Shown in pieces: positions 1 through 64,000 of a DNA stretch of 64,000 bases (its first letter is position 1; every line of letters begins with the position of its first letter). The stretch spans positions 124,001-188,000 of the forward strand of contig JAIVFI010000019.1 in assembly GCA_025558095.1 (NCBI GenBank), written 5' to 3'. Under the pieces are notes generated by a model. That model did no database searches, had not been told where the DNA came from, and saw only the letters and a list, made by a program, of their open reading frames with translations. The stretch is from Hyaloraphidium curvatum SAG 235-1 (lineage: Eukaryota > Fungi > Monoblepharomycota). The position numbers were made by a program, and so were the translations under genes.

Positions 1-1899
1 CGTCGTCCTCGCCAAGGGCGGGAAGCCCATCGTCGGCCACCTCTACGACGCAAAGTCGCTCGCCAACATTAACCGGAGGCTCGAGTACGAGCTCGAGCGG
101 ATCAAGGAATACGGCCTCGTTCGGAGGGTCACCGTCTGGCCCATCTTCAAGCCTTCGCTCGATGTCATAATCAGCAACAACCCGGCGGACATTACGCACA
201 TCCACTCGGACCCGTACCTGTGGGTCAAGGACGCCGAAAGCGACAACACTTTCGAGCCGCTGCTCGGGGAGGGCATTTTCAACTCGGACGGGTGGGGAAC
301 CAGCTTGCCTTTCGACGCGAGCCGTGTGCTTAGGTCATATACCCTTCTTTGCAGCCACGCGTGGTCGGCTTCGCGGAAAATCGCGTCGAAGCTCTGTGGG
401 TTGCCCGTCCGGCGCCGCCGCGCGAGGCCTCGGGGCCCCGCTCACTCCAAACCCCGCAGTCACCCTCAAGGGCTTCCGCGACTACTTTTCCGGCGACTTC
501 ATCAACGAATGCGATCACCTGTCGGAGCATCTGCGCGCCGCCGCCGATGCCGGCGCCGTCGTCGACCTCCAGGACCTCCTGCTCCGTTGCACCCTCGATT
601 CGTTCACCCGCCTCGCGCTGGGCAAGGACCCGAAGTCCCTCTATGGCAAACCCATCATCAAGGACGGCCGGTACTCGCTGCCGCCATCTGAGTTCATGAA
701 CGCTTTTGATCAGCTCATCCTGCTGTGCTCGATGCGCGGCGCGGACCCCCTGTGGCGCTGGACGGAGCACCTGAACGGGAGGCGCAAGCAGGTCGAGCAC
801 TGCGTCAAGATCGTGGACGGCTTCGCGTACCAGGTGATGAAGGAGAAGAGGGCGGCGCTCGAGAAGCGGGGGGAGAAGAAGGAGGGCAGCTCGCCGGACG
901 ACGACCGTATGGACCTTTTAGATTTCTTCCTCTCCGCCCGCAACGACGATGGCTCGCCGCTGACGGACCGTCAGCTGAGGGATGCTGTCTTGTGAGTTGG
1001 CTCTCGCGTGCGAGAAACGGTCAATCTTGACCCACCCAACCGCAGGAACTTCCTGATCGCCGGGAGGGACACCACCGCGCAGACGCTTAGCTGGTGCTTT
1101 TGGGAAATTGCGCAGCGCCCCGACGTCGAGGCCAAGCTTCGCGAGGAAGCCATGCGCGTGCTCGGCAAGGACGGCAAGACGACCTACGAGACGCTCAAGG
1201 ACCTGCCCTACGCCTACTCGGTCTTCAACGAGACGCTGAGGCTGCACGCCAACGTGCCCGCGCAGGGCAAGACGGCCACGGCGGACACGGTGCTTCCGGG
1301 GTCGGGGATCAAGATCGACAAGGGGATGATCGTGGGGTGGAACAACTGGGCGATGGGGCGCCTGACCGAGGTCTGGGGCCCGGATGCGGAAGGCAAGTCG
1401 AGCGTTGCGACTCTAGTTGAAGACAACGCTGACTTTGGAACGCAGAATTCAAGCCCGAGAGGTGGATGCTCGAGGAGGGCGGCGTCATGAAGCAGAACTC
1501 GCGCGTCAAACACTACGTCTTCAACGGCGGCCCGAGGCTCTGCCTCGGCATCAACTTTGCGCAGCAAGAGGCCACTGGTGAGCGGAAGCGGGATGATTGC
1601 CGTCTTTGGCTAACTGGTTGGCAGTCTTCCTTTCCACTCTCATTCGCCGTTTCAAGCTGACCCTCGTGAACGAGGACGATCCCACCAAATGTGTGCTTTT
1701 CGTACATTTCCTCTGCCGCGGGCTCACGAGTCTTTATAGGGGGCAACTGGAACGAGGACCCGGCCAAGCGCGACGGCCGATACACTCTTGGCGTGTGAGT
1801 GGTTTCGCTTGCGGTCCTGGGCGCTTTTCCCTGATCGCCGGGATCTCCAGGACGCTTGGACTTCGCGGAACGGTCGATTTCGCAGTGCAGACGTTGTGA
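1..1899 (+). CDS. Cytochrome P450 (CYP86/94/704/52-like fatty-acid hydroxylase type), 5'-truncated by the window edge, multi-exon
   Basis: I-helix NFLIAGRDTTAQ, K-helix ETLRL, PERW (after splicing) and heme motif FNGGPRLCLG, spread over ORFs 324-995, 1008-1490 and 1466-1660 and separated by short introns. Confidence 0.93.
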
Positions 1900-1976
1900 G
1901 TTGTATTTGGATTCAAGAAGTTGTCTTCTGTGCCACGCTGGCATCCAAAGGCCGTTCTCGTCCGAAGATTGGAGCC

Positions 1977-2885
1977 TTACAAGCAATCCGGAGGAGCACT
2001 GGCCCTCCGAAAGACTCGGAATGACTGCTTGAACCACCGATACTGAGCCTGTTCCCTCCCTAAAGCCGTGGCATCCACCACTTCCTCCATATCCCTCTCC
2101 TTCATCCTCGCAGCGACGTACTCGGGAGGCCGCTCGTTGACGTGGTTATGGCCGCCCTGTCTAGGCAAAGCCCAGCTGAGAACGACGCCGCAAGTAGCAT
2201 GGCGATCGAGATTGTCCAGAAAGATGGTTTCGAACTCTTGCGGAAGATGCTCGGCGACCTCGAGCGACATGACCCAATGAAAAGGCTTCGAACGGACCAG
2301 CTGGGGCACCGAGAGATCGGCCCATTCTACGAAGCCGTTGGTGAACTCGGGTACGTTGAGGGCGCCGTCGATGCCGCGCCAAGAGAGGCTGGCGTTGTGC
2401 TGCCGGAAGAAAAGTCCGTACTGAGTGACGTGTCAATGACCGACTCTTCATTGGAGGTCCATTACGGCGCGGCTCACCTGGCCGATGCCGCAACCTACGT
2501 CGAGTATCTCTTGTCCAGGTTTGAAAAACTCCATGAGGAACGAAGCCAGGCCCGGGTCGGCCACGACATGGAAGGTTGGACTCATCGGGTAGCCGGGAGC
2601 GACCTCGAACCCTCCGTCCGCGAAAAGACACCACTGTCCGGCAGAGGAAACATCGTGTGCCGATTTGCAGTACGCTGAAGCGTACTGCTTCCTCAGTGAG
2701 TCCAGCTGGTTGCTCAGCAGCCTCGCCCGGACCGCATTGTACAGGCACGCGTCGTCGCGAGCAGGGCGAGCCGGCGGAGGCACAGATGGTCCCGTCGACG
2801 AAAGAAGGGAGAAGGCAAAGGAAAGCAACGCAATGGAGAGGAGGATAGCCGGAAGGAGTGGCCGCAGGGGTGCGAGCATCGCCAT
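1977..2885 (-). CDS. Class I SAM-dependent methyltransferase with N-terminal signal/anchor, spliced
   Basis: Hydrophobic N-terminus; motif I ILDVGCGIGQ; downstream SLEVAEHLP...VVLSWALPRQGGHNHVNE. Confidence 0.8.
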
Positions 2886-3012
2886 GTTTTGGTGAGGCGT
2901 CGTTGGGTCACACGCACGCGCGACAAACGACGACGGTTGGCCCCGCTCACCTTTTCACGAGGTCTAACGCCCTGTACGAGGGCTCGACACGTACGCGTTG
3001 GCTAGATCAACC

Positions 3013-4122
3013 ATGAGCAACAACGGACTGGGCGCGCTCGCGGTCCTGCCGAACGAGATCCTGCTCAAAGTCTTCGGAAAAGCGACCGACCTTCGCGACC
3101 TTCTGAAGCTGCGGCACGTCTCTCGCACCCTCCGTTGGCTCATGGCGACTCCTTTGCTGTGGAGGCGATTGGACGTGGACCTCGAGCTGCATTTTGTGTC
3201 GTTGGGAAACCTCCGGGGCCGGCTCCTGGACCTCCGGCAGGTGGCTACTTCGAGCGGATCTCTGGCAGTTGAGGAATGCCACATTTCCGGCGAATACGAG
3301 AGCCGCTTTGACTATGCCGGTGCCGCCCTTCGCGACACGCAGTCAAAGACGATCGGATCTTTGAACATGACGGGGATGGTCGTACTGTCGGCCGACTTCC
3401 TCTCGGCGTGCTGGCCTAACCTGATCAACTTGAAACTCGAGTACTTCAACCCTGAATTCAGTGATGTCGACTGGAGACAGCTCTTTTCTCGCATTTTTTC
3501 GAACTGCCCGAAGCTTCGCTACCTAGACTTCACGATCGTCGAGTGGGACGGGGATCCTATCGATGACGCCTATGACAACGTGTTTCCGGAGCACGCTACG
3601 TCTTCCATTCAGCATTTTGCTCTCTACGCAAGCGGTTCCTCACAGGTGGTCGTGCAGTGCGAGGCCGCCGCACGCGTTATGCCTCAGCTGAAGCACCTCG
3701 AGATCACCGACCGTTACCGCAGCGAGGACCTTCCCGATGGTGAAGCTGCTTACAGCGCGCTTCTTCGTGCCGTTCGTGCATTCGACAAGCTGGAAATGCT
3801 CTCGTACATCGACGACGAAGCCCTTCACGGGTTCGAACTCTACCTCTTCCTGGAAGCCCTGGGCAAGGAGCCGATCGCTAGCAACCTGAAAACGATCAGC
3901 ATCTCGGCCGATGACGCCGCTTTCTCCAACGTCTCGATGCTGCGCCGTGCTCTGGACGACGTCTTCTGGGGCCGCGGAAAGATGAAGGACGAGTTCGGTC
4001 TGGCGCTCTCGAAGCTCGAAAAGATCGAAGTGGTGCTCCACGCCCATCCCTTCGACAGAAAGCAGAGGCACGTTGCAACTGGGATCGGGAGGTTCGAGAC
4101 GATTGTCGAGACCACGACATAA
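3013..4122 (+). CDS. F-box protein with LRR-like C-terminal region, intronless
   Basis: LAVLPNEILLKVFGKATDLRDLLKLRHVSRTLRWL F-box pattern, followed by CPKLRYLDF / MPQLKHLEI LRR-like repeats. Confidence 0.75.
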   Translation: MSNNGLGALAVLPNEILLKVFGKATDLRDLLKLRHVSRTLRWLMATPLLWRRLDVDLELHFVSLGNLRGRLLDLRQVATSSGSLAVEECHISGEYESRFDYAGAALRDTQSKTIGSLNMTGMVVLSADFLSACWPNLINLKLEYFNPEFSDVDWRQLFSRIFSNCPKLRYLDFTIVEWDGDPIDDAYDNVFPEHATSSIQHFALYASGSSQVVVQCEAAARVMPQLKHLEITDRYRSEDLPDGEAAYSALLRAVRAFDKLEMLSYIDDEALHGFELYLFLEALGKEPIASNLKTISISADDAAFSNVSMLRRALDDVFWGRGKMKDEFGLALSKLEKIEVVLHAHPFDRKQRHVATGIGRFETIVETTT

Positions 4123-4187
4123 ATGACATCGGGCGAGGAGAAAGGAGCAGCGTCCGGTGTCTATATTAGATAGGACAAAGATGAAGT

Positions 4188-5437
4188 TCAGGAGAAGTCG
4201 GTAACCACTTTCCTGCCTATGATAGTCCCCTTCTCGAGCTCCTCGAAGATGTGCGGCACCTCGGACAGCTTGCAAGTGGAGGTGATCGGCCGCACTTTGC
4301 CCTCGGCAACGAGCTTCACGGCCATTTCGGCGTCCTGCGTCCGAAAAAACTAAGTGAGTAACCTGGACGACTGGAAGAGGGTAGATGCGGTACACTGACC
4401 TCCGGGTTGCCAATTTGACTGCCAATGATCTTCATGTCATTGACAAGGATCGTCAAGGGCGTGAGTTTGATGTCGCCTTCCACGATGCCTGGGAAATATC
4501 CAGTTCAGCAGCAATTGGAGGCTTGAGACAACCCACATGAAAGACTCACCAAGGAAAACGATAGCTCCGCCGCCGCGCATGCAGCTGGGAGCGTTCTCGA
4601 ACGCTATCGGCGCCGTAGTGACCAAAAGGTGGGCGTCCAATCCCCCGTCGGTGGCCTTCTTGACCTCCTCGCCCAGGTTCGCCCCCGCCTTCCTCGCGTT
4701 CACCAGCACGTCGGCTCCGACGGCTTTTGCCTCCTTCAGCTTCACGTCGTCCACGTCGATCGAAGCGACCTTGTACCCCAGCGCCTTGGCGACCTGAATC
4801 CCCATCAACCCCAGGCCGCCGGCACCCGAGAACCCGATCCAGCCTCCGGCAGGCGGATTCGCGCGGCGGATGGCGGCCGTCATCGTCGCCCCGGCGCAAC
4901 CACAGGGTCCAGCCTGCTCGAAAGTGACGTTGTCCGGTATGCGGACGATCGCCTTGGGATTGGCGACGACGTATTCGGCATAGCAACCCCAAATATCGAT
5001 TGCATGGGCTTTCTTCTTCGCGCACTGGAGCTTGAGGTCCCGCTGGCAGAAACCGCAATCCCCGCAGCTCCCGCCGAACATGGGAACGAAGACCTTGAGC
5101 AACGTCGTCAGAGCCACAGAGTGGGGTCAAAGCCACAGAGTGGGCAAAATCGTCAGTCAGAGCCACAGAGCTGTCGAGGCACAGCTCAACCAACCCGATC
5201 TCCCACGGCCCAGCCTTCGGCCTTGCTGCCGACCTGGGCTATCGTCCCCGAGCCCTCATGGCCCAAGACATGGGGGAACGAGAGGCCGGGGAATCCCACT
5301 CGCGAAAGGAACTCGTCCGTATGACAGACGCCGCAGGCTTCGACCTTGACGAGGACCTGATCGTCCGCGATGGTGGGCGTCTGGATCTGCTCCACCTTCA
5401 GCGGCAGCCCGATCCCGTGCATGACCAGCGCGGTCAT
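4188..5437 (-). CDS. Zinc-dependent alcohol dehydrogenase (MDR family), multi-exon; a short upstream exon is possible
   Basis: CGVCHTD, GHEGSG, structural Zn motif CGDCGFC...C, and Rossmann GAGGLG. Confidence 0.92.
5107..5170. repeat. Three near-identical copies of GTCAGAGCCACAGAG(TGGG) inside an ADH intron
   Basis: Copies at ~5107-5125, 5126-5144 and 5156-5170. Confidence 0.8.
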
Positions 5438-5752
5438 TGTCTAGAAACATAGGCCGAAAATGTCACATCGAGCGAGGGGTGGAACGTGGTTCGCGCCAAG
5501 TTCGTGGCGAACCGCCGGGGAGACATTGTCCCGTTCCGGCGTTCAGAGTCGAGGAGAACGCGACCACGAGGCAAAACAGGGTGCAACTTCAGATGAATGA
5601 CACTTATGGATATCCGTCAAGGGCTGACCTTCGGGATTGCCATCGTGGATGTCGTGTTCACGTTGTTTTCGGGACGCTTGCCGAGGGAGCTTTCGCGTAA
5701 ACCCTTGCCGAGCTAGCTCCGAGTTCATTCATTCATCGACATCCAACTTTCG

Positions 5753-7655
5753 TTACATCCGAGCCTGCGGCTCCCGAACAAGGTTCCATTCGTCCCAGAT
5801 CGGTGCCGCGATCGAATCCATGTACGCTTTCCCGGGGCCAGGGAAGTGCGCATTGATAAATCCTCCTTTTCCTTTGTACCAGCTGAAGCAACCGCGATCA
5901 GCGCCTCCAATCAAGGCGGCGAGCCGTGCGTTGCTCACCCTCCGCAGCTGGCGTGATAAACGTAACCCTTCAATCCTTCCTGGCAGAACTTGTTGTAGGC
6001 GTCCTGCGCTTCCTTCTTCGGCTCCGCAATCAAGACGCCCTGCTGCAGCTCCATGATGACGGCGAGGGCGTAGTTGATCTGCTGCTCGACGAAAATGTGG
6101 ATGCTGTTTGACGCGACCGGTGCCTGGGGTCTGGGATGTGTCAGCAATATCTTCAACGAGTGCCAGAAAGCCAGCCCAACCCCATCGTCATGAAGTAGTT
6201 CGGCAGGTTGTTGACCGAGACGCTGCGGTATCCCATCGCGCCGTCGTCCCACATCTCCTTGAGCGTCCTCCCGTCCCTCCCGGTGATGCGAATCCAAGGT
6301 GTGTAGGTCGTGTCGAAGCCCGTAGCTAGTGGGCAAGGAGGAAAAGTGAGTAATGACCCCGCGAGGATCGCGAGGCAGAACCCACCACAACAGATCACGT
6401 CCACTTCGTGCAGCTTGCCCTCGGCGACAATGCCCTCGGGCACGATCTTCTCGATCACGTCCCCGACCACGACCTCGACGTTGGGCGCCTCGATGACGTC
6501 GAAGAACACGTCCGACGGCGTCAGGCGGCGGCATCCGACGGGGTAGTTCGGGATCAGCTTGGCCCGCAGCACGGGGTCCTTGACCTGCTCGAACTTCTTG
6601 AGCGCGTTGGCGCGGAACCGCTGCTGCAGCTTCGAGTCGGGCTTGAACAGGTTCGAGCGCTTCTCGCCGCCGATCCAAAACTCCTTGAGGTAGTTGCGGA
6701 AGAAGGCGGGGTCGCGGAACTGGGCGCGCTCCTCCTCGCTCAGGACCAGGTTGGCGGAGTAGTCCGTGATGTAGGTCGGGGTGCGCATGAAGAAGGACAT
6801 TTTGGCGACGTCGGGCTGCAGTCCGCCGATGAGCTGGAGGCCGGAGCTACCGCAGCCAATGACCGCCGCGCGCTTGCCCTTCATCGGGTAGTCCTTGGGC
6901 CACCTGGCCGTGTGCAGGACGTCGCCCTTGAAGGAAGAGAGTCCGGGAATGTCGGGCATCTTGGGCCGGTTCAGCGGGCCGTTGCCGTTGATCAGGGCAT
7001 GGCAAAAGTCCTGACGGATCTCGCCCGTGGTGGTGTCCTTGATCTCCAGGCGCCAGACGGCCCCGCTCTCGTCCCAAGTGGCAGAAACCACCTCCGAGTT
7101 GTACGAGCAGATCCGGTCAAAATCCAGGACATTGCCGACCTTCTTCAGGTAGTCCCAGATGTCAGGGCTCTTCGCGTACCCCGACGTCCAGTCGTGCGAC
7201 AGGAACCGAAACGAATAGTAGTGGCTCGGAACGTCACTGGTCGTCGGAAGGAGTAGGCGCGAGTCCGAGGAGGGCCATGAAGCAGTCAGAGGGGACCAAG
7301 CAGGCCCATCGCAGCAAGGCACCCACCACCTGCAGCCCGGGTAGCGATTTTCCCACCAAGTCCCACCTAGTTCCCCATTCTTCTCGTAGACTTGCAGATC
7401 CACGTTCTTCAGCCTCCAGCGGGCGAGCACCGAGAAGGTGAGCCCCGACACGCCCGCGCCGATGTGCACGACGCGGATCCTCCGCAGCTTGCCGACGGGC
7501 AGGCGGTACTTGGGCGCAGGCGAGAGGGCAAAGTCCGCGGTCTCGGCGGCCGTGACGGTCAGCGGGTCCGGGTCGACATCGGGGTTCAGAACCGTGGAGT
7601 CGGTAATGGCCTTCGGATAGAGGAACGGCGGCGGCGAGAGAGACTTGGACGACAT
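5753..7655 (-). CDS. Baeyer-Villiger/FMO-type flavin monooxygenase, multi-exon
   Basis: GAGVSG, GGTWWENRYPGC..DVPSHYY, BVMO fingerprint FKGDVLHTARWP, GCGSSG, ATGFD. Confidence 0.92.
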
Positions 7656-7849
7656 CGCGCCGAGCAACTGTGTCCCTTCGACTGCAGGCCTTACGGAGCC
7701 TTCCGCTGGGATGGAAGATGGCGCCACGCACGAGGGAGACAGTCGGCGGTCTTCGCCGCGCCCTGCAGGCAGGCTGGCCCCCGCAACCCCTTCTGAGAGG
7801 TGCGGCAAATCACCTCGATCCTTCTCTCCCGGGGCGCTTCGGCGGCGCA

Positions 7850-10057
7850 ATGCCCTCCCTGACGACTGCCGAGGTTGCGGCGCACTCGAGCGAGAACGTG
7901 GGCGCCGCCCCCTGCCCGTGTCGAGGCCCGGGACGTCGCTGACTGGCAATTTGCCCCCGACGTCTCCCTCCTGTCCTTCTGCTCTCTCCCTACCGGCGCT
8001 GCTCCCTCTCCGGATGCGATCGCTGACGTCGGCCCACCAACCAGGATGCCTACATCATCGTAAAGGGTAAGGTCTACGACGTGTCCAAGTTCGCGGCCGA
8101 GCACCCCGGCGGCAAGAAGATCCTCCTGAACGTCGCCGGCAAGGATGCCTCGAAGCAGTTCGCCACCTTCCACTCCCCCGCCGTGGAATTGCAATGGCTG
8201 CCCAAACTCTATGTCGGCGACCTCGTCTCGGCGCTCCCGGCGCCGGCCGCAGGAGGAGCGGTGGCCGAAAAGAAGAAGAACCAGTGGCTGACGGGCGACA
8301 ACGAGGTCTTTGGGGACCTCGCGCCCTTCTGCGAGCCCGCCTGGTACCAGGACAACTGTGAGGATCGCTGCTGTGGGAACCTGCCATCCGATGCTCACAT
8401 GGATGTCTCCGCCAGACACACCGTACTACACCGAATCCCACCGCAAGCTCCGCGCCTTCATGCGCAGCTGGGTGCAGGAGCACATACTGCCCCAGGCGGA
8501 GGAGTGGGAGGAGCGGGCGGCCAGGCACGGCGAGTACCTGCCCAAATCGGTCCACCAGGCGGCCGGGCGGGCGGGCATCCTCCGCGCGATCGCGGGGCCG
8601 GCGTCGTGGGGCAAGGGGAACTCGGTCGGGAAGATACCCGGGGTGCCGGGGCTGCCGGCGGGGATCCCGAAGGGCGAGTTCGACATGTTCCACGGTCGGT
8701 CGTCAAAAGGGCCAACGTCGCGCAGGATCTCATGCCGCTGCCGACCAGAGCAAATCGTGTGGGACGAGCTCCTCAACAGCGGGAACCAGGGCCTGATTTC
8801 GGGCATCACCATCGGCGCCGCCTTTGCCGTGTCTGCGGTTGCCAAGTACGGCAGGGACGAGTTGGTCAGGAAGGTCGTGCCGGAGGTAATGAGGGGCGAC
8901 GAGCAGATTGCTCTCATGATGTGAGTTGTCGGCACCTTGTGGCAACCTTTCGTCTGACACGTTCCTCTTCAGCACCGAGCCCCACGCCGGATCCGACGTC
9001 CAAGGGATCCAGACCACGGCCAAGCTCTCGGATGACGGGAAGCACTTCATCGTCAACGGCGAGAAGAAGGTGCGCAGACACAGCAATTCCATCCCGCTCG
9101 ATCCTGTCATAGTTGTTGCCGGCAGTGGATCACGAACGGCAACTACGCCACCTACTTCGCAACTGCCGTCCGCACCGGCGGCGCCGGCGGCGCCGGCATC
9201 TCCATCCTCCTCCTGAAGCGCGGCCCCGGCCTGACAACGCGGCACGTCCACACGGCGTCGAGCGTGCTGGCGGGCACCGCGTACGTGTCGCTGGAAGACC
9301 ACGTGGTGCCGGTGGGGAACGTCGTGGGGGAGCTGAACGGCGGGTTCAAGGCGCTCATGCGTGGGTGCTTTGCGGATGCTCGGGGTTCGGGACTGTGCTG
9401 ATGGCTCGCGCAGTCAACTTCAACCGGGAACGCCTCACGCTCTGCAACCAATCCGTGCGCATGAGCCGGGTGGTCTTTGCCGATGCCCTGCACTACGCGG
9501 TGCGCCGTCCTGCGCTCGCTTGCACGTTTCGCTGACCCCGGTCCGCAGCACCGCCGCAAGACCTTTGGCAAGAACCTCATCGAGCACCCCGTCATCCGGG
9601 ACAAGTTCGCGCAGATGGCGCGGCAGATCGAGGCCACGGCCGCGTGGCTGGACTTCATCGTGTACCAGATGGACAGGTTCCCGGACGCGATCGCCGACAC
9701 GAGGCTGGGCGGGCAGTGCGCGCTGCTCAAGCTGCAGGGGACGAGGACGTTCGAGTACTGCGCCAGGGAGGCGTGCCAGATCATGGGTGGGATAGCGTAC
9801 ACGCGCGGTGGGCAGGGCGGGAGGGTAGAGCGGTGGGTGGCTGATCGTGGAGAAGCGTGTGCGTCTTGCTGATTCGTCTCGCGCAGAATGTACCGCGAGG
9901 TCCGCGGCGTGGCGATTCCCGGCGGCTCCGAGGAGATCATGGCGGATCTCGGGCTGCGACAGAGTCTGAAGTGGGTCTCGGTGGTGTGACTGAGCTCGCT
10001 AGATCTGACGCCGACGTCGCATGCAGGGCTGCCGAGCTGGCCGGGGCAACACTCTAG
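7850..10057 (+). CDS. Cytochrome b5 - acyl-CoA dehydrogenase fusion, multi-exon
   Basis: KVYDVSKFAAEHPGG...AGKDA (cyt b5 heme motif); TEPHAGSDV, NGEKKW, RKTFGKNLIEHPVIR, QIMGG, IPGGSEEIM (ACAD). Confidence 0.92.
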
Positions 10058-10126
10058 ACGCCACTAATCCACACTATTGGGACGTACAGACAGCATGATG
10101 CCAAAAAGAAAAATGCGACAATCGAG

Positions 10127-11077
10127 CTACAGAGAAGCAGATCCGCGCAGGCACAACTCCACGACCCACCGCACCTCCCCCACCCCTTCTACCGTCCCCG
10201 TCCGCACCGTCGCCCCCTCCTCCAAACCCGCTTCCAACAACCCCTCGATCTCTTCCGCCCTCGCAAAGGGCATTCCCCCCTTGACCGCTCCCCACGCATC
10301 CGTCCTCGCCCACCTCCCCCCCGCGAAATCGAACCGCACCGCCGCGAATTCGCCCTCCCCGGGGCGCCCCTTGCCCAGCTGCACCAAGCATACCGGGTGC
10401 AGTAAGAGCACGAGACCGTGCAGCGTGCCGCGGTCTGTGCCGGCGAAGGGGGGGGAGCGGCAGGTGATCGCCAGGGCGGAGGGGGAGGAAGCGGGGGGAG
10501 GGGAGGGGGGTCGGTGCTCCCAGATCTCCGTGTCTGTGAACGAATGGCGGTCAGCGTGTGTCACGAGCGAGGAGCTGGAAGGTGCAAGCCCACAGGTGCC
10601 GTCCTCGCCGTCTTCGACCATGGTGAACCTCCCGTCCCCGGCCTGCGACTCCGCCTCGAGGCGCACCCAGAAGCGCTGCCTCCGCGATTCCCACTTCCCC
10701 CGCGCGTCGACAAAGTGGTCCAGCGTCATCAGCATTCTCTTTGGCCTCGCGTCCCACAGGCGCCGTTCCGCTTCCTCGCCGGACAGCTGCGGCGCGTCCG
10801 GCGCGTTCAGCCCCGCGAGCCCCGAGAACGCCATTCTCCCGCCCGTCGGCGACCCCGCATCGCGATCGCCTTCCAGCGGAAACCGATGCGTGGCGCTCCA
10901 TGCGCGTCCATCGCGTCCGACGGCGACGAGCCAGAGGGCGTCGTCGCGTTCCGTGCCGGCCGAGAACAGCTCGCCGGGGAGCGTGCGCCGCAGCGGGCTG
11001 TCCGCCGGCGCGTGGAGCTGCAGCTTCCGGCGGCGGAAGATGCCGGAAAAGTACGGAGGGAGCGCCGCGGACGCCAT
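10127..11077 (-). CDS. Hypothetical protein
   Basis: Open frame starting MASAALPP with globular-looking composition, located between two recognisable genes. Confidence 0.5.
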   Translation of the reverse strand: MASAALPPYFSGIFRRRKLQLHAPADSPLRRTLPGELFSAGTERDDALWLVAVGRDGRAWSATHRFPLEGDRDAGSPTGGRMAFSGLAGLNAPDAPQLSGEEAERRLWDARPKRMLMTLDHFVDARGKWESRRQRFWVRLEAESQAGDGRFTMVEDGEDGTCGLAPSSSSLVTHADRHSFTDTEIWEHRPPSPPPASSPSALAITCRSPPFAGTDRGTLHGLVLLLHPVCLVQLGKGRPGEGEFAAVRFDFAGGRWARTDAWGAVKGGMPFARAEEIEGLLEAGLEEGATVRTGTVEGVGEVRWVVELCLRGSASL

Positions 11078-11521
11078 GTCGTGCCGATGCGGGTGGAACG
11101 GCGATCTGCAAGTCCAGAACCGCCTTGATCCCAAGCAACTGAGCAGATCCCGGGCAGTTTCGTGCAGCAGGGCTTCTCCTTCATTGTATTCCAGGTTTCA
11201 GTCTCGATCGGCGCCGCCTCCGCTCGTTGACGCATCGCCGTGGGGGACAGGTCCTTGCCTCCGGCGGAAAGTTGACTCGCCCTTCGCCTCCACAGGTCCG
11301 CCACACACTCCAGCGGGCTATCAGAGGCTCGAAGCGGCGTGAAATCCGGCGAGACAGCCGCAGAGAGTGCCAGCCAGCCAGCGGAGGTGCGACGGAGCCC
11401 GTCTGCCCGCTGCCTGGGGCCCCTCTGACGTTGCTGGCCGCCCCCCCCGCCCCTCCCGTGCCCCGGCCTCGCGTCCCGCAGCACCCGTTCCTCGGTCTCA
11501 GCCTCTCATTGCCCTCGCAAG

Positions 11522-13445
11522 ATGTCGTCCGGCTCGCCCGTGCACATCGCCGGCGGCCTGCCGCCCGTGGCGCTGCCCCCGCCCGCCCCGCTGTCGACCG
11601 TGCTCGCGCCGTCGTCGACCGCCGTCGCCCCGCGCTTCCCAGGCGACCCGGCCGCGCGCTCCAACGGCCGCGACCCGTACCCGTACATCCCCGGCTTCAT
11701 GAGCTACTGCGTGTCCGAGGCGCTGCCCGGCGCGCTGCCGGACGGCCAGAACTCGCCCCAGGTCGCGCCCTACGGCCTGTACGCAGAGCAGCTCAGCGGC
11801 ACCGCATTCACCGTCGGCAGGCACGAGAACCTGAGGAGGTTTGAAAGGCCGCCGCTTCGGTCGCGTGTTCACGACGCTAACCTTCTCTTCCGGTCGTGAT
11901 TCCGGCTCCCACTCCCCTAATCTCCCTCCCTCTACCAAGCTGGTTGTACCGCATCCGCCCCTCGGTGTGCCAGTCGCACTTCACCCCCCTGGCCTACCCC
12001 CGCTGCGTCCCCGCCAACCCGCCCCCGCTCGTCTCGGAGTTCGCCCCCTCGCTGCCCTACGTCGTCGCGACCCCCGAGCACTCGCGCTTCCCGCCCTTCC
12101 CGCTGCCCAAGAAGGGCGACCCCGAGGCGGACCTCGACTTTTGGGAGGGGCTGCGGACCGTGTGCGGCGTGGGGAGCGCGAGCAACAAGATCGGCCTTGC
12201 GGTGCACGTCTACTTTTTCGCGAGGCAGGCGCCCAGGAGGGCCGGGTACTCGTCGGACGGTGACTTCCTGATCGGTGGGTCCGCGAGCGGGTGGTCGGAG
12301 TCCCACTACGGAGCTGACCGCACAGTTGATTGTGGCCCACAGTTCCCCAGCAAGGCATCCTCGACATCACCACCGAATTCGGCCGCCTCTCCGTCTCCCC
12401 CAACGAGATCGCCGTCGTCCAGCGCGGCATCAAGTTCCGCGTCGGCACCATGGACGGCGAGCCCGCGCGCGGCTACGTGCTCGAGCTGCACGCGGGCCAC
12501 TTCGACCTGCCGGACCTCGGGCCCATCGGCGCAAACGGGCTGGCGAACCACAGGGACTTCATGAACCCGGTGGCGTACTACGAGGACGATGCGGAGGAGT
12601 GGGAGCTGGTGTGCAAGTTCCAGGGGAAGCTGTGGAGGGCGAGCATGGTGGGTTGGCGGAGGCGTTCGTCGCCGATTCTTGGTTGACGCCTTGTCCGACG
12701 TTGATCCACAGGACCACTCGCCCTTTGACGTCGTAGCATACCACGGCAACTACGTGCCCTACAAGTACGACCTGGCAAAGTTCTGCGCCGTCAACTCGGT
12801 CTCCTTCGACCACATCGGTGGGGATGGAAAACAGGGGTCGGCAATGTCTGTTGCTGACGAAGCGTTCATTGCCGCCCCCACAGACCCGTCGATCTACACG
12901 GTCCTCACGGCCAAGAACCCGGCCACGCCCGGCACGGCGACCGCGGACTTTGTCATCTTCCCCCCTCGCTGGACCGGTGCGTCTCCCTTTGCGCCGTCTA
13001 CCTGCACGATACCTGACACTCCCCCCCGCCTCTTTCAGTCATGGAAAACAGCTTCCGCCCCCCGTGGTACCACCGCAACACCATGTCCGAGTTCATGGGC
13101 CTCATCCAGGGCGCCTACGAAGCCAAGGGCCGCGGCCTCCTCGCCGGCGGCGCCACCCTGCACCCCTGCATGACCTCGCACGGCCCCGACAGCGGGCTGT
13201 TCCTCGGCGCCAGCCGCGCGCCGCTCAAGCCCGAGCGGGTGGCCGACGGCACGCAGACGTTCATGTTCGAGGCCGCGGGGATGCTGGTGCTCACCGAGTG
13301 GGCGATGGGAAGGAGGGATACGAGCGAGGAGTACGTGAGGGGGAGCTGGAGCGGGCTGAGGAGGCAGTTCGATCCAACAAAGAGGCAGGTGGAGGTGGTG
13401 CCCGAGGGGAGGGCCGTGTCGGGGGCTAAGGCTGCCAGGCTTTGA
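11522..13445 (+). CDS. hmgA: Homogentisate 1,2-dioxygenase, multi-exon
   Basis: [75 protein letters not shown]. Confidence 0.97.
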
Positions 13446-13618
13446 GGCGGATCCGCAGTAGTTGGAGAAGGAGCCGTGTGGCCCGTATGCAATTCAAAAA
13501 GTGTTGATCGTCGTTGGTGATGGTCCGGAGGACTTCGGCAAGATCTCGATCGAGTGTCTCCCGTCTCTCTCCATCTCCCTCCCGCCAGGGACGTCGCGAC
13601 CGGCCTCTGGCGTCCACG

Positions 13619-14632
13619 ATGGCCACCAACACGTACAACGCGCGCAACCTCGTCGGTTATGGAGAGAACGCGCCGGACCCGAAGTGGCCCGGCGGCGCGA
13701 AGGTCTGCGTGTCCTTCGTCGTCAACTACGAGGAAGGCGGAGAATCGTCGATCGAGGAGGGCGACAAGGGGCCCGAGTTCATTCTCCACGAGAATCCTCG
13801 TTCGGCACCGCAGCGCGGGATCCGCGACATCAACGTTGAAACGCAGTACGAGTACGGGTCGCGTGCCGGCGTTTGGAGGCTCCTCCGGCTCTTCAAGTCG
13901 CGCGGAATGAAGTTTTGCGGCTACATCGTGGCCCGCGCCGCCGAAAGGAACCCGGAGGCGATCAAGGCGATGGTGCGGGACGGGCACGAGGTCGCCTCCC
14001 ACCACTACCGGTGGATCAACTACCAGCGGCTGCCCGAGGCCGTGCACCGCGAGCACATCCGGAAGGTCGTCGAGACACTGCGTTCCATCGCGGGATATGC
14101 CCCCATCGGCTGGTACGCCGGCCGGATTACGCCCGAGTCGCGCCGCTGGCTGGTCGAAGAGTACGAGAAGATGGGCCTTCCGCTCGCCTGGGACTCGGAC
14201 TTCTACAACGACGACCTTCCGTTCTACGAAAAGTTCTCGCTCCCTTCTGGCGACCGGTGGTCGCTCATCATCCCCTACAGCTGGAGCAACAACGACGCCA
14301 AGTTCGTGCTGCCCACCATGGGCTTTGCCGATCCCCGGGGATACTTCGAGCACCTCAAGATGGCGCTGGACCAGCTCCTCGAGGAGGGCCGCGCCGGGCA
14401 CCCCCGCATGATGTCCATCGGGCTCCACTGCCGCATCGTCGGGCATCCTGCCCGCGCTCGCGCACTGGCGGAGTTCATGGACTACATCAAGTCGCTCGGG
14501 AGCGAGGTCTGGGTCGCGACGCGGGCCGAGATCGCGGCGCACTGGCGCTCGGTGCACCCGCCGCCGCCTGGAGCAAAGGATGCGGGGGAAGGCGTCGGGC
14601 CGATACCTGGGCAGGTCAAGGCGAATCTGTGA
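13619..14632 (+). CDS. PuuE-type allantoinase / CE4 polysaccharide deacetylase family protein, intronless
   Basis: RNLVGYG..PDPKWPGGAKVCVSFVVNYEEGGE, YEYGSRAGVWRL, GHEVASHHYRW, MMSIGLHCRIVGHPAR. Confidence 0.9.
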   Translation: MATNTYNARNLVGYGENAPDPKWPGGAKVCVSFVVNYEEGGESSIEEGDKGPEFILHENPRSAPQRGIRDINVETQYEYGSRAGVWRLLRLFKSRGMKFCGYIVARAAERNPEAIKAMVRDGHEVASHHYRWINYQRLPEAVHREHIRKVVETLRSIAGYAPIGWYAGRITPESRRWLVEEYEKMGLPLAWDSDFYNDDLPFYEKFSLPSGDRWSLIIPYSWSNNDAKFVLPTMGFADPRGYFEHLKMALDQLLEEGRAGHPRMMSIGLHCRIVGHPARARALAEFMDYIKSLGSEVWVATRAEIAAHWRSVHPPPPGAKDAGEGVGPIPGQVKANL

Positions 14633-15039
14633 AGAAGGCCATCGCCTTCGTTGGTCTCAGGTACGACATGGCGGCCGGGGTATCCTTATGCCTGGCTAAT
14701 GATTTCTTTTCTGTTGCAGCGGCCGAGAGTGGGTCAGAGTGTAGCAGCGGACTTTACGGGAGGCAGGATGACGTTGGACGATCGAGAACCAACGTAGCAT
14801 GGGACCGTTCCTGTAAATGGTTCGCGTCAAGAGGGCCCTTGTCAAGCTCTTCATGCCGCTCCCTCATTCCCGCAAGCGACAGCGACGAATGCCTTTCAAA
14901 AACGTGAGTCGAACGTGGGGACGCGGGTCACGATCGAATCGGCGTCGACTCGTCACACACCACTCGTGCTTCGATTCCCCGAGTTCTGCACACCGCATCC
15001 ACCAATCCGACCCTGCTCTCTCCTCGCAACCAAGCAGCC

Positions 15040-16163
15040 ATGCCTCTTACCGAGCAGCAGGCCACCGACGCCTTCCGCGCCTGGGTCTCCAACTGCAACG
15101 CGCACCTCGGCACCCCCGGAGCCATGACCGACTTCGACTGGGCGTGGAAGCTCAACGGGGATCCCAAGAACTTTGTCTACGTGCACACGCTCGAGTGGGC
15201 ATCTCATTCCGAGGGATGACGTGGGGAGGTCTGACCCGTGCGGGCAGGATCGCTGTGGGGAGGGACGAATCGGACAAGGCTCTCGGACGGATCGCCGAAG
15301 CCGGGATGGGCATCGACGAGCCCGAAGGTGTGACTGCGTACATGAACTACGGTTCGGGAGTGCACGTCGTCGTGGGGAAGGTCGCCACGCACTCTGTGAA
15401 GGAGTTCCTTCCCGGTGGCCCCAAGAGTACGCTCGCACACGCCCACACTGTGCTCACTCACTATCTGATGCGCCTTCCCCTTTTCCTGCCCAGCCATCAA
15501 GGCCACGGCTCGGCTCCACCTCGACGACGGCGGCAAGATCATCCGCATCGAGTCGATCGTCGACCCCGAGACCCGTCCCGCCCTCTTCGAGGCCATGCTC
15601 AAGACCACTGGGTCCCCGAAGGGCGCCGCGGAGGCCGAGCATGCGCTCCGCTCGCTGGTTGACACGTTCCAGACCCGCAACGTGGACAAGATCTTGGAAT
15701 CTTGCACCGAAGACCTGCAGTGGATCGCGCCGACCGGTTTGTTCCGGGGAAAAGGTGAGCCGGTGGATCGGCGGTATGCGGGCGAGGCTGACTTTGTGGA
15801 ATCAGGGGAGGAGATGAAAAAGGGCCTTCTCTCGCTGTGGATCGATGTCGTCGGCATGGACGGCTCCGAAATCACCGGCCCCATCCGCACCATACCGCAC
15901 CACCGCGCCGAGGCCAAGGTCACGTTCAAGTTCGGGAAAGCCCCCGACAGCCTCGAGATCAAGGGTGAGGCGCGTACCCCACAAGAACGATTGGGCTCAA
16001 GGCCTTCCGCTCCGCAGAGCTGTCCACCACGCTGTCGGTGCAGGTCAACCCGGAGGGCAAAGTCACTCGCGTGGCACCGCTCCAGGTCGAGGAGAAGGAG
16101 TTCGAGGACGCGCGCAAGGTCCTGGCGTGGGCGATGGCAAACGCAGGCAAGGGGAAAGCATGA
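15040..16163 (+). CDS. Hypothetical protein, probably tandem SnoaL/NTF2-like domains, multi-exon
   Basis: GT-AG introns join exons reading ALRSLVDTFQTRNVDKILESCTEDLQWIAPTGLFRGK and RLHLDDGGKIIRIES, which fit an NTF2-like pattern. Confidence 0.5.
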
Positions 16164-16368
16164 AGCGGGCGAGCCCGGGCGCCAGGGTTGCTGGGGACAG
16201 TCGGCTCTCTGCCGGGACAGGCCAAGGCGAATCCTGAAGGATAATCCATGTTTTTTTGTTGCTTTTGTCTGCGAATCGAAACGGAGTCAGCTCGGCTAAA
16301 GTTGTGTGCGTCCCTGCCGCCTGTAGCTGCGCCACGACTTCGAAGTCACACACCGTCACCACCTTCAA

Positions 16369-17836
16369 ATGGAACGAATCTCGCGCGAATCTGCTACTCC
16401 GACGCCCTCTGTCTCCACGCTATCTGGCCGCGACTCCCCTCCCCGCGGGGACAAGGCAGCCGAGCCGCCGTCTCTCTTGCGAGCGGCCCTCACCCGCCTC
16501 GATGATGCCGCGGCACATCTCGCGCTGCAGCCGTCCACCCTCGAACGGCTCCACTTACCGAAAGAGACCCTCAAGGCGCGCCTCGAGGTGCGCATGGACA
16601 ATGGCGAAAAGAAGTTCTTCGAGGCCTGGAGGGTTCGATGGGACGACGCCAGGGGACCGACAAAGGGCGGGATCCGCTTCCACCCCGATGCCTGCGAGGG
16701 CGAGGCCCAAACGCTGGCATTCTGGATGACCATCAAATGCGCGGTGGCAATGCTGCCGTTCGGAGGCGGCAAGGGCGCCGTCCGAGTCGACCCCCGTCAG
16801 CTGTCGAACACTGAGCTGGAGCGTCTCTCGCGGGCCTATGCCAGGGCATTTGCCCGGATCATTGGGCCGGATCGCGACATTCCGGCCCCTGACGTCTACA
16901 CCAACGGTTGGTTTCGGTCCCTCTGTCCTTTATTCGGGGATCACTGTCTGACGCTGCCAACTACTGACGATCATCCCGTCGGGCAGCCCAAACCATGGCC
17001 TGGATCGCCGATGAGTATTCAACCATCGTCGGATCTCCCCAGCCCGCTGTGATCACCGGCAAGCCCATCCCGTTGGGCGGCTCCCTCGGCCGCGGTGACG
17101 CCACCGCCCGCGGCGGGTACTACCTGCTCAACCACCTTCGCACCGAGCTGGGCCTCCCAGAGCGGATGCGGGTCTCGATACAGGGCCTGGGCAACGCCGG
17201 GCTGCACCTCGCCCAGCTGCTCGCCGCCGACGGGCACCTGATCGTCGCTGTCTCGGACTCCAAGGGCGCAGTGGCCAACGCCGCGGGCCTGGACGTCGCC
17301 AAGCTGGAACAGATCAAGGCGCGTCACGGCTCCGTCGTTGAGCTCGCCGGCGATCAAGCCGGAACCGAGATCATTCCTGCGGAAGGGGTGGTCTCGGCCG
17401 ATTGCGACCTCTTCGCCCCCTCCGCCCTTGAGAACATGGTGCACGAAGGGAACGCCAAGAGCGTCATGGCCAAGGCCGTGCTGGAGCTCGCCAACGGGCC
17501 CGTGACCCCCGAAGCTGACCATATCCTGGAGGCCAAGGGAGTCGTGGTCGTGCCCGACATCCTCGCCAACGCTGGAGGCGTAACCGTCTCGTACTTCGAA
17601 TGGGTTCAAAACCGTGCCGGCTTCTACTGTAGGTCTTTGTGATCGTTTTCTACTCCAAAGCTAACGCGGATTGTCCGCCAGGGACGCTGGCCGAGGTCCA
17701 CCAAAAGCTCAAGGAGATCATGGAGAGAGAAGGATCGTCAGTGTGGAAAATCAAGTCGGACAAGAAGATCTCGATGCGGACCGCCGCGTACGTGCTCGCC
17801 GTCGGCCGGCTGGGCGAGGCGATCGAGGCCGCTTGA
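16369..17836 (+). CDS. gdhA: Glu/Leu/Phe/Val dehydrogenase (glutamate dehydrogenase), two introns
   Basis: [69 protein letters not shown]. Confidence 0.93.
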
Positions 17837-17922
17837 GTCCGACGTCGAAGAGCCAATGATATTGCATCTATCCATGCCATAAGTAGTTTCAGTTTCACAA
17901 CTTCCTTCCTTCCGCTATTCCG

Positions 17923-20900
17923 CTATTGAACAGTGATCCGCACCGGCTGGTATCCACCGAACCACATCTGCTTGTCCGAGATCACCGGAGGCACGTCGTA
18001 ATCCGGCACCGATGGCACCCCTTGCGAGTCCCATGCCACCACGAAAAGCTCGTGCTGCCCCTTGGAGAGCCCGCCGAGGTCGACTTCGGTCGAGAAGTAC
18101 AGGTACGAAACACCCGGAGCGGGGAACGTCCACGTCTGCACGGTCCGCTGGTCGACTTGCAGCTCCAAGCGGACGATCCCTGAATAGGATGCAAGTCAGT
18201 GGGGACTAGATTTGAAGGCTGCCCAGCACCCACCGTAGGTCTTGCCGAACGTCTGCAGCCCGAACGCCGTGTGCGCCTGCAGTTGCAGCAGGATCATGGG
18301 CGTTGAGATTACGAATCCTTCAGGTGTGGCGAACGCCTGGCGCTGGGGCCCGTCGAACCAGAGAACGTTCTGCTCGCCCACGCGCGCAATCATGGCACCC
18401 GGTCCGACCTGCACCCACGAAGAGGGGTGGAAGGAAGGCCGCACGAGCGGCGGGAACCAGGGCTGCGGCTGCGTGTAGGGCCCGTCGTAGCCCGGTGGGT
18501 ACTCCACCTCGACGAGAACGTCGCCGATCATCATGTTGGCCGGGAGTTGGATTGTGAGAGTGTTGGTGGGGAGCAGTGCCGAGGCCGGAACCTCCAAGAT
18601 GTACCCGCGCGGGTTGGCGCTCTGGATCCTGCCCATTGTGGTGTTGACCGGCGGCGAGCCCATGATCAAGCGGCGGCAGGTCGTGTTGCGGCCCCAGACC
18701 GTGTACGCGAGCGAGTTGAAGCAGATGATGGCGTCCCCGTCCATGAAGCGGCGCTCGGACCAAGAATCGCCGTGCCGCGAGAACTTGACGCGGGCTCCCG
18801 TGGCCCGGTCGAACGGATCCGGGATCGCGATGGTGAAGGTGTTGGCCTGGGTAGACAGCGTGGGGCCCACTAGCCGGTACGCCGCCGAGTTGGTACCCCG
18901 GTATTGGCGGACGACCCGCTGCACTCCCGAAACGGAAGTGAATCCGAAGTTGTCCCTTCACGGAGATGGCTCAGTTGGAATCGCATATGGGGCGATCCAG
19001 GACACTCACCAGTGCACAGTAACTTCTGGTATAGAGTTGGCTTTGGAGACGTTGGCAAACTGGTGGAACCGCACCGAGGCCTGCCACGGATCGATCAGCG
19101 CACGCCGCGGAAACGAAAGTCGGCATTCCGCACCCGTTCGAAAGGCAAGTTGAGCCCCGACGGGATGTCGAACAGGCGCACCCCCGAGACGTCGACGGTC
19201 ATGGAATCCTTCGAGATGCGGAACACGAAGGGCCGCCGGACGTTGGGCGTGAGCGCGATGCCGACCTCCTTCTTGATGTCGTAGACCTTGGCGAGGAGCT
19301 TCATCCCCATGCCCGTGTCGACGTCGATACCGCTCTCGCCGGCGGCGATGTGGAAGCGCAGGCCGCCCATGGGGATCGGCGACGGCGGCCTCAAAGGCCG
19401 GTGCGACGGGCCGGAAGAGGAGAAGCGGTCCTCGTCCGGATCGCCGGTGATATCGATGAACCCTGAAAGACGGAAGGTTAGTGTGGCTGGGGATGTTGTC
19501 ACACGGAACCCACAGTAGTTGCTCGAGAATGCGGCGTCGAAATCGACGACGAGCGTCCCGGTGGTCCCCGTGAAGTCGAACACCCCCAACGCCCGCGAAG
19601 TGACCAGCGCCGGCCTGAAAGTACAAGCAAGTCAGCCCACTAGTGAGCTGTTCGTCACGGAATCTACGTACGTCATCATTGTAAGGTCGGTGTTTCCGCA
19701 CGCACTGTTGGTTTTGACGCCATTGTGCGCGTGGAATTGCCTGCGAGCAAAACGGTCAGGTTCCACTATCCCAATCGCTCCGGATGGGACGCACCCGTTG
19801 ATAAAGTTGCTGGACCCCGCCGCGTCGCTGCACATCGAGTACGAGGTGACCCATTTAGTCTGGTCGAACGGCCCGGCGGCCAGGTTGAAGTCGTCGAAGA
19901 ACCCGTTCATGGTCCTCCTCAGCTCGTCCACCCTCGCCGAGTTGCTCTGGAACCTGATCTCGGCGCTCGGCGCGCTCATGCGGCCCTCCATGCCCCTGGC
20001 GATCGACACCGTCTGCACGTACGCGCCGTAGACCACCCCGGGGAGCAGCGGCTGGATTTGGATGGCGCGGTTGGGCGTGCTCATGACGGTGGTCTGCGCC
20101 GGGTTGTCGACGGGGTACCAGGTGACCTGGTAGCCGCTCGTCCGGTTGTCCCAGAAACGCGAGCCAAAGTCGTCCCAGTTGCCGCGGCCCCGCCAGATTA
20201 GCGTGGCCATCCTATCGTCCTCGATGGCCTCCAGCCCCTGCGGCACGGGCACTGCGTCCAGCTGCGCCACCGGGAACAGCCTGATCCCCGATCCGATCGT
20301 CGACGGCTTGCCCAGGTCGGCCACCACCCGCACCGCCTGCGTCCTGCCCGGCCACACCCCCTGCGGCGCGACCGCCTGGATTCTCGTGTAGACGGGGTAT
20401 CCCCCGTTCCCCGCCGAATCGAAGCACCTCGCCTCGACCTCCACCGTCTGCGCGCCCTGCGCCGCGGCCCAGTCCACCGCCCCCGCGAGGTCCACGTCGA
20501 ACCCCTCGTTCGCGTACCCGACCCCGTTGCCCGGGTACGTCCACGTCCTGACCTCCCTCCCGTTGGCCAGCACCCTCACGCTCCCGATCCCCATGCGCAT
20601 GGCCTCGGACCCGCGGAAGTAGCCCGCGAAATCGGACCACGCCTCCACGCCCGCGTACGCCATCGCCGCCCGCGCGCGGATCGTCCCCGCGAGGCCGGCG
20701 CGCGCGTCCATGGAGAGGTCGGTGCCCGCGAGGGAGGTGATGCGGCACGCGGGGCCGGTGCCGGCCCAGGAGACCGTGGGTTCCGGGTCGGATGCGAGCG
20801 CGGGGAGGAGCCAGTGCGCCGGCGGGGTGTAGGCGGGTGCGGGGAGGGGGTAGGTGAGCTCCACGTGCAGGTCGCCGAGCATCGCCGCGGTCTCGAGGTG

Positions 20901-23195
20901 GAACACGAAGGTGTTTTCGCCCTGCGCGAGCCAGGAGGGGTCCAGCCGCACCAGCCACGGGGAGGACGGCATGTCGGGGACCCCGTAGCGCGCCATGGCG
21001 TCGAGGCTGGGGGCGTCGAACGCCGAATCCTGCACGGGCGAGGCGCAGGGGATCGTCCGACCCCCACTCGTGCCGTAGATGCTCACGGCGGTCCCCGAAT
21101 CGGCGCCGGGCGCGAGGATGCACAGCATGTTGCGCATCGAGTGGAAGTCCTGCCCCCGGAAGTCGTTGAACTGGAAGTGCAGCACCGCCATGCTCGCCGC
21201 CGCCGGATCCGAGGCCAGCTGCACACGGAACGCGGCGGGGCTGTTGGGCAGCGCCCCGCGGTAGCTCGCCTGCGTCGACGCCGGGAAGTCCTGCACGGCC
21301 GTCTCGTCCTTGGGCTGCGCCGCTCCCTCCCCGCCAAAGAACAGGTTGTCCAGCGCCACCCTGACCACCGGCTCCGCAGCGACCGTCATCGTGTCGTTGG
21401 CCGTGACCACGAACACGGCCTGCGCCATGTCCCACCCCATCCCGGGCACCGCGGCGTCGATCACCGTCCTCCCCGACACCCGCACCTCGATCCTCCCTTT
21501 CGACGCGCGCACGAGCACCGGCCTCCGCAGCCCTGGCACGCCGAACCCCGTGTCGAAGGACCCGTCGAGCTGCCCCGAGCCGAGCTGCGTGGTCCAGCGC
21601 CGCGAGAGCGTGAGCATGCCGCCGACCTGCTGCAGCCGCAGGAAGTCGTCCCGCGGGCCGAAGGCGGGGTGCAGCCGCGAGGCGGGGAGGCCCGAGGTGC
21701 CGTGGCCCGGCGCGGGGCCGTCGGCCGACGGTATGGGGACGAGGTACAGCTCGAACCGCGAGGGCCAGCCGGGGGTGGCGTCGGTTTCGAAGCCCAGGAG
21801 CCCCGTGCGGCCGCGGAAGTCGAGCAGATGCAGGGGTTTGAGCGAGATCGAGGCCGGGGAGCCGGGCGGGCACACGGGGGACACCGCGGAGCGCACGGTC
21901 ATGACGAGGTAGTCCGAAGGCACGTAGGCCGCGGTGACGTCGGGGTCGGCGCACAGCGAGTGGTGCGACTTGATGCCCTCGGGCACCGTGCGCGGGGCGT
22001 TGAAGTCCCAGAACCTTTCCGCGGATGCGCGCAGCCCGTCCACCCTCGCCCGCCCGAGGTCGAGGTCCACGCCCACGGTGCGCGGGCTCGGCTCCGCGCC
22101 GCTCTTGCCGACGGATCGCAGCTCGCACATCCACCTGCGCGACACCGCGAGCTCCGCCGGGGTCAGGTCCACCTGCACCGCGCGGAACGGGGTCACGTGC
22201 GAGCGGCCGTCCGCCAGCGGCACCGGGTTCGACAGGTCGGCGACGGGGAAGCATCCGACGAGGAAGCCGCCCAGCGCGCCATAGCTGTCCCAGTAGCGCG
22301 ACATGGAGGAGCGCATCCAGCGGTTGGCGTTCGGGGTGCCCCAGGCCAGCGAGAAGGACGAGTCCGAGAGCAGAAGGACCGAGGGCTGCGGCGCTGCGGG
22401 CAGGTTCTTGGAGTCGGAGGTCGGGTACGGCAGGGCGCCGCGGGGCTCGGCGGTCTTGACGGGGGCCAGCACCCGCGAGGTCGTCGGCACCAGCCTGCGG
22501 GTCGTGAGGCGCGTCGTGCGCACGATGACGGCGCGCTTCCTGGTCGTGATGACCACCTTGGTGCTGGTGCGCCTCTTGGTCGTGGCCCGCCGTTTGGTGG
22601 TCGAGCGGCGCTTCCTGGTCGTCGTGCGCCTCCTCTTTGTGCTCGTGCGCCGCTTCTTCGTCGTCTTCCTGGCCGTCTTTTTCCGCGTTGTCTTCCGGCG
22701 CCGCACGGTCGTCTTGAGCTGGCGGGCCGCCAGCTCCCTGCGCCTTAGCAGGTGTGCCTCCATCGCCGCGTCGGCCTCCGCGGCACGCTCCACCGCAGCA
22801 GCGGCGGACCCCTGCTCGGCGGCCAGCGCGGCGGCGATCCCGGCCTCGGCGGCGGCGCGCAGCGCCTCTGCTGCGCCCTTCTCCGCGACCTCAGCGCGGC
22901 GCTGCGCCTCGCGCTCGGCGATGGCCAGGTCGTCGAGGCCGAGCGGGCGGTCGCCGTCTAGCACGGGCGCCGCACCCCCGTCGGATCGGCCTCTAATCGC
23001 CCCCCCAAGTCCTCCCCCCGATTTAAGCGGTCCGTTGGGCCGGCTTCCGGGGTGTGCGGCGGCGGCGAGCCCCGCAAGGGCGGCGGCGAGCACGAGCAGA
23101 AACGGGAGCCGTGCCGCCGCCCATCGGCCGCCCCACCGCCACCCGCCGCCGCCCGCCGCCCCGCGATCGGCTCGCAGGCACGTCGCGCCGTCCAT
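17923..23195 (-). CDS. Large secreted/surface protein with a K/R/T-rich tract and two tandem ~600-700 aa beta-rich modules (each with an FN3-like start), multi-exon
   Basis: Signal-like LPFLLVLAAALAGLAAA; 1220-aa ORF plus downstream exons 19095-19589, 18196-18924 and 17923-18168 that align to the first module. Confidence 0.75.
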
Positions 23196-23448
23196 AGGGC
23201 GGTCGCCGAGGTCGCCCGGGGCCAGGCCGCGTGCAGTCCCCTGCCCGGCGGTGTGACTGCTCTTGGGTGGCTGGTGCGGGCGGCGTCCCTCCAAACCGCA
23301 CCGCGCAACGGCACTCCAGGCATCGGCCAGATCGGGGCTGCCGCGCTCCGGATTCCATATGGGATCGACGGTGGACAGCCTTCAGGTGAACATCCATGAT
23401 TGAGCTGTATCTCAGCCGTCTAGACCGTCTAGGGGGCGCCATGCTCAT

Positions 23449-24621
23449 CTACGGCGTCGCCTTGCGTCCGCCCCTGCTCGGTGCTCCCTGCTTCTGCTTC
23501 CCAGCTCGACTCGTGTTGCGCTGCCCATCCGCGACCGGTGCCGCCTCCACCCCCTTCACCCCCGTCCCCGCGTCCGGCTGGATCCGCGTCCTGGGCGGCG
23601 GCGCCGGCGCGCACGTCCTCGCCTCCACCTCGTCGTGCCTCCCCTCGGGCACGCACCACCTCCCCCTCCCGTGCGCCGGCGAGTCCTTGTACTCCTTGCC
23701 CAGCACGCACCAACCCCCGCCCGCCAGCGGCCGCGCCCCGACCGCCGGCAGCATCCCCACCGGCAGCGGGCACACCCGCAGGCCCATGTCGGCCGCCTGC
23801 GCCTCCTCGAAGTTCTCGGGGTTGGAGACAGTCCGGCTCTCGGCCCACAGCAGCCGGTAGTACTCGAACCTCTTCCCCAGCGCCTCGAGCCCGCGCCGCG
23901 AGAGCAGCTGGAACCGCATCGCGATGCCTCCCCAGGCGCTGCACTCCTTGCTCGCCACGTCGCACCCCTTGCCGGCGCGCACCGCCGCTCCGAGGTCCAG
24001 GGGGGCGAGGAACGCGACGTCCTCCCTCGTCGACGCCGCGAGGTCCGCGCGCACACCGGTGCCGGCCTCCCACGCGGCAACCTGCGCGGCGCAGGCGACC
24101 TGGTGCGAGTACATGTCGAGGATGCGCTCCTGCATGTACACGTACTGCCGCACCCGGTCGAGCGCGGCCACCCCCAGGGCCGCCATCCTTTCCCGGGGCG
24201 GCACCGGCGCGTGGAACGCCACGGAGAGGTGCTCCACGGTCCCCGCAGCCGCAAAAGCGTCCCTCAGCGAGGCCTCGATCGCCGCTTCGGACATGTTGGC
24301 GAGCTTTGCCTCGCCCGCGCCGGGTGGCCCCCGCGCGTTCCAGAACCCCCGGCCACCCGGCCGGGCAAGGTTGTAGAACACCGCGAAGCGGAAACCGGAG
24401 TTGCCCGCCAGCGCGTCCCGCAAAAAGTCCGGCTGCAGCCGCGACGGCTGCCCGCCCACGCAGACGGCCACCAGCGGCCGCGGGGGCGGGGGCGGCAGGT
24501 CGGCCGCCGGCGGGGCAAACACCGCGTTCCCGGTCCCGCGGGCACCGTGCAGCGCGAGCACCGCCGCCGCGACGCCCAGCGAGAGCGCCTTGAGGAGCAG
24601 AGGGGCCAGCTGCGCCGCCAT
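23449..24621 (-). CDS. Hypothetical type II membrane/secreted protein, possibly glycosyltransferase-like
   Basis: N-terminal anchor LLLKALSLGVAAAVLAL, Pro-rich stem, then VAVCVGGQPSRL and STREDVAF. Confidence 0.55.
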   Translation of the reverse strand: MAAQLAPLLLKALSLGVAAAVLALHGARGTGNAVFAPPAADLPPPPPRPLVAVCVGGQPSRLQPDFLRDALAGNSGFRFAVFYNLARPGGRGFWNARGPPGAGEAKLANMSEAAIEASLRDAFAAAGTVEHLSVAFHAPVPPRERMAALGVAALDRVRQYVYMQERILDMYSHQVACAAQVAAWEAGTGVRADLAASTREDVAFLAPLDLGAAVRAGKGCDVASKECSAWGGIAMRFQLLSRRGLEALGKRFEYYRLLWAESRTVSNPENFEEAQAADMGLRVCPLPVGMLPAVGARPLAGGGWCVLGKEYKDSPAHGRGRWCVPEGRHDEVEARTCAPAPPPRTRIQPDAGTGVKGVEAAPVADGQRNTSRAGKQKQGAPSRGGRKATP

Positions 24622-24718
24622 TTGGGCGGACGGGGGCCGGAGGGGCGCGGGCTTTGGAACGTGCGCGGGTGTTTGGGAGGTCCTTGCCACATCCGTGACG
24701 GTTGCTATTGCAGCTGCG

Positions 24719-26309
24719 CTACGGACACGCGCTCTCCAGGGTGAGCTGCACACCCAGCCCCCTCAGTATGCTCCACAGGCCAAAGACCACCGTGGCCAGC
24801 GTGACGTACAGCGTCCGGATGGTGTCGTACCCGACCACCATCCCCACGAACCGCACGCGGACGGCCTCGACGCGGAGGAAGCTCTCCAGCATCGCGTCGT
24901 GCGCCTGCAGGTGTGCCGCAAGACCGGCGTCCGGGGACGTGCCGCCGCCGGCTCGGAGCGGGTACAGCGACACGAGCATCCCCCTCAGCCTCCTCTGCGC
25001 GGCAACGTACAGCCCGCACACGGCGGCGATCTCCGCATTGGCCGTCGCCACGGCCCACAGCTCCGCCGCCAGGACCGCGAGATGGTACACCAGCGAGGCG
25101 GCGGTCCACGCGGGCACGCACGACCCCGTTGCGACGTACAGCACCGCGGCGAGGAGGGAGAGCAGGGTGCGCCAGAGGAGGTACGAGGGGGTGAAGCCGG
25201 CGGCGATGCCGGCGGACCATTGCGCGGCAAAGGCGGCGTGGAGGTGCATGTAGGGTTCCTCCGCGGGTTCGGCGGCGGCGCCGGGCTTCGGGGCCTCGTC
25301 CTGTGCCTCGGGAAGGGAGGCACGGCACCGCGCGAGGAAGTCCGCGAGCGCGGTTTGCATCGCCCGGTGGCGGATCCGGCCCGTGAGCTGGATGAGTGAC
25401 GCGCTGGGGGTCACAAAGCGGACGATCTCGAGGAGCGAGGCCGCCATCACTGAAACTGCGGGCATCTCGAGGTCAGCCCGTCCACAGGGCCCCGTGGGGG
25501 AAATGCCCACCGGTAAGCGCCGCGATCGCCGCGCTCCATCCTCGGCCCCAAACGAGCGGCGCCAACGTCACCACGGGCGTCCACACCGTCGTCAGGCTCC
25601 AAAAGGCTCCCAAAATCACCCTCCACCCGATCTCGAGGGCACGGTTCCTGAACGACGCCATCGGCAGCCCGCCCGCGCAACCTCTCAGCTCGCACGGGCA
25701 CCGCTTGTCGTCCGGATCGTGCCGCACCAGCTCCGACCCCGCGTCAGGGCTGCCGGGGGGCTCCGAGGCGAGCTCGATCCAGCGCACCGCGCCTGCGTAC
25801 ACGCGCACGCTCCTGGACGCCCTGTCCAGCATCTTGCTCCGGAACCCGGGGCTCAGGACGATCGTGCTCATTGCTGGCACGTCGAACGCGCGGCTGAGCA
25901 GCCGGACCCAGTACGCGACCCCGAACAGCTCGAACAGCGACACGGCGACGATCCCCACGGCGGCATTCTTGTAGGAGAACGTGTCCCCGCCGTCCAGGAG
26001 CACGAGGCACGCGCACGCCGACGCGAGGAGGAACGCGAGCAGCCTCCTCAAACAGGTCGTCGCGACCAGCCATTCCGTCCCGCGGCCGAGCTGCAAGCCC
26101 ACCAGCGTCCTGAGCGGCGGCAGCGCGGAAAACGCGGCCGACACCGCGGCGGGGGTCAGAGGGCCGAGGTCCCGCCTGAGGTCCGCCGCGCGGTCCTCCG
26201 CGTCGGCACGGTCCGGGGGGGCGAAGGGGTCGGGGGGGACGGCGGACCACGTGGGGAACAGGGCGAGCCATTCGCGCCGGCTGAAGGAGGGCGCAGAGTC
26301 CGAGGCCAT
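24719..26309 (-). CDS. Multi-pass (about 7 TM) membrane protein, one intron
   Basis: ORFs 25473-26309 and 24719-25510 joined by a GT..AG intron near 25460-25512; about seven hydrophobic segments. Confidence 0.75.
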
Positions 26310-26862
26310 CTCGGCGATGGCGGAGGATCGATGCTGGACGCGGGCGGAAACGCGCGCGCTTGCTCACGTGAAGATCCTCCCCTCTTGTTCTCCGTTTCGC
26401 GATGTGTGGAAATCCATCAGTAAGTCGTCGCTATCGAGGACGATGGATGATGCTCGCTTTTGCGATGCCGGCGTACCTTCCGTTTCGAATCGCCAATGGA
26501 CCAACGGCGGTTCGTGTGGGGCGAGCCGAAAGCATGTACTAATTCGTCACTCCATACTTGGCTATGTTCTATTCTATCACTGCTCACAGTCCGATGCCGG
26601 TGCATATGGAAGCTTCGATGCCGTCGTCGGAAACCCCGGCACTTCGGAAGCCGGATGCGAGCAAACGATGCCACCACGACCGTGACGCCTGGTGCACGGG
26701 TGGCCGTTCGGAGGGGCCCACCGGCCCGCACAGAATCCGAAAGCAACCGGTTCCGCGCCGATGATTAGCGGCATGTATCGGCGGCAATCGGAATCCTCCG
26801 GTCCCTTCTAAGCCTCCGTATAATGAGGAGCTAGCAATCCCACCGTACACTTAGAAATCCCC

Positions 26863-29800
26863 CTACGCCCCAAGAGTCAGCTCCTCATCTACATTCAAAC
26901 CAAATGCGACCGGCGCGGGGGCCGGAGCGTTGACAGCGGCGGCTTCGGTGCACAGCTGAAGCCAGTGTTGGAGTTGGGCCGCGACGCCAAGAGCCCAGGC
27001 CACCGCGATCCGTTCGCGGAAGCGCCGCACAAAACGAGAGTAAAGGCCATCGAGGTCCACGGGCTGCCCATCGCGGCCGACGATCCCGGGATACTGGATG
27101 CGCCCCATCTCCGAGGAGAAGCGCGAGAAAGTGGCAGAGACAGCGCTGTACGAATCAAAAGCAAGCACGATCAGAGGGTAGAAGTTGGCGTTGAAGACGA
27201 AACGGGAGTAGTCCTTCCTGGCGGCCTCGACCCGCCGTTCGACTGCGTGGCCCGGGACCGAGAAGACCAGGCCCGTGTGCAAATGGGCCATAGAGGTGAG
27301 GGTCTTGATCTCGAGCAACCACCGTTTCCGGGTTTCGCGGTGCGTGATGAGAACGTCGCCAAGGCGGCCAGCATCCGCAGGCGTGGGCGGGGTGACAGTC
27401 TCGTAGCCATGCACAAGGAGGTTTGGCGGCATGGGGTGCACGCGGAGGAGCGGGATGGAGCGAAGCGCCGCGCGGATGGCCGCGCAAATGTCGTCGTGAC
27501 CAGGACTGAAGAGATCCCGGCCATAGCAGCCCGAGAACGCGTGCTCCCCCGTCAGCGACATGGCCGATCGCTTGCAGCCCCGCCGGCAGGGCAAGGAAAG
27601 ACCAGGGTAGTCGGCCTCGTGCAGGAGCGGGAGGCAAAGCCGGAAGCGTACAAGTAAGCGGAAAAAGTTGTTGAGAATGTGGTTGGCAAGCAGCGCGGGA
27701 GAGGCAGTCAGGAAAGCCGACAGGCCGTCCTGCGCCTGGACGAGCCGCTTGCGGCGCTCCAGACCAGCGGAAGTGTCGGGTTGCAAGGCAATCAGAGCCG
27801 CGAGGCGGCGCTGGTCCTCGAGACGCGTAAGGTCGCTCTGCAGGCCGTGCCAGACCGGCTGAGCGAAGAAACTGGCGTCCGCAGGGAGCGTACGGCGGGC
27901 GGGCGCGGCGCCCACCGGTTGCCCAGCACGCGCAGCCTCGGCGTACGCTGCGGCCGTGTCATCCTCGACACGCTCAAAGGCGGGGCGGAGGGCCTCGATG
28001 ACGGGAACCAGTTCCCGCACGTGCTCCACGCCCACACCCCGGGCCGAGGTTCGAAGACCAAGCATTGCGTCCAAGGGGCCCGCCGTGAGGTTGAGTGAAG
28101 ACAGGTAAGCCGCCGAGGCCACCTTCTCCGATGACAGAAGCCCCATCCCCGAGTAGTGCAGACCCAAGAATACCTGCTCCCGCACAGTCCGACCCTCCAC
28201 CGACAGCGGATCCAGATCCTCGGCCCGATCTCCCAGCAAGCGCAAGAAGGTGGTGAAAAGCGCGTTGTCAAGACGTCGAGCAAAGGGTTGGGTAACCGAG
28301 GGGGGGAGAATGCGGAGCCAAAACGAGAAGAGCTGGGTCACACAGAGACGGAGGAGGGAGTACAGGCCCTGGAGGGAGGGGATGTCGGCCGGCATGGCGT
28401 AGCCGAGCGCAGCGCGCTCGATTTCATCGAGAAGAGCGGCAATGGAGTCGATCTTGGCCGCGAGGAACGACTCCACATAGGCAGGGGTGCCGACCGGGGC
28501 ACCTACCACCTTGAGGCCGCACGAGCAAGCGAAGTCAGGCGAGCCCGGGGCCGACGCCGTGGCATGCACCTCGGGGTCGGCCTCGTGAGGCGGGAAGCCA
28601 GCGACGCGGATGTTGTGGGCCGCACCGGCCGCACGCACCCGCTCCAGCACGGCCGGGTTCGTCGAGAGCGAAAGCAGGTAGCTCTTGTCCGGGCGGTGGG
28701 TCATGCCGAGGGAAGCAAGGCCGTCACGCACCTCTCCCAGGACGGCCATGACCGAGTCCAGCGGCCCGACCACGGTGAGGTCGTCGAGGTACCCAAGGAT
28801 GAGGCAGTCGGGGTGCCCAGAGCGGATGGGCCGCAGCATGCGGCTCATGGCGCAGGAGAAGATGGCAGACGACAGCGGGTCGCCCTGGATGTTGCCCTCG
28901 TACATGGTGATCCGGAAAAGGAGCTCCGCCGAGCGCCGGTCGCGGAAGTAGGCGTGGGAAGGGCGCGAGTAAACGAGGTTGTAGTACGGGATAAGCTGAG
29001 GCACCTGGCGGACCACCTCGCGCGCGAAGAGGCGGCGCAGCGTATTGAAGGCGTTCCTAGAGTCGACCTTCATGACGACGTGGTCGGGGAAGGCCGCCAG
29101 CCACGCGTTCACCGCGTGGGCGGTCGCCTCCGCGCCCCCGTCCACCCCGTGACCCAGGTCCTCCTGCTGTTGGAGCTTCCTCAGAAGAGCCTTGTGCCGC
29201 ACGGCCAGGTACGAGCCCGCGAGCCGCGTGATGCCCTCCATAATGCCAATCGGCCGGAGCCCCCCCTCCGGCTTGAGCTGAGGGACGAGGATTTGATCCG
29301 TGAGGAGCGGCCGGAGCATGGGGGTGTCGAGTCGGCCAGTGCACACGCCGTGCACCATGGCCGCCAGCGGGCGGAGCTTCCGCCGCGTCGCGTCGTTCTC
29401 GCAGTTGTGCACGATGAAAAGTTTGGCCATGCTGAAACCCGACATGCCGGCCCCCACGCCGTCCTTCTTCCGGCGCAACCGGGCCCAGATGTCCTCCAGG
29501 AAAGCCGCGTCCGTGTAGGCAGGGCAGGGCACGGGCGCGTTGGGGGGCAGAGACAGCCGACACAGCGGCTCTCCCTCCCGCGGCCCCGGGTACAGCTCCT
29601 CCAGTTCCGCCTGCAGCGTGGGCGTGAAGCCAGCCGGAACGGCCTCCCCCGAGAGGGCCGCGGACGCAGCACCAGGAGCGCCCTTCAAGGCGGCAAGCAC
29701 GATGGCCTTGAAGAGCTGGTAGTTGAGCGGCCGCAGCCCGTCCCGCCGCGCGCCCCGGTTGACCTGACGGGCGGCGAAGTAGTTCTGCTCGTACATGTAG

Positions 29801-30672
29801 TCCCCCGACATGACGTAGCCGCCAAACGCAAGGTAGGCGGTGAGAGTGCGGTGCAGGTCGGTTTCCGGTGCCGCCGGGTCCTCGTAGGCCCGTTGGAAAG
29901 ACTCGCTGGCTCGGAAGGCGAGCGTGCTCCAGGTGGTGGTCCGGTAGCGGTGCTTCAGCGGCTCCGGCGGCGGCGCCCCCGCGCCCCCGCCCGGCGGCGG
30001 ATCAGGCCCGGGACCCCCGGGTGGACCACCGTCGCCCGGGTCGCCCGGATCACCGCCGTGGCCGTGCCCGCCAGCCGCGGCGTTGCCGCCCGGCGCGCCG
30101 TCGCCGCCTGGGGGATCACCGCCGTCCTGGGCGGCACGCGCCGCTGCCGCCGCCGCCGCCAGCGCCGCCAGCGCCGCCCGTTGCGCCTGGCCGTCCTGCG
30201 GGGCGTCGGCCGCAACCCGGGCGGCCGCAAGGGCCGCCATCAGCGCGGGCGCGGGTGGCGAAGCACGGGGAGATACCGACGATGCCGCCGGTGACGCCGG
30301 TCCCTCCGCGCGTCCCGTGGCAGCCGCCCGCTCGGCACGCACGCGGTCGAGGAACTCGACGAGATCGGGTGGAAGCGAAGCTAAAGAGACGCCGAGTGGC
30401 GGGTTAGCTGCGTCCGGGTTGCACGAGGTGTGCTGTCCAGAAACACCGGCACCAGAGGCGTTTGCGGCGTAGGGACGCCGGCAACCCCCGCACCGCGCTA
30501 GCCCCATGGCACGCAACGCATCGGCAGACAGGCGCTGCATCGCCAACCAGTGCTCCGGGCTCCGTGTGACCCGAAGATGACCGTCCCGTTTGTTTTTGTT
30601 TGGAGTTGGCTGGAAGCGGCAACCATCAACCGGGCACGCATGGAGGCCGGGTTCAGCAGGCGCCTCCGCCAT
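26863..30672 (-). CDS. Retrotransposon ORF2: zinc fingers, reverse transcriptase, CCHC finger, PD-(D/E)xK-type endonuclease
   Basis: CPVDGC..H..H; LRPIGIMEGITRL; KVDSRNAFNTL; GNIQGDPLS; GYLDDLTV; KVVGAPVG; CRRGC...HAFSGC; GHDDIC; RLGDVLI..LLEIKT. First ATG is at 30672 (the track starts at TTG 30714). Confidence 0.95.
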   Translation of the reverse strand: MAEAPAEPGLHACPVDGCRFQPTPNKNKRDGHLRVTRSPEHWLAMQRLSADALRAMGLARCGGCRRPYAANASGAGVSGQHTSCNPDAANPPLGVSLASLPPDLVEFLDRVRAERAAATGRAEGPASPAASSVSPRASPPAPALMAALAAARVAADAPQDGQAQRAALAALAAAAAAARAAQDGGDPPGGDGAPGGNAAAGGHGHGGDPGDPGDGGPPGGPGPDPPPGGGAGAPPPEPLKHRYRTTTWSTLAFRASESFQRAYEDPAAPETDLHRTLTAYLAFGGYVMSGDYMYEQNYFAARQVNRGARRDGLRPLNYQLFKAIVLAALKGAPGAASAALSGEAVPAGFTPTLQAELEELYPGPREGEPLCRLSLPPNAPVPCPAYTDAAFLEDIWARLRRKKDGVGAGMSGFSMAKLFIVHNCENDATRRKLRPLAAMVHGVCTGRLDTPMLRPLLTDQILVPQLKPEGGLRPIGIMEGITRLAGSYLAVRHKALLRKLQQQEDLGHGVDGGAEATAHAVNAWLAAFPDHVVMKVDSRNAFNTLRRLFAREVVRQVPQLIPYYNLVYSRPSHAYFRDRRSAELLFRITMYEGNIQGDPLSSAIFSCAMSRMLRPIRSGHPDCLILGYLDDLTVVGPLDSVMAVLGEVRDGLASLGMTHRPDKSYLLSLSTNPAVLERVRAAGAAHNIRVAGFPPHEADPEVHATASAPGSPDFACSCGLKVVGAPVGTPAYVESFLAAKIDSIAALLDEIERAALGYAMPADIPSLQGLYSLLRLCVTQLFSFWLRILPPSVTQPFARRLDNALFTTFLRLLGDRAEDLDPLSVEGRTVREQVFLGLHYSGMGLLSSEKVASAAYLSSLNLTAGPLDAMLGLRTSARGVGVEHVRELVPVIEALRPAFERVEDDTAAAYAEAARAGQPVGAAPARRTLPADASFFAQPVWHGLQSDLTRLEDQRRLAALIALQPDTSAGLERRKRLVQAQDGLSAFLTASPALLANHILNNFFRLLVRFRLCLPLLHEADYPGLSLPCRRGCKRSAMSLTGEHAFSGCYGRDLFSPGHDDICAAIRAALRSIPLLRVHPMPPNLLVHGYETVTPPTPADAGRLGDVLITHRETRKRWLLEIKTLTSMAHLHTGLVFSVPGHAVERRVEAARKDYSRFVFNANFYPLIVLAFDSYSAVSATFSRFSSEMGRIQYPGIVGRDGQPVDLDGLYSRFVRRFRERIAVAWALGVAAQLQHWLQLCTEAAAVNAPAPAPVAFGLNVDEELTLGA

Positions 30673-30766
30673 CGGCACATCGGTGATGATGAGATAGAGC
30701 TCCGATGGTGGCAAAAGCTGCCGCGCAGCGGTGGCAGCTGTAAGGCAGGAGTGGCGTGCGGCTCAT
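30653..30766 (-). CDS. 37-aa zinc-finger micro-ORF MSRTPLLPYSCHRCAAAFATIGALSHHHRCADGGGAC (or a frameshifted N-terminus of ORF2)
   Basis: Translated by hand; matches Y-x-C-x2-C-x3-F-x5-L-x2-H; its ATG overlaps the TGA of the upstream ORF (ATGA). Confidence 0.6.
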   Translation of the reverse strand: MSRTPLLPYSCHRCAAAFATIGALSHHHRCADGGGAC

Positions 30767-31614
30767 GGCGAATACGGTGGCGGCGGCGATGCCGGTGTCC
30801 CGCCGCCAGGATCAGCTACCGCGGACGGTGCCTTGTCCGACGAGATCTCCCAATCGTCGAGCGCATGTGTCCGCATCCAAACCTCCTGTGACTCGGTCAG
30901 GTCGCCCCCCGCCCTGTGCCAGGCCGCAAGCGCCGACCACGCGTCACCGATAGCATCACGGCCGCCGTCATCGAGGAGCTCGGAACCTGGCCATTCGAGG
31001 TGCGCCGGCGAACCGGGCTCCGTGTGAGCATACCAAGGAGGCAAGGTGCGCGTCGGAGTGGATACTTCCGAGGAGCTCTGCCCCCCCCCGGCCGTTGGTG
31101 CCGGCGGCGTGCCGGGGGTTGTGCGGGGCGGCGCAGGCGGCAGCTGCAAGCTCGGCACGGCAGTTGCAGCTGGGGTTTCCCACGGAGGATGGCCTGGGTG
31201 CGCCGAGAGCATGGAAGCGGCCGAAGCCGGGGCATCAGCGATCAAGATCTGCGATGACGAGGAGGGAGATACTTCCGAGCATGCCGCCCCTTTCCCCCCC
31301 GCTGGTGCCGGCAAGCGGGAGGAGCCGCGGGGCGGCGTGGGCAGAGTGTGACCCTCGGCCAAGCTAGGCACGGCATTTGGCCGAGGGGCCCCGGGGGACG
31401 CGGGGTCAATGTCGGAAGTCTCCCCTGCTGCCGCGAACGGCCTCGGAACTCGGTGAGACGTTGTAGATAGTGGTAGTTGGCGTACCGGTGAAGACTGCAA
31501 AACAGCAAAAGATGGAGGGGCTGACCGCGCCCGGGAGGTATCCGGACGAGCTCGGCGCCGAGAAGAGCAGCCCACTACTCGGCGTTGCCACTTGCTTGGT
31601 GGTGTTTTAGGCAT
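30763..31614 (-). CDS. Retrotransposon intermediate ORF (283 aa, Pro/Ser-rich, Trp-containing helical segment near the C-terminus)
   Basis: ATG overlaps the end of ORF1 by 8 nt; same reading frame as ORF2, separated from it by a single TGA. Confidence 0.45.
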   Translation of the reverse strand: MPKTPPSKWQRRVVGCSSRRRARPDTSRARSAPPSFAVLQSSPVRQLPLSTTSHRVPRPFAAAGETSDIDPASPGAPRPNAVPSLAEGHTLPTPPRGSSRLPAPAGGKGAACSEVSPSSSSQILIADAPASAASMLSAHPGHPPWETPAATAVPSLQLPPAPPRTTPGTPPAPTAGGGQSSSEVSTPTRTLPPWYAHTEPGSPAHLEWPGSELLDDGGRDAIGDAWSALAAWHRAGGDLTESQEVWMRTHALDDWEISSDKAPSAVADPGGGTPASPPPPYSP

Positions 31615-33754
31615 TCAAGGACGGTGAGCCAGGAGCCGGCAGCAGGGATCCGGTTGACGTGGAGGCGGCCTTGGCCTGGGGGGAGCCGGGCTTGCGAACG
31701 GCCGCCTTGGCCTTCCGTTCCGCTTTGGCGGATTTGACGTCGATTTGCTGATACGGCTTGGCAACCTTGTCCGGGTTTGTCCCTGCCACATCCTCCACGG
31801 GACGGCCCTTGCCTGCGTGCTTGGGGCCTGGGGCCATCGTAGGATCACCAACCGCGGATGCCCCAGCGGCCTCATCGGCCGTGTGCATGTCTTCGCTTGG
31901 TGCCTCCGAGTTCGAACCATCGCCCTCAGCAGAGGCTTCGGAGGCGGCGTCGTTTCCAACCGAGGCCTCAGAGCCGGTGGCATCCTCCTCCATCGCAGAT
32001 TCCGTGCCCTCCATTGCGGGAGCAGCAAGCTCCAGATCCTCCAGCGCGGTATTGGCTGCAACCTGCTGTGCAGCACTGCTGATGGCGTTCTCAGCGGCCA
32101 GCTGGTCGGCACCACCCATGTCCTCGTCCCCATCCTTGTCAGCCGGCTCCAAAATGGGAAGACCATGGAAATCCATCTTTTCGGCGGCGTCAGACTCCCC
32201 CCAATCGACCGAAGCACCGGCACCACCACCACCGAGTGCCGAAAACCTGTTGTGGGACGCCTTGGCCACTGGCTGGGCAAGAGCTGGGGGCGCAGAGCCT
32301 GCGCGCTTGCCGGACGGCCCAGCTGTAAGCCACTCGTCGGCCGCAGGGGCGGTGGGGGAAGCCAGATGCGGAGGAACGACCTCTTCCCTCAGGGGGGGCA
32401 GCCGCGGGGTCGTGGCGGGCTCCACCATTGGGGGAGAGAGCCGTACGTTGGCCGGGTTGTGAATGCAGTCCGCCTCGTGCGCACGGCGTGCTTGCGGGCT
32501 GGCAAAGGCGCCGGGATTCATGCGGTTGAGACCGTCTGGGCAGTAAGCACAGTTGGTGCACGTGGCATCGTCACCGACGTGGCCGCCCGTGCGCTTGCAG
32601 TGGCCGCACTGTCCGTTGCTACTGTCATAGCGGACAGCTGGGCGAAGGAACTTGTGCTGGAGGAGCGTCCCCCACGAGTCAAGGAAGCAGTACGAGGGTG
32701 GGCCAATGCGTGCTGCGCGGTCAAAGAAGGCATCAACCCCGCACTGCGAGACGTCGAAAGTGACCCGCCAGAAGGCGTTGCTGTCGGTGCCCGAGATGGG
32801 AGCCGCTTCAATGACTTGGCAAGGGGCCCCATAGTGGTTCTGGAAAGTCGCGTAGAGGCGGGCCCACCAGTCCGGGCACTCGTACACCGAACCAGGGACG
32901 ATCATGGGCCCGATCTTGAGCTCGGCGTGCGTGTCCTTGAAGACAGGGTGGATGCGCAGCCGACGCGTCGGGCCGTTTGGGAACTTGACCTCCAGCACCC
33001 CCTGCTCCACCAAGGCGTTGATAGCGTCTGCCCCGTCGACAGCACCAACAACACAGAAGAGGTCCAGTCGCGAGTAACGCGGGTTGTAGCCTCGCGTCTC
33101 GGTCGTGAAGACGGTGGTGGGGAAGGTCGCCTTCGCCACGGCTTCAGCGACGACGCGCCGTCGGTCCTTTGGCACACCGTTGAGGTCGATGAGGCAGTGG
33201 GGGACAGGCCCAATGAAGGCCGGCGTGTAGCCCCGACCGTTGGCGTGCGGTTGCACCCGATCGATGAGCTTGGCGTAGTTGGTGGGCGCCGAGAAAGGCA
33301 TGGCAGAAGCCAGATGCTCCGCCATCGCGCCGTCCGTGACACGAACAATCGGGCGGTCGGGCGAGGTGCGCGACGTTGCTGCGGCGAAAGAGCGAGACCC
33401 CAGGCGCGTGGCGGGGGCGGTTGCTTTCGGGAGACGATTCTGCTGAGCCGGCTCCTCCCGGGCGCCGCCGTTGGCGGACGCGGGGCGGATTTCAGTGGTC
33501 GATTCAGCAGCGTCCTCCTTAGAACCTGTCAGCTGAGCCGTAGCACCAGCGGGGGCCGGCGCGGGCTCCTCTGCCGCGCCAGGGAGGCGAGGAGAGGCAG
33601 CGACGCCGGGAGCGTGGGAAGAGTGGACGGGATTCGCAAGCGCCTCCGAGGAGGCCGCGGCGAGCGCAGGGGAGACCTTGCCATCAGGCAGGACCACGGG
33701 AGCGGCCGCATCATTGGGCCCCTGCCCTGTGTCAGGGGGGTCCATTAGTTGCAT
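31607..33754 (-). CDS. Retrotransposon ORF1, gag-like nucleic-acid-binding protein
   Basis: Intronless frame open to 33856; CGHCKRTGGHVGDDATCTNCAYC zinc-knuckle-like cluster; acidic/disordered tail; co-oriented upstream of the RT ORF. Confidence 0.75.
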   Translation of the reverse strand: MQLMDPPDTGQGPNDAAAPVVLPDGKVSPALAAASSEALANPVHSSHAPGVAASPRLPGAAEEPAPAPAGATAQLTGSKEDAAESTTEIRPASANGGAREEPAQQNRLPKATAPATRLGSRSFAAATSRTSPDRPIVRVTDGAMAEHLASAMPFSAPTNYAKLIDRVQPHANGRGYTPAFIGPVPHCLIDLNGVPKDRRRVVAEAVAKATFPTTVFTTETRGYNPRYSRLDLFCVVGAVDGADAINALVEQGVLEVKFPNGPTRRLRIHPVFKDTHAELKIGPMIVPGSVYECPDWWARLYATFQNHYGAPCQVIEAAPISGTDSNAFWRVTFDVSQCGVDAFFDRAARIGPPSYCFLDSWGTLLQHKFLRPAVRYDSSNGQCGHCKRTGGHVGDDATCTNCAYCPDGLNRMNPGAFASPQARRAHEADCIHNPANVRLSPPMVEPATTPRLPPLREEVVPPHLASPTAPAADEWLTAGPSGKRAGSAPPALAQPVAKASHNRFSALGGGGAGASVDWGESDAAEKMDFHGLPILEPADKDGDEDMGGADQLAAENAISSAAQQVAANTALEDLELAAPAMEGTESAMEEDATGSEASVGNDAASEASAEGDGSNSEAPSEDMHTADEAAGASAVGDPTMAPGPKHAGKGRPVEDVAGTNPDKVAKPYQQIDVKSAKAERKAKAAVRKPGSPQAKAASTSTGSLLPAPGSPSLNA

Positions 33755-33969
33755 CTGCCGAGACGGGCGTTCATGGGACGTCTCAGAGCCGGCGCTGAGA
33801 CGCGCTGTGCCGGTCCCTTCGAGGTCAAAAGGAGCGCGCGGCGAAGCTTCGGGCACGACCGACGTACTGTCCTTTCACATTCCACCTTTCACCTTAAGTG
33901 CCTGTGAGTGACACCCTCGGCTGGTCTCAGTTCTACGACTGACATCCTTCCCTCCAGGCCACCGGTGAA

Positions 33970-34629
33970 ATGGCCTCGAGGACCGCCGCCATCGCCGCCT
34001 CCGCCGCCATCCTCCTCTGCTTCATCGCCTCCGCCAACGCTTCCGCCATCCCCGTCTCGCCCGATATCCGCAACTACATCCTGAACACCACCCGCGTGCC
34101 CGCCAACTCCACGTTTGCCGAGCCCGCCGGCGCCGCCCAGCTCCGCGACCTCCTCAACAAGACCGCCGCGGCCGGCACCTACGGCGACCGCTCCTCCTTC
34201 CTCGACGGTCTCGCGTCCGACATCTTCTTCGGCGTGCAGGAAGCCAAGGGCCGCTGCGTCTGGGGCCTCAACTGCGGCTCCAAGTGCGGCTGGACGGGCT
34301 ACGGCGCCCCCGCCGACTCGCCCGCTTCCTACGGCGGCGAGCATCCGCAGTGGACCGACGACCTCGACCTCGCCTGCGTCCGCCACGACCGGTGCCTCCA
34401 GCAGGAGCGCTGGGACGAGGCCGGCACCTACTGCCTCGCGCCGGGGATGCAGGGGATGGTGTGCCACTGCGAGCGCGAGCTGCGCGACACGGCCAGGGGG
34501 ATCTACGAGAGGGAGAAGGGGTGCCCGTGGTGGAACATCTTCTGCGTGGAGAGCGACAGGGTCGCGGCCGCGCTGGCCATCTACCAGGCCATCGGGCAGC
34601 GCGCATACTGCGGCAGCTGCGACTACTAA
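33970..34629 (+). CDS. Secreted phospholipase A2-like protein
   Basis: Signal peptide; CVWGLNCG (Ca-loop-like); DDLDLACVRHDRC His-Asp motif; Cys-rich. Confidence 0.78.
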   Translation: MASRTAAIAASAAILLCFIASANASAIPVSPDIRNYILNTTRVPANSTFAEPAGAAQLRDLLNKTAAAGTYGDRSSFLDGLASDIFFGVQEAKGRCVWGLNCGSKCGWTGYGAPADSPASYGGEHPQWTDDLDLACVRHDRCLQQERWDEAGTYCLAPGMQGMVCHCERELRDTARGIYEREKGCPWWNIFCVESDRVAAALAIYQAIGQRAYCGSCDY

Positions 34630-35252
34630 GAACGCACACTTCGTCGGATGGAAACCGGTTCAAGAGCTTCCTTTTGCACATGTATTCATATTGAGCTTCA
34701 CGTTGCCACTTGCTCCCAACATAGATCATTCGCGCCAAATGTGCCGCCCAACATAGTCAGAGTCAGAGATGCGGTCCGAAACAAGACGGGAGCACGATCA
34801 TCGGACGAGACTCGGAGGTTGATGATGGCGATGACATCCATCTTTGTTTATGGATCGTCGTCAGGATCCCAGTGGGGGCCTGCGCTTTGCCATGCGGCCG
34901 AAGGCATGGGCACTGGCGGACCGGGACCCGGAGAGCAAGCCGATCGCGTGACGCAGGTCTTCGCATACAACGGGTTTGCCACATTCGAGGAGAAGCTGCA
35001 GGCCGGGATGAGGATGATCGGATCGAAGCAGATGCAAGGAAAGCGAGGTAATGGGCTCCTTAAACTTGTACATTTCACGGTGTTCTCCCCCCCTGGTGAT
35101 GCGGTGACAATGATCGTGAGAAATCACTCAGCAGGAAACTAAGTTGAAGTGCCTGCGGACGGGATCGCGGGACATCAGCGGCGGCGGGACCGGGCGCGTG
35201 CGGCTACACAACAAACCTCGGAACGCTCGAAGCACCGCGGGCATCCCGGCAT

Positions 35253-35764
35253 TTAGGGCGGCGAGGGGCACGACGCCCCGCCTAGCGCGAGCACGTTGAA
35301 GTCCGGGTGCGAGATCGCGACGGTGCACGAGTCGGTGCAGCCGCAGGACTTGGGTGCGACGAGGCTGTAGGTCGCGTACGTGTAGCCCGCGCACGCCGCG
35401 GCGCAGGTCTCGGCTGTGTGGTCCGTGCCGGGCGTGGGCACGCCGCCCGGGCACACGCGGCCCGGGCAGCTGTTGTAGGCCGGGGCGTAGCGGCGGTACA
35501 GGTGCTTGTTGCCGGCGTAAGCGACGCACGCCACGTGGCCGTCGGGGGTGCCGGGGACCGCGAGCTCGCTGCAATCAGACTATCAGAGCTGGGCAAGGGC
35601 ATGGCCGGGATGCGGGCGCACCAGAACTCGGCCGCGTCGCACTCCGCACAGGAGCGGCGGAAAACGGGGACGGCCGCACTTGCGGGCGCGGCAGCGGCAC
35701 CGACGACCAGGAGCAGCAGTGCGGCTGCCAGGGAAAGCAGTGGGGCAAATGCGGGGCGCGGCAT
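35253..35764 (-). CDS. Small secreted Cys-rich protein with a WSC-like motif, one intron
   Basis: Signal MPRPAFAPLLSLAAALLLLVVGAAA; TAETCAAACAGYTYA...CGC. Confidence 0.65.
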
Positions 35765-36149
35765 CGTTGTGACGGGTACTTCGGCCGAGCGGACAAGGGA
35801 TAGTAGCGGTAGGCCTTTCGGCTGGTGTGTATTTCGGCCCGAGAGGGGGTTCAGCCCGCAGCGCCGCCATTTCAAGGATCGCCCGCAACCCGATCGGAGA
35901 CGGCCTTTTCCACGCCACGTAGCGAACCGGAGGTTCGGTGATTATCAGCATCTGGCTGCCATGATCTCGCGAGCAGGTCGATGGGACCAAGTCGGTTGCG
36001 AGGGGGCGTTTCGGGTCCGTCCCTGATTGTGCAGTGGTGTGGAGACGGGTCCAGCCCGCCCCGCATTCTTGCCGGACAGGCGCTTGCAGGCGTTTCTAAG
36101 GCGTTGATTGCATCCTAGTAGGTGGCACAGGCAGCAGAATGGGTTCTCG

Positions 36150-36470
36150 GCCTCTGCTGGCCGGCCCGAAGGCGCAAAGGATCCTGATGTCCTGGTGGGC
36201 GAGGCGCCTCTGCACGCCGTCACGCACGACGGGCCACGCTTCGCGGGCTGCATAAAGCTCCTGATGGCGCACGGTGCCGATCTAAACGCGCTGGACGACA
36301 ACCGCCGCTGGCGTGCGCGGCGCACGAGAACTGCGCCAAACGTCGCGCGGGTGCTCCTGGATTGGGGCGGATCCGGACCTGGCGGACTACCGGGGGAGGT
36401 TGCCGATCCACAAGACTTCCCACTCCGGGATTCGGAAGATGCTGAAGGAGGCGTCCAAGGCCAGTGGTAG
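36150..36470 (+). pseudogene. Frameshifted ankyrin-repeat remnant
   Basis: PLHAV...CIKLLMAHGADLNALDD in one frame, continuing as GADPDLADYRGRLPIHK in another; no clear start. Confidence 0.55.
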
Positions 36471-36714
36471 TGATAGGGGCGAGGAGGTTGACCGAAGTAT
36501 ATGGCGCAATGTAATCTCTTTCTTGGTGGTCAATGGGAGATCCGTCGATCAATGGAGTCGTCTTATTGGATTGGGAGCTGCCTGCAGATGGTCGGGGAAA
36601 GCTGGGGAAGCGTCTTCGACAGGACACCCCGCCTCCACTGTCTCCCGCCCCCGTCTTTCGCCAACACAGATTCCCGCCACCGCCTCCCCCGGATCCGGCC
36701 ATCCCGCCGCCGCC

Positions 36715-37987
36715 ATGGCCGCCATGACCGAAATGCGCGTCGATGCGCTTGACGCGATGCGACAAATGGCCGAAGCGGCGCCGCCTCTGCTGCCGCCGCT
36801 GGGCGAGCGAGAGAAGCGGCTGTTCGCGGCGGCGGCATCGGGCGACGCCGGCGCGGTGCGCGCGCTCCTCGCGGACGGCGCCGACCCGAACGCGCGGCAG
36901 CCGAGCACGCGCATCTCCGTGCTGTCGGCCGCCGCGGACGTCGGCAACGGGGACGCGGTGCGGGCGCTGCTCGAGACGCGGGCAAACAACGGCAAGGGCA
37001 AGGGCAAGGTGCCGCCCGTCCTGCTGCGCCTGCGGGACGTGCGCGGCCGCACGGCGCTGCACGTCGCGGCAGAGGCCGGCCACGTCGCCATCGCACGGAT
37101 GCTCGTGGAGGCGTGGGAGGCGGCAGACGACGAGCCCGAGGAGGGCCAGCCGGCGCCCGAGCTGGACCTGGTCGACGAGCAGGACACCGAGGGCCGCACG
37201 GCGCTGATGCTCGCAGCTAGGGCGCCGGCGGACCACGTCGTCCAGATCACGCAGTACTTGCTCGACCCGGAGGGCGGAAATGCGGCGGTCAACATGACAG
37301 ACGCCGACGGCCGTACGGTGGGCTCCCTCCCCGCGATCTCGCCGATCTTCGAGCTGATCGCCGTCCTCCGCTGGTCCACGTTCACGACAGGCCCTCATGT
37401 TTGCCGCCGAGCGCGGCATCGACGCCCTCGCCGACCTGTACCTCTCCCACCCCGGCACCGACGCCGCCAAGCAGGCCAAGGGCGGCTTCACCGCCGCCGT
37501 CATGGCCGCCGTGCACGGGCACCCCGACCTGGCGCGGAAGCTGATGGCGGTGCAGAAGGCGCAGGAGGCCGAGAACGAGGCGGCCAAGAGAGCGGAGAAC
37601 GTCGGGGAGGCCAAGGGCAAGTCCAAGAAGGCGAAAAAGGCGGCGCCGCCGGCGGAGGAACCCGCTGTGGCCGCAGATCAGCCGTCGGCGACGGCGGAGG
37701 TGGTCAGGGTCGAGGCCGCCAGCGGGCACGGGCACCTCCCTCACTCGCGCCGCACGCTCCGGCTCATCTCGGCCGCGCTGGGCGCGCAGGACGCCGGATC
37801 CGCGGCCGAGCGCAAGGCGGCGCGGATCCGGGCCGCGGTGCGGGAGGCCCGCGCGGTCGCCGCCGCCGTGGCGGGGGACTTTGGCTGGGAGGGCAAGGGG
37901 GAGGTGGTCGCCGTGGAGGAGATGCCGGGGAGGGGGTTGGAAGCAGGGGCGGACGGGTTGGAGGTTGCCGTCACGTTGGCGTTCTAA
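36715..37987 (+). CDS. Ankyrin repeat protein, one intron
   Basis: VRALLADGADPNAR, GRTALHVAAEAGH, GRTALMLAA, GFTAAVMAAVHGH. Confidence 0.88.
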
Positions 37988-38048
37988 TCCGGATACAGTA
38001 GCTGAGGAGCAGCTCGATCACCAGGCAGATAAATGAAGAGGGGAAGGT

Positions 38049-38435
38049 TCACTTGTCTCCCCCGACCTTGACGACCACTTCCCACGCGTCCGATGGCTCC
38101 GCATCCGTCTCCCACGGCCTCCTCTGCTCGAGCCTCAGCGTCCCCTCGCCGTGCCCCGTGACCGTGAACGGCAGCGTCTCCCAGTGCTTCCCGCCCGTGA
38201 ACCCCGGCTTCCCCTGCGCCTCGGTCGTCCTGCCCGTCAGCTTCTCGCCCTCCTTCAGGAACTCCGGCACCTTGACCGCGGACCACACGTAGCCCGCCGT
38301 CGGGATCCCGACGAGCTGCACGGCAAAGGTGGAGCCGCGCGCGGGGGAGACGGTGGTCCCCGCGTCGGCGGTGGTGAGGAGCAGCGACGCGCCGGGCGGC
38401 GCGGGAGGCGCGACGGGCGCCGGGGGAGGGGCCAT
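38049..38435 (-). CDS. Chagasin family (I42) cysteine peptidase inhibitor
   Basis: The three loop motifs: GIPTAGYVW (NPTTGYxW-like), GFTGG and RRPWE. Confidence 0.85.
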   Translation of the reverse strand: MAPPPAPVAPPAPPGASLLLTTADAGTTVSPARGSTFAVQLVGIPTAGYVWSAVKVPEFLKEGEKLTGRTTEAQGKPGFTGGKHWETLPFTVTGHGEGTLRLEQRRPWETDAEPSDAWEVVVKVGGDK

Positions 38436-38601
38436 TGGCCGAGTGCTCGTCGATGCGGTAGCGTTCCGCTTTACGCAGCCGGGATTCGGGGCCGCGGGGG
38501 CCGTGGCGTTTGCACTGCTCGCGGGGAGAACCGCGATCGCGTCGGACGAGGCGTCGGATTGAGTCGCGCAGAGTCCCGGCTTTCGAAATACAGCGTCGCA
38601 T

Positions 38602-39384
38602 CTACTTCGCTGCGATGGCCTTCTGGATGACCGAGTCGAGCATCTTCGGGGGCGTCGAGGTCCCGTACCTCTCGATGACCTTCACGGAGCTGATCAGTCA
38701 AGTGCCGGGACAGGAGGAACACGACTTACCTTGCCGTCCTTTCCCACCAGGAACTTCTCGAACTGTCGAGCAGAGGGCAATCAGCCCTGCGGTGCGCGGG
38801 CACCGGCCGGATCGGGACCCACGTTCCACTTCAGGTCCCCCGACGACATCATGGGCTTCTTCTGCGCCTTGAGATTCACGTACTGTCCGGCCACGTCAAC
38901 ATTCCCTCGCGAATTGTGGTCGGAGCGACTGACCAGCGGCTCCGCGTTGGGTCCGTTGACCTCCACCTTGCGCATGATCCGGAACTTGGCATTGTAATGG
39001 GAGGTCACGAACCGCACGATTTCCTGAAGGATGGACGCATCGTCAAGGCGTGCGGCGCTCCGCTGCCGGCTGCTCCCCGTGCCTGTTCGCTACCGGGCTC
39101 CTTCTTGCCGAAGGAGTTGCACGGGAACGCGAGGATTTCCAGCTGCCCGGCAAACTTCTCGTGGATGGCCTGCAGCTCGGGATATTGGGCGGCCGCAAAG
39201 TTGTCGTCGGAGGCAACGCTGGGCAGGGGGGAATCTGAGCGGTCGGAGCGGCGGCGTCGCCACCGCCCGCGCACTTCACGACGAGTGTGACCTTCCCGCG
39301 CAGGCTCTCCGTGCTGAAAGGCTGCCCGAGGGCGTCCACGAGGGAGAAGCCGTGGAAGGCGGCGGCCAGGCCGGACTTGCTCAT
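38602..39384 (-). CDS. Glutathione peroxidase family protein lacking the peroxidatic Cys, multi-exon
   Basis: Spliced product LRGKVTLVVNVASDDNF..QYPEL, ILAFPCNSFGKKEPG, KVEVNG, KWNFEKFLVGKDGKVIERY. Confidence 0.88.
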
Positions 39385-39701
39385 TTCTGTGGCGCTTTTG
39401 TCGTGCGCGGGCGGAAGGTGGCCTTGCGCGAAGCTTTTGGGTTTCGGGGCGCAGCAACTACCCACGTGGTCCCGAACCCGCATGCAATCTTGTTGGACCA
39501 GCAAAGAGGGTGACAGGACTCTGCTGGGCGAGCTTTCGACGTCTCTGAATGTACTCTCGGATTCCGAAAGCGCAGAGGTTGCCGCGACTCGCCACTCGTT
39601 CCTCCACGGAGCTTTGCGTATCGCCGTGCGGTCCCTTCAAAGGGAACCGCTTTCCCTCCGCACCGTCAAATACAACAGGTCTCGGTGGAAACTCGATTGA
39701 T

Positions 39702-41635
39702 TCATTGGCTCTTTGACTTAGATCCCATCCCTGCAATGACCCCATGCACCCCGTCGCCCTCCTCGTGGTGCTCGATGTGGTCCAACCTCCGGCGGAACGC
39801 GCCCTCCGGATCGCGCGGCGGCAGCGCCGACACGGCCTTTTCCACCGCCTTTTTCTCCCTCCCGCCCTCCTTGGCGAGCCGTACGAGCTCGCGGATCTCC
39901 TCCTCCAGGAAATCGACGAGCATCCGCGCGTCCCCCGCGGCGTACAGGGCCGAGGGAGGCGCCGAGGGGTCGAGGTCGATGAGGATGCCGGCGGTCGTGT
40001 GGTCGTAGAGGGAGAGGATGGCGATGCCGATCTCGCCCGCGACGTTGCAGACCACCGGAGCTGCCGGACGGGGCGGTCAACGGCATTCCGGTCTCGCATG
40101 GGACGTGGGGCGGACCCACCGTACTGGTCGAACGGAACAGCGGCCCAGGACAGATTCGTCTTGGAGCCGGGAACGTTGGTTACTGTCCCGGTGAGAGAGT
40201 TCAGGTACGAGTTGCTCATGCTGTGAACGAGTTGGCGCGCTGTCAGCAACACGGGGTTGACGACGAGCCCAGTCGCGACTTACTCAATGCGCGGGAACAA
40301 CCAGGGGAACGCCATGACGATGGGGAACAAGGCACTCTTGTACGTGTAAGGTTCCCAAGATTTCTGAAAATCCGGCCGGTCAGCAAACGGATGAGCTCCT
40401 CCATCCGACCGACCCGCCTTGAAGAGCTGCATCCTCGTCGCCACCCCATGCAGCCTGTCCATCCTGTCCTTGTACCCCGTCCCGACGGGCAGCAGCCACC
40501 CCGACGACTGGTTCGACAGCGAAAAGTCCTCCGGCTTCCTGATCGACGTCGGGATTAGGAAGATCCTCTCCCGCTCCCGCGGATGCGCGGCGCCCTTGGC
40601 CGCGAGGTACCGGTCCACGGCCGCGGTCGCCGCGGTGACCATGAGGTCGTTGATGGTCACGCCCAGGGCGTTCTTGGCCGCGCGGAGGGCGTCGAGCGGG
40701 ATCTTGGCAGAGTAGGCGTACTGCTTGGCCTTCAGGCCCTTCGGGGGAGGGCGGAGGGAGCGCTTGGGGAGCGCACGGAACAGGAGGTAGAGGAGGGTGC
40801 CCAGGTGGAGCGCAATACCGACGAGGGCTTGGTACGCGTAGGAGAGCAGGGCGAGCAGGACGTGCAGCAGCGCGAGGAGGGCGTTGGGAGGAGAAGGGCG
40901 CTTTTCTTCTGCGCCAGCGAGAAAGCGGCCCGCCGAGTACTGAAAGGAAGATTAGTGAGGCAACATCGAGGCGACGCGACGTCAGAGACAGACCTGCATG
41001 GCTTCGAGCGAGTGCACGTCGGCCTCGGCCCCCTCCTTCAGGTCGCCGTTCTCGTCCAACGAAGCCACGTAGCGCAGGAGGTAGCGCAGGAACCCCTGCC
41101 CGTCGGCCAGCGCGTGGTGCGACATCCAGTAGATCGCCGACTTGCTCCCTCCATCGACGCCTTCGAGGAAGAAGCATTTCCAAGGGGAATGCTCGAAGCC
41201 GAGGTGGCGAGACTGCAGCTTGCCGACAATCTCTTCGATTTCGGGCTTGCCGCCCGGCGCGGGGACGTGCACGAGCTCGAAGTGGTCGTGCGGATCAAAG
41301 TCCTCTTCGATTTCGAAGAACGGCCTCCCGAGCCTCGACTTGTCGTTGAGCACGATGCGTGAAATCATCCTTCCCTTGGCCGTCATGGCGTAATCGCGCA
41401 CGCATTTGAGCGCGACGGCCGGGTCCAGTCGGCCTTGAAAGGTGTAGAGCCCGGCGACGAAGAATGAGTGCTCATTATCTTCGCCGTACAGCATGCCGCA
41501 ATCCAGAGGAGTGAGGTACGAGACCCGGTTCAGGTCCGTGCCGTCGTGCCAACTGGAGAAGCGGTCAAGCAGCGAGGGTCGCGCGTGGCGGTCCGGATGA
41601 GGCGGGCCGCCCGCTGCTGGAGACTTCCGTGCCAT
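39702..41635 (-). CDS. Wax ester synthase / diacylglycerol acyltransferase (WS/DGAT), multi-exon
   Basis: HSPWKCFFLEG, catalytic HHALADG, GVTINDL, VTNVPGS. Confidence 0.88.
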
Positions 41636-42112
41636 GCTTGACGTGACTACGTGTGCAAGAGTTGCGATAGGAGGGTAAAGCGGTCCAGATGAGACCCAGA
41701 TGGGCGCTTGGTGCGAGCCGGAGTTTCCCGGAGCGTCCCGGACGCGCGGGGCAAACAGCGAGCACCTGCAGCGGCGGCGCGCCTCGGAAACCCGCAAACG
41801 CAGCGGAAAGAGCACTGATTGGCGGCCAACTGCTTTTCTGGCCGCGGCGACTCGCCGAAGCCGTGAGGGGCGCGTGTGAGTCAGTGGGGCGTCGCGTCCC
41901 TCGGAGCCGGCCAGGCGGCCGACCGCGCCGCGCAACATCCGGGAGACGCGATAAACAGACCCCGCCGTTGCCGGCGCATGAAGGCTGCTCGGCCCTCTTT
42001 TCAAACCATCGGCTCCCCAATCGTATTCAAGCCTGTTCCGATTCTCCCCGCGATTCGCATCGCGCCCGCCTCTCTTCGCGCGTTCCGCCGCGCCGACGTG
42101 GTGCCCTCGACC

Positions 42113-42556
42113 ATGTCCTCCGCTGATAAGCCCCTCCTCGACACTCTCCTGGCGCTCGAATCCGACGCGTGGCATCGTGCCGCACGCAATGATGCGGCGT
42201 GGTATCGCCAAACGTACCTCACGCCCGACACAAGGGGCTTCATGATACTGCCCGGGATGGGCATCGTTGGCATGCCGGACATCCTCGCGTTCTTCGAGAG
42301 CAACGCCGGCAAACCCAGTGAGAGGGCTCGCGAGCACAAGTTCTCGAATGCCAGGGTCGTCGGCGAGGGCCTCTCGTCCGACACGGCGGCGCTGGTGTAC
42401 CGCGCCGAGTTCCGCTGGACCGATGCGGAAGGGAAGAGCGAAGCAGGGGAATGGGATGCTGTGGATTGCTCGACCGTCTTTGTCAACGTCGGGGGTAAGG
42501 GGGACTGGAGGTGCGTCTCGCATCAGCAGACTCTCGTTGCACGGGACGGAAAGTAG
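42113..42556 (+). CDS. DUF4440/SnoaL-like (NTF2-fold) protein, intronless
   Basis: LLALESDAW...AALVYRA...STVFV....WRCVSHQQT pattern. Confidence 0.75.
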   Translation: MSSADKPLLDTLLALESDAWHRAARNDAAWYRQTYLTPDTRGFMILPGMGIVGMPDILAFFESNAGKPSERAREHKFSNARVVGEGLSSDTAALVYRAEFRWTDAEGKSEAGEWDAVDCSTVFVNVGGKGDWRCVSHQQTLVARDGK

Positions 42557-43150
42557 TGCAGAGAGGCCGCCTTGGATGGCTTTCTTGTACCATTGATACA
42601 TCTTGGCCTCATTCGTGCACCTGGTCCGCGACGACCTCCCTGGCGTGCGCGAAGAAGAGCCGGCATTCTTCCGCTTCCTCGTTGTAGAGTCGGTACTGGT
42701 TCCCTGTGCGAGAGTCATGATTGAACGGATCGACTTCGAAGGAACTCACCTCGCGGAACCATGAACTGATCGTGACGCTTGGCCACGAAAGTCGCATTGT
42801 GAATGGTGACCTTGACCTGCCCTGACAGCACGACAACATCTGGGCACGATTACCGTCCCGAATAAGACCATAGATCCGAGCCATTCGACCTCACCATGGT
42901 GTTGGCCCGGGTGTTCTTGGAGGGCTTCTCGGCCCCACCAGGGATGAGCATCTGTCCTGCAGCAACGTGATCGCCTTCGCTGAAAGCCTTGGCAAACTGG
43001 TACGTTTCGTTGGCTACTGGATGAAGATCCCGATCCATGGATTCCTTGGGGCAAAAGATCGCTGAGGCAGCAACGACATGAGCAAAGCGGAGCGAAGAAC
43101 TGCGAGCAACATCCACCTTTCTTGGCCGGGCCCGCAGGGCGCCCTTCCCC

Positions 43151-43699
43151 CTACCATTCGAGGATCTCGATCTCTAAGCGGCCCTCGGTGAGGGTACGAG
43201 CTCCGCCCGCCTCATGCTCCTCCTCCAACGCGACTCCATCCTCACCCGAAGCGTCGTCGGAGTCGTCCTCGCCAGATTCCCCAGCGGGCTCCAACAACCC
43301 GGCCCTCTCCGCCAACCCGCGGATCCCGGCTACGAGGTCCTCGTTCTCCAACCTCATGGCCTCCCTCACGGCCTCGGTGGCGGCGAGCTTCCGCCGCAGC
43401 TCGTCCCGCACCGCGACCGCGGCATCGCGTTCCTCCCGGGCCTGTTGAAGTTCCGCGGCGCGCAACGCGTCCAGATCGTGCATCTTTTGCGCGATGGCCG
43501 CCGCCATCGAGTCCAGGGCCGGTCCGGAGAGCGGGAGCGCGGGGTGCTCCTCGGCGGCGTCCGCGCGGGGGCGCTTCGGGGACCGAGCCGCGTCTGCCGC
43601 CGATGCGACCGCATTCGGTACATCGGGTGCGTCGCCGTGCGCCTCCATCACGTCGTCGTTGCGCAGCATCTCTGCGGAAGGTCTCCTTACACGGGACAT
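43151..43699 (-). CDS. Hypothetical coiled-coil protein (may continue in downstream exons toward ~42560)
   Basis: Heptad-rich LRAAELQQAREERDAAVAVRDELRRKL; stop sits at a possible GT donor. Confidence 0.45.
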   Translation of the reverse strand: MSRVRRPSAEMLRNDDVMEAHGDAPDVPNAVASAADAARSPKRPRADAAEEHPALPLSGPALDSMAAAIAQKMHDLDALRAAELQQAREERDAAVAVRDELRRKLAATEAVREAMRLENEDLVAGIRGLAERAGLLEPAGESGEDDSDDASGEDGVALEEEHEAGGARTLTEGRLEIEILEW

Positions 43700-43953
43700 G
43701 TGTCCCCGCGTCCAAGGCCCTTTTAATCAGGCTGTGAGGGCTGCGCGAACGGTACGCCAAAGAGCCTGCTCAGGTTGAATTTTGTCTGCTTCAAGTCCGA
43801 TTGATTTGGGTTTCGAGGAAACTGATGGGGAGTACGCAATGTGGAAGAAGGGACCGGGGCTTCTTTGCTGAAGCTTGAGCGGGAGATTCAAATTGGCGCA
43901 TAATCAATCAGAACACACAGAGTCTATGCTTCGAAGGCGGGCGTCCTTCCGGC

Positions 43954-44844
43954 TCAGACGAGGTCGAAGAAGAGGACCTTCTTCCTCTGCTCCGCCTCCC
44001 CCGGTGCCCCGTCCGCCCCCGCGTCAGCTTCCCCCGGCGGTCTGTCCGCCAGCCTCGCCTCCCTCACGTTCCGCTCGATCCTGTTCCCCAGCCTGACGGT
44101 GAGCGCGATGCCGACGATCACGGTGCCGATCGGCACGACGAACGTCAGTATCGCGTCGGCGGCCGTGGGGGGCCGCTCGCCATTGACCTCCCAGACGGCG
44201 GGAGGGATCGCGTAGCTGGCCGCGATCAGCAGGAACAGGAACACCCAGAGGAACGTGAGCCACATCGCCCCGCGGAAGAGCAGGGTGCCGGGGGCGATGT
44301 TGGCGAGGTAGTCTGATTTCGTGGGGTCCGGGCGCTCGGGGGTGGCGCCGGCGCGGTAGTGCCACATCTGCTCCGCCATCCCGCCGCGGGCAAACGGACG
44401 GTTCAAGGGAGGGAGGGCGAACAGGGCGAGGAGGAGGCCCACGGCCCCGCAGGTGATCGAGTTGGAGAATAGGTCCAAAGGGCGGTACGCCGCGGGGTCG
44501 GCGGCGGCGACGATCAGCTGCACCGCCAGTGCCAATAGGAAGCACGCCGGGAGCAGGCCCGGGAACACCTCCCACACGCCCAGCGTGGCGCCGCGGAAGA
44601 GCTCGATCCCGCCGAAAACGCCCAGCGTCGCGCCGAGCCGTACGCGGAGGTCCAGGCGCGCGGTACCGGTGGCGGTCAGCAGGCCGGCGTAGGAGCATAT
44701 CAGACGGCCGATCAGCGTGTTCACGCGGCCGCGGTGCAGGAAGAGGCGGGCGCGGGGGAGGAAGTGGGGGACGGTGAGCTCGGCGGGCTCCGTCACGCGT
44801 GGCGGCCGCCGCCACGGGCCGCGCGCCGAGTTGATGATGACCAT
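43954..44844 (-). CDS. Hypothetical multi-pass membrane protein; start and splicing uncertain
   Basis: Five to six hydrophobic segments in ORF 43954-45012. Confidence 0.6.
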   Translation of the reverse strand: MVIINSARGPWRRPPRVTEPAELTVPHFLPRARLFLHRGRVNTLIGRLICSYAGLLTATGTARLDLRVRLGATLGVFGGIELFRGATLGVWEVFPGLLPACFLLALAVQLIVAAADPAAYRPLDLFSNSITCGAVGLLLALFALPPLNRPFARGGMAEQMWHYRAGATPERPDPTKSDYLANIAPGTLLFRGAMWLTFLWVFLFLLIAASYAIPPAVWEVNGERPPTAADAILTFVVPIGTVIVGIALTVRLGNRIERNVREARLADRPPGEADAGADGAPGEAEQRKKVLFFDLV

Positions 44845-45239
44845 CGGGCGGTCCGGGCCCGCCGACAGCGGGAGGCCGACGCCGCAGTCCACAGGCGGCC
44901 GCCGTGGCGGGTGGTGTTGCGGGCGGGGTTCGCCGGCCCGTCCGCGGGTGCTGCGGTCGCCACAGCCCTCTTCGAGAATCCGGCCGGCCCAGCACTCGCC
45001 GCTGCGCCGCACGCCTCGGGCGGCTGCTCATAAGCCGGCAACGAGTGCGCCGCGGCCGACAGCCGGGATTCGCGTGCCCCCGCGCAGACGGACGAACCGC
45101 TCCCCCAGGCTTTCAACTTCGCTGCCAAACACTGTCCCCCCTCCTCCCCCTTGAAGACCCGAGCAGCTCCTCGCGGCTCTGAAAGGCCGGGAGCACCTCA
45201 CAACACACACCCCACCCGCCGCACCCGACCCAACACGCC

Positions 45240-48200
45240 ATGGGCTCCGCAGAGGAGGAAACCGCGGCCGAGGCCGTCGTGTTCCCCGGGCCCCCGCCAA
45301 CGAGGATCATCGGCAACCTCCGCGACATCGACACAAATGCGCCCGTCTGGTCGCTGGTCAGGCTCGCCAAGCAGTACGGTGGGTCTCGCTCGCCCCTACC
45401 GGCCCACTCCCTCCGCCACTTCCTGACGACCCGGCTCCCCCTCCAGGCCCGATATTCAAGCTGAAGCTCAAGCAGGACTTCATTGTCATCAGCTCCCAGG
45501 AGCTTTGCAACGAGCTCTGCGACGTCACCCGGTTCGACAAGCGTGTCCACCCCGCGCTCCACCACGTCCGCAACATCTCGCAGGGGCTCTTCACCAGCGA
45601 GACCAGCGACCCCGAGTGGGGCATCGCCCACAGGATCTTGATGCCCATGTTCGGCCCCAACGCGCTCAAGGATATGTTCCCTGGGGTGGGCGGCGCCGCA
45701 ACGGCAACCAGGAGTGATCGCTGATCGTTTGGCGTGCCGCGCCAGATGCTCGACATTGCCGAACAGATGTTCCTCAAATGGGAGCGCGAAGGCCCGGACC
45801 ACGTCTTTGAGGCCTCGGACAACTTCACCCGGCTGTGGGTTCCCTCCCCCCCTCAATCCCCCTTCGATCCCCTTACCCCCTCCCAACAGCACGTTCGATG
45901 CCATCGCCCTCTGTGCCTTCAACCTCCGCCTCAACAGCTTCTACCGCGAAGGCATGCACCCCTTCGTCAACGCCATGGTGCGCGCGCTGCAGGAAGCCGG
46001 CGCGCGCTCGCGCCGCATGCCGATCGCCAACAGGCTCATGGCGATGGTGAGCAACCAGCACGAGGAGGACATCCGGAGCATGCGCATGGTCGCCGAGGAC
46101 CTGATTGCCGAGCGCAAGGCCAACCCGGGGGGGAAGAAGGACATCCTGAGCACCATGATGACGGCGACGGACCCCAAGACGGGGATGAGGATGAGCGACA
46201 ACTCGGTGACGAGCAACCTCATCGCGTTTTTGATCGCCGGTAACTGTCCCCACATCGGACCCCCAACGTGGCGACTGATCTCTTCCCGACCCCAGGCCAC
46301 GAAACCACCTCGGGCCTCCTCACTTTCTGCATGTACGAGCTCCTCCGCCACCCCGAAGTCGTCGCCAAGGCCCGCGCCGAGGTCGACCGGGTGATCGGCA
46401 CCGCCGCCCCGCGCCACGAGCACATCGCCCAGCTCACCTACATCGACCAGGTGCTCAAGGAAACGCTGCGGCTGTGGCCCACGGCGCCTGCCTTCTCGGT
46501 GTACCCGACCGAGGGGGACACGGTAATCGGGGGCAAGTGGCCCGTGAGGAAGGAGGGGGACGTGGTGTACATCCTGTCGCCGGCGCTACACCGCGATCCC
46601 GTGGTGTGGGGGCCGGATCCCGAGGCGTTCGACCCGGAGAGGTTCGAGTTCGAGGCGGCGCAGAAGCTCCCGCCTAATTGCTGGAAGTGCGTGCCTCCGA
46701 GCTCTCGTTCCGCGCGTTTGCTGACCACGATCCCGCCGCCCGCAGGCCCTTCGGCAACGGCCAGCGCGCCTGCATCGGTCGCCCCTTTGCCCTCCAGGAA
46801 GCCACCCTCGTCGTCGCCATGATGCTACAGCGCTTCGAGATCGAGATCGCCGACCCGGACTACAAGCTCGACATCAAGGAGACGCTCACCATGAAGCCGC
46901 ACGGGCTGATGATCAAGGCGCGCAGGAGGGACAACGTGATCGCGCCCGCCGCTCCGATGCCGGCTGCGGGTGCGGCGAGCGAGCCCTCCAAGGCCGCCGC
47001 GGCGCCCGAAGCCGAGCCCGACGGACCCCCCGTGCACCTCCTGTACGGCTCCAACGCCGGTTCCGCGGAGGACCTCGCGCGCAGGATCGCGGGCGACGCA
47101 GCGGGGAGGGGGTTCCGGGCCACCTGCGCCCCGCTCGACTCGGCGGCGGGCAAACTGCCCAAGGACGGGGTGGTGGTGGTGGTCACGGCGTCGTACGAGG
47201 GGCAGCCGCCTGACAATGCGAGGGGGTTCTGCGGGTGGCTGGACAAGGCCGGCGAGGGGGAGGTCAAGGGGGTCAAGTTTGCGGTGTTTGGGACGGGGAA
47301 CAAGGTGCGTCGGCGGTGATCGGCGGGATGAAGGTCATGCTGATTTTGGTTGGTGACCTTAGGACTGGGCGCGGACCTACATGGCGATTCCCAAGCTAAT
47401 CGACGAGAAACTGGAGGCGCTGGGCGGGGAGCGCATCATGCCGCGTGGGGAGGCCAACGCCCGAGGCGACTTCTTCGGAGACTTTGACAAGTGTGGGTGG
47501 CGCTACGCGGTCGAGGTGCCCGCCTCCAGCAACCGATCGATCTGACCGCACTTACAGGGTATGCCAACTTCTGGAACGAAATTTCCGCGGCGACCGGCCA
47601 TGCCGCCCAAGAAATCCAGTCAGCCGCGGCCGCGCTCGAGGTTGAGTTCGTTCCGCCCTCGGCGGACCCCGTGACTCGGCAGGCCGGCATGCCCAAGGCC
47701 ACCATCGTCGCCAACCGCGAGCTCGTGGACCTCAGCGATCCCTCGGCTCCCGGCGCGAGGTCCAAGCGCCACATCGAGTTTGCTCTCCCCGCGGGAATGA
47801 CGTACCGAACGGGCGACTACCTGGCCGTGCAGCCGCTCAACCCGCCGGACCTGATCGACAGGGCGCTGAAGCGGTTCGGGCTCGGGTACGACGCGCAGCT
47901 CGTCATCAAGACCACGCCGGGGCTGGCCACCTTCCTGCCAACCGGCAAGCCCGTCGAGGCCGGCGAGCTGCTTTCGGCCTTCGTGGAGCTCGCACTCCCG
48001 GCCTCGCGATCGCAAATCGAACGGCTGGCCGCGGGAGCGCAGTGCCCGCCCGACAAGGACAAGCTTCTGGCGCTGATCGCCGACGATGACTCGTACGCGG
48101 CCACGGTGCTGGATCCCCGCACCTCGGTCGTCGACCTGCTCGAGGAGTTTGCCTCGGTCGACATGCCCTTCGGCTCCTTCCTGCAGATGCTCCCGCCTCT

Positions 48201-48888
48201 CAAGCCGCGGCAGTACTCCATCTCGAGCTCCCCCCTGTGGTCCGCGGAGCACTGCACCCTCACCGTCGCCGTCCTCCGCGCGCCCGCCAAGTCGGGCCGT
48301 GGCACCTACGAGGGTGTGGCGAGCAACTACCTGCTGCACGCGCGCCCGGGGACCAAGGTGCCCGTCAGCGTGCGGCCCTCGCAGCAGGCGTTCCACCCGC
48401 CCGAGTCGCTGGAGACGCCGATGCTGATGGTCTGTGCCGGCACCGGCGTCGCACCTTTCCATGGCTTCGTACAGGACCGCGCGCAGCGGATCGCGGCCAT
48501 GGGCGACGAGGTGAAGAAGGCCGGGAGGGCCCTGCTCTTCTTTGGGATGACCAACCCGGACGCGGACTACCTGTACAAATCCGAGTTTGCGGCGTGGGAG
48601 GAGCTGGGGATCGTCTCGATGCGGCCGGCCTACTCGTCAAAACCCGAGGGCGGCGTCAAGTACGTCCAGGACCGGCTGTGGCAGGACCGCGAGGATGTCA
48701 GGGAACTGGTCAAGGCCGGCGCCACGCTGTACTTGTGCGGTGACGGGCAGCGGATGGCGCCGGCGGTGCACGACGTGTGCGTCAAGATCAGAATGGAAGG
48801 CAGCGGGTGCTCCAGGGAGGAGGCCGAGGCGTGGATGGAAAAGGCCGAGAGGCTGCACGGCCGCTATGTTGCTGATGTCTTTGCTTGA
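45240..48888 (+). CDS. Self-sufficient cytochrome P450-reductase fusion (CYP102/CYP505 type), multi-exon
   Basis: [44 protein letters not shown], flavodoxin [10 protein letters not shown] / [39 protein letters not shown]. Confidence 0.96.
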
Positions 48889-49022
48889 GCTTCTGTCGGA
48901 GGCCCTTGCGAAATGCCAGGTCAGCGGTCGGACAACTCTTTCATGTTGGGGAGTCAATTGCATACAACTGCTTCAAGGATCACGTCCATATCCTCACTTA
49001 TTTGCCAAATTCACCAAAGATC

Positions 49023-49933
49023 CTACAGCCTCGCGTACTGCGATCGGGGGAACGGGTCGCCGTGACGGAGACCAGAGTATACGTCGGCTAGCGCGGCGTC
49101 GTTCCCTTCTTGGGCCCCGCGGAAGTCTCGCACCTATAGAAAATAGAGAAGGAAGGAAATCAGCGAGGGCACAAGGGCTGCCTCAACGAGTACCGCACCT
49201 GGCCGTCAAAGACGACGTCCGGCCCCATGAAGCGCATCGACACGGTCCGCCGCCTCATCCCCGGCTCCGTCCCACCGCCGCCGTGGAGCACGCCCAGGTG
49301 GAAAACGATCACGTCGCCGGGCTGCAGATCCCAGCTGATGATGTCGTGCTTCTCCCGCTCGGCCTGGATGTCGGGCAGCCGCGGCAGGGGCGAGTGGCGG
49401 TACAGGGGCTGCGTGTCGTCCTTGGCCGCGAACGCCGAGCCGTTGTACAGCGTGCCCTTGTGCGAGCCGCGGATGAACTCGAGGCAGTGCCGCTTGGGCA
49501 GCGGGTCGAGGGTGATCCAGGCCGCGACCATGTGGTTGCCGGCCATCCGCAAGTAGGAAGTGTCCTGGTGCCACGGGGTGCGCCTCGTGTGCCCGCCTTC
49601 CTTCTTGAACAGCTGCTCGCCCATGTAGTCGACCGGCGCGCCCTCGGGGAGGCGCCACAGCGCCCTCATAGCCGTGTCCAGGCCGACCTCGCGTGCCACC
49701 CCCGCATGGTTGCTCCCGCGGTCCTCCAGGAACGCCTCGGGCGAGCCGTCGTAGAAGCGCCGCACCGTTGGGCTCGGGTTCGCAAAACTCCACTCGACGG
49801 CCGCCTCAACCTTGGCCAGCGCCGCGGGGGGCAGCAGCCCGCGCAGGATCACCGCGCCGTCCTCGTCCAGCGCCTTGGCCGCCGCCGTCCAGTCCAGCGG
49901 CGGCAGCGCGCTGAGAGGCACGCGGGCGGGCAT
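49023..49933 (-). CDS. Phytanoyl-CoA dioxygenase (PhyH) family Fe/2OG enzyme, one intron near the 3' end
   Basis: TPWHQDTSY (HxD), AWITLD, distal LHGGG and RR; last exon VRDFRG...YARL*. Confidence 0.88.
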
Positions 49934-50108
49934 GGTTGCTCAAGTCAAGGCTATACGCGTGGTGGGAGGCAGCGGGCCCGGAAAATCCAACGAAAGGGTG
50001 GCGACGATCGAGCGGGTGGCAAAGGCACCCAACAGACCCCGCGGAGGGCCATGACCTTCGCGCGACAACCTTCATTTTGAGACAGTCACTTTGCTATTCA
50101 ATGCTTCA

Positions 50109-51390
50109 TCACTCGGGTGTTGCGATCGAGCTGGTGCTGCTCGCCACCGCCGTCTCGCTCGTCGTCGCGCTGACCGTGGTGGTCTGCTCGGCAGATTGGT
50201 CACCGATCGCTTCTGCTTGCGCCGGCGCACGCGGAACTCACCACCGCCGTCGTCGTCGTCGCCGGCACCCTGCAATCCTCCAGCGCCCGCACCTCCGCGC
50301 TGCTCTTTGCCACCGCGATCGACCCGCCGTACCGCATCACCCAGCTCGAGTTGAACACCGGCACCTCCCTCGCCATCTCCGCGACGCCGCTGAGCGTGAG
50401 GTTGAAGCTGTCGTACGTGCCGCCGGGGAGGAGGTAGCTTCCGACAAAGGTAGCCGAGAGGCGGACGGTGCCCTGGGTCACGTAGGTGAAGCTGGATTTG
50501 GTGACCTCGGTGGCGTCGAAGCGGGTCATGCGGAAGGAGCCAGGCGAGGTGTTGGCCCCGTCGATGGTGCAGAAGGCGAGGCCAAAGTTGGAGGTCTCCG
50601 GGGTGCCGGATGCAGCCTGGGTGGGGCTGAACGCCGTGCCGGCCGAGAAGTTGCTGCAAACGAAAGCCGTCGGCATCGCAAACTCCAGGCGGAACTCGGT
50701 GCCGGGATCCGGGTTGGCGCAGTACCCCATGAAACCGAGGTAGTCCGGCTGCTGCGTGAACGCGCCCAGCGCGGTGCCCCCGCTCGTCACGGTCCCCCGC
50801 GCCGTCTCGGCAGAGGAGGAGAGCACAACCCGGTCCGCGGTCGGATCACCCAGGGACGCGCATCCGGGGAGGACCGTCGGCGTGCAGGTGGCCGAGGTGG
50901 TCGCCGACGTCGACGTCTCGCCGGTCGTCACCGTGGTCTCGGTCGCTTTCGAGGAAGACGTCCAGGCCGTCTCGCCCCCGGCAACGGGGGCGGCGTACCG
51001 CCTGTACAAAACCCCCTCGTTCCCCTCCTCGGCTCCGTAGTCCACGCACGCCACCGAGCCGGGCGGCGCGCCGGGGTGGCCGAACTCGCTGCGCGGAGTT
51101 CCCCGCCGTCAGCTCGACCGCGGGCTGTGCCGCCAGAGACGAGCCGGGACACCCACCAGAACACCCCGACGGCCTCGTCGCATTCGGAACACGATCTCTT
51201 GAACACGACGGTTGCGCGCGGGGGCACAACGGGGCTGCGGGAGCGGGCGGGGGAGCCGCGCGGGCGGGATGAGGACGGCATCGGGCGAGCAGCGGCGGGC
51301 CAACCTCCCCGCAGCAAGGCCGCAGGATGCCGCGAGGGCAGCGAGGATCGCGAGCACCAGAGAAAGTGCTGTCGGACGCATGCGGGGCAT
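50109..51390 (-). CDS. Secreted protein with Cys-rich N-terminus, Thr-rich linker and beta-rich domain, multi-exon
   Basis: Signal MPRMRPTALSLVLAILAALAASC; main exon in ORF 50200-51054. Confidence 0.6.
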
Positions 51391-51679
51391 GGGGAGGAGA
51401 TAAACAAACGGGGATCCGTGGCGGTGTTGCGTGTTTTGGTGGCGAGAACCGGCCAGGGATCGTCGCGTCGATGACGTCCCGACGGCCCATCGATGCCGGC
51501 GTGCGAAAGATCGGATCGGAAAACCGCGGATCCGTCGGAACATATCGATATGGATCTACTGCTCCGAGATCTCGACCGCCCTTCCTTGAAAGTCGGTTGG
51601 CCCGAAGTCCGAAGAAGCCCAGCGCATTAGTGTCCGGCGCCCGCGGCAAAGGGACCGCGCCCCGGGGTTTCTCGGTGGA

Positions 51680-53310
51680 GAGCTTCGCCACGGCCGCGCC
51701 CCACCGGCGCCATCCCCAGTCCCGCCGCCGTTTTGGCCGTTTTGGACCTTCCAGAACGCGACCGACCCGGCGACAGGCAATCCCGCGTGCCGCGCCACCT
51801 ACAACACCGACCTCTTCTCCGGATCTGGGCGGCCGCCCAAGTGGGAGTTCTGCCCGGCGCCCTGTGGCCCAGACGTCATCCCGTACGTGACCTCTGTGAA
51901 CGGCACCGAGGAGCCGTGTCCGCAGGGCGAGACGAATGGCATCCTCCCGCAGGACTTCCGGTGAGCGGGACCGGCACTCGGGCGGTGGAGACGTGTCTGA
52001 CGATGCCCCTTTCCAGCTACTAGCTCAATTTCACGCTCCGCTCGTCGCCGCCGCCGACGGGGAGCGGGACGTGCGGCCAGTTCAATATCGGCGCCTGCGG
52101 CGCGTGCGAAATGAACGAGGTCTCGTCGCTCTGGGCCGCCGCACCCGTCACCCAGGGCGCCTACTCGGACATGGCGTGCGTGCTGATCGGCCCCTGCGCG
52201 TGGGGCGCTCTCCAGCAAAACTTTGGCGCCGTCGAGCAGCAGTCCGGCAATTCTGGCTCCGTGCGGCTCAACAGCACGGCACCGATCCCGCAGAACACCT
52301 TCTGCGCCCTCGGCATGGGCTGCCCCCGGCTCGTGATCAACAACACGAGCACGCTATATGGTTCCACCGTGCCCGATCCTCGCGGCACGAGCTTCCAGTG
52401 CCCCATTTACGGCACGAATGCCACCACCAACACCCTCATCCGCCTCGACGAGAACGGAAACCCGCTGTGCGCCGTGGCCAAGCAGGGCGACACCGAGTGC
52501 CTCGAGCTGCCGATGGCCTGCTGCTTCATCGCCACCAACTCGTTCAGCTCGCAGGTGGCGATCCTGACCGCACCCTGCAAGACCAGTGCTGCCGATCCCG
52601 ACCCCTGTACTCGTGCCAAACGGTACTTTTTGGACGGAACCTACCAAAATGACACGGCTGGGCCCAATGCGGACGTGCTGGGCTACAACTGCACGTATCT
52701 TGGCCCCACCGGCCCCACGACCGGCTCGAGCCCGTGGGTGGTGGCGACCGGCCCCATCCCCGTGGACCCCGGCATCTCGCTCGGCCCCTTGAACAACGGC
52801 ACCGGCTACTTCATCGTCCGGCCCGAGGCAGGAGGCGGCCTCTCGTGCCTGGCCGACGGCGGCGCCTGCGTCAACATGACCTCGTCGATCTGCGCGAACA
52901 ACGCTGCCGCGACGGCGCCGCTGAACGCGGTCGCCAAGGACGCTTCGGGGTTGGGCATCGTCGTCCCGGACGGGCTGACGACGATCACGGCTCGCACCAC
53001 CGCGACGATTGCGCCAAGCAGCTCTTTTGCGACGACCTCCGCCTCGCCGGCGTCCACGACGAAATCGGTGGCCACCTCCGCCTGTTCCACCACCTCCAAC
53101 CTGCCGACCCCGGTGACCACCTCCGCCTCGCCTTCCCCCTTGTCGTCCACCTCCTTCTCCCCGGCCTCCACCTCGTCGGTGGCATCCTCGGCAGCGACGA
53201 GCACCGCCACCGCCTTCTCGACCACCTCGAGGCCCAGTTCGGCTGGCAGGATCGAAGGTGCGGGGACGGCGGCCGCCCTGGCGGTGATCGCGGCGGTTCT
53301 GGCCTTCTGA
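51680..53310 (+). pseudogene. Disabled paralog of the Cys-rich GPI-type surface protein at 56335-57973
   Basis: Highly similar to the downstream copy, but lacks the ATG/signal, has a frameshift near 51710-51720, and has TAG at 52021-52023 where the paralog has TAC. Confidence 0.75.
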
Positions 53311-53774
53311 GCACGATATCCGCTCTGCGACTGGTCATTATGCTGATCATTATGCTGCACGTGTGATCAATACCATCGAATACCCCAAAACGTTGTCTAC
53401 TGAGTCCGATTCTTGAGCCGCTCGAGCCGCCCCGATCACTGTCGGCCGTCAGCAGGGCTCTCGACGGCCGCCAGTCCGGTTCGGTATCCTGGACGCACGA
53501 GGAGCTGGGCATCCCCCTCAGGAGGTGCCGCTTTGCTTACCCCGTCACGGAGCTCGAGTGACGGTTCGCGGACCTTTGTGACAAGGATACCGCCATGGTT
53601 GTTGGGAACGTAGTTGCAGTGTATCCTTCTGTTCCATCATCGATCTCGCCCTGTCATTATTGCCTGGTGGACGTAGGATGATCGTGGCATGTCCCATGGA
53701 CCACTTCGATACGAACGTCAGTCCTCCGGGGCCATCGCCACGATCCCGGTCCGTCAGGGCGCCAAGTCCAGGCT

Positions 53775-54395
53775 TCACGTGTTATGCATCAAGGGGTGAA
53801 CTGGCCAATGCATCTTCTGGCACTTTGCTGAGCAGTACTGGGCGGTCTTGCACCTCGAGCAGCGCTGCAAGTTCTCCCTGGCCCCGTGCGTCGAGCAACT
53901 GGGGTTTGAGCAGGAGAACTTCTCCCACAGTACGCCTTCATCGCTGTTCAGAAGCCTTGACATGTCTCTTCCTACCTTGCGTAGGTGGCGACGACACTCC
54001 TCGTAGCAGGGCGTCCCCGGCCCGTTGCACGTGATCACCATGATTTCGTGGAACTCAAGGCGGGTGTGCCTGTTGTAGCTCCTCACAGCTCCCATCTTCT
54101 CCTCGCCGGACCTGCGCGGAGCCCCGCACGCGTGGCACCGCAGGTCCAGCTCGACCAGCTGCGATTCGGTCCAGTCGCCGCAGACGCCCTTGACCGCCTC
54201 CTGCACTCCGCCGGACTCGATCTCCGCGAGGAACGCGACATCGTTGAGCACGAAAAGGGCCTCGATGGTCCGGAGAGGTTCCTCGGGCCGGATATGCACG
54301 TCCAGGTGGAAGGCGATTGGCGCCTCCTCCGGCCCCATGGCCCCACCCGCGGGAATGGGACCGGGCACGCGTGGCTTCGCGGTGGAAACCTTCAT
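53775..54395 (-). CDS. MYND zinc-finger protein (3' end uncertain)
   Basis: CSNPSC...LQRCSRCKTAQYCSAKCQKMHWPVH. Confidence 0.82.
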   Translation of the reverse strand: MKVSTAKPRVPGPIPAGGAMGPEEAPIAFHLDVHIRPEEPLRTIEALFVLNDVAFLAEIESGGVQEAVKGVCGDWTESQLVELDLRCHACGAPRRSGEEKMGAVRSYNRHTRLEFHEIMVITCNGPGTPCYEECRRHLRKVGRDMSRLLNSDEGVLWEKFSCSNPSCSTHGARENLQRCSRCKTAQYCSAKCQKMHWPVHPLMHNT

Positions 54396-54673
54396 TGGCT
54401 CGCGATAGAGTGGCGGTACGTGGAGTTGTCTGCGGCGGCGGCGACGGGTTCGGGAAAAGAGACCGCGATGTTTCCGGACGGCGCGTTCGGAGGACTCGGG
54501 AACGAAATACTGAAATCGACGCCCTAGCTTGATCCTCCCCAGCGAGTAAACTGCAATTTGCAGTCTAGAGCGGCTCCAGCAATTCAATTCAGACCACTTT
54601 TATTGTCCCTTCCGCCGCCTCGGCGTGCCAGGTCACCGATCAAGCTGCATTTCGAAACGGGAAGGAAACTGAT

Positions 54674-55934
54674 TCAACCCTTCCACACGACGTCCTCGAT
54701 GTCGTCCATCGAGAACGCGTACCGCGCCCGCACCTCGGGCGGGCTGCCCGCCGGCGCCGGCGCGAACGACCTCCAGTTCTCCGCCGTCACCATCCCCTCC
54801 GCGGCCGCGATCGGCGGCTTTCCCGCCCCCATCAGCCCCTTGGCAATGTAGCAGTAGGCCGTATCCGTCGCGGCCTTGCCCAGATCGAGCCAACGCATGC
54901 CGAGCACCTCGTCCGCCCGAGCGTTCGACATCTCGCACCTGAGACCGAGGAGGGGGACCACCACCGCGAGCGCGCCGTCGAAGAAGCTGAGCAACCAGAG
55001 CAGCCACGACGGGAGTGTGCTCTTGGGGACCGAGTATCCGTGCTTCCCGAGCTCCGCAGCGAGGTCCTCGGCGATCTGCTTCATCGTCCTGTTCTCCTTG
55101 GCCACGATGATCCGCTTCCCGCCCGCCTCGGTCCGGAGCATCGCCCTGAGGTGCGCCAGGGCCACGTCGCGCACGTCGAGGGAGAAGATGGTGAGATCCG
55201 GGACGCCGGGGATCTCGCGGTTCACGAGCTGGCGGAACAGGATGAGGGAGGATCCGATTGCATCCGAGGGGCTGGGGCCCAGGATGAAGCCGACGTTGAG
55301 GACGCAGAGGTCGAAACCGAGGTCGGGGTGGGACTGCATGAAGTTCCACGCGGCCTTTTCGGCGCGAGTCTTGGAGACGGGGTACGGCCCCGCTTTGGAC
55401 TCGTCTGTCCAGTCGGACTCGTCGAATCTGTGCCCGAAAAGAACGTCAGCACGTCCGTCCCAACCTTGACGCGCTCTAGAGAACCCACACTTTGCCCGTC
55501 TTCCACTCGGCGAACCTGCCCTCGTTGATCGCCGCAGTAGAACCCGTTAGAACCACCCGTTTCACGGTCTTCGCCTTCGCTGCCGCCTCCAGGACAAACA
55601 GAATCCCTGCCACCGCGGGGCCGATAAGTTCCTTCTCCGCATCCCGCACGCGTTCCGTCGGTACGGGAGACGCCGTGTGCAGAACGTAAGTCACGCCCGC
55701 CACGGCGTCTTCCCAGCCTTCGGGCGACGAAAAATCGGCGGCGACGAGCTCCACCGGCGCGCGGGGACCCGTCAGCCGGAGCAGGCCCGCGGTCTTTGGG
55801 TCCGTCTTTGGGTCGGCCGGCACGCGCCGGACGGTGCCGCGGACGCGGTAGCCGGCGGCCAAAGCATAGGCGGCTAGCACGGAAGCAAAATAGCCGGTGA
55901 TGCCGGTAATTAGAACGAGAGGCGGTTCGGCCAT
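54674..55934 (-). CDS. NAD(P)-dependent epimerase/dehydratase (aldehyde reductase/DFR-like extended SDR), one intron
   Basis: LITGITGYFAS, VLHTASP, YPVSKTRAEKAAW (YxxxK), DVRDVALAH. Confidence 0.92.
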
Positions 55935-56334
55935 GGTCGTGAGAGACTGACGCTACCGGACTTGTCGACCGCGCCCAAACAAGTTTGAGTGGAACCAGGA
56001 AACTCTTCGCTCCTTGGCGGGACTAGCTTGCAAGATCAATCTGTGGCCTTTGCTTTCGCTGATGGAAATGCCAGGTCAGGTTGGGGAAGGCATGGGAGGA
56101 AACTTCAGGTAGTCGAGATGGAACCGAGTGCCGGACGGCGATCGGGTGAATACCATGTGATGCGGCGTAATGCGGAGCAACGCCAAAACAGGCAGGGAGA
56201 TTCTGGCGATTCTCACGAGGGAAGTTCCGCGTGGGGCAGTGCGCTCAGCCACGGCCGGTTCCGCAGCCGCCCGCCCGGCTGCCTACAAAAGTCCGCGGCC
56301 GCCACCGACGCGCATCGCAAACGCGCACCCGAAA

Positions 56335-57973
56335 ATGAGATTCGCGACAGCAGCATTCGCCATCGCGGCCGCCCTCGCGGCGCCCGCTGCCGCCGCACCC
56401 CACCGGCGCCAGCCCCCGCCCGTCCCTCCGTACTGGACATTCGTGAACGGCACGGACCCCGCGACCGGGAATCCCGCGTGTCGCGCCAACTACAACACCG
56501 GCTCGTTCACGGGATCGGGGCAGCCGCCGAAATGGGAGTTCTGTCCCGCGCCCTGCGGTCCCGACATCATCCCGGGGGTGACGCAGGTGAACGGCACCCT
56601 CGAGCCATGCCCGCCGGGCGAGACGAACGGCCTGCAGCCACAGGACTTCCGGTGAGCGCGTCTGGGATTTTGGCGCAAAGACGCGTCTGAACACGCCTCC
56701 TCCCAGCTACTACCTCAACTTTACGATTCGCGCTTCCCCGCCGACCGCGAGCGGCATTTGCAACGTCAACAACATTGACGCCTGCGGCAGCTGCGAGATG
56801 GACCAGGTCTCCTCGCTTTCAGCCGCAGCGCCCATCACGAAGGGCTCCTACACGGACATGAATTGCGGCCTGATCGGCCCCTGCGCTTGGGACGCGCTGC
56901 AGCAGAACTTTGGCGCCGTCGTGCAGCAATCGGGGCAGTACAACTTCACCACCGTGCAGCTCAACGGCACGGCCCCGCTCCCGCAAAATACCTGGTGCGC
57001 GCTCGGCATGGGCTGCCCGCGCCTCGTGATCGACAACACGAGCACCTTCTACGGCTCCACCGTTCCGGACCCCCGAGGCACGCGCTTCCAGTGCCCGCTC
57101 TACGGCACCAACGCCACCACCGACACCCTCATCCGCCTTGATGAGATTGGCAACCCGCTGTGCGCCGTGGCCAAGCAGGGCGACACCGAGTGCCTCGAGA
57201 TGCCCATGGCCTGCTGCTTCAGCGCCTCCAACTCGTACAGCCCGCAGGTGCCGATCCCCACGGCACCCTGCAAGGGCAGCGCCGCCGACCCTGACCGCTG
57301 CACGCGCGCCAAGACGTACTTCTCGGATGGAACCTGGTACAACGGCACCGCCGGGCCCAACGCCGCCGTGCTGGGCTTCAACTGCACCTATCTCGGCCCC
57401 ACCGGCCCTACGACCGGCTCAAGCCCCTGGGTGGTGGCCACCGGCCCCATCCCCGTGGACCCCTTCACCTCGCTGGGCCCCCTGAACAACGGCACGGGCT
57501 ACTTCATCGTGCGACAGGAGCCCGGAGGCGGCCTCTCGTGCCTGGCCGACGGCGGTGCCTGCGTCAACATGACCTCGTCGATCTGCGCCAACAACGCGGC
57601 CGCGACTGCGCCGCTCAACGCTGTCTCAAAAGACGCGTCGGGGCAGGGGATCGTGGTCCCCGACGGGCTGACGACGATCACGGCCGGCACCACCGCGACG
57701 GTTGCTCCGACCTCCTCGGCAGCGACGTCGTTCGTGACCACCTCGGCCTTCGTTACCACCACGAACGTGCCAACCCCTGCAACAACCACCGCACCTTCCC
57801 CCTCGCCGGCTACCTCCTTCTCCGCGGCCTCGACCTCGTCGGCGGCCTCCTCGGCAGCGACGAGCACCGCCACCCCCTCCGCGACCACCTCCAGGCCCAG
57901 CTCCGCGGGGAGGATCTCCGGCCCGGGCGCGGCGGCGGCGCTGGCGGTGATCGCGGCGGTTCTGGCCTTCTGA
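56335..57973 (+). CDS. Secreted Cys-rich, N-glycosylated, probably GPI-anchored protein, one intron
   Basis: Signal MRFATAAFAIAAALAAPAAA; many N-x-T sequons; Ser/Thr stalk; C-terminal SSAGR...AAALAVIAAVLAF. Confidence 0.82.
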
Positions 57974-60186
57974 GCACGATGGCTGTTCTGTGACTGGTCA
58001 TTATGCTGATCTCTGTGTTGCGCGTGAGACATTAAGTATCGAATGCCTCAAAAAGTCGTCTCCTCTGTCCGATTGTTGAGCCGGAGGCGTCCCGATCGAT
58101 GCCTCATCGTGGCGTGCTGATTGGTTTCGCTATTCAGGTCGCACTCTGCTCCGTCCTCGCAATAGCAGTTGACAAAAGGGTACGTTGTCGAAGTGGTGGA
58201 GTGCCTGGAGTGATGATTCATGCGGAGTGGGAAACAGGCGCGCAGAACGACGACGCAGCCGTGACATCACTCGGCACCCGACATCGAGACGACCGTCCCC
58301 AAAGGGCTGCGCGACTGGCGCCCGCGGGTGGAGGGCCACCGATTGCCGCCTATGTGGTGGCAATGGGACGGCTCCAGCTTCCCGCGCGCATAGGCGGCGC
58401 CCGGCCCACCGCCAGCTCATCACCCGACCGCCGCCCTGCCGCGGCCGTCTGCGCCTGCCGTCGCCGTCGCATCTGACGGCGACGACGCTTGCTGAACGGG
58501 ACAGGGGCTTCAGATCGGACGGAGCTTGGGCGGACCGTGGAGGGCGCGCAGCGGCGGGCTTCCCTCCGGCACGCCGCCGCGGGCATCGCGGCGGTTTGCT
58601 GCGAAGAACGCCAAGCTGCTGCTTTCCCGCATCTGCATCCCGTGGCCGTTCATTTGCTGCTGTCAGCTTGGTCCCGAGGAACGCAGCCGCGATGATTGCG
58701 GTGCGGCTTCTCGTTGCTCGATTGCTGGGCCGCCGGACCTGTTCCTGCTCGGCGGGCACACTTGCGCCCAGGCTGGACTGAAAATGGCGCGGAAGCAAAC
58801 GGAGGCTGGGGACGCGGGCGCGGATCGGACAGGCGCAGGCAATCGAGCGAGGCGCCAGGAATGCTTTGCCGGCCGGCCCTATCCGGGGCCGGCACGGGAA
58901 GAAGAACACTCGGCGCTGCTACATCGTGGTTGGATATCGCCGTGAACGGGGTCGGGGACGGAAAGCGTGGATCGGACCGCATAGCAGTACACTAGCTGCT
59001 CTGGCCGGCCCGTTCCCGGGCCGGCGAGCTTGTAGTCGAAGCAGCCCGTCGCCGCGCCGCGCGTCACAGTCGGCTTCGGACTAGAAACGACCTTCCCCTG
59101 GCCGGCCCTCTCCGGGGCCGGCACGGTGCTTGAAGATGACGCCCGGACGCCGCCGCATCAAGGCGGGCTCGGACGGGGACCGGGGACGTGCCGGACCGGG
59201 ATGCCACTGGCTGGAGGCGCCGGGCACCTTAATTGCCGACCTCAGCCGGCCCTCGCCGGGGCCGACTTCGCCGACCTAGACGCCCAGCGCCGCTGCCTCG
59301 TCGCAGCCTTCTCGGGATGCGGGGACGGGACCGGCACCGCGCGGATCGGACCTCGCCAGCGCGAGCGCGGCGCCGGGCAACTCGGGATGGCCTCGGTCGG
59401 CCCTCAAGGGGGCCGACGAGATGGTGCGACCTTAGATATCCCGGTGCCGATAGTGCCGCGCTGCAACGAGCTTTGGAGGGTAGCTCGCCGGAAGGACGGA
59501 CGCAAGTCAGGGCGGGCAGGGCGCCGGAGATGGATAGCCCCCGGACCCGGACGATGTTAAGCCCGGGGCCCATCGCATGCCGCCGATCGTTCCATACGAA
59601 TTCCATTCCCCCGCGATCGCCCGTGCCGCTCCTCCCCGCAGCACGCGATCGCGCTGCCGCCTGGAAGCCCCCGCGAAGCCGTGCCGCCCCGCACCCGTTC
59701 CCCGCCCCACAACCCGCCATCGCCCCCGCGGACGGCCCCCTCCACCTCCCTGCAGTTCTTCCCCCGCCTTCGGAGCGGGGTTCGAGGGCAAAAGGCGGGC
59801 TCCGCACGGAGGACCCTGGGCGGGGGGGACCGCGAGTCATCCCCAACCCCCACCCCCTTCCCGCCGCGCGGGGGCGGATCGGAGCCCCGGGACGGCAAGC
59901 CCGCGTTCGCATCGTGCGATCGCAGGGGTTATTTCGGGCATCCGCGGCCTGCAGGGGTGTGTGCGGGCCGTGCACCGCCATCCCCAAATCAGTCAAGGCG
60001 GCTGCGCCCCGCGTCCGACATTCCCGTCGCGCTTCCCTCGCGCACGCCCGGCGATACCCCGCGGCGCGCAGGGCGGCTCGTCGCACGGCCGAGTTCGCGG
60101 AGGAGGACGAGGGACGGAGGTGAGCGGCGCGGTGCGCGGGCCGCGGGAGCGTGCTGAGTCGCGCCGCCGGGTGGCCAGGGTCTAGG

Positions 60187-63100
60187 ATGGCGCGTCGGGC
60201 CGGGGCGCTTGCGAGGTGCTGAGATGCGAGGGATCGAGATGACGGGCGGGGGGGGCGGGGAGGGCGCGGGGGGCGCGGGGCGGGGCGGGGCGCGGGGACG
60301 CGGGCGGGCCGAGGCGGGCGGGAGGGACAGGCCCCGGCCGCCCGGCGGAACGGGCTCGGCCCGGGCCCGCACTCGGGCGGACTCACTTGGAGGTGTTGCT
60401 GAGAGGACTGGGAGGGCTCGGGCGGGGAAGGGGGCTCGCCGGGCCGGGGGATGGGCGGGGCGGAGTGCCGCGGTGCTGCTGGCGCTGCTCGCTCTCCTGG
60501 GCGCGATGGCCTCTGGTGGGTCCAGCTGCATCCTGCCGTTTTTGTTTCATTGCCGACACACACCCAGTTGCCGCCCAGCAGGTGACGGACGCCGGCGCCG
60601 TCGGCAGCGTGACCTCGCGGCCGAACCAGGTGGTCACGACAACGAAAACCACCTCGCGGACGACGACGACGACGACCACGACGACCGTGCAGGCTGTCGA
60701 TACCACCGACATCGTCAAGTCGGACCCGACGACCGCGCCGCCGCCCCCGCCGACCACCTCGGGGACCACTTCTCCGCCGCCGCCGCCCCCGCCGCCGACG
60801 ACGACCACCGCGCCGGCCCCCCCGCCGCCGCCTCCGACGACGACCACCACCACGACAACGAAGGCGCCCGCATCGCCCACGGCCCCGCCGACGACCGCCA
60901 CCACCGAGGCCGCGCAGACCACCCCCGCCCCGGGGACGACGGCCGCCCCGACCACCGCAGGCCCGCCGACGACGTCCGATGCGACTACGACGACGACGAC
61001 CACCACTGCGACGCCGTCCGAGCCGCCGCCGACCACCAGGTGCGTTGCTCGTTTTCACGGGTGCACGACCTTCAGCTCATTTCACCGTGCAGCCCCACGA
61101 CAAACGGCATCGTCACCACCCCCGCCCCCGAGACTACCACGGTGACGATCATCACCACCGTGCGTTCCCGTCCCCGCCGCACCTCTCTCCTCGCCCTGAC
61201 CCCGCTTTCCCGCAGACCGTCCCCCCTCCCCCTCCAACCACCGCATCCCCCACCCCCCCATCCCCAACAACCACCACCCGCTTCCCCGCCACAACGGAAC
61301 GCACTACCATGTCCGCCTCCCCCACCCCCCCCGCCCCACCCACTCCGAAAACCACCAGGTGAGCCCTTTTGCCGTCCTGTTTTGCCGTTCCGTTCCGGCC
61401 CCCCGCCCCCCGGGGAGCGGGCGGGGGGCCCAACGCGCGGGGACCGGCGTCCGCCGCTCTTGTTTTTGCTGGGGTTGTTTTTGCTGGGGATCGCCCGCCC
61501 GGTTCGGAGCTGGAACTCCCTCCCTTCTCCCCCACCCCGATGCGGGTCCTGATGCAGCGTTCCTCCCCCTCCGCCTTCCCCCACTCCCGCACCGCCTCCG
61601 GAAACGACTTCTGCCACATCTGCTGCACCTCCTGCGACTGCTCCTCCGCCTGCGCCTTTTGCACCTGCGTCCGAAACTGCGTCCGCCTTTGGATTTCCTA
61701 CCACTTCTGCCGCGATGATACCAACGATACCCAGCACACGGACCGTCCCCGTCGCGACGACCGCCTTCACGTGGGTCGCATGCCTTTCCCCTGGTTGTGC
61801 CCGCGCATGCTGACGGACCGCCCCGGACAGCGTGCAAGCCGAAACGACCCGGACGACGTGAGTCCCTTTTCTTTGCACCGTTTTGCTGGGGCGCGCGCGG
61901 TTCCGGGGTGCCGGGTAGCGGATGGCCCGCGCCGCCTCCGGGGCCGGGGTTTGCTGGGGCGTTGGGGAGCGATTGCTGGGGTTCCCGCCGCGGGGCTCAC
62001 ATTTCGCCGCGCAGCGATGGTCCCCCCGTTCCTGCTGCGACGGGGCTGCCGGCAACGGCGGCCCTGGCGGCGACGGGCGGGGCGGAGACGCCCGGGCCCG
62101 AGAGCGCGCGCGCCCCAGAGGTCGGGGCGACGAGCGCTGCTGATACCCTTCCGCCGATTGCGATACCCAGCACGAGCACTACGAGCACGACCACGAGCAC
62201 GACCACCACGAGCTCGACGACCTCGTCCTCCCCCACGACCACCTCCTCCCCTTCCCCTACCCCGACTCCGGAACCCGAACCCGACCCGGAACCCATCGTC
62301 GTCGTCGTCTCCTCGACGACCTTCACGAGCTACCGCCCCTCGCGCACGCGCATCCCCGGGATCGTGTACACCGATTCGCCCGTTTCCGCGTTCGAAGCCC
62401 AGGGCCGCGCCGCGGGGGGGATTTCCAGCGGCGCGGTGGTGGGCATCGCGCTGGGGGTCACCGCTGCGACGGTGGCGGTGGTGGTAGGGGTTCTGTGGTG
62501 GAGCAAGGGGCGCAAGAGGGCGAGGGACGCGGAGGTGGGCGGCGGATTGGAGCCCGAGGGAGGGGATGCGCCCGAGATGGCGATGGCGCTTGCCCAAGGC
62601 GGAGAACCCAGGGCGCCGTCGTCGGCGGGCACAGCGGCCAGCCCGCCGCCCGGGTTTCCCGAGGATTGGGAGGCCGAGGCGGCAAAGGGGGCCGCGGCGG
62701 CGGTCGGGATCGTGCGGCTTGCGCCTGCGAGCGAAGGCAGCGCCACCGCGGCGTCGCCCGCCGTCGCGCCGCAGGCCGCGCTGCTCGCCGCGCCGGCATC
62801 GCTGCTCGCGGTACCCGACGCGGCCAGCGTGGTCGAGAGCCACGACGCCTTCTCCTTTGTCGAGACGCTGCCCGAGCTCCTCGGCCCCCCCGCGCCCGTG
62901 CACGAGGGCCCGCCCCCGACCAACGTCAAGGAGCGCACGGCGGCCAAGCGGCTCGCCATCGCCGCGGCGCGGGCGCACCTGTACACGTCGCCGCACCAGG
63001 CCGACGCCGCGTCGGTGCTCTCGGCGCCGAGGAGCTACGCGCCCAGCGTGGCCACCTCGGCGGCGCCGGACAGGGCGGCGTCGCCGCTGCCCACCGTCGA

Positions 63101-63842
63101 CGGGTACCTCGCCGCGGACAGGAGGCTGGGCGGGCTGACGGCCGACGACGCGTCGAGCATCGCGCCGGGGGCGCCGTTCGTCAACCGCAGGCTGCCGTCG
63201 ACCCTGTCGGCGAGCACGCTGCAGTCGACCGTGGTCAGGGCCCTCAACTACCCGACCGTGCCCCCCGCCGCCGCGACGCCCGCGCCGCCGGATCCATCGC
63301 CCGTGCCGCCGGCGTCGCCAACCGCCAGCTCCGCCGGGTCGCCGGGGAGCAGGATGAAGGGACCGCGGCCGCTCGAGCCGCCGTCGCCCACCCGCGGTTC
63401 CGATGGGGAGGGCGAAGGGCGGTCGAGGTCGCCGTCGCCCGCGGATTCGGACCGTTCCCAGGACTCGCAAGTGCCCCTGCTCGCCGCATCTGCCGCAGCC
63501 GCCGCCGACCGCGGGTTGGCCGACCACCCCGCGCTCCCCTCCGCTCCGGTGCACCCGCCCAACACCTTCCACGTCGAGGTCGGCCGCCCGTTCAACGTGT
63601 CGCTGTCGCTTCCCCCCGGGGAGCACCGTGCCGCGCTGGCCGACGGCCGCCCGCTCCCGGCATGGCTCTCGCTCGAGGGCGGCATGCTCGGCGGCACGCC
63701 CTACTTCCTCGCGGCGCCGCTGGACGTGGTGGTGCTCGAGGGCAGGGAGAGGATCAGGGAGCTGAGGATCGTGCTGGTCGAGGGGGACGGGGGCGAGTCG
63801 GTGTTCGAGGGGAGGTCGCTGTGGGCCGAGTCGATCCAGTGA
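60187..63842 (+). CDS. Mucin-like Thr/Pro-rich single-pass membrane protein, multi-exon; start uncertain
   Basis: Signal-like AAVLLALLALLGAMAS; poly-T/P tracts at 60640-61350; TM GAVVGIALGVTAATVAVVVGVLWW followed by KGRKR; long tail. Confidence 0.65.
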
Positions 63843-64000
63843 TCCGCCGATGACCGTTTGGGACCTTTTGTACGCCGACATCATGTCTTATTGCGCATCA
63901 TGCATAGATCTGCATCGTTTCGTCTGCTGCCTTCTTCGTCGGGCTCGTTTTCCTCGCCGTTCACCGTCGTCAAGCCTCCACCTCCTTCGATTGGGGACGC

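What the first reader, a model, noticed from the sequence alone, without database searches (positions are those of the whole stretch)
30653..33754. Retrotransposon coding region arranged as a chain of overlapping, apparently translationally coupled ORFs
Seen on the minus strand: ORF1 ends AATGCCTAA with the next ATG (31614) inside it. That 283-aa ORF ends in ATGA, and this ATG (30766) opens a 37-aa ORF. The 37-aa ORF overlaps the first ATG (30672) of the RT ORF by 20 nt. The 283-aa ORF and the RT ORF are also in the same frame, separated only by one TGA (30763-30765). Known: RLE-type non-LTR elements usually have one ORF, or two in SLACS/CZAR. Inference: this could be a polycistronic design using termination-reinitiation, UGA readthrough and/or frameshifting to dose RT, which I do not recognise from described CRE-like elements.
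Basis: partly seen in the sequence, partly recalled or inferred. Interest (0 to 1): 0.8.

Follow-up and report, generated by a model that had tools for sequence, protein, structure and literature searches.

The report
Damaged copy of three-ORF retrotransposon
This is one broken copy of a young, multi-copy jumping gene: its odd 37-codon mini-gene and in-frame stop come from a private 17-base deletion, while intact copies carry three reading frames that touch end to end through small stop/start overlaps.

Summary
Two of the four junction features are private damage.

- **The deletion.** Twenty-six other copies carry 17 extra bases just after the first zinc finger. With them, the "37-aa ORF" is the N-terminus of a continuous 1303-aa zinc-finger/RT/endonuclease ORF. 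That ORF starts at the ATG of ATGA and lies in a different frame from the 283-aa ORF. UGA readthrough and the micro-ORF are therefore not part of the element's design.
- **What is family-wide.** ORF1 (712 aa) overlaps a 283-aa middle ORF at ATGCCTAA. The middle ORF overlaps the RT ORF at ATGA. Both overlaps are fixed in every copy examined, and all three ORFs are intact in 8 of 11 full-length copies.
- **Is the tiling chance?** Such exact tiling arose in 5 of 40,000 shuffles.
- **Is the middle ORF a gene?** This is unsettled. It has no homologue, no codon periodicity, is mostly predicted disordered, and shows only a weak synonymous excess.
- **Mechanism.** Sequential termination-reinitiation is the best reading (about 50%). 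It has precedents in SART1 and victoriviruses but is untested here. I found no slippery site, significant RNA fold or 18S complementarity.

Other first-stage notes on this genome describe the same three-ORF layout at other copies. I rate it a new variant of a known kind, of moderate interest.

The parts
26818..33746 (-). One full-length but defective copy (6929 bp) of a multi-copy non-LTR retrotransposon. The 3' end reads ...CTCCTCATTA followed by a short CA-type tail.
   Evidence: The limits of similarity to about 20 other copies at 97-100% identity define the ends.
31607..33745 (-). ORF1, 712 aa, starting at the family-conserved ATG at element position 2. It has a structured central part with Cys/His knuckle-like motifs and a disordered acidic/Ala-rich tail. 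It looks gag/ORF1p-like, but this is only a lead.
   Evidence: ORF1 is intact in 16/16 copies. Codon-position GC is 0.69/0.57/0.72. Lineage-level dN/dS is about 0.23. It has no Pfam or word-search hit. The nearest Atlas clusters carry zf-CCHC/RRM/ZCCHC3-like RNA-binding domains at scores of 0.85-0.90.
31607..31614 (-). Junction 1, ATGCCTAA. The ORF-M ATG lies 5 nt upstream of the ORF1 TAA stop, and a TGA closes the ORF-M frame immediately before that ATG.
   Evidence: Read from the sequence and identical in 16/16 copies.
30763..31614 (-). Middle ORF (ORF-M), 283 aa, rich in Pro/Ser/Ala/Thr. It is an orphan and its status as a gene is unresolved.
   Evidence: It is open in all 21 complete copies. 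It has 0 hits among 1.84 billion representative proteins. Codon-position GC is flat at 0.67/0.70/0.65. AF2 mean pLDDT is 50, with only two confident helices at aa 218-250. Synonymous changes are 14 observed against 10.0 expected, p=0.09, with no excess in the other two frames.
30763..30766 (-). Junction 2, ATGA. The ORF-M stop (TGA) overlaps the start codon of the ZF-RT-RLE ORF.
   Evidence: Read from the sequence and identical in 26/26 copies.
30653..30766 (-). It is the true N-terminus of the RT ORF, including the first C2H2 zinc finger (C-x2-C-x12-H-x3-H), cut off by a frameshift in this copy.
   Evidence: In intact copies this frame continues for 1303 aa. The C2H2 regex matches at aa 11.
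30682..30683 (-). Site of the private 17-nt deletion. The other copies carry 17 extra bases between these two positions. Placement is ambiguous by 1 nt because of a shared C.
   Evidence: Alignment of 27 copies. The sister copy L026 shares this copy's local SNPs but keeps the 17 nt.
26863..30714 (-). Remainder of the RT ORF, now shifted into the ORF-M frame. It holds the second zinc finger, a Gly/Pro/Ala low-complexity region, the RT domain (YLDD at 28780-28791) and the C-terminal CCHC + PD-(D/E)XK-like endonuclease (27304-27588). It also carries an in-frame 9-nt insertion relative to other copies.
   Evidence: Pfam RVT_1 E=7.6e-10. Motif coordinates. Lineage-level dN/dS is about 0.18.
33747..33820 (-). 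Copy-specific 5' junction. It consists of 63 nt of extra sequence containing a CTCTGAGA motif, then an 11-nt candidate target-site duplication GAAGGGACCGG (33810-33820). The other copy of that duplication is at 26798-26808.
   Evidence: The 63-nt segment has no second copy in the genome.

Best explanation
**What is shown.** The window holds a dead copy of a young, recently active non-LTR retrotransposon with an RT and a C-terminal restriction-like endonuclease. The family has at least 50 copies or fragments in a 32-Mb genome. Intact copies encode three ORFs that tile the RNA end to end:

- ORF1, 712 aa, with lineage-level dN/dS of about 0.23.
- ORF-M, 283 aa.
- A 1303-aa ORF with two N-terminal zinc fingers, RT and endonuclease.

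ORF1 and ORF-M overlap by 8 nt (AUGCCUAA). ORF-M and the RT ORF overlap by 4 nt (AUGA). The window copy lost 17 nt just after the first zinc finger. That loss truncates the RT ORF to 37 codons and, by accident, puts the rest of it in frame with ORF-M behind the UGA.

**What is inferred.** In intact copies, ribosomes finishing ORF1 reinitiate at the AUG 5 nt upstream of its stop. They translate ORF-M, terminate at UGA and reinitiate at the overlapping AUG. Two low-efficiency restarts in series would make RT far scarcer than ORF1 protein. ORF-M would then serve mainly as a translated relay, possibly with a small helical C-terminal module, rather than as a conserved protein.
For: **Architecture**
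- The 17-nt gap is private to this copy: 1 of 27 copies lacks the bases.
- Intact ORF lengths are 712/283/1303 aa, with identical overlaps in all copies. All three ORFs are intact in 8 of 11 full-length copies.

**Tiling is not chance**
- The middle frame was fully open in 60 of 5000 dinucleotide shuffles.
- An ATG-to-stop tiling within 24 nt of both ends arose in 5 of 40,000 shuffles.

**The RT start must be at AUGA**
- It is the first AUG of that frame, which is open only 15 codons upstream. The zinc finger begins 9 residues later.
- Thirty-four upstream ATG triplets argue against leaky scanning.
- No X XXY YYZ heptamer lies in the 49-nt window shared by the two frames.

**Hint that ORF-M is read in its own frame**
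- Synonymous changes are 14 observed against 10.0 expected in its own frame. The other two frames show 7 against 8.3 and 7 against 9.4.

**Precedents**
- SART1 links ORF1 and ORF2 by UAAUG coupling (PMC3894237, PMC10275272).
- AUGA/UAAUG stop-restart occurs in victoriviruses and a hypovirus (PMC6631646).
- Reinitiation after long ORFs has stop and start within about 20 nt, with the start sometimes upstream of the stop, at 3-20% efficiency (PMC10275272).
Against: - ORF-M has no homologue anywhere (0 hits).
- It has no codon-position GC periodicity, unlike ORF1 and RT.
- Its language-model 'recognition' score is low.
- It is predicted disordered over about 85% of its length.
- Its six lineage-level substitutions are 5 non-synonymous to 1 synonymous, against 14:22 in RT (Fisher p=0.075).
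- The synonymous excess over all variants is only p=0.09.
- No local RNA fold stands out near either junction (z from -0.9 to +0.1).
- Complementarity to this organism's 18S helix 26 is at chance level.
- Copies are 97-100% identical, so 'fixed in all copies' carries little weight as evidence of selection.
Confidence: 0.55

Rival explanations
1. ORF-M is not a functional gene. It is a relic or spacer that is open by descent, for example the former disordered C-terminal tail of ORF1 or a former N-terminal extension of the RT ORF, cut off by a frameshift in the family's founder. RT would then be made by another route, such as internal initiation, a separate transcript, or direct reinitiation after ORF1.
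For: - ORF-M is an orphan, compositionally flat and mostly disordered, with shared substitutions at 5N:1S.
- The three distant relatives of the RT are single-ORF elements of 1319-1722 aa. Two of them, P0001 and P0002, have long low-complexity regions ahead of the RT. ORF-M plus RT totals 1586 aa, a similar length.
- The family is too young for an unused frame to have decayed: about 0.75 stop-creating changes were expected among 30 variants and none was seen.
Against: - A random frameshift would not be expected to leave an AUG exactly overlapping the new stop at both ends. The tiling arose in 5 of 40,000 shuffles.
- The weak synonymous excess is specific to the ORF-M frame.
- No copy shows a different or fused arrangement, including the older roughly 96-97% copy L045.
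Confidence: 0.3
2. The overlaps are recoding sites. A +1 shift at GCC-UAA-A would fuse ORF1 to ORF-M, and/or a -1 shift before UGA would fuse ORF-M to RT, giving gag-pol-like fusion proteins.
For: - ORF-M is +1 relative to ORF1, and the RT frame is -1 relative to ORF-M.
- Shifting at a stop codon is known in other systems. This point rests on my own knowledge of antizyme and RF2 and was not tested here.
Against: - The ORF-M frame is closed by a TGA immediately before its AUG, leaving a window of only two codons for a +1 shift.
- No canonical slippery heptamer lies in the 49-nt window for a -1 shift.
- No significant stimulatory structure was predicted downstream.
Confidence: 0.07
3. One reading: the 37-aa micro-ORF, the in-frame UGA and the 20-nt overlap are functional parts of the element, dosing RT by readthrough or frameshifting.
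For: These features are literally present in this copy.
Against: - They exist in 1 of 27 copies.
- All others have 17 more bases and one continuous 1303-aa ORF in a different frame from ORF-M.
- The nearest sister copy keeps the 17 nt.
Confidence: 0.02

Closest known systems
SART1 (Bombyx mori telomeric non-LTR element), with ORF1/ORF2 UAAUG translational coupling
   Same: It is a non-LTR retrotransposon whose downstream ORF start overlaps the upstream stop, with no intergenic spacer. ORF2 is made by termination-dependent reinitiation (PMC3894237, PMC10275272).
   Different: SART1 is an APE-type element with two ORFs and a UAAUG overlap, and it needs a downstream RNA structure. Here the endonuclease is restriction-like, there are three ORFs and two overlaps (AUGCCUAA, AUGA), and no structure was detected.
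SLACS/CZAR and CRE1/CRE2 (CRE clade of RLE-type non-LTR elements), and the fungal MoTeR/FoTeR/Cnl1 relatives
   Same: All share an RT followed by a C-terminal CCHC plus PD-(D/E)XK-like endonuclease. Here the order of REL motifs is kept and there are N-terminal zinc fingers (motif definition from PMC12857005).
   Different: - The published REL spacing pattern is not met strictly: X10 instead of X7-8 in CCHC, GHD for RHD, LGD for R/KPD.
- Targets are dispersed sites next to a TCTGAGA motif, not spliced-leader genes or telomeres.
- FoTeR and MoTeR have a single ORF (PMC12857005).
- From my own knowledge, SLACS and CZAR have two ORFs. This element has three.
- Clade membership was not tested by phylogeny.
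Victorivirus CP/RdRp AUGA stop-restart, and calicivirus / influenza B TURBS reinitiation
   Same: The tetranucleotide AUGA links a long upstream ORF to the polymerase ORF. Stop and start lie within 20 nt, and the polymerase is expected to be made at a few percent of the upstream product (PMC6631646, PMC10275272).
   Different: Those systems are RNA viruses with one junction and a required upstream pseudoknot or 18S-complementary motif. No such element was found here, although pseudoknots could not be predicted with the tools at hand.

Membership tests
Non-LTR retrotransposon, restriction-like-endonuclease (RLE) type | Reverse transcriptase domain with a YxDD active site | tested here: met
   Pfam RVT_1 E=7.6e-10, 39.3 bits against a cutoff of 29.6. 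YLDD is at aa 662 of the intact ORF.
Non-LTR retrotransposon, restriction-like-endonuclease (RLE) type | C-terminal CCHC motif followed by the REL motifs: C[X1-3]C[X7-8]H[X3-4]C[X9-10]RHD/N..E..R/KPD.X12-14.D/E (pattern quoted in PMC12857005) | tested here: inconclusive
   The strict pattern gives no match. A relaxed pattern matches aa 1063-1155 as C-X3-C-X10-H-X4-C-X8-GHD-X30-E-X12-LGD-X14-E(IK), so order and acidic residues are kept while spacings and flanking residues deviate. No sequence hit to solved R2 structures at E<=0.01.
Non-LTR retrotransposon, restriction-like-endonuclease (RLE) type | TPRT hallmarks: no LTRs, frequent 5' truncation, target-site duplications, variable 5' junctions | tested here: met
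   Many copies share the 3' end and start at different internal positions. TSDs are 9-14 nt, with 4-63 extra nt at the 5' junction.
CRE clade (CRE1/2, SLACS, CZAR) | Phylogenetic placement of the RT/REL domains within the clade | not tested
The only relatives found are three unnamed metagenomic proteins at 26-28% identity.
CRE clade (CRE1/2, SLACS, CZAR) | Site-specific insertion in spliced-leader RNA genes | tested here: not met
   Copies lie on more than 20 contigs in unrelated flanks. The common feature is a (C/T)TCTGAGA motif 7-8 nt upstream of the TSD.
Termination-reinitiation after a long ORF ('scenario 2' of PMC10275272) | Stop of the upstream ORF and AUG of the downstream ORF within about 20 nt, out of frame, often sharing nucleotides | tested here: met
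   AUGCCUAA (8-nt overlap) and AUGA (4-nt overlap), fixed in all copies.
Termination-reinitiation after a long ORF ('scenario 2' of PMC10275272) | Cis element near the junction: a TURBS-like 18S complementarity or a structured RNA or pseudoknot | tested here: inconclusive
   The best complement to the host 18S h26 is 6-7 nt, reached by 198/300 and 57/300 shuffles. MFE z-scores range from -0.9 to +0.1. An 8-bp GGCGGCGG/CCGCCGCC hairpin lies just upstream of AUGA, but pseudoknots cannot be predicted with these tools.
Termination-reinitiation after a long ORF ('scenario 2' of PMC10275272) | Downstream ORF translation depends on termination of the upstream ORF | not testable with these tools
   This needs reporters or ribosome profiling.

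The most novel reading that the evidence does not exclude
An RLE-type non-LTR retrotransposon is truly tricistronic. Two termination-reinitiation events in series (AUGCCUAA, then AUGA) pass ribosomes from a gag-like ORF1 through an orphan, largely disordered 283-aa 'relay' ORF to the RT. This would set RT at a small fraction of ORF1 protein without frameshifting, an IRES or a known TURBS element. I know of no such relay in any retrotransposon, and an ORF1 plus middle ORF is unusual for RLE elements, which are mostly single-ORF.
Probability: 0.4. Interest if true: 0.6.

Novelty: new variant of a known kind. Interest (0 to 1): 0.38.

Why it matters
For the scan, this shows that the most eye-catching features of the finding (micro-ORF, in-frame UGA) are decay in one copy, not design.

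What remains is a young, probably still active RLE-type retrotransposon with at least 8 fully intact copies. It has three tiled ORFs and a short target motif. If the two overlaps really couple translation, it would extend SART1-style stop/start coupling to RLE elements and to a two-step relay. It would also give a compact natural system for studying reinitiation after long ORFs in a microbial eukaryote. RLE/R2-type elements with defined short targets are also of practical interest as insertion tools.

Tried and rejected
- **Relatives of ORF-M.** An exhaustive HMMER search gave 0 hits, Pfam gave none, and BLASTP against the N-termini of the three distant RT relatives gave nothing.
- **Relatives of ORF1.** The word search found none. 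The AF2 single-sequence model of residues 120-500 had pLDDT 42.6. I did not use it for fold search.
- **Diverged sister families in the same genome.** There are none, only this one family at 97-100% identity plus a few degraded fragments. Deep conservation of ORF-M therefore cannot be assessed.
- **Relatives elsewhere.** Only three metagenomic single-ORF proteins at 26-28% identity, on 5-6 kb contigs with no ORF1 or ORF-M.
- **Frameshift signals.** No slippery heptamer lies in the usable window.
- **RNA structure and TURBS-like 18S complementarity.** Not above chance.
- **Splicing out of the middle region.** ORF1 and RT share a frame in intact copies, which raised this idea. None of about 25 copies lacks the middle region, so there is no sign of a spliced RNA template.
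- **5' transduction source.** The 63-nt extra 5' sequence of this copy has no second copy in the genome.
- **Host identity.** Not determined. An 18S gene was found but there is no taxonomy tool for it.


Full report
**1. The observation**

- ORF1 ends ...AAT GCC TAA, with the stop at 31607-31609.
- An ATG at 31612-31614 inside that string opens a 283-aa ORF (30763-31614). A TGA sits immediately upstream of it in the same frame.
- The 283-aa ORF ends in ATGA.
- That ATG (30764-30766) opens a 37-aa frame ending at 30653.
- The ATG at 30672 lies 20 nt inside it.

Translation of 30640-30780 shows the 283-aa frame passing through a single TGA into the RT frame.

**2. What the other copies show**

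The host assembly has 32 Mb in 55 contigs, and the window is C19:124001-188000. It holds at least 50 copies or fragments of this element at 97-100% identity, many of them 5'-truncated. The limits of similarity put the element at window 26818-33746.

I aligned 27 copies across the junction.
- The window copy alone lacks 17 nt directly after the codons for ...SHHH of the first zinc finger.
- L026 shares the window copy's three local SNPs and still has the 17 nt. The loss is therefore private to this insertion.

With the 17 nt present, the '37-aa ORF' simply continues. Copies such as L031 have a 1303-aa ORF starting at the ATG of ATGA. It contains:
- two N-terminal C2H2-type fingers;
- a Gly/Pro/Ala-rich stretch;
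- the RT domain, with YLDD;
- a C-terminal CCHC plus PD-(D/E)XK-like block.

In those copies the 283-aa ORF and the RT ORF are in different frames. Three features are therefore consequences of one private deletion: the micro-ORF, the 'same frame, one TGA' relation and the 20-nt overlap.

The ORF1 start at 33754 is also private. It lies in copy-specific sequence 5' of the conserved end. The conserved ATG is at 33745, position 2 of the element.

**3. What is family-wide**

In 16 of 16 copies that reach the 5' part, ORF1 is 712 aa, the middle ORF (ORF-M) is 283 aa, and the strings ATGCCTAA and ATGA are unchanged. ATGA is unchanged in 26 of 26 copies. Eight of 11 full-length copies have all three ORFs intact. 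The real architecture is three tiled ORFs with 8-nt and 4-nt overlaps. Other first-stage notes on this genome describe the same layout at other copies.

**4. Is the tiling chance?**

The genome is about 67% G+C, so long open frames are common. One example is a 712-aa antisense ORF opposite the RT.

| Shuffle test | Result |
|---|---|
| ORF-M frame fully open, dinucleotide shuffles | 60 / 5000 |
| Any frame fully open, dinucleotide shuffles | 175 / 5000 |
| ATG-started ORF beginning within 24 nt of the ORF1 end and stopping within 24 nt of the RT start | 5 / 40,000 |

The arrangement is not accidental. A frame left open by recent descent from a longer ORF remains a non-chance alternative.

**5. 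Is ORF-M a gene?**

Evidence against:
- It has no homologue among 1.84 billion representative proteins and no Pfam hit.
- Its codon-position G+C is flat at 0.67/0.70/0.65. ORF1 is 0.69/0.57/0.72 and RT is 0.71/0.53/0.80.
- Its language-model recognition score is low.
- AF2 predicts disorder except for two helices at aa 218-250, with pLDDT 81-90.
- Substitutions shared by two or more copies reflect evolution of the transposing lineages. On the same 15 copies these are as follows:

| Region | Synonymous | Non-synonymous | dN/dS |
|---|---|---|---|
| ORF1 | 9 | 6 | about 0.23 |
| RT (to element position 4964) | 10 | 5 | about 0.18 |
| ORF-M | 1 | 5 | about 1.9 |

Over all copies and the whole RT ORF the counts are ORF1 9:8, RT 22:14 and ORF-M 1:5, synonymous to non-synonymous. 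Fisher's test of ORF-M against the whole RT ORF gives p=0.075.

Evidence for:
- After correcting for the mutation spectrum (CpG transitions, other transitions, transversions), all variants in ORF-M give 14 synonymous against 10.0 expected in its own frame (p=0.09). The other two frames give 7 against 8.3 and 7 against 9.4. ORF1 gives 18 against 12.1 (p=0.03) and RT gives 35 against 21.3 (p=0.0004).
- No stop or frameshift is seen in 21 complete copies. Only about 0.75 stop-creating changes were expected, so this carries little weight.
- An older copy, L045 at about 96-97% identity, has an in-frame 3-nt insertion in ORF-M. It also has a 1-nt loss in a G8 run that breaks the frame.

My verdict is that the question is unresolved, with a slight lean towards 'translated'.

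**6. Mechanism**

- The RT-frame AUG in AUGA is the first AUG of a frame that is open only 15 codons upstream, and the zinc finger starts 9 residues later. RT translation must therefore begin at or just before this point.
- Thirty-four upstream ATG triplets make leaky scanning implausible.
- No X XXY YYZ heptamer lies in the 49-nt window where a -1 shift could fuse ORF-M to RT.
- A +1 shift from ORF1 into ORF-M has only two codons of room.
- None of about 25 copies lacks the middle region, so there is no sign of splicing.

Coupled termination-reinitiation fits the geometry.
- Reviews describe reinitiation after long ORFs with stop and start within about 20 nt, the start sometimes upstream of the stop, and efficiencies of 3-20% (PMC10275272).
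- AUGA and UAAUG are the recognised motifs in victoriviruses and a hypovirus (PMC6631646).
- SART1 is a retrotransposon precedent (PMC3894237).

I could not find the accessory signals those systems need.
- Folds of 90-nt windows around both junctions are not better than shuffles.
- Complementarity to this organism's 18S helix 26 is at chance level.
- An 8-bp GC hairpin lies just upstream of AUGA, but pseudoknots cannot be evaluated here.

I rate sequential reinitiation at about 50%, a non-functional ORF-M with another route to RT at about 30%, and recoding fusions at about 7%.

**7. Classification**

The RT (Pfam RVT_1), the motif order of the REL domain, the zinc fingers, the TSDs and the 5' truncations place the element among RLE-type non-LTR retrotransposons.

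- The published REL spacing pattern (quoted in PMC12857005) is met only in relaxed form.
- There is no sequence-level hit to solved R2 structures.
- The only relatives are three metagenomic single-ORF proteins at 26-28% identity.
- 'CRE-like' was not tested by phylogeny, and the CRE-clade hallmark of spliced-leader gene targeting is not met.
- Insertions are dispersed. Most lie 7-8 nt downstream of a (C/T)TCTGAGA motif, with 9-14-nt TSDs, 4-63 extra nucleotides at the 5' junction and occasional head-to-tail pairs.
- ORF1 has no detectable homologue. Its nearest Atlas clusters carry CCHC knuckles and RRM/ZCCHC3-type RNA-binding domains at scores of 0.85-0.90, which is only a lead.

**8. Verdict**

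The conserved core is three ORFs chained by AUGCCUAA and AUGA in an RLE-type element. It is real, non-random and unusual, because RLE elements are mostly single-ORF. Its mechanism and the status of the middle ORF remain inferences. I rate it a new variant of a known kind, of moderate interest.

All translations of intact ORFs come from natural copies.

Noticed in passing
5' flanks of copies L031-L046, e.g. L031:440-500. In the window, 33747-33809.: Most insertions sit 7-8 nt downstream of a (C/T)TCTGAGA motif in the target, about 12 of 16 copies by eye. TSDs are 9-14 nt, and 4-63 non-element nucleotides lie between the TSD and the element 5' end. Three recurrent 5' end types track the subfamilies: ...ATTTACCCGG, ...CCCTGAGGCAG and ...GAGAGT. 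The element therefore appears motif-targeted, not inserted at ordinary sites.
   Followed up: partly
window 33743-33746 (element positions 1-4): The conserved ORF1 ATG is at position 2 of the element, so there is essentially no 5' UTR. Transcription must start in flanking or extra 5' sequence, or from an internal promoter. The window copy's 63-nt extra 5' segment looks like the target-type flank of a parent copy, which would suggest 5' transduction, but it has no second copy in the genome.
   Followed up: partly
G000:C1:231868-245779 (L041/L042); also L044 and L045: Head-to-tail pairs of elements are separated by only about 20-90 nt. Another copy (L035, C1:515045-521981) sits in the same flanking sequence as the L041/L042 pair. 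This suggests either a repeated target or a segmental duplication.
   Followed up: no
G000:C11:512273-513424, 523351-524502, 534430-535581: Three identical 5'-truncated 3' fragments of the element lie at an exact spacing of about 11.08 kb. This looks like a tandem segmental triplication that includes a dead copy.
   Followed up: no
G000:C1:34318-36115, 81263-83060, 112954-114751, 180912-182709, 260152-261949: Five 18S rRNA genes on one contig sit at irregular spacings of 32-79 kb rather than in a tight tandem array.
   Followed up: no
window 28156-30294 (+): A 712-aa open frame runs antisense to the RT ORF. It is most likely a by-product of the GC3-rich coding frame on the other strand, and it shows how easily long ORFs arise in this genome.
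   Followed up: no
element positions about 2447 and 2660 (window about 31300 and 31087, minus strand): ORF-M contains two G7-G8 runs within an internal imperfect duplication (...GG(G/K)...SSEVS(P/T)...). The older copy L045 has its frame-breaking 1-nt loss in the second run.
   Followed up: partly
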